A DNA stretch of 64,000 nt from an uncultured Arcobacteraceae bacterium (GCA_964022095.1 CAXHZO010000003.1:173415-237414), one strand, 5' to 3'. Counted from the stretch's first letter, positions 1 to 64,000 are shown. The notes: generated from the letters alone by a model not told the origin. Program-made: numbers and translations.

Positions 1-1625
1 CCGGCATTATCTTTTATACGAATAACTAATTCAGAGTCTACAGAATCAGCTTTAATCTCTAAATATCTCTCTTGTATATCATTTGTTTCAAATGCATCAA
101 CACTATTACTTAATATATGAATTAAAGCTTGGATTAGTTCACTCTCTTTCCCTGATAGTTGAACACTTTTTGTTTTTGTTGATATATTTATATTAGATAG
201 CTCTAGTTTGGTTTTAAATAAATGCAAAGTTTTAGTAATTGTATTTTTTATATCAAAAACTATTAGCTCTTCATCATTATTAAAAAAGTCTTTTAAATTA
301 TCAATTGTTTTAGATAATTCTTGTGTTGTATTAAAAATTTGTTCATAAGATCTGATTAGTCTTTCTTTTTCTATTTTTTCATTTATTTCTAAATCAATAA
401 TTTGTGCAGATGATAGTGAACTAATAATAGATAATGGCTGTCTCCATTGATGAGATATATTTTCTAAAAGTTCACCCATACTAGCCATTTTTGATTGTTG
501 TAAGAAAATATCTTGGTATTCTCTTTCTTTAGTAATATCAAGTTTAATAGCTAAAAATTCTACAATATTGTCATTTTCATCTTTTATAGGGGTAATTGTA
601 CTTTTCTCATAAACTAAATCACCATTTTTATTTTTATTAATAAATTCACCCTTCCACTCTTTACCTTCATGGATAGTTTTGTGCAGGTTTTTATAAAAGC
701 CAGTATCTAACTCTCCTGAACTAAATAAAGAAGGACTTTTCCCAATAGCTTCTTCTTTTTTAAATCCAGTATTGTTTTCAAAACCTTTATTTACATATTT
801 GATTTTATGATTTATATCAGTAATTAAAACTATATTATCACTAATATCCAAAGCTTTTTTCATCTTTTCTAGTTCAATTTTATTTCTTAATAGTAAGTAA
901 GCATAAGTTGTCAATATAACTATAAATATAAAAAGAATTATAAATAGTATATAAATAAAGTTATTGCTTGTTTTTAAAATTTTATTAGAATACTCTTCAA
1001 ACTCTACAATTACTCTTTTAAACTCTTTTTGTATATGTAACTCTTCCATTTTATTAAGAAGCTCATGTTTTTTTAAATAATATTTAAAAATTATATTTAA
1101 ATGCTTGACTAAAATAGATTCTTCAACACTATAGACTGATATACTTTCTAACTCTTTTTTTATCTCTTGGTTATATATATTCTCTTGAAAATTTAAAGTT
1201 AATGCAATATTATATATATTATCAAACTTATTGGTTTTAATAGAAGATTTTATTTTTTGAACATTTCTTAGAGAGTTATTATATATAGCATCAAAGGATT
1301 TTTGTTTTTGAATTATTTGTATTTGCTTATCTATTAAGGTTTTTAGATTTGTAAGTTTTATATATAGTTCATTGTTTTCAATTTTTTGTAGGTTTTTGAA
1401 AAGATCATTTATTTCTGAAATATTCTTTTCTACTAAATCATAGTTTTTATATTGGCTATGACTTTTTGTAAATATTAGTAAATTAGTATTTAATCTTGAT
1501 ATCTCTGCAATTTTATTATTTAATATTAAATTTGTTTTTATGTCTTTATTTGAATGAAATAAATTATATATTATTGCAAGAGTAATAATAATTAAAAAGA
1601 TGATTAATAATGTGAATTTTTTCAT
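1..1625 (-). CDS. Sensor histidine kinase with DAHL-like periplasmic domain and PAS domain (3' end runs off the window)
   Basis: Not in ORF track (no stop in window). Manual translation from ATG at 1625: MKKFTLLIIFLIIITLAII (TM), LNTNLL...KNYDLV and KSFDAIYNNSLR (DAHL-like), PAS (ITDINHKIKYVNKGFENNTGF...WKGEFINKNKNG), H-box ENISHQWRQPLS, G1 box DNAG at the window edge. Confidence 0.9.
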   Translation of the reverse strand, partial: MKKFTLLIIFLIIITLAIIYNLFHSNKDIKTNLILNNKIAEISRLNTNLLIFTKSHSQYKNYDLVEKNISEINDLFKNLQKIENNELYIKLTNLKTLIDKQIQIIQKQKSFDAIYNNSLRNVQKIKSSIKTNKFDNIYNIALTLNFQENIYNQEIKKELESISVYSVEESILVKHLNIIFKYYLKKHELLNKMEELHIQKEFKRVIVEFEEYSNKILKTSNNFIYILFIILFIFIVILTTYAYLLLRNKIELEKMKKALDISDNIVLITDINHKIKYVNKGFENNTGFKKEEAIGKSPSLFSSGELDTGFYKNLHKTIHEGKEWKGEFINKNKNGDLVYEKSTITPIKDENDNIVEFLAIKLDITKEREYQDIFLQQSKMASMGELLENISHQWRQPLSIISSLSSAQIIDLEINEKIEKERLIRSYEQIFNTTQELSKTIDNLKDFFNNDEELIVFDIKNTITKTLHLFKTKLELSNINISTKTKSVQLSGKESELIQALIHILSNSVDAFETNDIQERYLEIKADSVDSELVIRIKDNA

Positions 1626-1640
1626 TTTAAGTCTTTTCAC

Positions 1641-2558
1641 CTAAATATTTGGCTTTTCACCTGTAAGTGTCTTTAGAAACTCTTCAATATATTCTATATC
1701 TTGTTTTGTGTAGATTGCTCCAATTTGATACTTTAACATAACTTCAATGACCTCTTTTAGACTTTTTACTGAACCGTCGTGTAAATATGGAGATGTTAAT
1801 TCAATATTTCTTAATGTTGGAACTTTAAAGTAAAACTTATCTTCTTCCTCTTTTGTTAGATTATATCTTCCAAAGTGTTTATTTTCATTGGGAAAATAAT
1901 CTGAAATAATACCTACTTTTTGAAATAGGTTTCCTCCAATATTTCTTCCATTATGGCATGAAATACATCCATACTCTTGAAATAATTTATATCCAATTTT
2001 CTCTTTTTTTGTTAATATCTCTTTTTGTCCTTTTAGATATTTATCAAATTTTGAATTAGGTGTTATTAAAGCCTTTTCAAACTCCACAATTGAATTAATG
2101 ATATTTTCTTTAGTGATGGGTGAGTTATATATACTTTTAAACTCTTTTATATAGTTACTATTTTTTGAAAGTTTTTTTATGATTTCAGGAAAACTACTCC
2201 CCATTTCTAGAGGGTTGTGTATTGGATTAATCATTTGTTTTTCTAAGCTTTTTTCTCTTCCATCCCAAGATTGCGCAAAATTATACTTACTATTTAAAAT
2301 CGTAGGGACATTAAAAGTTCCCTTAAAGCCATTTATCCCAATTGCAATTTTGTTTTTATTTGCACCACCATTGTATATATCATGGCATGAAGCACATGAA
2401 ATCGTATTATCAGCACTAAATTTTTTCTCAAAGAATAGTTTTTTCCCTAGTGAAACTTTTTTAGGATCTAATTTATGTGTATCATTTGGTATAGGAGTTA
2501 TAATACTTTTACTTAATAACAATGAAAAAGAAAATAAAACTATAAGTAATTTATTCAT
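1641..2558 (-). CDS. Di-heme cytochrome c peroxidase (bCcP/MauG family)
   Basis: Signal peptide, two CxxCH motifs (CASCH, CISCH), LGKKLFFE, FKVPTLRNIELTSPYLHDGS. Confidence 0.9.
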   Translation of the reverse strand: MNKLLIVLFSFSLLLSKSIITPIPNDTHKLDPKKVSLGKKLFFEKKFSADNTISCASCHDIYNGGANKNKIAIGINGFKGTFNVPTILNSKYNFAQSWDGREKSLEKQMINPIHNPLEMGSSFPEIIKKLSKNSNYIKEFKSIYNSPITKENIINSIVEFEKALITPNSKFDKYLKGQKEILTKKEKIGYKLFQEYGCISCHNGRNIGGNLFQKVGIISDYFPNENKHFGRYNLTKEEEDKFYFKVPTLRNIELTSPYLHDGSVKSLKEVIEVMLKYQIGAIYTKQDIEYIEEFLKTLTGEKPNI

Positions 2559-2579
2559 AATAGATATTCTATCACAGGT

Positions 2580-3491
2580 TTATGTAAATATATTTAAAAA
2601 TAGTATTATGAATAAAGCAGAGATAATTGTTTGTATCGTTATTATTGATGTCATTAGACTTAAATCTCCGCCTAGTTGCCTAGCAAGTATAAAAGAGCTA
2701 GGTGCAGTTGGTAAAACTCCAAATAAAACTAAAATAGTAAGCATCATATTATTTACTTCTAGTATCGTTCCAAATATAAAAATTAAAACTGGTAAAATCA
2801 AAAACTTACCAATACATGTAATAAATAAGTCTTTTTTTGCACTTTTTATCTCTTTTAGTACTAGTGCATATCCAACTGATAAAAGTCCAAGTGGAAGTGC
2901 CGCTTTACTTAAAATTTCAAGTAAATTTTCAAGACTTACATGAAAAGTTATATCTAGAAAGTTGATACTTCCTCCAATAAAACAAGCAATTATTAGTGGA
3001 TTTGTAATTATAGACTTTACTAAATATTTAAAATCTAATTTATCATTATCACTGTAAAGTGCAAAAATAGTTACACAAATTACATTTATAAATGGAATAG
3101 CAAATGTAAGTATAATTGCTGATAAAATTAGACCTTCATCACCAAATATTGAACCACTTAAAGCTAAAAACACATACGTGTTAAATCTAATACCTCCTTG
3201 AACAATAGAAGTAAAAGAACTATTTTTAGTAGGGCTAAGTTTATTAAAAAGCATTAATACAGCCATTGTAAAAAATATTGCAAGAAGTGATGCTAAAACA
3301 AAATTTATACTATTAGCGTGAAATTGTGCACTTGAAAGTTTATATATTAAAAGTGATGGCATTAAAACATAGTATGTTAATTTATCGGCCATTGGCCAAA
3401 ACTCATGGGATGGAAAACTAATTCTTTTAAAAAAGTATCCAATTAATATCAATGAAAAGACTGGAATTAGTGCTGAAAATATATGTATCAT
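2580..3491 (-). CDS. AEC (auxin efflux carrier) family transporter
   Basis: ~10 TM hydrophobic protein, QGGIRFN, PLGLLSVG, PTAPSSFILARQLGGD motifs. Confidence 0.88.
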   Translation of the reverse strand: MIHIFSALIPVFSLILIGYFFKRISFPSHEFWPMADKLTYYVLMPSLLIYKLSSAQFHANSINFVLASLLAIFFTMAVLMLFNKLSPTKNSSFTSIVQGGIRFNTYVFLALSGSIFGDEGLILSAIILTFAIPFINVICVTIFALYSDNDKLDFKYLVKSIITNPLIIACFIGGSINFLDITFHVSLENLLEILSKAALPLGLLSVGYALVLKEIKSAKKDLFITCIGKFLILPVLIFIFGTILEVNNMMLTILVLFGVLPTAPSSFILARQLGGDLSLMTSIITIQTIISALFIILFLNIFT

Positions 3492-3524
3492 GTGGATATA
3501 ATATCAAACAAATCATTAAGTTTT

Positions 3525-3556
3525 CACACTTTTAGCACTCTTTTGAATGTTAAACT
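3525..3556 (+). promoter_or_regulatory. Tandem direct-repeat site plus extended -10 upstream of the AGCS symporter gene
   Basis: CACACTTTT-AG-CACTCTTTT (11-bp period) and TGtTAAACT, with the -10 hexamer 26 nt after the first repeat; same geometry upstream of aspA. Confidence 0.55.
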
Positions 3557-3580
3557 TTCACAAATTAAAAAGGAGACATA

Positions 3581-5029
3581 ATGTTAGCTGAAATTAATTC
3601 GTTTATGAATGACTTAATCTGGGGTAATATATTAATTTATTTATTACCAATTTTAGGAATATTTTTCACAATTAGTTCTAGGTTTGTTCAATTTAGATAC
3701 TTTTTTAAAATGTTTAACATTTTAAGAGATACTGCACATGATAAAGAGGGGCATATTAGTTCTTTTCAAGCTTTAATGCTAAGTGTTGCAGGTAGAGTTG
3801 GTGGAGGAAATATTGCAGGTGTTGCTGTTGCTATTACTCTTGGAGGTCCAGGTGCAGTATTTTGGATGTGGCTAATTGGACTAATTGGTATGGCTACGAG
3901 TTTCTTTGAGTGTTCTTTAGCACAATTATATAAAGAAAAAGATGGCGTAGATTGTAAAGTATATAGAGGAGGGCCTGCCTATTATGCTACTAAGGCATTA
4001 GGTCAAAGATGGCTTGGTATAGTTATCTCAATTTTACTTATGATTACATTTGGATTTGCATTTAATGCAACTCAATCATTTATTATTACTACATCAATTG
4101 AATCTTCATTTTCAATTCCTACTTATGTAACTGGAGTTTTATTAACATTTGTTTTTGCTATTGCAGTATTTGGTGGAATTAAAAGAATTACGAAACTATC
4201 AGAAGTTATTGTTCCTATTATGGCTGTTAGTTATTTACTTATTGCAGTAGTTGTAATTACTTTAAATATTGAAAAAATTCCTGATTTATTTATGCTAATT
4301 GTAAATGAAGCCTTTAACCCAAGTACAGCAATTGCTGGTGGTATTGGTGCAGTTATTTTACAAGGTGCAAAAAGAGGTATGTTCTCAAATGAAGCAGGAC
4401 TTGGAAGTGCACCTAATGTTGCAGCAGTTGCTTATGTAGCACACCCAGTACAACAAGGTATTGTTCAGTCATTCTCAGTATTTATTGATACAATTATCTT
4501 ATGTTCTTGTACAGCATTTATTATTCTTTTATCTGGTGTTTATGTTCCAGGTAGTGAAGGTGTTCAAGGTGTTTTATTAACTCAAAATGCATTAATTGAG
4601 CATATTGGGCCATTTGGTGGATACTTTGTTACATTTGCATTGTTATTATTTGGTTTTTCTTCAATGTTATATAACTACTACTTAGCAGAAAATAGTCTTA
4701 ACTTTTTCTCAAAAGGAAATGTGACACTATTTAATGCTTTTAGAGTATTTTGTATAGTTTTAATTATTTGGGGTTCAATGCAAGATTTAGGTTCTATTTT
4801 TACATTTGCTGATTTATCTATGGGATTATTAGCTGTTATAAATATGATTGTAATTGCATTATTATATAAACCAGTTCTAGCATTGATTAAAGGTTATGAT
4901 AAACAAATTAAAGAGGGTAAAAAACCAGTTTTAAGATATAATAATTATAATGAATTTAATATTGATGAAGATACTTGGAAAGAAATCGTTGATAATATTA
5001 ATGATACAAGATCTAAAGAAAAAGTGTAA
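3581..5029 (+). CDS. Alanine/glycine:cation symporter (AGCS/AlsT family)
   Basis: GRVGGGNIAGVA, GGPGAVFWMW, RGMFSNEAGLGSAP, VFIDTIILCSCTA; AGGAG RBS. Confidence 0.93.
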   Translation: MLAEINSFMNDLIWGNILIYLLPILGIFFTISSRFVQFRYFFKMFNILRDTAHDKEGHISSFQALMLSVAGRVGGGNIAGVAVAITLGGPGAVFWMWLIGLIGMATSFFECSLAQLYKEKDGVDCKVYRGGPAYYATKALGQRWLGIVISILLMITFGFAFNATQSFIITTSIESSFSIPTYVTGVLLTFVFAIAVFGGIKRITKLSEVIVPIMAVSYLLIAVVVITLNIEKIPDLFMLIVNEAFNPSTAIAGGIGAVILQGAKRGMFSNEAGLGSAPNVAAVAYVAHPVQQGIVQSFSVFIDTIILCSCTAFIILLSGVYVPGSEGVQGVLLTQNALIEHIGPFGGYFVTFALLLFGFSSMLYNYYLAENSLNFFSKGNVTLFNAFRVFCIVLIIWGSMQDLGSIFTFADLSMGLLAVINMIVIALLYKPVLALIKGYDKQIKEGKKPVLRYNNYNEFNIDEDTWKEIVDNINDTRSKEKV

Positions 5030-5046
5030 GCACTAGGCTTACACTT
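5022..5046 (+). terminator. Stem-loop between symporter and histidine kinase genes (no clear U-tract)
   Basis: AAGTGTAAGC-actag-GCTTACACTT, 10-bp perfect stem. Confidence 0.5.
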
Positions 5047-5062
5047 GATGTTGAGGTGAAAT

Positions 5063-6169
5063 ATGTTTAATAAAGAAGGAATACCTTTTTTTATAATTAC
5101 AATTCCATTTTTATGTGTTATATTTATAGCCGTATTCTCAACATCATACTATTTGAAAGTTACTCAAGAAAACTTTGAAAAACAAAAACAAGAAATAATA
5201 TTAAACTTCCCAAATAAAGCACAACAGATAATTCAAAAAAAGAGTGACGATCTAAAAAAACAACATAATGATTTTCAAAATTTTATGTTAACTATGACAA
5301 CTATTTTATTGGTTTTTTTAGCTCTTTTCTCTTATTTAATGATGACTATCATTCAAGATTTAATTAAAAAATATGTAGACAAAGTAAATTTAAAAGAGAA
5401 AAAATTACAGCATTTAAATAAAAATTTAGAAACAAAAGTTCAAGCAGGTATTCTAGAAGCAAAACAAAAAGATAGAAAAATTTTAGAACAAGCTAAATTA
5501 GCAAGAATTGGTTCTTTAATTAGTATGATAGCTCATCAATGGAGACAACCTTTAAGTCAATTAAGTGCAATTTTAATGCAACTTGAAACTGCTACAAGAT
5601 TTAAAAAAGTGAATGAAGAACACATATATAAAGCTATTGAAAAAAGCGATGAAATGATTGAATTTATGTCAAATACAATCGATGATTTTAGAAATTTTTA
5701 TAAGCCTGATAAAACAAAAGAGGAGTTTTTATTATCAGATTCATGTAAAAAAGCAATAAGTATTATTGATGCAACTCTATATAATTTGGATATAAAACTT
5801 AATATAAATGTTATTGATGATAAAAAGATATTTGGCTACCCAACTGAGTTTTCACAAGTAATTTTAAATATTTTATCAAATGCCAAAGATATTTTAGTAG
5901 AAAAGAAAATTCAGAACCCTACAATCAATCTAAGTATTGAAAAAAAAGGAATTTTGGGAATTATAGAAATAGAAGACAACGCAGGTGGTATTAGTGAAAA
6001 AAATTTGGAGCTAATTTTTGATCCTTATTTTAGTACAAAAGACTCTTCAAAAGGCACAGGTCTTGGTCTTTATGTTTCAAAATTAATTGTTGAAAAAAAT
6101 ATGGGTGGAGAGCTAAGTGTCCATAATAGTAAAAATGGTGCAGTTTTTAAGATAATAATAGCAGGATAG
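5063..6169 (+). CDS. Two-component sensor histidine kinase (two TM, short periplasmic loop)
   Basis: IAHQWRQPL H-box, QVILNILSNAKD N-box, EDNAGGI, GTGLGLY. Confidence 0.93.
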   Translation: MFNKEGIPFFIITIPFLCVIFIAVFSTSYYLKVTQENFEKQKQEIILNFPNKAQQIIQKKSDDLKKQHNDFQNFMLTMTTILLVFLALFSYLMMTIIQDLIKKYVDKVNLKEKKLQHLNKNLETKVQAGILEAKQKDRKILEQAKLARIGSLISMIAHQWRQPLSQLSAILMQLETATRFKKVNEEHIYKAIEKSDEMIEFMSNTIDDFRNFYKPDKTKEEFLLSDSCKKAISIIDATLYNLDIKLNINVIDDKKIFGYPTEFSQVILNILSNAKDILVEKKIQNPTINLSIEKKGILGIIEIEDNAGGISEKNLELIFDPYFSTKDSSKGTGLGLYVSKLIVEKNMGGELSVHNSKNGAVFKIIIAG

Positions 6170-6172
6170 ATT

Positions 6173-6847
6173 ATGAATACATTTGATTTAGAAGAATTAA
6201 AAGATATGTCAATACTTTGTGTTGAAGATGAAGAGGGTATTAGACAAAATATAGTTAAGACTTTAGAATTTTATTTTAATAATGTATATGAAGCTAGTGA
6301 TGGAATTGAGGGCTTTGAACTATATGAATATTATAGACCAAAAATAGTTTTAACAGATATTCAAATGAAAAACTCAGATGGTATTGAGCTTGTAAAAAAA
6401 ATTAGAGAAAATGATCCAAAAACTATTGTAATAATGCTTACTGCTCATTCCAATGAAGAGTATTTACTTGAGCTTATAAATTTAAATATTAGTCATTTTA
6501 TTTTAAAACCATTAAATACAAAAAAACTAAATGAGGCTTTTTCTAAAATTCTTACAAAACAAGATAATCAAATACTTTTAAATGAAGATTTAATATTAGA
6601 TTTGAAAAAAAGAGAGCTTATTTATAAAGAAGAAATTATATTTTTAAGAAAAAGGGAGAAGGATTTTCTAAGTCTTTTATTTAGTAAAAAAGGCTCTATT
6701 TTAACTTATGAGGAAATAGAGTTTGAAATTTGGCAAGACAAAGAGATGACAAATCATGCTTTAAAATCTTTAGTAAAAGAGATTAGAAATAAACTACCAA
6801 TAAATGTGATAAAAAATGTTCCCCAAGAGGGCTATACTTTAGTTTAA
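6173..6847 (+). CDS. OmpR-family response regulator
   Basis: Receiver (VEDE, LTDIQM, LTAH, KP) plus winged-helix C-terminus (LRKREKDFL...EIRNKL...GYTL). Confidence 0.93.
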   Translation: MNTFDLEELKDMSILCVEDEEGIRQNIVKTLEFYFNNVYEASDGIEGFELYEYYRPKIVLTDIQMKNSDGIELVKKIRENDPKTIVIMLTAHSNEEYLLELINLNISHFILKPLNTKKLNEAFSKILTKQDNQILLNEDLILDLKKRELIYKEEIIFLRKREKDFLSLLFSKKGSILTYEEIEFEIWQDKEMTNHALKSLVKEIRNKLPINVIKNVPQEGYTLV

Positions 6848-7998
6848 AAACTAAAGTTAGCCATTTTCATAAGGGTAATACTTACAGGTTTTATTAAATT
6901 GTCATTAAAATCATAATAGACATTATGACAAGGTTTTTGATGTTTCTCAACTCCATCATCACTTCCAATTAGAGCAAAAGCTCCAGGAATTGTGTTTAAA
7001 TAGTAACTAAAATCTTCACTTGCCATAATTGGAGTTGGAAGATCACTTTTCCAATCTTTTCCTAAAGTTTCTTCTAATTTTTCTCTCATCATAGAAGCTT
7101 GCAAATTATGATTTATAGTTGCACCATATCTATCTCTTAATTCGATTTCAACTTCAACTCCATAAGAATCAGCAGTATTTTTAGTAATAGTTTTAATTTG
7201 CTCAAATACAAAAGTTTTTAACTCATCAGTTGGAACTCTAATACTTCCTTCTAACATAACACTTCCAGGAATTGATGTGACATCACTTTTCCCATCAATT
7301 GAAGTAACTGATACAACTGCACTATCTTGAGGAGATACTTTTCTGCTTATAATTTGTTGTAGATTTAATGTAATTGCACTAGCAGCTAAAACTGGATCAA
7401 TACAAAGTTCAGGTTGAGAAGAATGACCACCTTTTCCTATAACTTTAATATGAAAAGTTCCATTTCCTGCCATAACTGTACCATCTGGGCAAACTGCTTG
7501 ACCAAATTTTATAGCAGGCCAATTGTGCCAACCAAATATCATATCAACACCTTCTAAACATCCTTCTTCAATCATCTTTTTAGCACCATGACCTCCCTCT
7601 TCAGCAGGTTGAAATACTAAAGAGACTGGATTTGTAAGTTTATCTTCATTCTCTTTTAGCCAAATAGCAGCTGCTATTAAAGTAGCAGTATGTCCATCGT
7701 GCCCACAAGCATGCATACATTGAGGTTTTTGTGATTTATAAGACACATCAGTTTTTTCTTCTAATGGAAGGGCATCTATATCACCTCTTAAAGCAATATG
7801 AGGTCCAACTTTGTCTTGTGCCAAAAGACCTACTGTTCCAGTATTTGCATAGGTTTTATAAGGAATTCCATGTTGTTCTAAAACTTCTCTAATATTTTTT
7901 GCTGTATCTGTCTCTTCCCATTTTAATTCAGGGTTTTTATGTAGGTTATGCCTAAAGTTTATAGCATACTCTACTACTTCATCAAAATTTTTATACAT
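6844..7998 (-). CDS. doeB2: M20D amidohydrolase, likely N-acetyl-diaminobutyrate deacetylase (DoeB2-like)
   Basis: LRGDIDALP, MHACGHDGH, FQPAEEGG, GWHNWP, ASEDF; lies directly downstream of a doeA-like remnant. Confidence 0.7.
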   Translation of the reverse strand: MYKNFDEVVEYAINFRHNLHKNPELKWEETDTAKNIREVLEQHGIPYKTYANTGTVGLLAQDKVGPHIALRGDIDALPLEEKTDVSYKSQKPQCMHACGHDGHTATLIAAAIWLKENEDKLTNPVSLVFQPAEEGGHGAKKMIEEGCLEGVDMIFGWHNWPAIKFGQAVCPDGTVMAGNGTFHIKVIGKGGHSSQPELCIDPVLAASAITLNLQQIISRKVSPQDSAVVSVTSIDGKSDVTSIPGSVMLEGSIRVPTDELKTFVFEQIKTITKNTADSYGVEVEIELRDRYGATINHNLQASMMREKLEETLGKDWKSDLPTPIMASEDFSYYLNTIPGAFALIGSDDGVEKHQKPCHNVYYDFNDNLIKPVSITLMKMANFSF

Positions 7999-8020
7999 AT
8001 GATTCCTTTTTTAATTTGAA

Positions 8021-8494
8021 CTATTTTATAAAAAGTTGTCTTGGAAAGTTACTTAAAGTTTCAACTCCATCTTTAGTAATTAAAATACTCTCTGTAATTT
8101 CAACTCCCCAATCTTCTTGCCAAATACCAGGCATAAAGTGAAATGTCATTCCAGGCTCTAATACTGTTAAGTCAGTACTTCTTAAACTACAAGTTCTCTC
8201 ACCCCAATCAGGTGGATAACTAACTCCTATTGGATATCCATATCTTGCATCATTTCTATCAATTCCATATTTATCCATAACACTTTGCGCCGCATTTGCA
8301 ATATCAGCTGTTGTATTTCCCGGTCTTGCCATTTCAAGTCCTGCTTCAATAGTCTCTTGTAAAGCTTTTTGGGCATCTAGAAATTTTTGACTTGGTTTCC
8401 CCATGTAAATAGTTCTAGACATTGGGGCATGATATCTTTTATAACATCCAGATATTTCAAAAAAAGTAGCTTCATTTTTTTTAAATGGGCTACC
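8021..8494 (-). pseudogene. doeA: 3' remnant of ectoine hydrolase DoeA-like M24 peptidase (5' part missing)
   Basis: GSPFKKNEATFFEISGCYKRYHAPMSRT...GYPIGVSYPPDWGERTCSLR...MTFHFMPGIW...EITESI; similarity stops near 8494 and there is an in-frame stop at 8506-8504. Confidence 0.8.
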
Positions 8495-8579
8495 CTTTAA
8501 AACTTATACATGTATTACCTTATCTGAAAAACCAGTAGAAACTTCAAGTGATGAAGAAGATGATTGGAATACTTTTTAA
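8493..8579 (+). pseudogene. Orphan 3' end of an unknown gene ending in an acidic tail ...SSDEEDDWNTF*
   Basis: Open frame PFKTYTCITLSEKPVETSSDEEDDWNTF* begins at the doeA breakpoint with no start codon or RBS; tail resembles the WxxF pentapeptide of chemoreceptors. Confidence 0.45.
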
Positions 8580-8659
8580 AATACTTACCTAAAATTTAAG
8601 AGATATGAAATCAAAGCCTTTATATACTTAAGCCATATAAAAATTATGGAGAGATAATT

Positions 8660-9367
8660 ATGAGTAAAAAAAGAGCTTTAATCACAGGTGGAAATAAAGG
8701 TATTGGTTTAGCAGTATCAGCAGCACTACTTGAACTTGACTATGAGATTGTAGTGGTTGCAAGAAATTTTGATAACTTCCAATTAGGTGGCTTACCAAAT
8801 GTAACGGAAATTCAGTATGATTTATCAGATATTGAAAACTTACCAGTTTTAGCTAAAGAAGTTGGCGAAATAGATGTACTTATAAACAACGCAGGTTATA
8901 TGCAGCCAAAATACACTTATGACAACTATCCAAAAGAAGCAAAAGAACACTTAATGAATGTAGACTTACATGCACCAGTTGAGCTTATGAATCTTTTTAG
9001 TGTTGGCATGAAAAAAAGAAAATATGGAAGAATAGTAAATACAGCTTCAATCGCAGGTCAAATAGGTCACCCAGATGTATGGTATGGTATTGCAAAAGCA
9101 GGACTTATAAATGCTACTAAAATCTATGGAAAACTTCTTGGAAGTGATGGAATTACAGTAAATTGTGTAGCTCCAAGTGCTGCTGAAACTGATATGCAAA
9201 ATGACAATGATGAAAAAAGAAAAGCAGCCTTTAAAGCAGCAGTTGTTACAAATAGATTTGCAGAACCTGAAGAAGTTGCAAAAGCTATTGTTTGGTTAGC
9301 TACTGATTGTCCTGAGTATATAAATGGTATTACTATAGATATAAACAACACTTTCTACGCAAGATAA
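8660..9367 (+). CDS. SDR family oxidoreductase
   Basis: TGGNKGIG, NNAG, catalytic YGIAK (YxxxK); GGAG RBS. Confidence 0.92.
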   Translation: MSKKRALITGGNKGIGLAVSAALLELDYEIVVVARNFDNFQLGGLPNVTEIQYDLSDIENLPVLAKEVGEIDVLINNAGYMQPKYTYDNYPKEAKEHLMNVDLHAPVELMNLFSVGMKKRKYGRIVNTASIAGQIGHPDVWYGIAKAGLINATKIYGKLLGSDGITVNCVAPSAAETDMQNDNDEKRKAAFKAAVVTNRFAEPEEVAKAIVWLATDCPEYINGITIDINNTFYAR

Positions 9368-9444
9368 AACTTTTTATTTAAACATCAAAATAATAAAACA
9401 TACATAAAACATAGATATAATAATATATTTTTTAATTACTCTTT

Positions 9445-9480
9445 TAGAACACTTGTTCTATAATTAGAACAAATGTTCTA
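9445..9480. promoter_or_regulatory. Twin palindromic operator (probable TetR sites) flanking a TATAAT -10 box
   Basis: TAGAACA-CT-TGTTCTA (9445-9460) and TAGAACA-AA-TGTTCTA (9465-9480); TATAAT at 9459-9464; 11 nt before the tetR ATG. Confidence 0.8.
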
Positions 9481-9491
9481 AAAGGTATTTT

Positions 9492-10130
9492 ATGACAAGT
9501 AGAAAAAATCTAATAATTCAAGAATCAATAAATCTTTTTAATGAAAAGGGTTGTATAAATACAAGCACTAGACACATAGCTTCAAAGCTTGGTATTAGTG
9601 TAGGAAATTTGTACTATTATTTTAAAAATAAAGAAGAGATTATCATAGCTATTTATGAAGAGTTTATGTCTTTGATATCAAAACAGCTTACAAGTGTAAA
9701 AGATGGACAAGATTTAGCCTTTGATTATTATGATTTTTTACAACAACAAATGACTTATGAGTTAAAGTATCGTTTTTTCAGACTTGAACTTAACAATATC
9801 TATCAAAACTACCCCAAAGTAAAAGAGGCTTTTGAACAAAGTCATATTCAAAAAAAACAGCAAATAAAATATGTTTACACCCATCAAATAAAATATGGAT
9901 ATATGAAAAGTCTAGATGAAGATGAACTTGATTTTTTAGTATCAAATACTTGGATTATTGTAACTCAATGGGAAATTTATTGGCTCATAGATAAGTTGGA
10001 TGATGAAAAGCAAAGAAGAAGAAATGGTATTTTAAATATTCTATATTTTATAAAACCTTATATGACAATAAAAGGTTTAGAAGATACAAATCTATTAACT
10101 TCAATTAATTATTTAAACAAAAAGGCATAA
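9492..10130 (+). CDS. TetR/AcrR family transcriptional regulator
   Basis: N-terminal HTH LFNEKG...STRHIASKLGISVGNLYYYFKNKEEI. Confidence 0.93.
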   Translation: MTSRKNLIIQESINLFNEKGCINTSTRHIASKLGISVGNLYYYFKNKEEIIIAIYEEFMSLISKQLTSVKDGQDLAFDYYDFLQQQMTYELKYRFFRLELNNIYQNYPKVKEAFEQSHIQKKQQIKYVYTHQIKYGYMKSLDEDELDFLVSNTWIIVTQWEIYWLIDKLDDEKQRRRNGILNILYFIKPYMTIKGLEDTNLLTSINYLNKKA

Positions 10131-10131
10131 G

Positions 10132-11886
10132 ATGAGAAGAGTTTTTATTTTGATATTTATAGTTTTTACAAGCCTTGCTTTTAGTGAAAATTATAGTCTA
10201 AAGTTAGTTGTGGATAAAACATCACAAACTTATATACAAGCCATAAAAAAAGAGAGTGAAAAACTTTTTTCAAGTAGTGATAAAATAAACTATAAGATAG
10301 AAGTGTGTTCTAAATATTGTCAAAATTTATTAAAAAGTAAAAATGCAGTCTTTTTATTAAATAGTATAGGCTCAAAGCCTAAAAAAGTAGACTCATATAT
10401 AGTTACATATAATCTAATATCATCTATTTATGATGAAAATAGAGTCATACGAACTACTGCTTTAGGTATTTTTGAGTATCTAAAAGAGAAAAAAAGAAAA
10501 ACTATACATATAAAAAACAAAGCTTTAGTTTTCAAAGAAGAAAACAAAAATCTAAAAACTTTAAATCTAAAAGAGGTTTTAAATCTGGCTGTAAAAAACA
10601 ATCTTAAAATAAAAAGAAACCAAAACAGCATAAAACTTCAAGAAATAGGTGTTCATGAAACAAAAAGTTTATATAAACCAAAAATAGATATTTTTTCAAA
10701 CTATATAGAAATTGATGAAGATAGAGCACTTGCTAGTAGAGGTCTAAATCCTCAAAGAACAATGGAAGCTGGTGTGAAAGTGTCTCAACTAATATATTCA
10801 AATAAGGTTTTGAAAAATATAGAGATAAATAAACTTTTATATAAATCTACAAAACAAGAAGCCAAGGCTCTAGATGATGAGATTTTATATAAAGCAACGT
10901 TGATATATCTAAACATAATAAAAGCAAAAGAGTATAAGCAAATAATTAAAATAAAACATGATTTTATACAAAGAAATCTTTTATTTGCAAAACAAAGAGT
11001 TCAAATAGGAGTTCAAGATAGAAGTGATGTATATAGATGGCAAAGTGAATTAGCAAATGCAAATATTCAATTGGCAACTTCTAAAAAAGAGTTAAAAAAG
11101 CTAAAAGTGGAATTATCAAACTTACTTAGAATAAAAAATGAGTATGATTTTTTAGAGTATGGACTAAACTCAAAACTTTTTAAACTTTTAAATAAAGATG
11201 CAATTGCATATCTTAAAGATGTGAAAGTTCAAGAAGCTTTTACAAAAAATATAGTTCATACACATCCAAGATTAAAACAAATAAAAGAGCTAATAAAAGC
11301 AAAAAATGAACACTTACAAATGAATAAAGACTCTTATTATTTACCAAGTATTGCCTTTGAGGGAAGTGCTAAAAAAGTTCTAAAAAGAGGTGGTGAAGCA
11401 TCTGATTTACCAAGAACTTGGGACGATAAAGAGTATCAAGCTGTTATTAATCTAAATCTTCCTTTATATGAAGGTGGAGTTAAAAAATCAAAGATTCAAA
11501 AAAATGAAGTAGAACTAATCGATTTAAAACTTCAATACAATGATGTAAAAAATCTAATAATAGAAAATGTAAGAAAAAACTATGAGTCACTATCTCACTC
11601 TTACTCAAAAATATCATATTCAAAGGACTCATTGAGCTCTTCAAAAAAGAATTATGAGTTAATTGAAGATAAATATAAAAAAGGAAAAGAGAATATTATC
11701 TCACTTTTAGATGCTCAAAACTCATATATAGTTTCAAAGTTAAATCTAAGTATTTCAAATATTGAATATCTAGTGGATTTAAGTTCTATTTATTTTTTTA
11801 GTGGACGAATAGATATTTTACTTGATGAGATAAAAAAAGAAGAAGTTGAAAGAAAAATACAAGAGATTATAAAGGATAAAAATTGA
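10132..11886 (+). CDS. TolC-family outer membrane efflux protein with ~140-aa N-terminal extension
   Basis: Signal peptide; OEP-like segments (LNLKEVLNLAVKNN, NLNLPLYEGG, ISLLDAQN); upstream of MFP and RND genes. Confidence 0.87.
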   Translation: MRRVFILIFIVFTSLAFSENYSLKLVVDKTSQTYIQAIKKESEKLFSSSDKINYKIEVCSKYCQNLLKSKNAVFLLNSIGSKPKKVDSYIVTYNLISSIYDENRVIRTTALGIFEYLKEKKRKTIHIKNKALVFKEENKNLKTLNLKEVLNLAVKNNLKIKRNQNSIKLQEIGVHETKSLYKPKIDIFSNYIEIDEDRALASRGLNPQRTMEAGVKVSQLIYSNKVLKNIEINKLLYKSTKQEAKALDDEILYKATLIYLNIIKAKEYKQIIKIKHDFIQRNLLFAKQRVQIGVQDRSDVYRWQSELANANIQLATSKKELKKLKVELSNLLRIKNEYDFLEYGLNSKLFKLLNKDAIAYLKDVKVQEAFTKNIVHTHPRLKQIKELIKAKNEHLQMNKDSYYLPSIAFEGSAKKVLKRGGEASDLPRTWDDKEYQAVINLNLPLYEGGVKKSKIQKNEVELIDLKLQYNDVKNLIIENVRKNYESLSHSYSKISYSKDSLSSSKKNYELIEDKYKKGKENIISLLDAQNSYIVSKLNLSISNIEYLVDLSSIYFFSGRIDILLDEIKKEEVERKIQEIIKDKN

Positions 11887-12983
11887 AAAATTTAGTTTTA
11901 GCCATATTTATTTTAGTAGCTTTTACTGCTTGCCAAGAAAAAGAAGAAAAAGTGGAAAAACAAGATATTAAAACAGTATTTGCTACTTTACCAATAGCTA
12001 AAGATTCAAATGAAAATAGAGTTTTTAACGCAACTGCTATTTCAAATAATGAAACAAAATTAAGCTTCAAAGTTGAAGGAAACATCACATATCTAAAAGC
12101 AAAAATAGGTGATGAAGTAAAAAAAGATGAGTTAATAGCAAAGTTGGATTCAAAACCTTATGAGCTAAGAGTTTCTCAAATAAGATATGCCCTAAGTGAA
12201 GCAAAGGCAAGTTTGCAAAATGCCAAAAGCAGTTATGAAAGAGTAAAAAAACTATACATAAATCAAAATGCAAGTGTAAGTGATATAGATAAAGCAAAAG
12301 CAGCTTATGAAGCTACAAATGCAAAGGTTAAAAATATCACAAAAGAGTTAGAGTATGCAAAACTAAAACTTTCATACACAAAACTTTATTCACCAATGAA
12401 TGGGTATATTTCACTAAAGTATGTACATGAAAATGAAAATGTAGCAGTAGGAACACCTATTGTTTTAATAGGAGATAAACTAATTGATGAAGTATCAGTA
12501 CAAGTTCCTGAATCAATCATAAATAGAATAGAGCAAAATGATTTAGTAAAAGTAGTATTTCCTTCACTTGATAAAAACAGAGTATTTACAGCAAAAGTAA
12601 AAGAAGTATCAAAGTATGCTTCATCTAAAAGTAAAACCTATAAAGTAGTGGTAAAACTAAAAAATAGTTCAAAACTAATCAAGTCAGGTATGTCAGCAGA
12701 TGTTTATTTTAATCTTTTAGATTCTTCAAAAAATAGTATTTATTGTGTTCCTTCAAATAGTGTTTTAAATGATAAAGAGGGATATTTTGTATATACCCTT
12801 AAAAAAGATGAAAAAGATTATGTGATTAAAAAAACTATTGTAAAAGTAGGGGAGTTAACTACTGATGGCTTTGAAATACTTGAGGGATTAAAAAGTGATG
12901 ATTTAGTTTTAAAAGCGGGAATGAGTGAAGTTTACGAGCAAATGAAAGTAAAAGTATCAAATATCAAAGATTTAGGAAAATAA
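11883..12983 (+). CDS. RND efflux periplasmic adaptor (MFP) lipoprotein
   Basis: Lipobox FTAC, LSFKVEG, GDEVKKDELIAKLD, YTKLYSPMNGYI, KSGMSADV; TTG start. Confidence 0.92.
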   Translation: MKNLVLAIFILVAFTACQEKEEKVEKQDIKTVFATLPIAKDSNENRVFNATAISNNETKLSFKVEGNITYLKAKIGDEVKKDELIAKLDSKPYELRVSQIRYALSEAKASLQNAKSSYERVKKLYINQNASVSDIDKAKAAYEATNAKVKNITKELEYAKLKLSYTKLYSPMNGYISLKYVHENENVAVGTPIVLIGDKLIDEVSVQVPESIINRIEQNDLVKVVFPSLDKNRVFTAKVKEVSKYASSKSKTYKVVVKLKNSSKLIKSGMSADVYFNLLDSSKNSIYCVPSNSVLNDKEGYFVYTLKKDEKDYVIKKTIVKVGELTTDGFEILEGLKSDDLVLKAGMSEVYEQMKVKVSNIKDLGK

Positions 12984-12984
12984 G

Positions 12985-15900
12985 ATGTCTATTACAAAAT
13001 TTGCTTTAGAAAAAAGCACTGTTACTATAGTCTTCTCACTTATGCTTTTAATCTATGGAGTAATATCTTTTTTTGATTTACCAAGGGCAAAAGATCCAGG
13101 TTTTATAATAAGAACTGCAACAGTTGTAACATACTTTCCAGGAGCTAGTGCAAAAAGAGTTGAGCAACTTGTAACTGATAAGCTAGAAAAAACTATACAA
13201 GAAATGCCTGAACTTGATAATATAAAATCAACTTCAAAAAATGGTGTATCAATAATCTTTGTAAATATTTTAGAAAAGCACAAAAATATGCGTGAGATTT
13301 GGGATAGTCTTAGAAGAAAAGTTGAAAAAGGAAGTAGGGCATTACCAGATGGAACAAGCCAACCTATAGTAAATGATGAGTTTGGAGATGTTTATGGAAA
13401 TTTAATCTCAATTACAAGTGATGGATTAGAGTATAAAGAGCTTGAAGATATTGCAAATGATGCTAAGGATATTATACTAAGAATTGATGAGGTTGCTAAG
13501 GTTGAGTTACTAGGGCTTCAACCTCAAAGGGTTTATGTAGAGTTTGATAATACAAAACTAGCAAAATTAAATCTTAGTGCATCATATCTAAAGAATATTT
13601 TAGCGCAAAAAAATATAGTTTTATCAGGTGGAAGTATAAAGGTTGATACTTCAAGATTATCAGTTGAACCAACTGGAAATTATGAAAATATAAAACAAAT
13701 AGAAAATACTATTGTTCCTTTAGCAACGGGTGAGTATATATACTTAAAAGACATTGCAAACATAAAGTATGAATATAAAGACCCAAGTAGTTTCATAGTA
13801 AGAAAAAATGGCCAAAATGCTATAGTTTTAGCTGTTTCTATGAAAAAAGATGGGGATATTATAAAGCTTGGAGAGAAACTTGATAACTTGATGCTAGATA
13901 TTCAAAATAAACTTCCTTTAGGCGTGAAATTAGAAAAGCTTTTTGATGAACCAAAAATTGTAGAGCAAATCGTTGGAAACTTTGTAGATAACTTACTTCA
14001 AGCTATGGCTTTAGTTGTTTTAGTGATGTTGTTTTCATTAGGATTTAGAACAGGTCTTATAGTTGCTGTTTTAATTCCTATGTCGGTTTTAACTTCTTTT
14101 ATCATCATGAGTATTTTTGATATTTGGTTAGATCAGGTATCCCTTGCTGCACTTATTATCTCTTTAGGTCTTTTAGTTGATAGTGCAATTGTTATGAGTG
14201 AATCTATAATGGTTTTAATGCAAAGGGGAAAGAGTGTATTTGAAGCTTCACTCCAAAGTGCAAATGAACTAAAAGTACCACTTTTAACATCAGCACTTAC
14301 AACATCAGCAGCCTTTTTACCTATATTTTTAGCAAAATCAAGCACAGGAGAGTATACAAACTCTATATTTAAAGTAGTTACTATAACTTTACTTTCTTCT
14401 TGGGTTTTAGCACTTACTTTAACACCTGTTTTAAGCAAATATTTTATGAAAAAGAAAAAGCTTGAAACTAAAGAGAGTAAGTTTTATTTTTATTATAGAG
14501 GGTTTTTAAAAACTGTTTTAAAATTTAGATATTTAACGGTTTTAGTTGTAATTTTAATTTTTGTGGGCTCACTAAAAGTTTTAGATATTGTTCCAAAGAA
14601 GTTTTTTCCACCTTCAAGTGAACCTAGTTTTACTTTAGAGCTTAGGCTTCCAGTAGGAACAAATATAGATACTACAAAACAAGCAGTAGGAAAAATAGAA
14701 GAGTATATAAATCAAAAATATATTGTAAAAAAACAAAGTGTTAAAAACTTTGTCTCTTTTATAGGACAAAGTGCTCCAAGGTTTTGGTTAGCTTATGACC
14801 AAGAGTTAGCTAGTGTAGAGTACAGTACTATCTTAGTTAATGTAAAAGAGTATAAAAATCTATATAGTGTAAAAAAAGATGTAGAAGATTTCACAAAAAA
14901 TAGTTTCCCAGATATGCAAGTATCAGCAAAAGTTTTAGCAAACGGACCTCCTGTTAAACAGCCAATTGAGATAAGAATAAGTGGAAAAGATGTTGATAAA
15001 CTTTTTGAGTTAAGTTCAAAAATAAAACAAGAGTTGTCAAGTTATGATGAAGTTAAAACTATAGTTGATGATTGGGGTATTAGAAATAAAAAGTTTGTTG
15101 TGGATATTGATGAAGCAAAGGCTTTAAAAGAGGGTATTTCAAATCTTGATATTGCAATATCTTTACAAAGTGCTTTAAGTGGTTTTGAGGTTACGACTTT
15201 TAGAAAAGGTGATAAGCTTATACCTATAGTTTTAAGATCAAATGAGAATACAAAAGATGATTTAGATAGATTTAAATCTATTAGTGTTTATTCTCAAAGT
15301 AGTGGAAAAAATATACCTTTATCTCAAGTTGCTTCTGTGAAAGTAGTTTTTGAAGAGTCAAAAATCATAAGAAGAGATAGACTAAAAACAGTAACTATTG
15401 GAGCAAATATAAATCAAGAAGCAAATGCAATAGCAGTATTTGAAAAAATACAGCCTTTTATGACCGAGCTAGAAGAAAAGTTTCCTTTGGGTTATTATTA
15501 TGAGTTTGGTGGAGAGTATGAAGCCTCAGGAAAAGCAAATAAGTCAATAGTTGAGAATTTACCTCTTGCTTTTATGATAATAGTTTTACTTATGGTTGCA
15601 CAGTTTAACTCTATTAGAAAGCCAATTATTATTCTTGTTTCTATTCCTTTAGGAATAATTGGAGTATCAATTGGGCTTTACATAATGAACTCATATTTTG
15701 GCTTTATGACTCTTTTAGGAATTATTTCTTTAAGTGGTATTGTAATCAATAACGCAATTGTTTTATTAGAGAGAATAAAACTTGAAAATGAAAATGGTTT
15801 AAATCTTTATGACTCTATTATTGAAGCTTGTGTAAGTAGGTTTAGACCTATCATTCTTACAACAATCACCACTATTTTCGGACTTATTCCTTTATGGTAT

Positions 15901-16026
15901 AGTGGAGGTGAGATGTGGGAGCCTATGGCTATTTCAATTATATTTGGTTTGATGTTCTCTACGATATTAACATTAGGTTTCATACCTGTTTTATATGCTA
16001 TCTTTTATAAAGTAAAGAGGTCTTAA
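12985..16026 (+). CDS. RND efflux transporter permease (AcrB/AcrD/AcrF family)
   Basis: 1013 aa, FPGASAKRVEQLVT, GLLVDSAIV, GIVINNAIVL, RFRPIILTT. Confidence 0.95.
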   Translation: MSITKFALEKSTVTIVFSLMLLIYGVISFFDLPRAKDPGFIIRTATVVTYFPGASAKRVEQLVTDKLEKTIQEMPELDNIKSTSKNGVSIIFVNILEKHKNMREIWDSLRRKVEKGSRALPDGTSQPIVNDEFGDVYGNLISITSDGLEYKELEDIANDAKDIILRIDEVAKVELLGLQPQRVYVEFDNTKLAKLNLSASYLKNILAQKNIVLSGGSIKVDTSRLSVEPTGNYENIKQIENTIVPLATGEYIYLKDIANIKYEYKDPSSFIVRKNGQNAIVLAVSMKKDGDIIKLGEKLDNLMLDIQNKLPLGVKLEKLFDEPKIVEQIVGNFVDNLLQAMALVVLVMLFSLGFRTGLIVAVLIPMSVLTSFIIMSIFDIWLDQVSLAALIISLGLLVDSAIVMSESIMVLMQRGKSVFEASLQSANELKVPLLTSALTTSAAFLPIFLAKSSTGEYTNSIFKVVTITLLSSWVLALTLTPVLSKYFMKKKKLETKESKFYFYYRGFLKTVLKFRYLTVLVVILIFVGSLKVLDIVPKKFFPPSSEPSFTLELRLPVGTNIDTTKQAVGKIEEYINQKYIVKKQSVKNFVSFIGQSAPRFWLAYDQELASVEYSTILVNVKEYKNLYSVKKDVEDFTKNSFPDMQVSAKVLANGPPVKQPIEIRISGKDVDKLFELSSKIKQELSSYDEVKTIVDDWGIRNKKFVVDIDEAKALKEGISNLDIAISLQSALSGFEVTTFRKGDKLIPIVLRSNENTKDDLDRFKSISVYSQSSGKNIPLSQVASVKVVFEESKIIRRDRLKTVTIGANINQEANAIAVFEKIQPFMTELEEKFPLGYYYEFGGEYEASGKANKSIVENLPLAFMIIVLLMVAQFNSIRKPIIILVSIPLGIIGVSIGLYIMNSYFGFMTLLGIISLSGIVINNAIVLLERIKLENENGLNLYDSIIEACVSRFRPIILTTITTIFGLIPLWYSGGEMWEPMAISIIFGLMFSTILTLGFIPVLYAIFYKVKRS

Positions 16027-16027
16027 A

Positions 16028-17344
16028 ATGTTTAAAACACTTTGGTTTAAAGTTTTAGTAGGAATGGTTTTAGGGGTTGTAGTTGGACTTATGTTATCTC
16101 CAAATGCTTTTGCTTTAGTCTCAAAAGAAGTTGCTTTTACTATTGCTCCTTGGGTTGCTTTAGCTGGAAATATTTTTTTAGCACTTATTAAAATGGTGGT
16201 AATACCTCTTGTAATGAGCTCAATTATTTTAGGAATTACAAGTGCAAATAATACAGAAACTTTAAAAAGTTTAGGTTTGAAAATAGCTCCTTATTTTGTA
16301 TTTACAACTATAGTTTCTGTAATTTTTGGTTTAATTGTCGCCTTGTATGTAAACCCAGGACAATATGTATCAAAAGATATTTTAAATACAATAAGTACAA
16401 GTAGTGTAGTAATCAAAGAGGTAAATCCTATTTCAAATACTTCAATTCCTGATATGATAGTAGATTTAATTCCTGTAAATGTAAGTCAAGCTGAACTTGA
16501 TGGAAATATTCTATTTTTCGTAATACTTGCTATTTTTGTTGGTGTTGCTTTGATGAATATGGAAGATGATGACTCAAAACCTATGAAAGATTTAGCTAAG
16601 TCCTTTCAGGCTTTTTCTATGACAGTAGTTAGTTGGGCTATGAAGCTTGCTCCTTATGCTGTATTTGGTTTACTTTGTAGTATCACTATTAAAATAGGTT
16701 TTGATGCAATATCATCTATGTCCATGTATGTGTTTACCGTTTTACTGGGATTATTTTCTCTTTTATGTTTTTATTTAACAGTTGTTTATTTAAGCTCAAA
16801 AATAAAGCCTCTTGATTTTTTAAGAAAAGTAAGAGAAGTACAACTCATGGCTTTTTCTACTTCATCATCAGCTGCTGTTATGCCTTTATCTATGAAAACA
16901 GCAGAAGATAAGCTAAATGTCCCAACACCAATTTCGAAGTTTGTAATACCTTTGGGTGCAACTATAAATATGGATGGAACAGCAATTTATCAAGTAATAG
17001 CAGCTATATTTTTAACACAATTATTCGGAATAGATTTAAGTCTAACGCAGATGATTATTTTAGCTTTAACAACAGTTGCTGCATCTATTGGAGCTCCTAG
17101 TACACCTGGAGTTGGTATTGTAATACTTGCAACAATACTTCAGAGTTTAGGAGTTCCAGTTGAGGGAATAGCACTTATTTTAGGAGTTGATAGAATACTT
17201 GATATGTGTAGAACTACTATAAATGTTACAGGGGACTTAACAGCCTCTTTAGTTATGAAAAAACTAGTAAATATTTCAAGCGATGAAGTAGATGTGGCAA
17301 AAGAGATAAATGCTTTAAAACAAAAGTTGAGTAAGGAAAACTAA
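16028..17344 (+). CDS. Dicarboxylate/amino acid:cation symporter (DAACS/GltP family)
   Basis: AFSTSSSAAVMP, PLGATINMDGTA, VDRILDMCRTTINVTGD. Confidence 0.94.
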   Translation: MFKTLWFKVLVGMVLGVVVGLMLSPNAFALVSKEVAFTIAPWVALAGNIFLALIKMVVIPLVMSSIILGITSANNTETLKSLGLKIAPYFVFTTIVSVIFGLIVALYVNPGQYVSKDILNTISTSSVVIKEVNPISNTSIPDMIVDLIPVNVSQAELDGNILFFVILAIFVGVALMNMEDDDSKPMKDLAKSFQAFSMTVVSWAMKLAPYAVFGLLCSITIKIGFDAISSMSMYVFTVLLGLFSLLCFYLTVVYLSSKIKPLDFLRKVREVQLMAFSTSSSAAVMPLSMKTAEDKLNVPTPISKFVIPLGATINMDGTAIYQVIAAIFLTQLFGIDLSLTQMIILALTTVAASIGAPSTPGVGIVILATILQSLGVPVEGIALILGVDRILDMCRTTINVTGDLTASLVMKKLVNISSDEVDVAKEINALKQKLSKEN

Positions 17345-17347
17345 AAT

Positions 17348-17748
17348 ATGAAAAAGAAAAAAACAGTATCATTAGTCTTAGGAAGTGGAGGAGCTAGAGG
17401 TTATGCTCATATTGGAGTTATAAAAGAATTAGAGAAGCAAGGCTATGAAATAAAATCTATTTCAGGTTCATCAATGGGTGCTTTAGTTGGTGGTTTATAT
17501 GCAAGTGGGAAACTTCAAGCTTATGAGGATTGGGTTTTGAACTTTGATGCTTTAGATATTTTAAGCTAGTAGATTTTTCATTTTCAGATGGTGGAATGAT
17601 AAAGGCAGATAAAGTCTTTGATAAAATCGAAGAGTTTATAGGTGAAGATGTTTTAATAGAAGATTTACCCATTCCTTTCACTGCAACAGCAACTGATATT
17701 TTAAATAAAAAAGAAGTATGGCTAAAAAAAGGAAGTCTAAAAGATGCA
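17348..17748 (+). pseudogene. Patatin-like phospholipase (RssA type), frameshifted and 3'-truncated
   Basis: [21 protein letters not shown]; apparent 1-nt loss near 17562 (restoring ...[14 protein letters not shown]...); second frame ...IEDLPIPFTATATD...KKGSLKDA then abuts antisense ectB sequence; catalytic DGG region absent. Confidence 0.85.
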
Positions 17749-18817
17749 TTTTTAAACTCAATTGCTAACATCATTCCTTTTTGTCTAACATCTATTACTT
17801 GATAATATTTTGCTTCAAGTGAATTTAAAGTTTCTCTTATAATTTCACCTTTTCTTTTTGTCTCTTCATTAAATTCCTCATTTTTGAAATACTCTAATGC
17901 AATTTTTCCAGCAACAAATGAAAATCCTTGTCCTCTAAATGTTCCTGTATGCTGCCCTGGTCCCCATACTTTATCGAACTCAGGTTTATTTACAAGCATT
18001 CCAATTGGTGTTCCAACTCCTCCTAAACCTTTTGCTAAGATAATAATATCTGGGTCAACATCTAAATCATCAAAACTAAAGTAACTTCCACATCTTCCAC
18101 AACCACACTGAATACTATCTAGAATAAAAAGTGCTCCTGTGTCATTTGCAAGTTTTTGCACACCTTGAAGCCACTGTTTACTAGCAGGTCTAACTCCACC
18201 TTCTGCTTGTACTGGTTCTACTATAAATGCAGCAGGTGGTAACATACCCGAACCCAAATCAAACATTTTTTGACGTAGGTTTTCAAGTGCCTCCATATCA
18301 TTAAATGTATCTCTAATTACATTTGTAAGAGGAACTCCTGAACTACTTCTAAAAGCATTATTAGCAGTACAAGCAAGTGCACCTAATGTCATACCATGAA
18401 AACCTCTATTAAAAGCAACAACTTCAGTTCTTCCTGTAACTTTTCTTGCAAGTTTTAGAGCTGCTTCAACTGCATTTGTTCCAGTAGGACCTGTAAATTG
18501 TAGTTTTCTATCTTCCCAACCACGTGGCTTTAAAACTGTATCAACAAATGTATTTATAAAATCTCTTTTTACATCAGTGTACATATCAAGTGAGTGAATC
18601 ACACCCTTTTTATAAACTCTATCATTGCATCTTGCATTAAAGGGTTATTATGTCCAAAGTTTAACACTCCAGCCCCACCGAAAAAATCTATATAATCTTT
18701 ATCTTCTTCATCTATCATAACTGCATTTTGAGAAGATTTAAAAACAGTTGGTACTGCTCTACAATAAGCTCTTATTTCTGATTCATATTGTTCAAAAGTT
18801 GTTGTTTCGTTTATCAT
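17745..18817 (-). pseudogene. ectB: Diaminobutyrate--2-oxoglutarate transaminase (EctB-like, class III PLP), frameshifted near 18605 and 3'-truncated near 17745
   Basis: YESEIRAYCRAVPTVF, DFFGGAGVLNFGHN, FTGPTGTNAVEAALK, GFHGMTLG, EPVQAEGG, PLP Lys in LAKGLGG, GTFRG; split over ORFs 18599-18817 and 17457-18602; after MMLAIEFKNA the frame reads antisense patatin. Confidence 0.85.
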
Positions 18818-18957
18818 GTTAAATCCTTATTTTTAAGCATTAAATTATTCTTGAGTTTAAACTCAATATATAGGGCAAACTGCCACCAGTAAAGTAGTAA
18901 AATTATGTAAAATTAATGAAGTGTTTTAGGCTGAAAGAATTAAGATTTTATCTTGAA

Positions 18958-19080
18958 TTAGTAAGTTTTTATTTCTTTGATTGGTTTACATGTGATTTTT
19001 ATTAATACATAAAGGTTTTCTAGTAACATACAGTAAAAGTGTTTTAACTTAGAGTTATTAAAAAAAGTTACATTAGTCAT
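18958..19080 (-). CDS. Possible 40-aa small ORF upstream of the ectB-like gene
   Basis: AGGAG RBS 5 nt before ATG at 19080; MTNVTFFNNSKLKHFYCMLLENLYVLIKITCKPIKEIKTY*. Confidence 0.3.
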   Translation of the reverse strand: MTNVTFFNNSKLKHFYCMLLENLYVLIKITCKPIKEIKTY

Positions 19081-19182
19081 GCAAACTCCTTTTGTATTTA
19101 TTTTGTAATATAAAAATGCTATCATAAATACAGTATTAAAATCAATTAGTTATTGAGTAAAAAATATACATGATAATTGTAG

Positions 19183-19214
19183 CACACTTTTTACATACTT
19201 TAGTATATTAGAAT
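19183..19214 (+). promoter_or_regulatory. Tandem direct-repeat site plus -10 upstream of aspA
   Basis: CACACTTTT-TA-CATACTTT (11-bp period) with TAGAAT 26 nt after the first repeat, as at 3525-3556. Confidence 0.55.
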
Positions 19215-19242
19215 TCACAAAAAATTAAATTAAAGGCAAATC

Positions 19243-20676
19243 ATGGAAGAATTTTTTAGAATAGAAAAAGACTTTCTTGGTGAAAAAAAGATAGAAAAAG
19301 ATGCATATTATGGAATACAATCTTTAAGAGCTAAAGAGAATTTTCATATTACAAAAACTAATTTATCATTATTCCCAAATTTTATAAAATCACTTGCAAA
19401 AGTGAAAAAGTCATGTGCTTTAGCTAATCATGAATTAGGTGATTTAACAGATTTACAAACTGATGCAATTGTTCAAGCATGTAATGAAATTATTGATGGC
19501 AAGTTTCATGATCAATTTATTATTGACCCAATTCAAGGTGGTGCTGGAACTTCTACAAATATGAATACAAATGAAGTAATTGCAAATAGAGCTTTAGAAA
19601 TACTAGGTCATGAACGAAGTACATATGATATTATTCATCCAAATAATCATATAAATATGTCTCAATCAACAAATGACGTTTATCCAACGGCAATTAAACT
19701 TGCACTATATGAACTAATCTATAAACTAAAAGATAGTTTGAGGTTTTTAAGAGATAGTTTTAGTGAAAAAGCAATTGAGTTTAAAGATGTTTTAAAAATG
19801 GGAAGAACTCAACTTCAAGATGCTGTTCCTATGACTTTAGGTCAAGAGTTTAAAACTTTTGCAGTTATGGTTGATGAAGATATTTTTAGATTAAGAGAAG
19901 CACAAGCACTTTTAAAAGAAGTAAATCTTGGAGCAACTGCTATTGGTACTGGAATTAATGCGAAAAAAGACTATAGAAAAAAAGCTATTAAATATCTAAG
20001 AGAAGTAACAGGTGTTGATTATGTTAGTGCAGGGGATTTAATTGAAGCTACTCAAGATACTGGAATATTTGTACATATTTCAGGAATCTTAAAAAGAGTT
20101 GCGATTAAAGTATCAAAAATCTGTAATGACTTAAGATTATTAAGTTCAGGTCCAAGAGCAGGATTCAATGAAATTAATCTTCCAAAGATGCAACCAGGAA
20201 GTTCAATTATGCCAGGTAAAGTAAATCCAGTAATTCCAGAAGTTGTAAATCAAGTTGCATATGATGTTATTGGTGCAGATGCTACAATCTCAATTGCAAG
20301 TGAAGGAGGGCAATTACAGTTAAATGTATTTGAGCCACTTATTGCATATAAACTATTTAACTCAATTAATATGATGAGAAGAGCATTTCATACACTTGCT
20401 ACAAGATGTGTTAAGGGAATTACAGCTAATGAAGAAGTTTGTATGAACAATATTTTAAACTCTGTTACATTAGTAACTTGTTTAAATCCAATTTTAGGAT
20501 ATGAAAAAAGTTCAGCTTTAGCAAAAGAAGCCCTGGCAACTAATAAAAGAGTATATGATATTATTTTAGAGCAAGAACTATTTACAAAAGAAGAGTTGGA
20601 TGAACTTTTACATCCAAAAAATATGGTAAACAATTATGATAATGATGAGGTAAATGATGAAGATGACTGTGATTAA
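19243..20676 (+). CDS. aspA: Aspartate ammonia-lyase (aspartase)
   Basis: RIEKDFLGE, YYGIQSLRA, QGGAGTSTNMN, KMGRTQLQDAVP, GSSIMPGKVNP. Confidence 0.95.
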   Translation: MEEFFRIEKDFLGEKKIEKDAYYGIQSLRAKENFHITKTNLSLFPNFIKSLAKVKKSCALANHELGDLTDLQTDAIVQACNEIIDGKFHDQFIIDPIQGGAGTSTNMNTNEVIANRALEILGHERSTYDIIHPNNHINMSQSTNDVYPTAIKLALYELIYKLKDSLRFLRDSFSEKAIEFKDVLKMGRTQLQDAVPMTLGQEFKTFAVMVDEDIFRLREAQALLKEVNLGATAIGTGINAKKDYRKKAIKYLREVTGVDYVSAGDLIEATQDTGIFVHISGILKRVAIKVSKICNDLRLLSSGPRAGFNEINLPKMQPGSSIMPGKVNPVIPEVVNQVAYDVIGADATISIASEGGQLQLNVFEPLIAYKLFNSINMMRRAFHTLATRCVKGITANEEVCMNNILNSVTLVTCLNPILGYEKSSALAKEALATNKRVYDIILEQELFTKEELDELLHPKNMVNNYDNDEVNDEDDCD

Positions 20677-21151
20677 TACGGGTGGAACTTTTAATAAGAG
20701 ATATAACCCAATAAAAGGCCAACTTGAAGTTCCAAGTGACAATTTATCATTAGATAATATTTTAAAAAATTGTCACAATGTAGACTTTGAAATAAAAAAT
20801 ATAATTTCTAAAGATAGTTTAGATATGACAGATGTTGATAGAGAAAAAATTTGTACAGAAATTAGAAATAGTAAAAGTGATAAAATTATCATTATTCATG
20901 GAACTGATACTATTCATCTAACTAGTGCGCTAATTAGAAAAAAATTTATAGATAAGCAGATTGTATTTACAGGGGCTATGATTCCAATGAGTATTGATGA
21001 GGTTGAAGCTACTATGAATTTCTCTTTAGCATTAGGTTTTTTAAATAGTGAAGTTAAAAATGGAACTTATATAGCTATGCATGGTGTTGTAGTTGATAGT
21101 TCTAAATTAGTTAAAAATAGACAGTTAGGTCAGTTTTTAATTGAAGAGTAA
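20654..21151 (+). CDS. Short asparaginase (N-terminal catalytic domain only)
   Basis: NTGGTFNK, KDSLDM, IHGTDT, VFTGAMIP; overlaps aspA stop. Confidence 0.85.
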   Translation: MMKMTVINTGGTFNKRYNPIKGQLEVPSDNLSLDNILKNCHNVDFEIKNIISKDSLDMTDVDREKICTEIRNSKSDKIIIIHGTDTIHLTSALIRKKFIDKQIVFTGAMIPMSIDEVEATMNFSLALGFLNSEVKNGTYIAMHGVVVDSSKLVKNRQLGQFLIEE

Positions 21152-21153
21152 AA

Positions 21154-21180
21154 TAAAGTAAGAGTTTTCCTCTTACTTTA
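21154..21180. terminator. Bidirectional intrinsic terminator between asparaginase and ferritin
   Basis: TAAAGTAAGAG-ttttc-CTCTTACTTTA between convergent genes. Confidence 0.75.
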
Positions 21181-21183
21181 ATA

Positions 21184-21693
21184 TTATTTTGCAGTAGGAT
21201 CTACAAAAGTTCTACCTGATAACTCTTTATCTATAGTATATAATCCATACCCATTATCTCCCACAAGCTTAATGTGATCAATAATAGCTTTCACAGTTGC
21301 TTCTTCTTCAACTTGTTCTGTAACATACCATTGTAATAAATTATAAGTAGCATGATCTTTATCTTTCATTGCTAAATCACTTAGTTCATTTAAGTTTTTA
21401 GTCATTTTTTGTTCATGTGCAAGTGACTTTTTAAATACATCTAAAAATGATTTATACTCAACTTTAACACCATCAATTGTAGGAAGTTGAATCTCTACAT
21501 CTTGGTCTTCTAGGTATTGAAATAGTTTCATCCCATGTGCAACTTCTTCTTGATATTGAATTAAAAACCAGCTAGCTGCGCCATTAAACCCTTCTTTTGA
21601 ACAGTATGCACTCATCCCTAAATATATATATGCAGAATGGTACTCTTTGTTTAGTTGTTCTATTAATGCTTGTTGTAATTCTTTACTAATCAT
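21184..21693 (-). CDS. ftnA: Non-heme ferritin
   Basis: QLNKEYHSAYIY, EEVAHGMK, HEQKMT, LQWYVTEQVEEE ferroxidase residues. Confidence 0.93.
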   Translation of the reverse strand: MISKELQQALIEQLNKEYHSAYIYLGMSAYCSKEGFNGAASWFLIQYQEEVAHGMKLFQYLEDQDVEIQLPTIDGVKVEYKSFLDVFKKSLAHEQKMTKNLNELSDLAMKDKDHATYNLLQWYVTEQVEEEATVKAIIDHIKLVGDNGYGLYTIDKELSGRTFVDPTAK

Positions 21694-21852
21694 AAAAACT
21701 CCTTTTTCTTTTAGTGTAACAAAATAACTTAATTGAAACTTTAAATGAGACTAATTATTAATTAACTAAATTTTTTAAATGATTTATTTAAAAGTAACAT
21801 AACAATATTTTAGGTAAAATGCCCAAAAATTAAATAAATTAGGAATATAATT

Positions 21853-22773
21853 ATGGCAATTTATACATGTGGACATACAACTCCTGATTCAGATTCAATC
21901 TGTTCAGCGATTTCATTAGGATATCTTTTAAATAAAATTGGAAGAGAAGCAATTCCTGCTAGACAAGGGCCAGTTTCTCCAGAAACTCAATTTATTTTAG
22001 ATAGATTTGGTTTTGATGCACCTGAACTTAAAACTGAGTTTGCAGGATGTGAACTATTTATTACTGATTATTCTGATAGAGGTCAAGCTCCAAAAGATAT
22101 TGATGAAGCAACAGTAGTTGGTATTGTTGATCATCATAAATTAGGAGATATTGAAACTTCAACTCCTTTAGAGTGTTGGATTAGACCAGTTGGTTGTACA
22201 AATACAATTGTAAAAGAGATGTATGATTATCATAAAGTAGAAATTCCTGCAAATATTGCTGGTGTTATGTTATGTGCTATTTTATCAGATACTGTAATTT
22301 TCAAATCACCAACTTGTACTCCAAAAGATATTGAAGTAGTTAGAGAACTTGCTCAGATTGCAGGTGTAGAAGATTTTGGTGAACTTGGAATGGAAATGTT
22401 CAAAGTTAAATCAGCAGTTGAGGGAGTTCCTGTAAGAGAGCTTATCTTAAGAGATTACAAACCATTTGATATGCATGGAAATGCAGTTGGTATTGGACAA
22501 TTAGAAGTTATTGATTTAGCTATTTTTGATGATATAAAAGCTGAATTACAAGCTGACTTAGATGCCCTAAGAGAAGAAAATGGTTTACATACAGCTTGTT
22601 TAATTTTAACAGATATAATGAAAGAAGGATCTGAAGTATTAGTTTCTTCAAGTGATACTTCGATTTTTGAAAAAGCATTTGACGTAAAACTTGAAAATGG
22701 AAAAGTTTGGTTAGATGGTTGTTTATCAAGAAAAAAACAAATCATTCCTTTTTTACAACCTGCATTTGCATAA
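21853..22773 (+). CDS. ppaC: Manganese-dependent inorganic pyrophosphatase (family II)
   Basis: GHTTPDSDS, VDHH, AILSDT, SRKKQ. Confidence 0.95.
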   Translation: MAIYTCGHTTPDSDSICSAISLGYLLNKIGREAIPARQGPVSPETQFILDRFGFDAPELKTEFAGCELFITDYSDRGQAPKDIDEATVVGIVDHHKLGDIETSTPLECWIRPVGCTNTIVKEMYDYHKVEIPANIAGVMLCAILSDTVIFKSPTCTPKDIEVVRELAQIAGVEDFGELGMEMFKVKSAVEGVPVRELILRDYKPFDMHGNAVGIGQLEVIDLAIFDDIKAELQADLDALREENGLHTACLILTDIMKEGSEVLVSSSDTSIFEKAFDVKLENGKVWLDGCLSRKKQIIPFLQPAFA

Positions 22774-22782
22774 ATTTAATAT

Positions 22783-22815
22783 TCAAACTAGCAAGTTTAC
22801 TCTTGGCTAGTTTGA
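22783..22815. terminator. Stem-loop between convergent ppaC and disulfide reductase genes
   Basis: TCAAACTAGC...GCTAGTTTGA inverted repeat. Confidence 0.6.
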
Positions 22816-24183
22816 GTTTTCTTTATACTCTTCAACTTCTTTAACAGCTGCAACTGCTGCTGGAAGTAGTGCTTCACTTAATGCTGGATGAATATATAGC
22901 ATCTCTTTTAATTGTCTTACATCATTTTTAATATGCATTACAGTTAATACTTGATGCATCATAGTAGAACTCTCAGGACCTATCATATGACATCCTAATA
23001 TTTCATAGTTTTTTGGGTTTATAATAAATTTTGTGACTGGATAATCAAGTCTTGTTGACATTGCTTTTGCACTTGCAAGCCAGTTTGTTGTACTTGAAAT
23101 ATACTCTATATTTTCATCTTTTGCTTTTTGTTCGGTTATTCCAACACTTGATATTTCTGGTTCTGTAAAAACAGCATGTGGCATATATTTAAAATGTAAA
23201 GGATCTTTACAGTCTTCTAGTAGAATTTTACCAAGATGATTGATTTCATAAGCTGCTGCATGTTGTAACATGTGTTTTCCTGATGCATCACCTACTACAT
23301 AAACCCCTTTTGCATTGGTTTGAAAAAACTCATCTCTTATGATAAATCCTCTTTCATCAATTTCCATAGAAGTATTTTCAAGTTTTAAAGTATCAGTATT
23401 TGACTCTCTTCCTGTTGCATAAAGTAGTGCTTGACTTTGATGCTCTTTTGTTGTCCCATCCTTATTTTCAAGGATTAGATTAAATTGATTATTCTCATAG
23501 TTAATAGTTTTAATACTTGTATTAAATTCTATATCTACTTTTTTACTAAATTCCTCTTTGAAGATTGTTGATATTTCTTCATCTTCATTACTTAGAATTC
23601 TTTGACTTCTAACAAGTAGTTTGGTTTCTATTCCAATAGCTGAAAAGAAACTTGAAAGTTCACAAGCAATAAATCCTGAGCCTACAATAGTAATGGATTT
23701 TGGGATATCACCTTCTAATGGAAATATATCATCACTAGTCCATGCTTTTTCATGTGGTGCTTTAATAGGTCTTGTTCCTGTTGCAATTACAATTTTTGGT
23801 GCGGTTAATTGTTGATTGTTTACTTCAATTACATTATTAGAAATAAAAGAGCCTACACCTTTGTAAACTTTTACATTTTCATTAAATCTACTTTCATATT
23901 TTGAATCGATTTGGGAAATATAACTATTTGTTTCTTCAAATATTTTTTCTATATCAATGTTATTTATTGTTGAGTCTATAAAATGCTTATGTGATTCTTT
24001 TATAGCATTTGCAACATGTGCATAGCCTAATAGTAATTTTGAAGGTACGCAACCTCGATTTGGGCAAGTTCCACCTAAAGCAGATTTTTCAATAATAGCA
24101 ACTTTTTTGCCAGCTTTTCCTACACTTACTGCAAGATTACTAGCCCTTCCTGCTCCAATAATTATTAAGTCAAATTCTTCCAT
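22807..24183 (-). CDS. Class I pyridine nucleotide-disulfide oxidoreductase (dihydrolipoamide dehydrogenase/mycothione reductase-like)
   Basis: GGTCPNRGCVPSK redox disulfide, IVGSGFIACE, C-terminal HPALSE. Confidence 0.88.
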   Translation of the reverse strand: MEEFDLIIIGAGRASNLAVSVGKAGKKVAIIEKSALGGTCPNRGCVPSKLLLGYAHVANAIKESHKHFIDSTINNIDIEKIFEETNSYISQIDSKYESRFNENVKVYKGVGSFISNNVIEVNNQQLTAPKIVIATGTRPIKAPHEKAWTSDDIFPLEGDIPKSITIVGSGFIACELSSFFSAIGIETKLLVRSQRILSNEDEEISTIFKEEFSKKVDIEFNTSIKTINYENNQFNLILENKDGTTKEHQSQALLYATGRESNTDTLKLENTSMEIDERGFIIRDEFFQTNAKGVYVVGDASGKHMLQHAAAYEINHLGKILLEDCKDPLHFKYMPHAVFTEPEISSVGITEQKAKDENIEYISSTTNWLASAKAMSTRLDYPVTKFIINPKNYEILGCHMIGPESSTMMHQVLTVMHIKNDVRQLKEMLYIHPALSEALLPAAVAAVKEVEEYKENSN

Positions 24184-24203
24184 TATAGAACCTTTTTATT
24201 CTT

Positions 24204-25265
24204 TTATTTATAAGTTATCTTTCCTTGACTTGCTAATAGTGCTCCACAAAGTTGGTATAAAACACGTGAGCCAACATTTGCGTCCCATCCATCAAGACTA
24301 TCTCCAACTTCACAAAGGTCAAACCCTATGATATTTCTTCCCGATTTTACAATCATAAATACTAGGTGTTCTAACTCACTATATCTTAATCCACCAGGAA
24401 CAGGTGTTCCTGTATTTGGACAGTTTAGTGGTTCTAATCCATCAATATCTATTGATAAGTAAACATTTTGAGGTAATTGCTGGATATATGGTTTATAAAC
24501 TTCTTCTAAAGATTTACCACTTGCTAATTGTGCTTGCATATCAGTATCGTATAAACATGCACCTTTTGCACCATACTCTTTCATTCTATTAGCTTCTTCA
24601 CTACTATAATCTCTAATTCCAAATTGAACTAAATTTGAAATTTTGTCACACTCATTCATAACATTATAAAAGATTGAAGCATGAGAATAAGTAAAACCTT
24701 CATAGGCTTTTCTTAGGTCATGATGAGCATCTACATGTAAGATTCCAAAAGGTTGTTCTTGTGTATCATTTAAAGCTTTGATAAGTCCAAGAGGTGAAGA
24801 GTGATCTCCTCCTACTACTGCTACAAATTTACCTTTTTTTAATTGTTTCATAGATTTTTCATAAACAGAATTGTTTAAAGTTACTGATGCTTCATTTACA
24901 AACTTTAAAGCTTTTTTATTTGTAGTTCCCTTTTCAAGTGCTTCGATTACTTTAAGAGCTTTTTTTCTAGCTTTATTGCTTAGTTTTAATAAGCTTTTAT
25001 CAGTTTCAAGCATTGCAATACCTGCAACATAAGGTTTTATATAATGAAAAGTTTCCACATCAAGTTGGTGACTTGAAATTCTTATGGCATCAGGAGCATT
25101 TGCCGTTCCTTGACCAAATGAAACAGTAGCTTCCCAAGGAACAGGAATTAAAACTAAACTAGCTTCTTTGGAATCTAACTTCCCACCAATAAATCCATCA
25201 CCTTCTTGAGGAGGAAGTCCCTGTTCTAATACTTTTATTTCTTCTTTTAAACTTCTATAAGACAT
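24204..25265 (-). CDS. Agmatinase-like ureohydrolase (arginase family)
   Basis: GGDHS, DAHHDLR, SIDIDG, TGTPVPGG, GFDLCEV. Confidence 0.87.
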   Translation of the reverse strand: MSYRSLKEEIKVLEQGLPPQEGDGFIGGKLDSKEASLVLIPVPWEATVSFGQGTANAPDAIRISSHQLDVETFHYIKPYVAGIAMLETDKSLLKLSNKARKKALKVIEALEKGTTNKKALKFVNEASVTLNNSVYEKSMKQLKKGKFVAVVGGDHSSPLGLIKALNDTQEQPFGILHVDAHHDLRKAYEGFTYSHASIFYNVMNECDKISNLVQFGIRDYSSEEANRMKEYGAKGACLYDTDMQAQLASGKSLEEVYKPYIQQLPQNVYLSIDIDGLEPLNCPNTGTPVPGGLRYSELEHLVFMIVKSGRNIIGFDLCEVGDSLDGWDANVGSRVLYQLCGALLASQGKITYK

Positions 25266-25402
25266 TTAATTTCCTATTGAATAATATATTGGAATTATAG
25301 GATAAATTAGGAAATAGTAATGTTAATTTTGTAAATTATAAGTCTCTTATTTATTCAAATTTACAAATGCTTTAGTTAAAATAAATAAAAGTCAGGATAA
25401 TA

Positions 25403-26488
25403 ATGGCAGAACAATTAAAAAATGTATATACAAAAAATTATATAGAAAATCTTGCTTTAAAAATTAAAGAAAACTATAAAGAGTTTGCTGTTGATAGTTT
25501 TATAAATTCTATTTTTGATAACAATTGGAATGATTTAGAACTAAAGCAACGTATGCGACATATTGCTTTAGTATTAAATGATTTTTTGTCAATTTCTTAT
25601 GAAAAACAACTTGATGTTTTAAAAGTTGTGTCAAAAGATTTTTCTTCTTTTGAATCTATGTTTTTTCAAGATTTTGTAGAAGTGTATGGTTTAGATGATT
25701 TTGACCTTTCTATGAAAGCATTAGAGGTTTTTACAATTGATTCAAGTAGTGAATTTGCTATACGACAATTTATTTTAAAATATGAAAATGAAACAATGAA
25801 TCAAATGAAGCTTTGGGCTAAAAGTTCAAATGAGGATTTAAGAAGATTATCAAGTGAAGGTTGTAGGCCTAGACTTCCTTGGGCTATTGCATTAAGTAAA
25901 TATAAAAAAGACCCCACAATAGTTTTAGAAATAATTGAATTGTTAAAATATGATGAAAGTAAATATGTTCAAAAGAGTGTCGCAAATAATTTAAATGATA
26001 TTTCAAAAGATAATCCAAAAGTTTTAATTAATTTTGTGAAAATAAATTTAGGCAAAACAAAAAATTTAGACTGGATTTGTAAGCATGCTTCTAGAACTTT
26101 ATTAAAAGCAGGGGATAAAACAATTTTAAAACTCTTTGGATATGATGAAATAAATCATATAGAGCTTACAGAATTTTTATATGATAATGAAGTTTTATTA
26201 AATGATAGTTTTTCTTTTTCTTTTAATTTAGTATCACAAAAAAATCTTGGAAAACTAAGAGTTGAATATATAATTGAGTATTTAAAATCAAATGGCAGTT
26301 ATTCAAAAAAAGTATTTATGATACTTCAAAATGAATTAAATCAAAAGAATAAATATTTTACTAAAAAACACAGTTTTAAAAATATGACTACAAGAAAACA
26401 CTATTTAGGCAAGCATTATATTTCAATTTTAATAAATGGAAAAAAGTATATTAAAAAGGAGTTTACCTTAAATGACACCAGCAATTAA
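25403..26488 (+). CDS. DNA alkylation repair protein (AlkC/AlkD-like HEAT repeat)
   Basis: LELKQRMRHI, SSEFAIRQF, RRLSSEGCRPRLPWA, YVQKSVANNLNDISKD, TTRKHY. Confidence 0.88.
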   Translation: MAEQLKNVYTKNYIENLALKIKENYKEFAVDSFINSIFDNNWNDLELKQRMRHIALVLNDFLSISYEKQLDVLKVVSKDFSSFESMFFQDFVEVYGLDDFDLSMKALEVFTIDSSSEFAIRQFILKYENETMNQMKLWAKSSNEDLRRLSSEGCRPRLPWAIALSKYKKDPTIVLEIIELLKYDESKYVQKSVANNLNDISKDNPKVLINFVKINLGKTKNLDWICKHASRTLLKAGDKTILKLFGYDEINHIELTEFLYDNEVLLNDSFSFSFNLVSQKNLGKLRVEYIIEYLKSNGSYSKKVFMILQNELNQKNKYFTKKHSFKNMTTRKHYLGKHYISILINGKKYIKKEFTLNDTSN

Positions 26489-26939
26489 TCTTTTAAAAAA
26501 GAAAAAATATGAATATAAAGTTCATAAATATGACCATGATCCATCTTGTACAGATTTTGGTAATGAAGCTGTTGAAAAATTAGGATTAGATGAAAATCAA
26601 GTTTTTAAAACACTTTTAGTTGAATTAACGCCAAAGGAGCTAGCAGTTGCAGTTGTTCCTGTATCTTCTATGCTAAGTTTGAAAAATATTGCAACTGCAT
26701 TAAACTCAAAAAAAGCTATTATGGCAAATAAAGATGAAGCACAAAAAGTTACAGGATATTTACTAGGTGGAATTTCACCTTTAGGGCAGAAAAAAAGATT
26801 AAGAACTGTTTTAGATGAGAGTGCAAAGAAATACAAAACAATTTTTGTAAGTGGTGGAAAAAGAGGTTTAGATATTGAAATAAAACCTGATGACATAATC
26901 TGTATTTTAAACTCTAAATATTTTAAAATTACACCTTAG
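26472..26939 (+). CDS. ybaK: Cys-tRNA(Pro) deacylase
   Basis: MTPAINLL, VFKTLLV, TGYLLGGISPLGQKK, VSGGKRGL. Confidence 0.93.
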   Translation: MTPAINLLKKKKYEYKVHKYDHDPSCTDFGNEAVEKLGLDENQVFKTLLVELTPKELAVAVVPVSSMLSLKNIATALNSKKAIMANKDEAQKVTGYLLGGISPLGQKKRLRTVLDESAKKYKTIFVSGGKRGLDIEIKPDDIICILNSKYFKITP

Positions 26940-27047
26940 TAACACTTATTTATTTTTTAGTTAAAAAAATTGCCTTCTTAACATTCTATTAACTATATAA
27001 GAGTAAGATTTTTTATAAGATAAATAATTTTATAATAAGGATTTACT

Positions 27048-30000
27048 ATGGCTACTTCAGATATTCAAGCAATATGTTCACAATTATTAACACCTGAGGA
27101 TTTAGCAGTAAGTGATGAACTTTTTAATAGCGTATTAAAAAATGGCATTGTTACTAGAATCTTAGAGAATCAAGATAATAAATATATAAAAATATTTTCA
27201 AAAGAACAGATTTTTTTATCAAATATAACTCCTTTACTTCATAATATTGGATTAGAAATAATTGATGAAGTAACATATAATGTTACAAATAAAAAAGAGA
27301 TGATTTATATCTCAAGATTTAATTTAAATATTGACTCTTCAAACAAATTAGATTCTGCAAGACAGAATATTGAAGAGATAATTTCTTACTCATTAAAAGA
27401 TACCTCAGTAAAACATTCAAAGGCGTTTTTACTTGTTTATGAGCAAAACTTTAGTTTAAGAAAGGTCAATTTAATAAGAGCTTTTATTGAATATTTAGAT
27501 CAAGCTGTTTTAGAAATAAACTCTTCAGCAATTTTAAACACATATACTACACATCATAATATTGCAGCAAACTTTGTTAAGTATTTCTTAGCAAAATTTG
27601 AGCCAGGTATAAAAAATAGAGAAAAACTTTTAAGTACTATTGAAACAAAAATAAGAGATGAAATAAAGAAAGTACCCCAAATTTTAGATGATAAAATTCT
27701 AAATTTAACATTCTCTTTTTTATGTGCACTATTAAGAACAAACTATTTTTTAGAGCAAGAAACAATTTCTTTAAAAATTGATACAGCATGCTTTGGAAAA
27801 GATCTTAAAGGATTACAGCCAAATATTGAAAACTTTATTTTCCATCAGGACTTCTATGGAGTTCACTTAAGAATGACTAAGGTTTCAAGGGGAGGTCTTA
27901 GATGGTCTGATAGACAAGATGATTATAGACAAGAGGTTAAATCACTAATGATTACGCAAGAGGGTAAAAACTCTATAATTATTCCAAGTGGTGCAAAAGG
28001 TGGTTTTGTAATAAAAAAAGAGGATATTTCAAAGGATTTCTTTGTAGAAATTTATTCAAAATTTATTAACGCAAATTTAGATTTAGTAGATAATTTAATA
28101 GATGGAGAAGTTGTAAAGAATGATAATGTAGTCTCATATGACGATGATGATTATTATTTTGTTGTAGCAGCTGATAAAGGAACAGCTTCTATGAGTGATG
28201 TTGCAAATAATATTGCAATTAGCAGAAACTATTGGCTTGGTGATGCCTTTGCTAGTGGCGGGAGTAATGGATATGGACATAAAGATTTAGGTATTACTGC
28301 ACGTGGAGCAATAATGTCGACAAAAAGATTTTTTATAGAAGATAATATTGATATTTATAAAGATGAAGTTAGTGTAGTTGGCCTTGGTTCTATGAGTGGA
28401 GATGTTTTTGGAAATGGAATGATTGAATCTGAAAAGTTTAAACTTCTTGCTGCTATATCTCATAAAGATATATTTATCGATCCAAATCCAGATATTAAAA
28501 AATCATACCTTGAGCGAAAAAGATTATTTGAGTCAAAAAATGGAGGCTGGAGTAATTATGATATAAAACTAATCTCACAAGGTGGTGGTATATTTAAAAG
28601 AAGTGATAAAGAGATTGAATTATCACCAGAGATTAAAAAACTTATAAATACAACTAAAAAAACTATTTCAGGTGAAGAATTAGCTAAAAAACTTTTAACA
28701 CTTGATGTTGATATGCTATTTAATGGTGGTGTTGGTACTTATGTTAAATCTAGTGATGAAAACAATTTAGATATAGGTGATAAACAAAATGAAGCAGTAA
28801 GAGTTGATGCAAATGAGTTAAGAGCAAAAGTTGTTTGTGAGGGTGGAAATCTTGGTTTTACACAAAAAGCTAGAATAGAGTATGCCCTAAGTGGAGGAAG
28901 AATAAATCTTGATGGTATAGATAATGCAGGTGGAGTTAATACTTCTGATCATGAAGTAAATTTAAAAGTATTATTAAATATTATTAAAAGTCAAGGTATT
29001 TTAGATGAAAACCAAGCTAAAAACACTTTTCATTCACTAACAGATCAAATAGTGCAAATGGTTTTAGATAATAATTATGAACAAGCTTGTGTAATCTCTA
29101 TGGATGAACAGTTCTCTAGAAAATATCCAAATGATTTTATAAAAGCAATTGATGTTTTAGAAAATGAATTAGTATCATTTAATAAACCAGCATTTTATAT
29201 ACCAAAAAAAGATAATATGAATGAAATTATTGATATTCATGATTCAATGGTTAGACCAGTACTTGGTTCAATCTTATCTTATAGTAAAATTTTTCTAAAA
29301 AAGATACTTCTAGAATCTAGTTTAATTGATGATTCATTCTTTTTACAATATCTGTTTAAGTATTTCCCAAAATCTTTTGTTGGAGCATATGAGCAACAAA
29401 TATTAAACCATCCACTAAAAAAAGAGATAATTGCAACTGTAATTGCAGATATAATTATAAATCATCAAGGAGTTACATTTATAAGTGATTATGAAAAACT
29501 TGGTAAAGATAAGTTTTTATTAAAAATTAAATCATTTTTAGTAGTAAGAGAACTATTTGGTGCTGATGAAATAAGAAATAAAATCTATTCTCAAGATTAT
29601 ATATTATCTAGTGAAAAACAGTACAAGTTAATCGCTAAGTTAGAATACATCTTATATGCAAGTACGAAATGGATGGTTAAATATCTTAAGAAAAATCAAT
29701 TAGACTCTTCTCATATAATTGATCATAAAGATGAATTATTCACTTTATTAGCTCAAGTACATAATCAAAAAGTTGAAGCTTTAATTCCTGAAGATGATAA
29801 ATTTAATAAGTTCTTTAGTGTAATTGATTATTTAAGATTTGCAGTTGCAGCTATTGTAATAAAAGAGAATACTAATCATTCATTTAAAGATGTGATAGTA
29901 TTATTTTATTCTTTAATTCATGAATTTAATATTTTAGAAATTATTATTGCATTAAATAAAGTAAATATCTCAAGTCCAAGTGATTTAACACTTAGAAATC

Positions 30001-30227
30001 AGGTATTACAGTTTATAGAGTTTATAGTTGTTCATTATACAAATAAAGTTTTAAATTTCAAAAGATTAAACGAAGAACCAGATGTTGCTTTTGCAAATTT
30101 TGTTGCAAATGAAAAAGATACATTTTATAAAGTTAGAGATCATTTAGATGATTTTATGGTAAAAGAGAATAAAGATATAAAAGAGATTGCAATTACAGTA
30201 AATCAATTGATGGTCTCTTTAATATAA
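27048..30227 (+). CDS. NAD-specific glutamate dehydrogenase (large GDH family, compact form)
   Basis: GVHLRMTKVSRGGLRWSDR, GAKGGF, VVAADKGTA, DAFASGGS, GITARGA, EGGNLGFTQ, DNAGGVNTSDHEVN. Confidence 0.92.
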   Translation: MATSDIQAICSQLLTPEDLAVSDELFNSVLKNGIVTRILENQDNKYIKIFSKEQIFLSNITPLLHNIGLEIIDEVTYNVTNKKEMIYISRFNLNIDSSNKLDSARQNIEEIISYSLKDTSVKHSKAFLLVYEQNFSLRKVNLIRAFIEYLDQAVLEINSSAILNTYTTHHNIAANFVKYFLAKFEPGIKNREKLLSTIETKIRDEIKKVPQILDDKILNLTFSFLCALLRTNYFLEQETISLKIDTACFGKDLKGLQPNIENFIFHQDFYGVHLRMTKVSRGGLRWSDRQDDYRQEVKSLMITQEGKNSIIIPSGAKGGFVIKKEDISKDFFVEIYSKFINANLDLVDNLIDGEVVKNDNVVSYDDDDYYFVVAADKGTASMSDVANNIAISRNYWLGDAFASGGSNGYGHKDLGITARGAIMSTKRFFIEDNIDIYKDEVSVVGLGSMSGDVFGNGMIESEKFKLLAAISHKDIFIDPNPDIKKSYLERKRLFESKNGGWSNYDIKLISQGGGIFKRSDKEIELSPEIKKLINTTKKTISGEELAKKLLTLDVDMLFNGGVGTYVKSSDENNLDIGDKQNEAVRVDANELRAKVVCEGGNLGFTQKARIEYALSGGRINLDGIDNAGGVNTSDHEVNLKVLLNIIKSQGILDENQAKNTFHSLTDQIVQMVLDNNYEQACVISMDEQFSRKYPNDFIKAIDVLENELVSFNKPAFYIPKKDNMNEIIDIHDSMVRPVLGSILSYSKIFLKKILLESSLIDDSFFLQYLFKYFPKSFVGAYEQQILNHPLKKEIIATVIADIIINHQGVTFISDYEKLGKDKFLLKIKSFLVVRELFGADEIRNKIYSQDYILSSEKQYKLIAKLEYILYASTKWMVKYLKKNQLDSSHIIDHKDELFTLLAQVHNQKVEALIPEDDKFNKFFSVIDYLRFAVAAIVIKENTNHSFKDVIVLFYSLIHEFNILEIIIALNKVNISSPSDLTLRNQVLQFIEFIVVHYTNKVLNFKRLNEEPDVAFANFVANEKDTFYKVRDHLDDFMVKENKDIKEIAITVNQLMVSLI

Positions 30228-30287
30228 GTTTAGATTATAAATATTATTTAAGTTAAACTTATGATATAATTCACAAAAGGAGAAATT

Positions 30288-30497
30288 ATGAGTGATATGA
30301 ATAATGAACCAAGTTTAGAAAAAATAGATGATTATAATGGTAATGAGTCAAAAGAAAAAAAGAATACAGTAATAAAAGTTATAATATTTTGTTTAGCTGT
30401 TGGAGCACTTTTTACTTATTTAAGAACGACATCAGTTCCTGATGATTATGTTGGAACAGAAGATAAACCAGGTATAAGTACTACAAAATTAAAATAG
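30288..30497 (+). CDS. Small single-TM hypothetical protein
   Basis: 69 aa, AGGAG RBS, TATAAT upstream, one hydrophobic helix. Confidence 0.7.
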   Translation: MSDMNNEPSLEKIDDYNGNESKEKKNTVIKVIIFCLAVGALFTYLRTTSVPDDYVGTEDKPGISTTKLK

Positions 30498-30499
30498 TG

Positions 30500-30527
30500 T
30501 AAAGCTCTATATACTAATAGAGCTTTA
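30500..30527. terminator. Bidirectional terminator-like hairpin
   Basis: TAAAGCTCTAT-atacta-ATAGAGCTTTA between convergent genes. Confidence 0.65.
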
Positions 30528-31679
30528 TACAAATAACTTTTTGTTTTTTATAACTAAAGTTATAGTAATAATCAAAACAATGCATAATAAATAAATCATA
30601 ATATCCCAACTATAGTTTTCGTAAATAACTGATGGAATAAAAGATCCAAAAGCTCCTCCTAGATAATAAAAAGTTAGATACATTCCAGAAGTAAGTGACT
30701 TTTGAGACTCTTTCATAGAGTTTGCAAGTCCAGTACTAACACTATGAACTGTAAACATACCTAAACAAAAAAGAAATATTAGTAAAAATACAACTAGTAC
30801 ATTCTCTACAATCAATGTTGAAGTTATCAAAATAAAAAATAGTATACCAACTAAAATTGTATTTAGTTCATTTTTAAAAAACTTTATGATTTTTCTTGAA
30901 TTTAAAGAGACTAAAATTCCAACACCATATCCTAAATAAAGTAAGGATATTTGAAATTCTGAGATGTCATTTGATAACTCTTTTACTCTAAATGGTAAGA
31001 CATTTAATACTCCTGCAAATACAAAAAATGTACAAAACATCAAAAAGTAAATTGTAGTAAATCTTTTATCTTTTAAAATTGCAGTTATGTCACTAATTTT
31101 AGGTTTAACAATAGTTGCTTCACCTTCATATGAAAGCTTATTAATAAAATATATTGAAATAAGTATAGCAATAGACAGTGAATAAAACACATATTCATAT
31201 GAAAAATTTGTGGCTATAAAACCTGAGAAAATTCTTCCTATCAAACCTCCAAAAACAGTAGCTGCAACGTATATAGACATATTAAATTTTATATTCTTCT
31301 TATCTATATTTGCAAGTATACTCATAAGAGAGGTTAATATAGCTGGAACAATTAATGCTTCAATAGTTCTAAAAAATAAAAAGAGTTCATAATTAGTACT
31401 TAGTGCTAAAAAAATATTTGTAATAAATAGAATAATTGAAGAGTTTATTAACATTTTTTTTGCGTTTACTTTTTCTAAAATATATCCATATATAATAGGA
31501 GAAACTGCTAAAAATAGCATAATTACAGCAGTAAACTGTGAAGCTTTTGTAACTGAGATATTAAATTCATTTGCTAAAAGTGGTTGGAGTGGTTGAGTTG
31601 CATACATTACTGATAAAACAATAATAATACAATATATAATAATAAGTAAATCAAATCTTTTCATTTTTGTCCTGTTCAA
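30525..31679 (-). CDS. MFS transporter (YnfM-like)
   Basis: MYATQPLQPLL, GGLIGRIFSG, GMYLTFYYLGG; ~12 TM. Confidence 0.88.
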   Translation of the reverse strand: MNRTKMKRFDLLIIIYCIIIVLSVMYATQPLQPLLANEFNISVTKASQFTAVIMLFLAVSPIIYGYILEKVNAKKMLINSSIILFITNIFLALSTNYELFLFFRTIEALIVPAILTSLMSILANIDKKNIKFNMSIYVAATVFGGLIGRIFSGFIATNFSYEYVFYSLSIAILISIYFINKLSYEGEATIVKPKISDITAILKDKRFTTIYFLMFCTFFVFAGVLNVLPFRVKELSNDISEFQISLLYLGYGVGILVSLNSRKIIKFFKNELNTILVGILFFILITSTLIVENVLVVFLLIFLFCLGMFTVHSVSTGLANSMKESQKSLTSGMYLTFYYLGGAFGSFIPSVIYENYSWDIMIYLLCIVLIITITLVIKNKKLFV

Positions 31680-31712
31680 ATGATATAATACAAAAAAATA
31701 AAAGGTAATAAA

Positions 31713-33014
31713 ATGTTATTCCAGTTAAATAAATATCATGCTTTAACTAAACATTCACATAATTCTGTTCGTATTAATCCAAATAGGGTAGATTGGAATA
31801 ATCCACCAAATAGATTCAAATTTTATCCAAATAATTTTAAAAGAATCTCCTTAAATCAAGAAGAAGATGTTTTTGATTTTTTATATCTAATTGCAGGTAT
31901 TACTGCAAAAAAGACATATCCAGGTGTTGAGTACTATTTAAGAGTAAATCCTAGTGCTGGTGCTTTATATCCAAATGAAATCTATTTTCAAGTAAGAAAT
32001 GAAAAGGAATTTGAAGATGGCATTTATCATTATGAAGTTGGAAGTTCTAATTTAACTTTGTTAAAAAAGTTAAAAGAAAATGAAGGAATAGAATCAAATT
32101 TGGGATTTGATAATACTTATGATGGCTTTATATTTTTAATCTCTTCTATATATTATCGTTCATCTTGGAAGTATAAAAATAGAGCATTTAGATATTGTTT
32201 ATTGGATGCTGGACATTTAATAGGAACTATGGAAGCAAGTTCATATATTTATGATAAAAATATAAAAACTTTTTTTGATTTTGATAAGAAATCACTAAAT
32301 AAACTATTTAGTTTTGATGAAAAAGAGTTTTTTACTGCATGTGTAGTTTGCTTTAATAAAGAGCATAAAAAAGATGTTTCTCCAGTACATTTAGAATTAC
32401 CTTTAGTTGATGGTACAGCCCATAAAGAAGAGTTTAATTTGTATGAAAAAAATGAAGTTATTAAAAATGCTTATGAAGAGTCATTAAAATTAAATCATAA
32501 AAATCCAAATAATAACTCTTTAGACTTGCATTTAAATAAAAATTATTTTAAAGAAATAGTACTAAAAAGAAGGTCTATTAGAGAGTTTACAAAAAAATCA
32601 ATAACTAAAGAACAATTTGAGTGTATCTATAACATGATAAGTGGCCATTTTACAAGTGATACTGATGAAAATATCGATATTTTTTATGTTATTAATAGAG
32701 TAGAAAATATGAAAATGGGTCTTTATAAAAATAAGAATATTTTAAGAATTGGAGAGGAATCAAAAAAAGCTGGATATTTATGTTTGGAACAAACTTTAGG
32801 TAGTTTTAGTGCAGTAACATTCTTTTTTACTACAAAAAGTAATAATTATCAAGAAGCATATCAAAAGGCAGGAGTTATTGGACAAAGATTATATCTTATC
32901 TCAAATTATTTAGGTATAGGATGTAGTGGAATAGGGGCTTATTATGATGATGAAGTGTGCGAATTTATTAAAGAGCAACAAATGATTTTATATGCAATGG
33001 CAATTGGTAATTAA
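31713..33014 (+). CDS. SagB/ThcOx-like nitroreductase family protein (two domains)
   Basis: LRVNPSAGALYP, WKYKNRAFRYCLLDAGH, KRRSIREF, IGCSGIGAYYDD. Confidence 0.85.
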   Translation: MLFQLNKYHALTKHSHNSVRINPNRVDWNNPPNRFKFYPNNFKRISLNQEEDVFDFLYLIAGITAKKTYPGVEYYLRVNPSAGALYPNEIYFQVRNEKEFEDGIYHYEVGSSNLTLLKKLKENEGIESNLGFDNTYDGFIFLISSIYYRSSWKYKNRAFRYCLLDAGHLIGTMEASSYIYDKNIKTFFDFDKKSLNKLFSFDEKEFFTACVVCFNKEHKKDVSPVHLELPLVDGTAHKEEFNLYEKNEVIKNAYEESLKLNHKNPNNNSLDLHLNKNYFKEIVLKRRSIREFTKKSITKEQFECIYNMISGHFTSDTDENIDIFYVINRVENMKMGLYKNKNILRIGEESKKAGYLCLEQTLGSFSAVTFFFTTKSNNYQEAYQKAGVIGQRLYLISNYLGIGCSGIGAYYDDEVCEFIKEQQMILYAMAIGN

Positions 33015-33099
33015 GCTAATAATAAATCACTAAGTAATAAATTATTATTTTTTAGATATAATCACATTAATATGTTAAATATCATAATGAGAAATAATA

Positions 33100-36000
33100 A
33101 TGGCTAAATTTTTTGAATTAAATGTAAAACAATCAAATGTTGACTTTAGAGATTTAAAATCAAATGAAATTTTAGATTTAAAATCAATTTTAAATCTAAT
33201 TCAAAATTATAAATTAAAAAATAAGAAAATAATAGTATATGAAAACAGTGTTTATACTATTGTTGAAGTATTAAATTTATTACAAGAAACAGAAACTTTT
33301 AAAAATCAAAATTTTGCAGAAATATTATTAAAAGTAGAAGAACAAGAAGTTCCTCAAAAAAAAGATGATTTTGTACAAAAAGATCTAGTAAACGATAATT
33401 TAACAATCTTAGAACAATTATACAAAAAAGGTATGATTGAAAAAAATCAACTAAAAAAACAAAAAACTCTTATTGATGAAGATACTCAAGACTCAACAGA
33501 TTTTATACCATACAAAACTACAATTTCTGGATTATTTGTTAGGAATATTACAGAAGATGAAATTATAAGTGAAAAAATAACTATATATAACTCTTTGGGT
33601 GAAAAATTAAATTTTATTGATGAGTCTATAAATGGTAGCTTTGGATACTTAAAAGTGTCATCTAATAAATGGATTTATACCTTAGAAGATGAAATACAAA
33701 AATTAAATGATGGTGATAAATTAGTTGAAAATTTTATAATTGAATTAGAAGATGGGACTAAACAAAATATTGAAATTTCTATTATTGGAGTAAATGATTA
33801 TCCATTTATAGAAAACACGAATTTAGTTTTAGTAGAAGATTCTATGATAAATGGTCAGATTAATTATTTTGATGTTGATAGTTCTGTAGAGATTTTATAT
33901 GATGGATCAATTGAAGGTTTACAAATCAATAAAGATGGCTCATATACTTTTAATTCTGATGCTTATGATTTTTTATCAAAAGATAAATCACTTTTTTTGA
34001 AAACAACAGTTCAAATTATAGATGAACAAGGTGCAACTGAAAAAAGTGATTTTAATATCTCAATAACAGGTACGAATGATTATCCAACAATTGATATTCA
34101 AAGTAGTATTTCAACAATAGAAGATAAAACTGTTAGTGTAGCTTTCTCAACTAGTGATATTGACGGATTAATTGTTTCAACATATGCAAGTGCATTAAAT
34201 GGAAAAACAATTTTAAATGGTAATGAACTAATATATATCCCAAATGATGATTTTAATGGAATAGATACTATTACTTTAAATGCTAAAGATGATTCAGGAG
34301 CAATTACTCAAAAAGAGATTTTAGTTGATATCAAAGCTATAAATGATAAGCCAAAAACTAGTTTAATTGAAGGATATGATAAGTTTTTAGATGAATCTGA
34401 ACTTAATGACTTCTTAGGTGTTAGTAATAGTTTACTTATAATTTCTCATGAAGAGATTTTATCAAAGAGTAAAATAATTGATGTTGATAGTAATAATTTT
34501 GAAATCACTTTAAATCCTGAAGATATAACTTTTACAAAAGATGGAATGGATTACTCTTTTGTAAATACTACCATGGGTGTAAAACAAGTCGATCTTTTAT
34601 TTAAGATGATGAATCCGGATGTTCAAGCGCAAATTGGTGATTTTTTAGTTTATAACACAAGTTTTGATTCTCTAAATACTGGGGATGAAGTAGATGTTAA
34701 ATTTTATATAAATATTTATGATGGTGAAGATTACTCTGAAAAACTTCCAGTAGAATTTAAAGTAATTGGCTCAAATGATGCCCCTGTTATTGATGAAATT
34801 TCAGTAATAAATGTAAATGAAGATGAACAAAGTCAAAACTTTAAAGTAACAGGAAGTGATATTGATACAGATTCTTCTTTTTTATTTTCAATTGATGAAA
34901 GTGTTGATGGTCTAAGTTTTGATGAAAATGGAAATGCTTCTTTTGATCCAACTCATCCAACATATCAATACCTAAATGAAGGTGAATTAAAAACTATTAC
35001 AATTCCTGTGAGCATCACAGATGAAAATGCTGCAACAAATAGTACTTATTTAACTATAAATATTTTAGGTACAAATGATGAACCAAAAATTGAGAATAAA
35101 CTTTTAAGTGTTAATGAAGGTGATATTGTAGTTAATGGATATTTAGCAGGTGTGGATGCTGATACATCAGCTGTTTTAACATATACAACTACAAGTGTTG
35201 TTGCAGGTTTTGTTTTAAATTCAAATGGAACATACTCTTTAGATTTAAATGAGTATAGATATTTATCTTTAGATGAAGAATTAAATTTAGATATTCCAAT
35301 ATTAGTTACTGATGATAATAGCGCAACAAATAGCAGCACTTTAAGTGTAAAAATTATAGGTACAAATGAAGTTCCAAGTATTAAATTTATAACAGAACTT
35401 GCTATAAATGAAGATGACTCTATTGCAAGTGGTCAAATTATTTCAGAAGATATTGATAAAGATGCAATTTTAACATGTAGTACTAACTCATTAGTTGAAG
35501 GATTTACACTAGAAGAAAATGGTACTTATACTTTTGATGCATCTTCATATCAATATTTAGTAGAAAATGAGATTTTAGTGCTTACTATACCAGTTACACT
35601 TAGTGATGAGAATAATGCAACAACGAGTGATAATATTACTATACAAATAACTGGAAGAAATGATATTCCGGTTATAACTTCAATTGAACAAAAGAACCTT
35701 TTTGAAGATGATTTAATTTTAAATGGACAAATTATTGGAAATGATGCTGATGATGGAGCAGTTTTAACTTACTCTACAACAGCATCTTTATCAGGTTTTA
35801 CTTTTAATAGTGATGGAAGTTATAGTTTTGATCCCTCACTTAGTGATTATCAAAGTTTAAGTAGCGATGATACTTTAACTTTTTCAATCCCAATTACACT
35901 TACTGATGATAAAGGTACAAGTACTACAGAAGATTTTGTTATAAAACTAACTGGAACAAATGACTATCCAATTTTAACTTTAGATAGTTCAATTTCAACA

Positions 36001-39000
36001 TTAGAAGATACAACTACAAGGGTAAATTACTCTGCTAGTGATATTGATAGTAATATAGGAATAGTTGGAAGTGCTTTAAATGGTGTAGTAATTATAAATG
36101 ATAATGGAACAATTGATTATACTCCAAATTCAAATTTTAATGGAGTTGATACAATAAGTGTAACAGTAACTGATGATAAAGGTGCAAGTGTTACAAAAAC
36201 TTCAACAATAAATGTTCAACCAGTAAATGATACCCCAATAATAGATACAGTAACTTCAAATGATATAGAAGAAGAAAGTGTTGACTTGAGCACTATTATT
36301 GGAAAAGTAAATGTAAGTGATAATGATGTAAATACAACATTGATTTATACTATAAATGATGCAAATAATTATGTTCAAGTTGATGATGAAGGAAATGTAA
36401 CATTAACTCAAGAAGGTATAGATGCTATTAATTTAGATACATCTTCACCAGATTTAGAAGATTTTACATACACTGTGTCAGTTAGTGATGGTATTGAAAG
36501 TGTAACAACTGCAACTCAAAAAATTGATATTACTAGAGTAAATGATGAAGCACCTATATTTAGTACAAATATTGGAAATGACATTACAGAAAATTCATTA
36601 AACACATCTACTGTAGTAGCAACTTTTAGTGCAAATGATAATGACGATGGTGATAGTTTAATATATGCAATAAAAACAGGAAATGAATTAGGATACTTTA
36701 ATATAAATAGTGCAACAGGAGATGTAACATTAACTCAAGATGGAGTTGATGCTATTAATTCTGATGTGGGAGTTGATTTAATAAAACTTCAAATAGTAGT
36801 TGAAGTAACTGATGGAAATAATCATAAGACTGATTCTTTACTAACTGATATTAATATTACAAGAGTAAATGATAATGCTCCAATAGTTGTTGTAGATGCA
36901 ACAAGTGTAGATGAAGACTCAACTGTAAGTGTTGATGTTTTAGCAAATGATAGTGACTTAGATGATGGAAATACTTTAACTTTAACAAGTGTTAGTTCAT
37001 CAAAAGGTGAAACAAGTATAGTTGACAATAAATTAGTATTTGATACGGCAAATGACTTTGAATCATTAGGAGATAATCAAAGTGAAGATGTAGATGTAAC
37101 ATATACTGTAAGTGATGGGATATTAACATCAACATCAACAGCAACTATTAGTGTTAATGGAGTAAATGATGCCCCAACTGCAGTTGATGATTTAAAAGAA
37201 ACTTTAGATTATGGTGTATTGAATAATGGTGTTACTGGTACTGATAATGCAACTGGAATCGGTTACATTATGTATTCCCAAGAAAATGTTTTTGATAGAT
37301 TTTCAAGTATTTATAATGGAAATGCGCAGCATTTAGTTTCCGTAAAATTTATGGATGCTAAGTGGTACTATGACACAAATAGTAAGTATGTTGAATTTAC
37401 TCCAGTTACTACAGATCGTTTATTAGCCCAATTAGACTTTACAAATGATACAGCAAATGAACTATCAGGTATTAGTAATCCTAGTTATCAAATTGAGGGA
37501 ATTAATGCTGGTTATTTTGATGGAGATTTTAAAGTTACTCCAAATATTTGGGCTGGAGCTTCTAATGCTGGAGAATTTGCAATTAGTGGAGCTATTAATA
37601 TTGGAAGTTTAACAAATCCACTGCTTACAGCTGAAGATACAGCAATAACAATTTTTGCTAGCGATTTATTGTCAAATGATATAGATCCAGATACAAATGA
37701 TACATTAAATTTAATCAGTGTATCCCACCCTACAAATGGAACAGTAAGTATTGATTTAAATGGAGATGTTTTATTTACTCCTACTTCAAATTTTAGCGGA
37801 AATGCTACCTTTGAATATACAATTAGTGATGGAAATGGTGAAACAAGCACAGCAGCTGTAACAGTGAGTGTAACTGAAGATGGATATACACTAATACCAA
37901 CTATTGATTTAATTGATTCTAGTGATACGGGAAGTTCTAATAATGATGATATTACAAGTGATACAACTCCTACCTTTGAAGGAACTACTGAACCAAATGC
38001 AACTGTAAAAATCTATGATGAATCAAATAATATTATAGGTCAAAGTACAGCAGATTCAAGTGGAAATTATACTATTACAACATCTGCTTTAAGTGATGGA
38101 ACTCAAACACTTACTGTTAGAGTAAGTGATAGTTCAAGTAATGAAGAATCAACTACTCAAGTAATTACAATAGATACCGCAATTTCATTAAGTGTTTCAA
38201 ATATTCAAAATATAAGAGAAGATGTAAATGATGGTGGTACTATTGATACTACTGCACCAGATATCAATGCTGGAACAGCGCAACAAGTTGTTGCAACACT
38301 AAGTAGTGATACAGATGTGACATATGGTATTGATAATTCAAAATTTGAAGTTATTGGAAATGAAGTAAGAGTAAAAGATGGTTCAATTTTTGATTATGAA
38401 ACATCTACAAGTGAGAGTATTAAAATTACTGTAACTGATAAAGCAGGGAATACTACAGATAGCACATTTAGTGTAAATATTACAGATTATGAAGGTTCAT
38501 ATACTTCAACAACAACTAGTAAAATAACTGGAACTAGTGAAGAAGATACCCTAAGTGGAAATGATGAAAAAAATAAGTTTAAGTCAAGTTTAGGTGCTGA
38601 TAGTATGGATGGTGGTTCAAATAATGATGCTTTATATTATGATAATTCAGATGAAGCAGTAAACTTAAATTTAAATACAAATATAAATACAGGTGGAACA
38701 GCCCAAGGCGATACTATTTTTAATATAGAACAATATTATTTATCAGACTATAATGATGAAATAATAGCAGATGATAATACAGATACTTTTTATTTAGGTG
38801 ATGGGGATGATACTATTTATGGAAATGGTGGGAATGATTATATTTATGGTGGAGAAGGAGCAGATTATATAGATGGGGGAGAATCTTCAAAAGATAGAGA
38901 TACTTCTTTTTACACTGACTCACTTGAAGGCGTTACTGTAAATTTATTAACAAATATAAACACAGGTGGAACAGCTCAAGGTGATACATTAGTAAATATT

Positions 39001-42000
39001 GAAAGAATCCAAGGTAGTAATTACAGTGATAATATTACAGGGGATAATGAAAATAATATACTTTATGGTAATGACGGTGATGATATTATAAATGCTAAAG
39101 GTGGAACTGATACTATAATAGGTGGAAGTGGTAATGATACAGCACTATTTGATGGAAATAAAGCTGATTATACTATCTCTTATGATTCCACAAAGACAAG
39201 ATATATTATTACAAATATAAATACATCTGATAAAACTTATGTATCTGATGATGTCGAAAATATTGTTTTTGCTGATGGAAGTTTTACTCAAGAAGATTTA
39301 ATTTTAGAAGGTACTAATGATAGTGATTTTTTCATGGACGAAAATACTGCATTGACTATTACTCCAAGTGAAATTTTGAGAAATGATACAGATGAAGATA
39401 TTTCAAATCTGACGATTGTTTCAGTTGATAATTCGTCAAATGGAACAGTTGTTTTAAATGGACAAGATATTGAATTCACTCCTGCTACTGATTTTTATGG
39501 TGAAGCTACATTTACTTATTCTGTAAGTGATGGAAATGATATTGATACAGTTACTGTAACAGTTGATGTTAATAATATTCCCAAAGCAAATGAAGATATT
39601 CCTCAGTCTGAACATACAATAGAAATATGTTCAATAGGAAATGATAATCCAGAGATCTCATCATCAATTAGAGGTGTTAAAATAGATGGTAGTAGTGTTC
39701 CTATAGTTAATCAAAGAGGTTTAACAATAACTGTTTTAGATGATGATTTAAATATTGTTTTAAACGAAAGGTTCGATACTTATTCATCTTTAGATGATTC
39801 GAATTTACTAGCAACTAAAATAGAAGAAATAAAAGCTATGGATTTAAGTCTTAAAGTTATTTTCACAACTTCTGATGAATGGACAAAAAATTTAAATCAA
39901 AATGCAAAAGATGCTTTAATTTCTATTGGAGCAAATAGTGAGATATTAAATAGTATTCAAATGACATCTAATGATGTAACTTATCGAAGTGCATATGCTT
40001 TAGTCGTAGATAAAGTTGAAGATAATTATTATAATAGTTTCGAAGAGTTTAGCTATAGGTATGGAGAGTCAATTAATCATACTATAGAAATTGGAAGTTT
40101 AATTACTACAGAGGATAAAGTATTCTATTTTGATATTGATACATTATTAAATAATGATACAGACTTTGACAATGATACAATTTCATTAGTATCAATTGAA
40201 AACCCAACTTATAATAATATTCAAGCAGGAACTTTTGAAATAGTTGAAATAAATGGTATATCAAAAATTAAGTTTATCCCAAATGACAATTTAGATTTCT
40301 TAGGAAATAACGAATCAATAAATATTGATTTTAGCTATACAATAAAAGATAGTCATAATTCGCAAGATAGTATTACAAGTTCATTGAAAATAAATGGGGT
40401 AAATGATAGTGTTGAGTTTCTTGATTCAAGTTTAGAATATCTAAACTTTAATGGAAGTACAGTTTATGAGACAAGTGAAGTAACACAACAAGTAAGAACC
40501 GATGAATTAATACAAGTTGATACATCAAAAACATATAAACTTTCATTTGATGTTACAGCAGGTGATGAAAATGGAAACTATAATCCAACAAATAATCAAT
40601 ACTTTGGAATAGTTTGTTATGATATTGATGGAAATGAGATAAGATATCAAGACTCAGAACACTATGGTACCGGTTCTTATTTAACTCAAGATTTAAATAT
40701 AGGTGATACAAAAATATATATTCAAGATGCTTCTGATTGGTATAATGGAACAGTTAGTGGTTGGAGTGGATTAAAATGGTATGGCTATGAAAACAGTAAT
40801 GGTATCACTTATGATGATTTTACTTACTCTCGAAATCATGAAGTAGGATTATGGGATGAAAATTCAATTATTCAATTAGAAGATGGAACCTATGAAATTA
40901 CTTTAAATGAGCCTTGGAATAATGATACTTTAAGTGCTGGTGATCCAGTTGCTAATGCTAGACTTGGAATGATATTCACATATTCAAACCTAGTTAGTGA
41001 TACCATTAATAGTGGAACAAGTCATGATGAATCTTTTATATCAGATTTCCATAAATATAATGGTTTTAGGCATGGTACAGAGTTTATAAAGGTTGCAGGT
41101 TTAGTTAATTGGGACGATGTAAATGAAGTAGATAGTGAAGGTGATATTGAAGGGGGAGTAATAAGTTACTCAAATATTCTTTTTGAAGAAATAGCTTTAA
41201 AAGAAGATTTAAATACCATAGATAACAATTTAACTACAAGTGGAGAACTAAGCTTTTTAGATACTGATATAAACGATACTCACTTAGTTAGCTATGAAAA
41301 AAATCCTCAAACTATTGGAGATTTATCTTTATTGTTTGATGAAACTACAAAAACAATTACTTACAATTACACAGTAGATAATTCACTTGTTCAATACTTA
41401 AATGAAAGAGAAGTTTTAGATGAAAAGTTTGCTATTAATGTTGAAGATGTAGATTCAAATGGAAATAGATTAGGAACATTTACTTCAAAAGAATTGATAA
41501 TTCAAGTTGCAGGAACAAGTGATAAACCTATAGTAGAAAATGTATATCAATATCAAGATGAAGTTATTAGTGGACTTCAAGATATACATGGAAATGTTCA
41601 ATTAAAAGAAGATTTAGATACAAATGATTCTCACAAGTTTTATTTTGAAACACCTAAAGTTATAGTTGATGGAGTTGATGTTACAGCTGAAATACAAGGT
41701 TTAAATTTAACTATAAATCAATATAACGGCTACTATAAAATAGTGGGTGATTTTAATTTTTTAACCAAAGGTCAAACAGCTGACATTTCTCTTGATTATT
41801 ATGTTATAGATAGTGAAGGTTTAAAATCTGATATTAAAACAATTAATGCAGAAATCTCTGGAGTTAACGATGTTGTTAGCATTAATGATAATATAACTGA
41901 TTCTATAATGACATATAAAGGAAATCATACTGTTTTTGTTGACGGAAGTACAACAAAAACAATGTTGAATTTTCAAACTGATGAATATATAACAGTTGAT

Positions 42001-50031: not shown

Positions 50032-50037
50032 TATAAT
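50032..50037 (+). promoter_or_regulatory. Probable sigma70 -10 box of the guanidine operon
   Basis: TATAAT preceded by AT-rich tracts, ~57 nt upstream of the riboswitch aptamer. Confidence 0.45.
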
Positions 50038-50093
50038 AAATTTAACAAAACATGTTTAGAGGCTATTAAACCTCTGAAAGATAAAACAAAAAT

Positions 50094-50182
50094 GGTTACT
50101 AGGGTTCCGATCACATATGATGGCTGGTCCGAGAGTAACCGACTCTTAAATAGAGTTACACGGAGGGACAAAAGCCCGGGAG
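50094..50182 (+). ncRNA. Guanidine-I riboswitch (ykkC-yxkD motif)
   Basis: P1 GGTTACT/AGTAACC enclosing AGGGTTCCG...GGCTGGTCCGAG; P2 GACTCT/AGAGTT; 3' ACACGGAGGGACAAAAGCCCGGGAG consensus; upstream of ABC transporter and carboxylase genes. Confidence 0.95.
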
Positions 50183-50226
50183 GTTAATACCTCTTAACGT
50201 GTTTTAATATCTATTTAGGAGCAAAA

Positions 50227-51303
50227 ATGAAATCTTCATTAACGAAAATCATTAAATTACTGACATTGTCTGTTCTATTTTTAGGACTATCTACTACTTC
50301 TTTATTTGCCGAAACAAAAAAAGACTTTAAAGTTGCATGGAGTATCTATGTAGGATGGATGCCTTGGGATGTTATGGAATCACAAAAAATCATGGATAAA
50401 TGGGCAGATAAATATGGAATCAACATAGAAATCGTTCAAATAAATGATTATATTGAATCAATTAATCAATATAGTGCAGGTGAATTTGATGGCTGTACTA
50501 TGGCTAATACTGATGCATTAGGGATTCCTGCTGCTGGTGGAGTTGATTCTACATCATTAATTATTGGTGATTTTTCAAATGGTAATGATGTTGTTATTTC
50601 AAAAAATGCTAAATCAATCAAAGATTTAAAAGGTACAAATGTAAACTTAGTAGAGTTATCAATCTCTCATTATTTACTTGCAAGAGGTCTAGAAAAAAAT
50701 GGTATGAGTGAAAAAGATATTACAGTTGTAAATACAAGTGATGCTGATATGGTATCTGCTTATACAACATCTGATGTAACTTCAGTTGTAACTTGGAAAC
50801 CACAAGTAAGTGAAATACTTGCAATGCCAAAAGCCAATAACTTATTTAACAGTTCTGATATTCCTGGTGAAATTATTGACTTAATGGTTGTAAATACAAA
50901 AACTTTAAAAGATAATCCAGCATTTGGTAAAGCAATGGTTGGAGCTTGGTATGAAATGATGAGTTTAATGAACTCTAATTCTGCTGAAGCAAAAGAAGCA
51001 AAAACTATTATGGCAACTGCATCAGGTACTGATTTAGCTGGTTTTGAAGATCAATTAAAAACTACAAACATGTTTTATAATCCTGCAGAAGCTGTTAAGT
51101 TCAATAATTCAGATGAAATTGTAAAAACAATGCAGTTTGTTGCAAAATTTTCATTTAATCATGGATTATATGGTGAGGGAGCTAGTGATTATGGATTTGT
51201 TGGAATTGAATTCCCTAATGGCAAAACAATAGGAGATAAAGGAAATATAAAATTAAGATTTGATGACACTTATATGAAAATGGCAGCAGAGGGTAAACTT
51301 TAA
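50227..51303 (+). CDS. ABC transporter substrate-binding protein (annotated urea-carboxylase-associated; probably guanidine)
   Basis: Signal peptide, WSIYVGWMPW, QINDYIESINQY, GDFSNGND, LVELSISHYLL. Confidence 0.9.
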   Translation: MKSSLTKIIKLLTLSVLFLGLSTTSLFAETKKDFKVAWSIYVGWMPWDVMESQKIMDKWADKYGINIEIVQINDYIESINQYSAGEFDGCTMANTDALGIPAAGGVDSTSLIIGDFSNGNDVVISKNAKSIKDLKGTNVNLVELSISHYLLARGLEKNGMSEKDITVVNTSDADMVSAYTTSDVTSVVTWKPQVSEILAMPKANNLFNSSDIPGEIIDLMVVNTKTLKDNPAFGKAMVGAWYEMMSLMNSNSAEAKEAKTIMATASGTDLAGFEDQLKTTNMFYNPAEAVKFNNSDEIVKTMQFVAKFSFNHGLYGEGASDYGFVGIEFPNGKTIGDKGNIKLRFDDTYMKMAAEGKL

Positions 51304-51318
51304 TAAAGAGGATTAATT

Positions 51319-52131
51319 ATGAAAAGGTTAATAAATCAAATCCCATCAAAAAGTACAAATATTTTTTTGGGATTATTACCTTTTCTATTAATAGTAGTGG
51401 TTTATATTAGTGCTTCAAGTGCTAGACTAGCTGAAAATCCTAATGATAAACTACTGCCATCAATAGAAAAAAGTATCACTACAATGAGTAAGATGGCTTT
51501 TGAACCAAGTAAGAGAAGTGGCGATTATATTCTTTTAGAAGATACGAAAGCAAGTTTAAAAAGACTTGCTATAGGCGTTGGAATTAGTGCATTTATTGCT
51601 TTGTCAATAGGAATTGCAATTGGAGTAGTACCTTTTATTACTTCAACTTTATCTCCTTTGATTTGGTTTTTTTCACTAATTCCAACAATGGCAATGCTTC
51701 CAATTTTATTTATTGTTTTTGGATTAGGTGAAGTATCAAAAGTGGTTCTAATTATTTTAGGAGTTGCTCCTATTATGATTAGAGATATTTATCAAAGGGT
51801 AAAAGAAATACCAAGTGAACAAATTATAAAAGTTCAAACATTAGGTGCTAGTACTTGGCAAATAATTACAAGAGTAATAACACCTCAAATATTGCCAAGA
51901 TTAATTGATTCAATTAGACTAACTTTAGGAACAGCTTGGATTTTCTTGATCTCAGCAGAAGCAATTGCAGCAACTGAAGGTTTAGGATATAGAATATTTT
52001 TAGTAAGACGTTATTTAGCTATGGATGTGATTTTACCATATGTAATTTGGATTACACTTCTAGCATTTTTTATTGATTATATTCTTAGACAATTTAATAA
52101 AAGATTATTCCCTTGGTTTGGTAAGGAGTAA
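51319..52131 (+). CDS. ABC transporter permease (NitT/TauC type)
   Basis: LPILFIVFGLGE, QTLGASTWQ, AEAIAATEGLGYRIFLVRRY. Confidence 0.92.
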   Translation: MKRLINQIPSKSTNIFLGLLPFLLIVVVYISASSARLAENPNDKLLPSIEKSITTMSKMAFEPSKRSGDYILLEDTKASLKRLAIGVGISAFIALSIGIAIGVVPFITSTLSPLIWFFSLIPTMAMLPILFIVFGLGEVSKVVLIILGVAPIMIRDIYQRVKEIPSEQIIKVQTLGASTWQIITRVITPQILPRLIDSIRLTLGTAWIFLISAEAIAATEGLGYRIFLVRRYLAMDVILPYVIWITLLAFFIDYILRQFNKRLFPWFGKE

Positions 52132-52133
52132 TT

Positions 52134-52886
52134 ATGAGTTTAGTTAAAGCAAAAAATATTTGGAAAAACTATGGTGATAATATCATTTTAGAGAATCTAA
52201 ACTTTGAGATGAATGATGGTGAGTTTTGTACTTTAGTTGGGCCTTCTGGGTGTGGTAAAAGTACATTTTTAAGAATGTTACTTGGAGTAGAAAAGCCTAA
52301 TAAAGGTGAATTACTTTTTGAAGGAAATGAATACCCAAGTGAACCAAGTGATGAAAGAGGAATTGTTTTCCAAAGATATTCAACACTAAATCACTTAAAT
52401 GTTATAGATAATGTTGTTATTGGCTTAGAGTTTGAAAAATCAAAGTTCTTTGGAAAACTTTTTGGAAGTCAAAAGAAAAAAGCTTATGAAAAAGCAGATG
52501 AAATATTAAAAGCAGTTGGATTAAATCACTCAAGAAATAAATATCCCCATGAGTTAAGTGGTGGTATGAAACAAAGATTATCAATTGCTCAATCATTAGT
52601 TAAAAGTCCAAAACTTTTATTACTAGATGAGCCTTTTGGTGCATTAGATCCTGGTATTAGTTTAGACATGCATGAATTACTTTTAGATATTCATGAAAAA
52701 CTTAACTTTGGTGTAGTTATGGTGACTCACGATATTAGTGAAGCTTTTAAGCTAGGAACTAGAGTTTTAGTATTTGATAAAGTAAAACAAGATTTAGAGT
52801 ATCCAAATAGATATGGTTCAACTATTGTAAATGATTTAGATTCAAGTGTAAAAGAAAATAAGGAAAGAAGTTATGATAAAAAGTGA
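52134..52886 (+). CDS. ABC transporter ATP-binding protein
   Basis: GPSGCGKST, LSGGMKQR, LLLDEPFGALD, VTHD. Confidence 0.95.
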   Translation: MSLVKAKNIWKNYGDNIILENLNFEMNDGEFCTLVGPSGCGKSTFLRMLLGVEKPNKGELLFEGNEYPSEPSDERGIVFQRYSTLNHLNVIDNVVIGLEFEKSKFFGKLFGSQKKKAYEKADEILKAVGLNHSRNKYPHELSGGMKQRLSIAQSLVKSPKLLLLDEPFGALDPGISLDMHELLLDIHEKLNFGVVMVTHDISEAFKLGTRVLVFDKVKQDLEYPNRYGSTIVNDLDSSVKENKERSYDKK

Positions 52887-53595
52887 AAAAGTTGTTTTAA
52901 ATGAAATTTTCCCTTCAAGTGTAAAGTGGTCGAAAATCATTAAAAGAGGACAAACAATTCAACTTAAAGCAAAAGGTGACAATGCAAGTTTAAGTGCAAT
53001 GTTTTACAACGCTTCAAATGTAGCAGAGAGATTTAATAGTGCAGATACTGTAAAGATTCAGTGGAATGCATTTTTGAATAAGCAAAAAGTTCTATTCTCA
53101 GAAATGGGAAGAGTTTTATTTGCTATTACTGATGATACAACTGATGGTTTACTTGATACTTTAGGTGGTATTTCAAATGAAAGAGTTATAAAAGAGAACT
53201 TTGGAGGTGAAGCTACTTATCAAAGTTGTAGAAACGGATATCACAAAAGTGATAAAGAGAATTTCATGATTGAGCTTGGAAAATATGGAATGACAAAAAA
53301 AGATTTAATTCCAGCATTAAATTTATTTAGAAAAGTTGATGTTAAAGAAGGTTCAAAGTTACACTTATCACCTAAAAAAGCGGCAAAGGGTGACTACATA
53401 GAATTAACTGCACATATGGATGTATTACTTATTTTATCAAATACTCCCCATGCAATGGATAAAAGTGGAGTTTATGCACCAAGTGATGTTGAGATAACAA
53501 TTTTTGATGCAGTAGCATTTGATGAAAAAGATTATGAAAACTATTCAGAAGAAGCCAAAAGAGGTTTCAAAAATACTAACAGATATTTTGTATAA
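52873..53595 (+). CDS. cgdA: Urea carboxylase-associated protein 1 / carboxyguanidine deiminase subunit A (DUF1989)
   Basis: ERFNSADTVKIQW, LFSEMGRVL, LNLFRKV, LSNTPHAMD; position in operon. Confidence 0.83.
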   Translation: MIKSEKVVLNEIFPSSVKWSKIIKRGQTIQLKAKGDNASLSAMFYNASNVAERFNSADTVKIQWNAFLNKQKVLFSEMGRVLFAITDDTTDGLLDTLGGISNERVIKENFGGEATYQSCRNGYHKSDKENFMIELGKYGMTKKDLIPALNLFRKVDVKEGSKLHLSPKKAAKGDYIELTAHMDVLLILSNTPHAMDKSGVYAPSDVEITIFDAVAFDEKDYENYSEEAKRGFKNTNRYFV

Positions 53596-53605
53596 GGATT
53601 TAAAG

Positions 53606-54226
53606 ATGTCAAAAAATATAGAAAATGCAATTTATAATGAAAAATTACCTTCAGGACTTCCATGGGCTGGTGTTATTAAAAAAGGTCAAACATTTAGAAT
53701 CGTAGATTTAGAAGGATGTCAAGCTGTTGATACACTTTTTTATAATAACGATAATTACAATGATAGATACAATGCAAATGATACTATAAGAGAACAGGGA
53801 AGTATTTTTATTACAACTGGAACTAAACTAATTTCAACAGATGATAATGTATTAATGGAAATTACAGAAGATACTTGTGGAAACCATGATACTTTAGGTG
53901 GTCACTGTAGTGCTGAGAGTAACTCTGTTAGATTTGGTTTAGATAAAAAATATATGCACTCTTGTAGAGATAACTATTTAACTATTGTTTCAAAGCTTGA
54001 AATGAGTCCAAAAGATATTACAAATAATATTAACTTTTTTATGAATGTACCAGTTGAAGAAGATGGACATTTAGCCATAGTTGATGGAATTTCAAAACCA
54101 GGTGATTATGTTCAAATGCTTGCAAAAACAGATACACTTGTTTTAATATCAAATTGTCCACAACTAAATAACCCATGTAATGGATATAACCCAACTCCAA
54201 TTCAATTAATTATTTGGGATAAATAA
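53606..54226 (+). CDS. cgdB: Urea carboxylase-associated protein 2 / carboxyguanidine deiminase subunit B (DUF1989)
   Basis: DLEGCQAVDTLFY, HDTLGGHCSAESN, NINFFMNVPV, SNCPQLNNPCNGYNPTP; start moved to ATG 53606 (AAGGA RBS). Confidence 0.87.
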   Translation: MSKNIENAIYNEKLPSGLPWAGVIKKGQTFRIVDLEGCQAVDTLFYNNDNYNDRYNANDTIREQGSIFITTGTKLISTDDNVLMEITEDTCGNHDTLGGHCSAESNSVRFGLDKKYMHSCRDNYLTIVSKLEMSPKDITNNINFFMNVPVEEDGHLAIVDGISKPGDYVQMLAKTDTLVLISNCPQLNNPCNGYNPTPIQLIIWDK

Positions 54227-54260
54227 AAATACTTACGGTTTAAAAGAGCCTTATCTTTTT

Positions 54261-54308
54261 ATTTTGTGGGACGACCTGTAAAATATAACTCATTCGGGAC
54301 GGCCCAAA
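54261..54308 (+). ncRNA. Guanidine-II riboswitch (mini-ykkC)
   Basis: Two hairpins with ACGR loops: ATTTTGTGGG-ACGA-CCTGTAAAAT (54261-54284) and GGG-ACGG-CCC (54296-54305), just upstream of the AAGGA RBS of the carboxylase. Confidence 0.85.
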
Positions 54309-54327
54309 AAAATTTCAAGGATATAAA

Positions 54328-57300
54328 ATGTTTAAAAGAGTTTTAATTGCAAATAGAGCTGAGATTGCAAATAGAATTATAAGAACTTTAAAAAAGATGG
54401 ATATTGAGTCAGTGGCTATTTATAGTGAAGCTGATAAACATGCTTCTTTTGTGATGAATGCTGATATATCTATACCTTTACATGGAACTTCTTTAGAAGA
54501 GACATATTTAAATATTCAAAAAATTATAGATATTTGTAAAGAGTATAAAGTAGATGCTATTCACCCTGGATATGGCTTTTTAAGTGAAAATGTGAGTTTT
54601 GTAAAAGAGTGTGAGAAAAATGGTATTGCATTTATTGGACCTACTTCAAAACAGATTGAAGATTTTGGATTAAAACATACTGCAAGAGACATTGCAAAGG
54701 CAAATGATGTACCACTATTAGAAGGAAGTGACCTTTTAACTAGTTTAGAAGATGCAAAAAATACTGCAAATACTATTGGTTATCCAGTTATGCTAAAAAG
54801 TACAGCTGGTGGTGGTGGAATAGGTATGAAACTTTGTTTTAGTGAAGATGAATTAGTTTCAACTTATGAAAGTGTAATTAAACTTGCAACTACAAACTTT
54901 AGTAATGGTGGAGTATTTTTAGAAAAGTATATCCAGACTGCAAGACATATTGAAGTTCAAATTTTTGGTGATGGAAAAGGAAATGTTAAGACTTTAGGTG
55001 AAAGAGATTGTTCAATTCAAAGAAGAAACCAAAAAGTTATTGAAGAAACACCAGCTCCAAATATCAGTGATGAATTAAGACAAGAACTTTTTGAAGCATC
55101 ATATAAATTAGCAAAGGCAGTTGATTATAGAAGTGCGGGGACTGTTGAGTATATCTATGATACAAAAACTAATAAGTTTTATTTTCTAGAGGTTAATACA
55201 AGATTACAAGTAGAACATGGAATCACAGAAGAGGTATGTGGAGTTGATTTAGTTGAGTGGATGATAAAAATTGCTGCAGGTGAAAATCAAATTTTATTAG
55301 ATTATGAGCATAATCCTAAAGGACATGCCCTTGAAGTTAGAGTATATGCAGAAGATGCTAGTAAAAGCTTTCAACCAAGTACGGGACTTATAACAAAAGT
55401 TGAATTCCCTGAAAATACAAGAATAGATACTTGGATTGAAGATGGTTGCATTGTTAGTCCTTTTTATGATCCTCTATTAGCAAAGATTATTACAGTAAGT
55501 TCTTCAAGACAAGAGAATATTTCAAAATTAAAAGATGTACTAGAGCAAAGTAAAATATATGGAATAGAGTCAAATTTATCTTATTTAAGTTCAATTGTAA
55601 AAGAAGATTTTTTCAAAGATTCAACTTTTTATACAAAAGTACTAGATGGCTTTGAGTTTAAATCATATAAGTTAGATATATTAAAATCTGGAACATTAAC
55701 TACAATCCAAGATTATCCTGCAAGACAAGGTTATTGGGCAGTTGGTATTCCACCATCAGGTGCAATGGATAATTTAACACCAAGAATATTAAATAAAATA
55801 TTAGATAATAGTATTGATTGTGCATTTATTGAAATGACTTTTATTGGTGCAACTTTTAAGTTTAGACAAGAAACTACTATATCTTTTGGTGGGGCTGATA
55901 TGCAAGCAACTCTAAATGGTAACAATGTAGAGATGTTTAAGGCTATTAGTGTAAATAGTGGAGATGTTTTAGAGTTTAAAAAAGTCGTGGGAGATGGTAA
56001 TAGAACTTACTTGGCAATTGATGGTGGATTTGATGTGGCTAAGTATTTAGGAAGTGCTTCAACATTTACTTTAGGTGAGTTTGGAGGACATAGTGGAAGA
56101 GCTTTAAAAGCTGGTGATGTATTAGATTACTCACAAGCTTTAACAACTAATTTTGAAAAACCAATTGATACTCCAATTTTAAGTAATGAATGGGAAATAG
56201 GTGTTGTTTATGGACCTCATGGTGCACCGGACTTCTTTACTAATGATGATATAAAAGAGTTTTTTGATTGTTCATGGGAAGTTCATTTTAATTCAAGTAG
56301 AACAGGTGTTAGACTAATAGGGCCAACTCCTTCTTGGGCAAGAAATGATGGAGGAGAAGCAGGACTTCACCCTTCTAATATTCATGATAATGCCTATGCT
56401 TTTGGAACAATAGATTTTACGGGAGATATGCCAGTAATACTAGGACCTGATGGTCCAAGTCTTGGTGGATTTGTCTGTCCAGCTACTATTATTTCTTGTG
56501 AATTATATAAAATAGGTCAACTAAAAACAGGTGATAAAATCAAATTTAAACCTATGAGTTTAGAAAATGCTGATTTGATGAATAAAGATTATGAAGAGGC
56601 ACTTGAGTTAAATAAGCCTTTACCAAAATTAGATAACTACACAATAAATTTAGATTTAAATAGTGCAACACCAATTATTGATTCTTTAAAATTTGATGAA
56701 TTAGATATCGACATTGTTATTAGAGCAGCAGGAAATGAGTTTTTATTAGTAGAAGTTGGTGAGTTAAAACTTGATATAGAGTTAAGATTTGTTATTCATG
56801 CTTTAATGAGTTATTTCGAAGAAAAAGATTTAAATGGAATTATTGATTTAACTCCTGGTATTAGAAGTTTACAAGTACATTTTAATTCATTAATAGTAAA
56901 TAGAAGTGAAATTCTAAACTTAATAAAAGAGGCTTTAATTTCATTAAATGATATAGAAAATCTAGAAGTAGAGTCAAGAACTGTATATCTTCCACTTTCT
57001 TGGAATGATCCTTCAATTCAACTTGCCATTGATAAATACCAACAAGGTGTACGTCCAAATGCTCCTTGGTGTCCAAGTAATATTGAGTTTATTAGAAGAA
57101 TAAATGGCTTAAAAGATATTAAAAAAGTACAAGATACTATTTTAGATGCTTCATATTTAGTTATGGGATTAGGTGATGTTTACTTAGGCGCACCTGTTGC
57201 AACTCCTTTAAATCCAGCTCATAGATTAGTAACTACAAAGTATAATCCAGCAAGAACATGGACAGCTCAAAACTCTGTTGGTATTGGTGGAGCATATATG

Positions 57301-57924
57301 TGTGTATATGGAATTGAAGGGCCAGGTGGATATCAATTATTTGGTAGAACACTTCAAATGTGGAATAAATACAGAACTACAAAAGAGTTTACTAAACCAT
57401 GGTTATTGAGATTTTTTGATCAAGTAAAGTTTTACTTAGTATCAAGTGATGAACTACATGATATTAGAGATAAGTTTTTGTATGGAAAGTATCCTTTAAA
57501 AATAGAAAACAATACTTTTAAATTAAAAGAGTATAAAGAGTTTTTATCAAAAAATGAAAAAGAACACATAACTTTTCAAAATAGTAGAAAAGATGCTTTT
57601 GAAGTAGAAAGACTTATGTGGAAAGAAAAAGGCTTAGATAAATTCAATGTACAAAATGAAAACTTTGAACTAAAAGATGAATTACTTTTAAGTGAAGATG
57701 AAGAAGTTGTTGAGTCTATTATGTCTGGAAATATTTGGAAAATAGAAGTAAAAGTTGGTGATGAGATAAAAGCAGGGGATGTGTTAGTAATCTTAGAGTC
57801 TATGAAAATGGAAGTTGATATTGAAAGTGATGTAAGTGGTGTAGTCTCTCAAATACTTTTTAAAGAGGGTGATAATGTAAATAGTGGTGATGTATTAGTA
57901 GTTGTTAAAAAGGAAATCAAATGA
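54328..57924 (+). CDS. uca: Urea/guanidine carboxylase (biotin-dependent), probably guanidine-preferring
   Basis: IANRAEIA, HPGYGFLSEN, ERDCSIQRRNQK, EVNTRLQVEH, GLHPSNIHD, IDFTGD, TTKYNPART, biotinyl ESMKME. Confidence 0.94.
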   Translation: MFKRVLIANRAEIANRIIRTLKKMDIESVAIYSEADKHASFVMNADISIPLHGTSLEETYLNIQKIIDICKEYKVDAIHPGYGFLSENVSFVKECEKNGIAFIGPTSKQIEDFGLKHTARDIAKANDVPLLEGSDLLTSLEDAKNTANTIGYPVMLKSTAGGGGIGMKLCFSEDELVSTYESVIKLATTNFSNGGVFLEKYIQTARHIEVQIFGDGKGNVKTLGERDCSIQRRNQKVIEETPAPNISDELRQELFEASYKLAKAVDYRSAGTVEYIYDTKTNKFYFLEVNTRLQVEHGITEEVCGVDLVEWMIKIAAGENQILLDYEHNPKGHALEVRVYAEDASKSFQPSTGLITKVEFPENTRIDTWIEDGCIVSPFYDPLLAKIITVSSSRQENISKLKDVLEQSKIYGIESNLSYLSSIVKEDFFKDSTFYTKVLDGFEFKSYKLDILKSGTLTTIQDYPARQGYWAVGIPPSGAMDNLTPRILNKILDNSIDCAFIEMTFIGATFKFRQETTISFGGADMQATLNGNNVEMFKAISVNSGDVLEFKKVVGDGNRTYLAIDGGFDVAKYLGSASTFTLGEFGGHSGRALKAGDVLDYSQALTTNFEKPIDTPILSNEWEIGVVYGPHGAPDFFTNDDIKEFFDCSWEVHFNSSRTGVRLIGPTPSWARNDGGEAGLHPSNIHDNAYAFGTIDFTGDMPVILGPDGPSLGGFVCPATIISCELYKIGQLKTGDKIKFKPMSLENADLMNKDYEEALELNKPLPKLDNYTINLDLNSATPIIDSLKFDELDIDIVIRAAGNEFLLVEVGELKLDIELRFVIHALMSYFEEKDLNGIIDLTPGIRSLQVHFNSLIVNRSEILNLIKEALISLNDIENLEVESRTVYLPLSWNDPSIQLAIDKYQQGVRPNAPWCPSNIEFIRRINGLKDIKKVQDTILDASYLVMGLGDVYLGAPVATPLNPAHRLVTTKYNPARTWTAQNSVGIGGAYMCVYGIEGPGGYQLFGRTLQMWNKYRTTKEFTKPWLLRFFDQVKFYLVSSDELHDIRDKFLYGKYPLKIENNTFKLKEYKEFLSKNEKEHITFQNSRKDAFEVERLMWKEKGLDKFNVQNENFELKDELLLSEDEEVVESIMSGNIWKIEVKVGDEIKAGDVLVILESMKMEVDIESDVSGVVSQILFKEGDNVNSGDVLVVVKKEIK

Positions 57925-59249
57925 ATTTAAATATTGAAAATTTACGAAACTCGTATACAGATGGAAGTTTAACTGTAAGTGAAGTTATAAAATCTATTAA
58001 AGAAAAAATAAAAGAGTATGAGAATTACAATATTTGGATATTTACTTTAAGTGATGAACAACTAAATAGTTATATAAAGAATTTACAAAATAAGAATATA
58101 GAAGATTTACCTTTATATGGAATTCCTTTTGCTATTAAAGATAATATTGATTTAGTTGATATTCCTACAACTGCAGGATGTAAAGAGTATGAATATACTC
58201 CTTCTAAATCAGCATATGTAGTTGACCAATTAATCAAAGCAGGTGCAATACCAATTGGAAAAACAAATCTTGATCAATTTGCTACAGGATTAGTAGGTAC
58301 TAGAAGTCCATATGGAGAGTGTAAAAATTCTATAAACTCTGAATATATATCAGGAGGTTCAAGTTCTGGAAGCGCAGTAAGTGTTGCACTTGATATGGTT
58401 AGTTTCTCTCTTGGAACTGATACAGCAGGAAGTGGTAGAGTTCCCGCTGCTTTTAATAATCTTATAGGATTAAAAGCATCAAAGGGAGTTATTAGTACAA
58501 GTGGCGTTGTTCCTGCTTGTAGAAGTTTAGATTGTGTAACTGTTTTTACAAAAGACTTACAAAGTATTGAGAATGTATTTACTTGTATAAATTCATACGA
58601 TGAAGAAGATATTTATTCTAGAAAAAAAATTACTAATAAAATAGATATTAAAGAAAACTTTACTTTTGCCATACCAAATGAATCACAATTAAAGTTTTTT
58701 GGTGATGATGAATCAAAAGAGTTGTTTTTTAAAGCAGTAGAAAAACTAAAATCACTTGGTGGAAAAGTAGTACAAATTGATTATGAACCATTTAATGAAA
58801 GTGCAAATTTACTTTATAGTGGACCTTGGGTTACTGAGAGATATATTGCTATAAAAGATACAATAACAAAAACTCCTCAAGTAGTTGAGCCCACTGTTAG
58901 AAAGATTATCTCAGGGGGAGATAAGATTGATGCTGTTAATTATTTTCAATCAGAATATACATTAAAGAAAAATAGAAAATATGCCGATAAGATTTTCAAT
59001 CAATTTGATTTTATGCTAACACCAACTACTGGAACGATATATAAAATTGATGAGGTGAATTCTGATCCAATACAGCTAAATACAAATCTTGGATATTACA
59101 CTAACTATATGAATTTATTAGATTTAAGTGCAATTGCACTTCCTGCTGGATTTAGAAAAAACGGTTTACCATTTGGAGTAACAATTGTTGCAAATACTTT
59201 TGAAGAAGAGAAATTATTATCTTATTCTTCTTTGTATTTAAAGGATTAA
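57921..59249 (+). CDS. atzF: Allophanate hydrolase, amidase-signature domain
   Basis: PFAIKDNID, GKTNLDQFATGLVGTRSPYG, GGSSSGS, GTDTAGSGRVPA, LGYYTNYMNLLD. Confidence 0.93.
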   Translation: MNLNIENLRNSYTDGSLTVSEVIKSIKEKIKEYENYNIWIFTLSDEQLNSYIKNLQNKNIEDLPLYGIPFAIKDNIDLVDIPTTAGCKEYEYTPSKSAYVVDQLIKAGAIPIGKTNLDQFATGLVGTRSPYGECKNSINSEYISGGSSSGSAVSVALDMVSFSLGTDTAGSGRVPAAFNNLIGLKASKGVISTSGVVPACRSLDCVTVFTKDLQSIENVFTCINSYDEEDIYSRKKITNKIDIKENFTFAIPNESQLKFFGDDESKELFFKAVEKLKSLGGKVVQIDYEPFNESANLLYSGPWVTERYIAIKDTITKTPQVVEPTVRKIISGGDKIDAVNYFQSEYTLKKNRKYADKIFNQFDFMLTPTTGTIYKIDEVNSDPIQLNTNLGYYTNYMNLLDLSAIALPAGFRKNGLPFGVTIVANTFEEEKLLSYSSLYLKD

Positions 59250-59251
59250 AT

Positions 59252-59644
59252 ATGAATGAAAATGAAATACTAGTTGGCGTTTGTGGCGCTCATATGAGTG
59301 GGTTACCTCTCAATTGGCAATTAACTCAATTAGATGCAACTTTAGTTAAAAAAACAAAAACAAAAAAAGGTTATAGACTATTTGTTTTAGAAAATAAAGA
59401 TCCAATTAGACCAGGTATGATTTATGACTCTTCAAGTTCTACTCAAATAGAAGTAGAAGTATGGAGCATGAAAGTTGAAAACTTTGGGAAGTTTATGAAA
59501 CAAATCGCAAGTCCATTAGGCATAGGCTCTGTTTTTTTAGAAGATGATTCTTTTGTATATGGCTTTTTATGTGAAGCTGATTTTGTAAAAGATGTAAAAG
59601 AGATAAGTGAACTTAGTTCTTGGAGAGCATTTGTATGTCAGTAA
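59252..59644 (+). CDS. Allophanate hydrolase C-terminal domain as a separate protein
   Basis: VCGAHMSGLPLNWQL, YRLF, RPGM, IEVEVW, PLGIG, GFLCE, WRAF; own AAGGA RBS. Confidence 0.87.
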   Translation: MNENEILVGVCGAHMSGLPLNWQLTQLDATLVKKTKTKKGYRLFVLENKDPIRPGMIYDSSSSTQIEVEVWSMKVENFGKFMKQIASPLGIGSVFLEDDSFVYGFLCEADFVKDVKEISELSSWRAFVCQ

Positions 59645-59961
59645 CAACTGTAGCTTGGATATATCTGATTATTGCAGGTATATTGGAAGCATTTTGGGCA
59701 ATTGGATTAAAGTTTAGTGAAGGTTTTACTAAACCAATTCCTACAACAATTACTTTAGTTTTAGTGTTAAGTAGTTTTTATTTACTCTCTCAATCTATGA
59801 AAGTTTTGCCAGTTAGTTATGCTTATGCTGTTTGGTGTGCTATTGGTATAGTTTCACTTGTCTTAATAGAGTATTTATATTTTCAGTCAACTTTAGGAGT
59901 TGCGAAAGTTATATCTATAATGCTGATTTTATTGGGAATTATAGGGTTGAAAATATTCTAA
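59635..59961 (+). CDS. gdx: SMR-family guanidinium exporter (Gdx/SugE type)
   Basis: WIYLIIAGILEAFWAIGLKFSEGFTK, AYAVW, GIIGLK; 4 TM; last gene of the riboswitch-led operon; start at ATG 59635. Confidence 0.8.
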   Translation: MSVTTVAWIYLIIAGILEAFWAIGLKFSEGFTKPIPTTITLVLVLSSFYLLSQSMKVLPVSYAYAVWCAIGIVSLVLIEYLYFQSTLGVAKVISIMLILLGIIGLKIF

Positions 59962-60049
59962 AATTTTTAATCTGTTCTTAAGTTTTAAACTAATAGAATA
60001 AAATTATCAAAGGAAAAATATTTTCCTTTAAATCAAGAAGGATAATTTT

Positions 60050-61477
60050 ATGAAAAAAATATTAACAACTACAGCTGGTAATCCAATATCTGATAATCAA
60101 AACTCTAAAACAGCAGGTCAAAGAGGGCCAGTATTATTAGAAGACTATCAATTAATTGAAAAACTAGCTCATCAAAACAGAGAAAGAATTCCAGAAAGAG
60201 TAGTTCACGCTAAAGGAAGTGGAGCATTTGGTGTTTTAGAAATTACTGAAGATATTTCAAAATATACTAAAGCAAAAGTATTACAAAAAGGTGAAAAAAC
60301 AAGACTTTTACTTAGATTCTCAACTGTTGCAGGTGAAAAAGGTGCAGCGGATGCAGAAAGAGATGTAAGAGGATTTGCTCTTAAATTCTATACAAAAGAA
60401 GGTAATTGGGATTTAGTTGGTAATAATACTCCTGTTTTTTTTATTAGAGATGCATATAAATTCCCTGATTTTATACATACCCAAAAAAGACATCCCGTTA
60501 CAAATCTAAGAAGTAATACAGCTGCTTGGGATTTTTGGTCATTAAGTCCAGAAAGTCTGCATCAAGTAACAATTTTAATGTCTGATAGAGGACTTCCAAA
60601 ATCATATAGACATGTAAATGGATATGGTTCACATACATATAGTTTAATTAATGACGAAGGTAAAAGAGTTTGGGTTAAATTTCACTTCAAAACAAAACAA
60701 GGAATTGAAACTATTACAAATAAAGAAGCAGAAGAGATTGTAGCTAAAGATAGAGAATCAAACCAAAGAGATTTATTTGAAAATATTGAAAATGGAAACT
60801 TTCCTAAGTGGAGTTTTGAAATTCAAGTTATGACAGAAGAGCAAGCAAAAGAATCTAATTTTAACCCATTTGACTTGACAAAAGTTTGGCCTCATGGAGA
60901 TTATCCAATGATTAAAGTTGGTGAAATGACTTTAAATGAAAATCCTAAAAACTATTTTAATGAAATAGAACAAGCTTCATTTTCTCCATCAAATGTAGTT
61001 CCAGGTATTGGATTCTCACCAGATAAAATGTTACAAGCTAGAATTTTCTCTTACCCAGATGCACATAGATACAGAGTAGGGACTCACTATGAAATGCTTC
61101 CTGTAAATAGACCAATAGTTGATGTAAATACTTATAATGCTGATGGAAGTATGAACTTTGAGCAAAGAGAGCGAACAGATATATACTATGAACCAAATAG
61201 CTTTAATGGACCAGTTGAAGATAAAAAATACTCTGAGCCACCACTTGAAGTTGGAAATGTAGCTGATAGATATGACCACAGAATTGGAAATGATGATTTT
61301 ACTCAAGTAACAGCACTATTTAATTTAATGAGTGAAAATCAAAAAGAACAACTATTTGGAAATATAGCTGCAGCTATGGAAGGTGTTCCAAGTGATATTG
61401 TAAATAGACAAATTACATTATTTGAAAAAGTAAATCCTGATTATGCAGCAGGAGTTAAAAAAGCATTAGGAGTTTAA
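60050..61477 (+). CDS. katA: Monofunctional heme catalase
   Basis: [44 protein letters not shown]. Confidence 0.96.
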
Positions 61478-61478
61478 C

Positions 61479-61955
61479 ATGACTGCAACAGCTAATGAAT
61501 TAAATAGATATGAAGAGTTACAGTTAATTGCTTTAGATTATGCAAGACATGGTATGACTGAAGATTTAAGGCTGATGCTAAATGCAGGAATGCCAGTAAA
61601 TCTTAGTGATCATAAAGGAAATACTTTAATCATGCTTGCTTCATATAATGGAAATGCTGATACAACTCAGCTTTTAGTAGATTATGAAGCTCAAGTTGAT
61701 AAAAAAAATGATAGAGGACAAACGCCACTTGCAGGTGTTTGTTTCAAAGGCTATTTAGAAATTGTTAAAATACTTGTAGAAGGTGGAGCAAATATTCATG
61801 AAAATAATGGAATGGGAACAACACCAATTATGTTTGCAAGTATGTTTGGAAATACTGAAATAGTTGAGTATTTAACTAGTCAAAATAATAGTTTTAAATC
61901 AAAAGTTTATTTAGGTATATCTAAATTTATCAACAAATTTAAAAAGAATAAATAA
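61479..61955 (+). CDS. Ankyrin-repeat protein downstream of catalase
   Basis: GNTLIMLASYNG, GQTPLAGVCFKG, GTTPIMFASMFG; katA-ankyrin pairing is known in Campylobacter and Pseudomonas. Confidence 0.9.
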   Translation: MTATANELNRYEELQLIALDYARHGMTEDLRLMLNAGMPVNLSDHKGNTLIMLASYNGNADTTQLLVDYEAQVDKKNDRGQTPLAGVCFKGYLEIVKILVEGGANIHENNGMGTTPIMFASMFGNTEIVEYLTSQNNSFKSKVYLGISKFINKFKKNK

Positions 61956-61972
61956 GAGGTTTTATCCTCTTA
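61953..61972 (+). terminator. katA-ankyrin terminator stem with no U-tract (abuts putative IS end)
   Basis: TAAGAGG-ttttat-CCTCTTA immediately followed by GAGATTGT. Confidence 0.55.
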
Positions 61973-62118
61973 GAGATTGTTCATAACTTTGTGTCAATAA
62001 ATGATAGTTGAATAAAATTATATCATAAAATCTAAAAAGAGTATATATTTTAAACTCCTGACTAAATAGAATCATGCACACACAATATGATATAATACAA
62101 ACAAAAAAAGAGAGTATT

Positions 62119-62757
62119 ATGCCATCAATTGAAATCTTAATAGCCTTTACCTTAGCTGCTTTATTAATGAATATTTCTCCTGGTCCATCTAATCTTTATG
62201 TAATGGCAAGAAGTATTGCACAAGGAACACAATGTGGAGTTATTGCAGCATTAGGGTTAGCAGTAGGTAGTTTAGTTCATGTAATAGCGACTGTATTAGG
62301 AGTGTCTGCTATTTTTAAACACTCACCAATGCTTTATACAATCATCAAACTATTAGGTGCAGGATACTTACTATATTTAGGTTATAGTTATTGGAAAGCT
62401 TCACAAGAAAAACATCCAGAAGCAAAAATGGAAAAGACTAAAGCTAAACCACTTTGGACAGTTTTTTATGAAAGTGTAATTGTTGAAGTAACTAATCCTA
62501 AAACAGCACTTTTCTTTATAGCTTTTTTACCACAATTTGTTGTACCTGAATCTGGTTCTATAGGAACTCAATTACTTATTCTTGGTATTATTGTAACTAT
62601 CTCTGCTATTCCTTGTGATTTATTAGTAGCTCTATTTTCAAGTAAAGTATCAAAATGGCTTGTTAGAAATGAAAGAGCACAAGTGATTCAAGAAAGAGTA
62701 TCAGGAAGTATTCTTATGGGAATGGGAGCTTATATTATTGCAGATGAAGTCAAATAA
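62119..62757 (+). CDS. LysE/RhtB family translocator
   Basis: ISPGPSNLYV, KLLGAGYLLYLG, TNPKTALFFIAFLPQF; start probably ATG 62119 (ORF track 62074). Confidence 0.92.
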   Translation: MPSIEILIAFTLAALLMNISPGPSNLYVMARSIAQGTQCGVIAALGLAVGSLVHVIATVLGVSAIFKHSPMLYTIIKLLGAGYLLYLGYSYWKASQEKHPEAKMEKTKAKPLWTVFYESVIVEVTNPKTALFFIAFLPQFVVPESGSIGTQLLILGIIVTISAIPCDLLVALFSSKVSKWLVRNERAQVIQERVSGSILMGMGAYIIADEVK

Positions 62758-62780
62758 AGGGAATATTACTCCCTTTATTT
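62752..62780. terminator. Bidirectional terminator between LysE and transposase genes
   Basis: AAATAAAGGGA-atattac-TCCCTTTATTT. Confidence 0.7.
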
Positions 62781-63982
62781 TATAATTCTAATTTATTATC
62801 AAGTCTCCCCTCAAAAAATATAGCCAGCTGAGAAATAGTAAGAGACCAATTCCTAATAGGCATAGTCCACTTTTTATTTGCATTCTGTATTCCCATATAC
62901 AATAATTTTAACAAAGAATTTTCATTAGGAAAAGCACCTTTGGTCTTAGTAAGCTTTCTAAATTGCCTATGCACAGATTCAATAATATTAGTTGTATAAA
63001 TTATCCTTCTAATATCTTCAGGATATTTAAAATAAGCAGATAAATTCTCCCATTTATTTTTCCAAGATTGAATTACAATAGGATATTTTTTGCTCCATTT
63101 TTCTTCAAGCTTATCAAGTTCTATTTCTGCAGCTTCTATAGAAATAGCTTGATATACAAGCTTTAAATCTTTCATAAACTCTTTTTGATTTTTAGAAGCT
63201 ACATATCTTATTGAGTTTCTTATTTGATGAACAATACAAAGCTGTATCTCTGTATTTGGAAAGATTGCATTTATAGCTTCTGGAAATCCTTTTAATCCAT
63301 CAATAGATGTAATAAGTATATCTTCTATTCCTCTATTGTTTAAATCAGTTAAAACTTGTAGCCAAAAGTTAGCACCTTCATTCTCTGAAAGATATAATCC
63401 AAGTATCTCTTTTTTACCATTTAGTCCTACACCTAAAATAGTGTAAACAGCTTTAGATATATATTTTCCATTATCTTTAATTTTATAATGAATAGCATCA
63501 AGCCAAACAAATGGATAAATTAATTCTAATGGTCTTTGTTGCCATTCTTTTAAAAGAGGTATAACTTTATCTGTAATAGAGCTAATTGTTGCTTTTGAGA
63601 ACTCTAACCCATACATTTCTTGAATATGTTCAGATATTTGAGAGTAACTGTTTCCTAAAGCATACAAAGATAAAATCTTCTGTTCTATATGGTCTGACAT
63701 ATGTGTTTGATGTTTCTTAACTATTTGAGGTTCATAAGAACCATTTCTATCTCTTGGAACATCAAGTTCAAATTCTCCTACACTACTTTTCATAGTCTTA
63801 GAAGATTTACCATTCTTCCTATTTTTATTTATCTCTGTTGTAAGATGAGATTCAAGTTCTGCTTGTAGTGCTGCTTCAGTAAGTTGTTTGATAAGTGGAG
63901 CTAAAACTCCATCCTTACCATCTATTTTAGCACCTGCTTTAATTTGTTCAAGTGCATCTGTTAAATCAAGTGTTTGATTCAT
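62780..63982 (-). CDS. IS256 family (mutator-type DDE) transposase
   Basis: VPRDRNGSYEP, YPFVWLDAIHYK, DGLKGFPEAI, QLCIVHQIRNS, IYTTNIIESVHRQFRK; intact 400 aa. Confidence 0.96.
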   Translation of the reverse strand: MNQTLDLTDALEQIKAGAKIDGKDGVLAPLIKQLTEAALQAELESHLTTEINKNRKNGKSSKTMKSSVGEFELDVPRDRNGSYEPQIVKKHQTHMSDHIEQKILSLYALGNSYSQISEHIQEMYGLEFSKATISSITDKVIPLLKEWQQRPLELIYPFVWLDAIHYKIKDNGKYISKAVYTILGVGLNGKKEILGLYLSENEGANFWLQVLTDLNNRGIEDILITSIDGLKGFPEAINAIFPNTEIQLCIVHQIRNSIRYVASKNQKEFMKDLKLVYQAISIEAAEIELDKLEEKWSKKYPIVIQSWKNKWENLSAYFKYPEDIRRIIYTTNIIESVHRQFRKLTKTKGAFPNENSLLKLLYMGIQNANKKWTMPIRNWSLTISQLAIFFEGRLDNKLEL

Positions 63983-64000
63983 TGTTCAATCCTTTAGAAT

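Follow-up and report, generated by a model that had tools for sequence, protein, structure and literature searches.

A probable guanidine assimilation operon with a guanidine-I riboswitch at its head and an AU-rich guanidine-II-type element inside it in an Arcobacteraceae-like bacterium

Genes and head riboswitch of the operon

The window, by which the whole 64-kb stretch of analysed DNA from an uncultured Arcobacteraceae bacterium is meant, contains a run of nine genes, all on the plus strand, whose ORF coordinates leave successive gaps of 15, 2, -14, 10, 101, -4, 2 and -10 nt. As a preliminary description of the locus had stated, the spacer of 101 nt that separates cgdB from the carboxylase gene is the sole sizeable gap inside the operon, the others ranging from -14 to 15 nt. 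Its view that import, assimilation and export are encoded together also stood, since an importer, CgdA/CgdB, a guanidine carboxylase, allophanate hydrolase and a Gdx-like exporter lie on the one strand with little space left between their genes.

At the head of the operon is a guanidine-I (ykkC) riboswitch aptamer (50088–50184, plus strand), which matches the full length of RF00442 (model positions 1–107 of 107) at 90.2 bits against a gathering score of 63 (E 6.7e-15). No other Rfam family reaches its gathering score in the 64-kb window, and the aptamer is present as a single copy in the 2.57-Mb genome. The canonical aptamer previously read at 50094–50182, ahead of the ABC importer, cgdA and cgdB, was therefore confirmed by the ykkC-yxkD model that had been suggested as a check. 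About 50 nt 5′ of the aptamer, the promoter-like site with the best plus-strand score (TTTAAA-17-TATAAT, 10 of 12 matches) occurs at 50009–50037; it is a consensus match only, in a region with 43 such sites versus a shuffle mean of 55.8. The 3′ end of the aptamer overlaps a terminator-like hairpin of 7 pairs (GGGAGGU-loop-ACCUCUU, 50178–50195, plus strand) followed by AACGTGTTTT, and the same hairpin stands behind the aptamer in every one of the 16 family operons inspected.

The first gene encodes an ABC substrate-binding protein of the uca-associated type (50227–51303; TIGR03427, 543.1 bits versus a cut-off of 333.9), presumed to belong to a guanidine importer, and is followed by genes for an ABC permease in conserved synteny (51319–52131; PF00528) and an ABC ATPase (52134–52886; PF00005). 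Next come two adjacent DUF1989 paralogs, each scoring over the cut-off of its own model: cgdA (52873–53595; UAAP1, TIGR03425, 253.4 bits versus 205.95) and cgdB (53606–54226; UAAP2, TIGR03424, 330.9 bits versus 284.7). The most likely start of cgdB is the ATG at 53606, which is preceded by an AAGGA Shine-Dalgarno (SD) sequence and yields the 206-aa form present in the protein collection.

Beyond the spacer, the genes for the carboxylase, the two-part hydrolase and the exporter overlap or nearly abut. The carboxylase (54328–57924) belongs to a family annotated as urea carboxylase (TIGR02712, 1747.7 bits versus 1303.85). Guanidine carboxylases are distinguished by an Asp at K. lactis position 1330, where urea carboxylase has Asn, together with an Asp at 1584 (PMC11410670). 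Asp696 of the window's protein aligns with K. lactis Asn1330 and Asp950 with Asp1584 (chain indices 737 and 991 of 3va7_A, at an offset of 593 from the full-length chain 5i8i_A); judged by this alignment, both signature residues of a guanidine carboxylase are present.

The allophanate hydrolase that had been described downstream is indeed there, followed by an exporter that resembles the Gdx type, but the hydrolase occupies two ORFs in different frames, one for the amidase part (57921–59249; NF006043, 612.9 bits, profile positions 6–442 of 600) and one for the C-terminal domain (59252–59644; PF21986 AH_C, 146 bits). The two parts are likewise separate in all 15 family loci that yielded both of them. 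The last gene encodes a Gdx-like exporter of the SMR family (59635–59961), for which the ATG at 59635, with its GGAGAG SD, is the most likely start. Among solved structures, its nearest relatives are the 6wk5/6wk8 group (95 bits, versus 57.5 for EmrE), of which 6WK8 is presumably Gdx-Clo; the NCBIfam SugE model gives 89.9 bits, below its cut-off of 126. A perfect 9-bp hairpin 3′ of gdx (60009–60029), read from the sequence and not flagged in the terminator scan, is a possible end of the operon.

A guanidine-II-type element ahead of the carboxylase gene

The spacer between cgdB and the carboxylase gene holds a guanidine-II (mini-ykkC)-type element at 54261–54306 (plus strand). In its first hairpin, P1, 54261–54270 pairs with 54275–54284 around an ACGA loop (54271–54274); an 11-nt linker (54285–54295) leads to P2, in which GGG (54296–54298) and CCC (54303–54305) enclose an ACGG loop (54299–54302). 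The carboxylase SD, AAGGA at 54317–54321 (plus strand), begins 11 nt past P2, ends 6 nt before the ATG at 54328 and is invariant in all 14 aligned spacers. This agrees with the twin ACGR-loop hairpins previously placed at 54261–54308, right before the carboxylase ribosome-binding site. A search of both strands of the window for GACGRC-N12-42-GACGRC gave a single match, and none of 100 dinucleotide-preserving shuffles has the motif. The stems themselves are modest, with GG/CC beneath the P1 loop, three wobble pairs in P1, only three G-C pairs in P2, and hairpin energies of -3.6 and -3.8 kcal/mol.

The proposed check with the Rfam mini-ykkC model was only partly favorable. The match to RF01068 (54263–54307) is the only one at E<=10 in the 2.57-Mb genome (E 0.045), but its 21.6 bits fall short of the gathering score of 32 (E 0.011 when a 146-nt stretch was searched). 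Identity as a guanidine-II element is supported by comparative evidence from sequence alignments rather than by the Rfam score. In a family sample of 151 genomes, 17 of which carry guanidine-I, P1 with ACGA and P2 with ACGG occur at 14 of the 17 cgdB-carboxylase junctions, 30–37 nt ahead of the start codon, so that the survey of Arcobacteraceae proposed earlier did recover the dual arrangement. These 14 operons span six genus labels (g1, g7, g11, g12, g14 and g20). The remaining three have no element, two of them with an 18-nt spacer and one with a 106-nt AT-rich spacer, so the internal element is evidently dispensable.

An alignment of the 14 sequences clearly points to a conserved fold. Its paired cells are 94.1% compatible with pairing, versus 36–58% in slid controls; P1 is 97.4% paired, with four of its nine pairs changed on both sides in compensatory fashion, and both hairpins were recovered unaided by RNAalifold. 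The ACGA and ACGG loops are invariant in all 14 homologs and the closing pair is G-C in both helices of all 13 distinct sequences, while the linker varies in length and sequence. According to passages on the class, guanidine-II RNAs consist of two hairpins, each with an ACGR tetraloop (PMC5558903), and the closing G-C pair of each helix is conserved without covariation (PMC10351892). The second P1 pair is a departure from the "conserved G-C" of the class description: it is A-U in eight, G-U in three and G-C in two of the distinct sequences (A-U or G-U in 12 of the 14 family copies), and this feature, present in the window, is therefore relaxed in its relatives.

Where family homologs at the same junction were scored with RF01068, they gave 17.6–29.9 bits. 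A model of our own, R1, was built from the 14 junction sites and scores the window's element at 67.1 bits. Its search of the 151 genomes returned one strong site per operon-bearing genome (57–75 bits); beyond the 14 training sites, it found no further copies, for example before gdx, other than three weak matches in G039, G085 and G121 (27–34 bits, E 0.006–0.09). In one genome (G073), an extra gene lies between cgdB and the riboswitch, which stays beside the carboxylase gene. The association of the class with guanidine carboxylase or Gdx genes also holds in the window, where the element directly precedes the gene for a carboxylase with guanidine-type residues.

The same family also carries guanidine-II copies of a more conventional kind, which lie before a standalone gdx gene of 105–107 aa in 15 of 15 loci (L003–L017); 14 of these are over the gathering score and L017 is at 29.9 bits, the RF01068 range being 29.9–40.7 bits. 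As read from their sequences, they resemble the window's element in having an AAGGA-type SD similarly near P2 and AT-rich flanks, and most have ACGA followed by ACGG; unlike it, their stems have at least 2 G-C pairs. None of them scored with R1 at E<=0.1, so the gdx-linked and operon-internal copies are separate lineages of the class.

On this comparative evidence, the window's internal switch is best described as an AU-rich guanidine-II variant of an Arcobacteraceae-like family that is missed by the Rfam threshold. The main value of the finding is one of annotation: because none of the internal guanidine-II elements in the 14 operons of this AT-rich family reaches the gathering score, automated surveys would report control by guanidine-I alone.

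Published operons of the same layout

The preliminary description implied that the arrangement was new. This was not upheld, as the same two-riboswitch operon, with the same reading of transcriptional plus translational control, is described in passages of two publications (PMC12508155, PMC12186494). In Vreelandella (Halomonas) boliviensis LC1, the guanidine carboxylase operon has guanidine-II between cgdB and the carboxylase gene, and in-line probing confirmed both of its RNAs (Nat Commun 2025, PMC12508155). The head guanidine-I is guanidine-specific, with a KD of 44 µM, and the internal guanidine-II binds guanidine (KD 93 µM) and methylguanidine (83 µM) equally; for "several other bacteria" the paper refers to Nelson et al. 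2017 (PMC12508155). The V. boliviensis operon shares with the window a head guanidine-I, an ABC importer, cgdA, cgdB, an internal guanidine-II and a downstream hydrolase. In contrast, only the former, as described, has mgdH and mgdL between carboxylase and hydrolase and is backed by in-line probing, while the window has a terminal gdx exporter, a hydrolase split into two genes and an AU-rich P1.

Both RNAs also reach the Rfam gathering score in two Halomonas loci (L124 and L136). The guanidine assimilation loci of Raoultella, Klebsiella and Erwinia reportedly have Sinn et al. 2021 as their primary paper. A 2025 review places guanidine-I at the head and guanidine-II between cgdB and the carboxylase gene, and its description of Raoultella terrigena, Klebsiella michiganensis and Erwinia rhapontici resembles the window in having the importer and carboxyguanidine deiminase behind guanidine-I, and the carboxylase and allophanate hydrolase directly downstream behind guanidine-II (PMC12186494). 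The likeness is one of description, between Enterobacteria and an Arcobacteraceae-like window. More widely, twin hairpins occur at 28 of 74 junctions across phyla, 17 of these 28 having an upstream guanidine-I motif as well, and among 11 diverse proteobacterial loci guanidine-I reaches the gathering score in all 11 and junctional guanidine-II does so in 10.

A literature search for "guanidine riboswitch" with "Arcobacter" returned only a study by Stav et al. 2019 on the ncRNAs of an Arcobacter genome; its text passages do not mention the operon, which its supplement may list (PMC6429828). Because the two-switch layout has been published for other bacteria, the window's guanidine breakdown operon, though read correctly, is an ordinary new case, and the published design is confirmed in one more bacterial lineage.

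Possible action of the two switches

In all, the locus very probably follows the published two-riboswitch design for guanidine assimilation operons, with guanidine-I at the head and guanidine-II inside. The head switch, in the 5′ leader, would most likely be a transcriptional ON switch. Passages of the 2025 review describe the guanidine-I platform as a terminator stem that overlaps the 3′ part of the aptamer (PMC12186494), and the hairpin at 50178–50195 is likely to be the corresponding platform here. Since its U-tract is interrupted (UU-5 nt-UUUU), we infer rather than observe its terminator function. Bound guanidine would let RNA polymerase into the importer and cgdA-cgdB genes, because the aptamer's 3′ end overlaps this conserved terminator-like hairpin. 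In the internal switch, each of the two ACGR hairpins would bind one guanidinium, on the assumption that the window's variant binds ligand as others of its class do, and the loops would then kiss, which would most likely increase initiation at the SD of the carboxylase, 11 nt farther 3′.

A possible expression platform for the internal switch was sought by folding the spacer. Just 5′ of P1 is a small hairpin, AAAAGA/UCUUUU (54242–54259, plus strand), whose pyrimidine arm can pair with the SD instead; it occurs in most family spacers, swapped for AAGAGA/UCUCUU. Folding of the window's spacer predicts a 7-bp tail helix (54252–54258 with 54317–54323) that would sequester the SD in a ligand-sensitive way, and the two alternative states are nearly isoenergetic (-11.2 versus -10.4 kcal/mol). 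The guanidine-II element before the Pseudomonas aeruginosa SugE/Gdx gene likewise has two ACGR hairpins, an invariant closing G-C, a linker within 7–40 nt and an SD soon after P2 (PMC5558903, PMC10351892), and its platform is a helix of the 5′ and 3′ tails, P0b, to which the window's helix would be analogous, though the latter is inconsistently predicted in homologs. The P. aeruginosa element, however, has GC-rich stems and sits in the 5′ UTR of a single gene, while that of the window is intercistronic and AU-rich with an extra competing hairpin 5′ of P1. Partition-function folding gave a probability of 0.08 that the SD is unpaired in the window versus 0.41–0.84 in 12 of 13 homologs, and forcing P1 and P2 shifted SD accessibility in just two of the 14 spacers (from 0.08 to 0.24 in the window and from 0.15 to 0.44 in G050). 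SD sequestration was accordingly set aside as evidence for a platform shared by the family.

A tentative elaboration is a true two-step gate on one polycistronic mRNA. Guanidine-I would open transcription at low guanidine, and guanidine-II, through a three-way competition among the purine tract (54242–54247), the pyrimidine tract (54252–54259) and the carboxylase SD, would allow the ATP- and biotin-dependent carboxylase, together with the hydrolase and exporter, to be translated only at higher guanidine, or also with methylguanidine. The family offers a natural experiment on the second switch, with 14 operons that have it and three, otherwise syntenic, that do not; if the gate were real, the latter would serve as natural controls to show the contribution of the second tier.

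It is conceivable, if rather doubtful, that the internal switch instead extends sensing to further ligands, methylguanidine being one example, and that the two switches thereby integrate different inputs and not two guanidine thresholds. The equal affinities of the V. boliviensis guanidine-II for the two ligands, next to a guanidine-specific head switch, would fit such a role. The window's operon, however, has no counterparts of the methylguanidine hydroxylase and lyase, its hydrolase following directly after the carboxylase, and if the head switch responds to guanidine only, methylguanidine could not by itself turn the operon on.

The two-riboswitch design supposes that transcription would run on across the cgdB-carboxylase spacer. 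The locus could conversely comprise two adjacent transcription units, with importer-cgdAB ending at the hairpin and U-rich tract (54242–54268), carboxylase-hydrolase-gdx read from a promoter of its own in or just before the spacer, and guanidine-II acting as an ordinary 5′-UTR switch. The conserved hairpin and U-rich run directly 5′ of P1 in most family spacers speak for this, as does the riboswitch keeping with the carboxylase despite the extra gene after cgdB in G073. We nevertheless consider separate units unlikely: at -2.5 kcal/mol the hairpin has very little stability, and what looks like its "U-tract" is the 5′ arm of P1; family operons show no conservation in the 5′ part of the spacer; and in other phyla the whole gap can be as short as 71–86 nt, mostly riboswitch. 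A consensus scan of 54227–54327 found neither terminator-like nor plus-strand promoter-like sites, a result that is weak either way because the region is poorer in promoter-like sites than its shuffles. In V. boliviensis, passages of the paper describe the element as internal to one operon that is up-regulated in its entirety, which its authors interpret as transcriptional and translational control (PMC12508155).

It is very improbable that the twin hairpins arose by chance in an AT-rich spacer, or have a structural role there such as that of an mRNA stability or processing element, and bind no guanidine: the sub-threshold Rfam score, the short P2 and wobble-rich P1, and the three of 17 operons that manage without the element would suit it, but the loops and closing G-C pairs stay invariant in 14 operons of six genus labels while the P1 stem covaries, the element sits where 10 of 11 other loci have an above-threshold guanidine-II, and twin hairpins arise at random in only 81 of 20,000 windows of 120 nt and in 0 of 100 shuffles of the window.

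A guanidine-I and a probable guanidine-II riboswitch in the operon

The observation of a guanidine-I aptamer and an internal pair of ACGR-loop hairpins is confirmed. At its head, where the preliminary description had placed a guanidine-I aptamer, the Rfam model RF00442 matched at 50088-50184 (+ strand) over its complete length and scored 90.2 bits (gathering threshold 63). This was the sole family to reach its gathering score anywhere in the 64-kb window, and the match was the single one for RF00442 in the 2.57 Mb genome. The 3′ end of the aptamer is overlapped by a 7-bp hairpin (50178-50195, GGGAGGU/ACCUCUU), which recurs at guanidine-I in 16 of 16 family operons. The hairpin would fit a transcriptional ON design, which the consulted text of a review gives as usual for guanidine-I (PMC12186494); since the U-tract that follows it is interrupted, the transcriptional step is one that we infer. 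An 8-bp hairpin (UUUAGAGG ... CCUCUGAA) can also be read at 50055-50078, between a promoter-like site and the aptamer.

The internal element consists of two hairpins, P1 (54261-54270 paired with 54275-54284, loop ACGA) and, after an 11-nt linker, P2 (GGG-ACGG-CCC, 54296-54305). The Shine-Dalgarno (SD) sequence AAGGA comes next (54317-54321), and the carboxylase begins with ATG at 54328. Both loops and helices claimed for a mini-ykkC (guanidine-II) RNA are therefore in the sequence; of the two Rfam models proposed as a check, ykkC exceeded its threshold and mini-ykkC did not, as RF01068, whose gathering score is 32, gave 21.6 bits at 54263-54307. The E value of this match was 0.011 in a 146-nt stretch and 0.045 genome-wide, where it was the sole match at E ≤ 10. 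The pattern GACGRC-N12-42-GACGRC had a single occurrence in the window and was present in none of 100 shuffles. Taken from the window alone, below the curated threshold, the element would be no more than suggestive. With the class as defined in the available portions of PMC5558903 and PMC10351892, it has ACGR loops, invariant closing G-C pairs, two G-C pairs beneath each loop, covarying stems and a linker within 7-40 nt; it falls short only in its Rfam score, a measure that works against AU-rich stems. Judged by these features and by its conservation in relatives, it is very probably a genuine guanidine-II riboswitch.

Conservation of the internal element

Much of this weight comes from 151 sampled genomes of the window's family, whose nearest named organisms, in a later search, were Halarcobacter and Aliarcobacter MAGs. 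Guanidine-I was present in 17 of the genomes (20 matches, every one above gathering), and RF01068 exceeded gathering in 14, with weaker matches besides; in eight genomes guanidine-I was followed on its own strand, at a distance of 4.1-4.7 kb, by a sub-threshold RF01068 match, which is also the situation in the window. When all guanidine-I regions were retrieved, 17 operons, including that of the window, contained the cgdB-carboxylase junction. The dual arrangement for which an Arcobacteraceae survey had been proposed was found in 14 of them, with P1(ACGA) and P2(ACGG) lying 30-37 nt before the start codon. The element was absent from the other three, namely G102 and G119, which have 18-nt spacers, and G134, whose 106-nt AT-rich spacer is without ACGR. 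The carboxylase start is not ATG in four of the 14 operons (TTG in G146; GTG in G131, G141 and G147), as seen in the last columns of the alignment.

In the alignment of the 14 sequences, standard pairs filled 94.1% of cells, versus 36-58% when the 3′ partners were slid by 1-3 columns. P1 was 97.4% paired, with both partners exchanged in four of nine pairs (U-A/C-G, A-U/G-C), and neither the closing G-C pairs nor the two loops varied. The covariation score was reached by 0 of 500 shuffles, on a measure that is inflated by the relatedness of the sequences, and RNAalifold without guidance predicted both P1 (10 bp) and P2 (3 bp). A covariance model made from the 14 family cores gave a single strong match (57-75 bits) in each genome with the operon, these matches being its training sequences, and, beyond them, three weak matches in the 151 genomes; the element is therefore specific to the cgdB-carboxylase junction. 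Its AU-rich P1 puts every family operon copy below the Rfam threshold. In G073, cgdB and the riboswitch are separated by an additional ORF (locus L059, 6022-6923, minus strand) that has a metallo-beta-lactamase-type HLHFDHAGG motif; the riboswitch remains adjoining the carboxylase.

Guanidine-II also occurs in the family outside this operon, and in 15 of 15 such loci (14 above gathering and one at 29.9 bits) it precedes a standalone gdx gene of 105-107 aa. Read from their sequences, these copies mostly share the ACGA/ACGG loop order of the operon element and a comparably short spacing from P2 to the SD. The other four loci examined were the operon site of G060 and three weak RF01068 matches, which are probably spurious. 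Extra guanidine-I copies outside the main operon were seen on contig 12 of G060 (L055), in G119 (L054, 446-1507) and in G073 (L059, 13671-14747); two of the three head a lone substrate-binding-protein gene, with an SMR gene further downstream in G073, and around the remaining one no homolog of an operon gene lies within 11 kb.

Genes, spacing and transcript

Pfam and NCBIfam profiles bore out the described order of importer, cgdA, cgdB, carboxylase, hydrolase and SMR exporter, except that the hydrolase is two ORFs and not one. The product of the first gene, a uca-associated ABC substrate-binding protein, exceeds the TIGR03427 cut-off, and the permease and ATPase follow; CgdA and CgdB are paralogs of the DUF1989 type and pass the cut-offs of UAAP1 and UAAP2. 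The 1198-aa carboxylase (TIGR02712) carries Asp696 and Asp950 at the positions of Asn1330 and Asp1584 of K. lactis urea carboxylase (aligned to 3va7_A, with numbering set through the full-length chain 5i8i_A), the two residues by which the methods of PMC11410670 call a guanidine carboxylase. The amidase-type N-part of allophanate hydrolase (57921-59249) is followed, in another frame, by an ORF for its C-terminal domain (59252-59644). The split recurs in 15 of 15 family loci with both parts found, and of 49 loci sampled more widely, 44 had a fused hydrolase and five a split one, two of these five being close relatives of the family. Given this conservation, the two genes make up a stable two-subunit form and are not a pseudogene. 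The last gene, which likely starts at ATG 59635, encodes an SMR protein scoring 95 bits with the 6wk5/6wk8 structure group versus 57.5 bits with EmrE, and below the NCBIfam SugE cut-off; structure 6WK8 we take to be Gdx-Clo. Of the 16 family operons covered to their 3′ end, 12 close with a Gdx-like exporter. Beyond it, a perfect 9-bp hairpin at 60009-60029, without a U-tract on the + strand, may mark the operon end before a catalase gene, which is directly followed by a small ankyrin-repeat protein gene (60050-61955), presumably a known pairing.

With cgdB likely starting at ATG 53606, neighbouring genes are spaced, in order, by 15, 2, -14, 10, 101, -4, 2 and -10 nt, so that the spacer holding the riboswitch is, as had been stated, the only sizeable one (101 nt, versus at most 15 nt elsewhere). 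A scan of this spacer found no promoter-like or terminator-like site on the + strand, its 5′ part is unconserved in the family alignment, and the corresponding gap in other phyla can be as short as 71-86 nt; for these reasons, a single transcript spanning the spacer is favoured.

Mechanism and published counterparts

The P. aeruginosa guanidine-II switch, in the model set out in the consulted portions of PMC5558903 and PMC10351892, has a helix of its 5′ and 3′ tails that holds translation off until ligand-induced P1-P2 kissing undoes it. A tail helix is possible in the window between UAUCUUU (54252-54258) and AAGGAUA (54317-54323) and is present in the MFE fold, and the same pyrimidine tract pairs alternatively with the upstream AAAAGA (54242-54247). 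With P1 and P2 formed, the states with the SD paired (-10.4 kcal/mol) and free (-11.2 kcal/mol) are nearly isoenergetic. The hairpin at 54242-54259, directly 5′ of P1, recurs in the majority of family spacers, where AAAAGA/UCUUUU alternates with AAGAGA/UCUCUU, a compensatory A-U to G-C exchange; it may act as an anti-anti-SD, an insulator or a weak terminator. The modelled folds suggest that the internal switch in the window could work as an SD/anti-SD/anti-anti-SD arrangement. Against such a sequestration platform, the SD was predicted to be mostly unpaired (0.41-0.84) in 12 of 13 homologs, whether or not P1 and P2 were forced, and for this reason the platform is not established. According to the available text of PMC10351892, the P. 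aeruginosa switch can do without direct sequestration of the SD.

The two-riboswitch design of a guanidine operon is already published. In the Vreelandella (Halomonas) boliviensis operon, the accessible part of PMC12508155 reports in-line probing of a guanidine-specific class I RNA (KD 44 µM) and of a class II RNA (guanidine 93 µM, methylguanidine 83 µM), and its authors put forward control at both the transcriptional and the translational level. The same guanidine-I/guanidine-II split in Raoultella, Klebsiella and Erwinia is described in section 6 of a review, as far as its consulted text goes (PMC12186494). The preliminary description, with a head switch gating the transcript and an internal one tuning carboxylase translation, thus gave the published interpretation and not a new one, and it is consistent with everything testable computationally. 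The Raoultella, Klebsiella and Erwinia split reportedly goes back to Sinn et al. 2021.

Our own survey agrees with this design. Among 80 loci with a CgdB alignment, 74 had a scorable cgdB-carboxylase junction, and 28 of these carried twin ACGR hairpins there (chance rate, 81 in 20000 random 120-nt windows), and in 17 of the 28 a guanidine-I core motif of the same orientation lay upstream as well; the guanidine-I motif alone was found in 26 of the 74 and neither RNA in 20. Eleven of these 17 double-positive loci (Burkholderiales, Gallionella, Sideroxydans, Sulfuriferula, Methylocaldum, Thiobacillaceae and Halomonas among them) were rescanned at the Rfam gathering score, which guanidine-I reached in 11 of 11 and the junction guanidine-II in 10 of 11.

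No published mention of the operon was found for the window's family, and the one Arcobacter paper retrieved on guanidine riboswitches (PMC6429828) does not describe it in the portions available. Particular here are the lineage, the AU-rich P1 below the Rfam threshold, the conserved extra hairpin 5′ of P1, the two-gene hydrolase, the Gdx-like exporter at the operon end and the existence of three natural operons that lack the internal switch. Another variation was seen in a Thiobacillaceae MAG (locus L116), where two guanidine-I aptamers above gathering (1150-1257 and 2376-2481, same strand, 1.2 kb apart) precede a single operon, which carries an internal guanidine-II as well.
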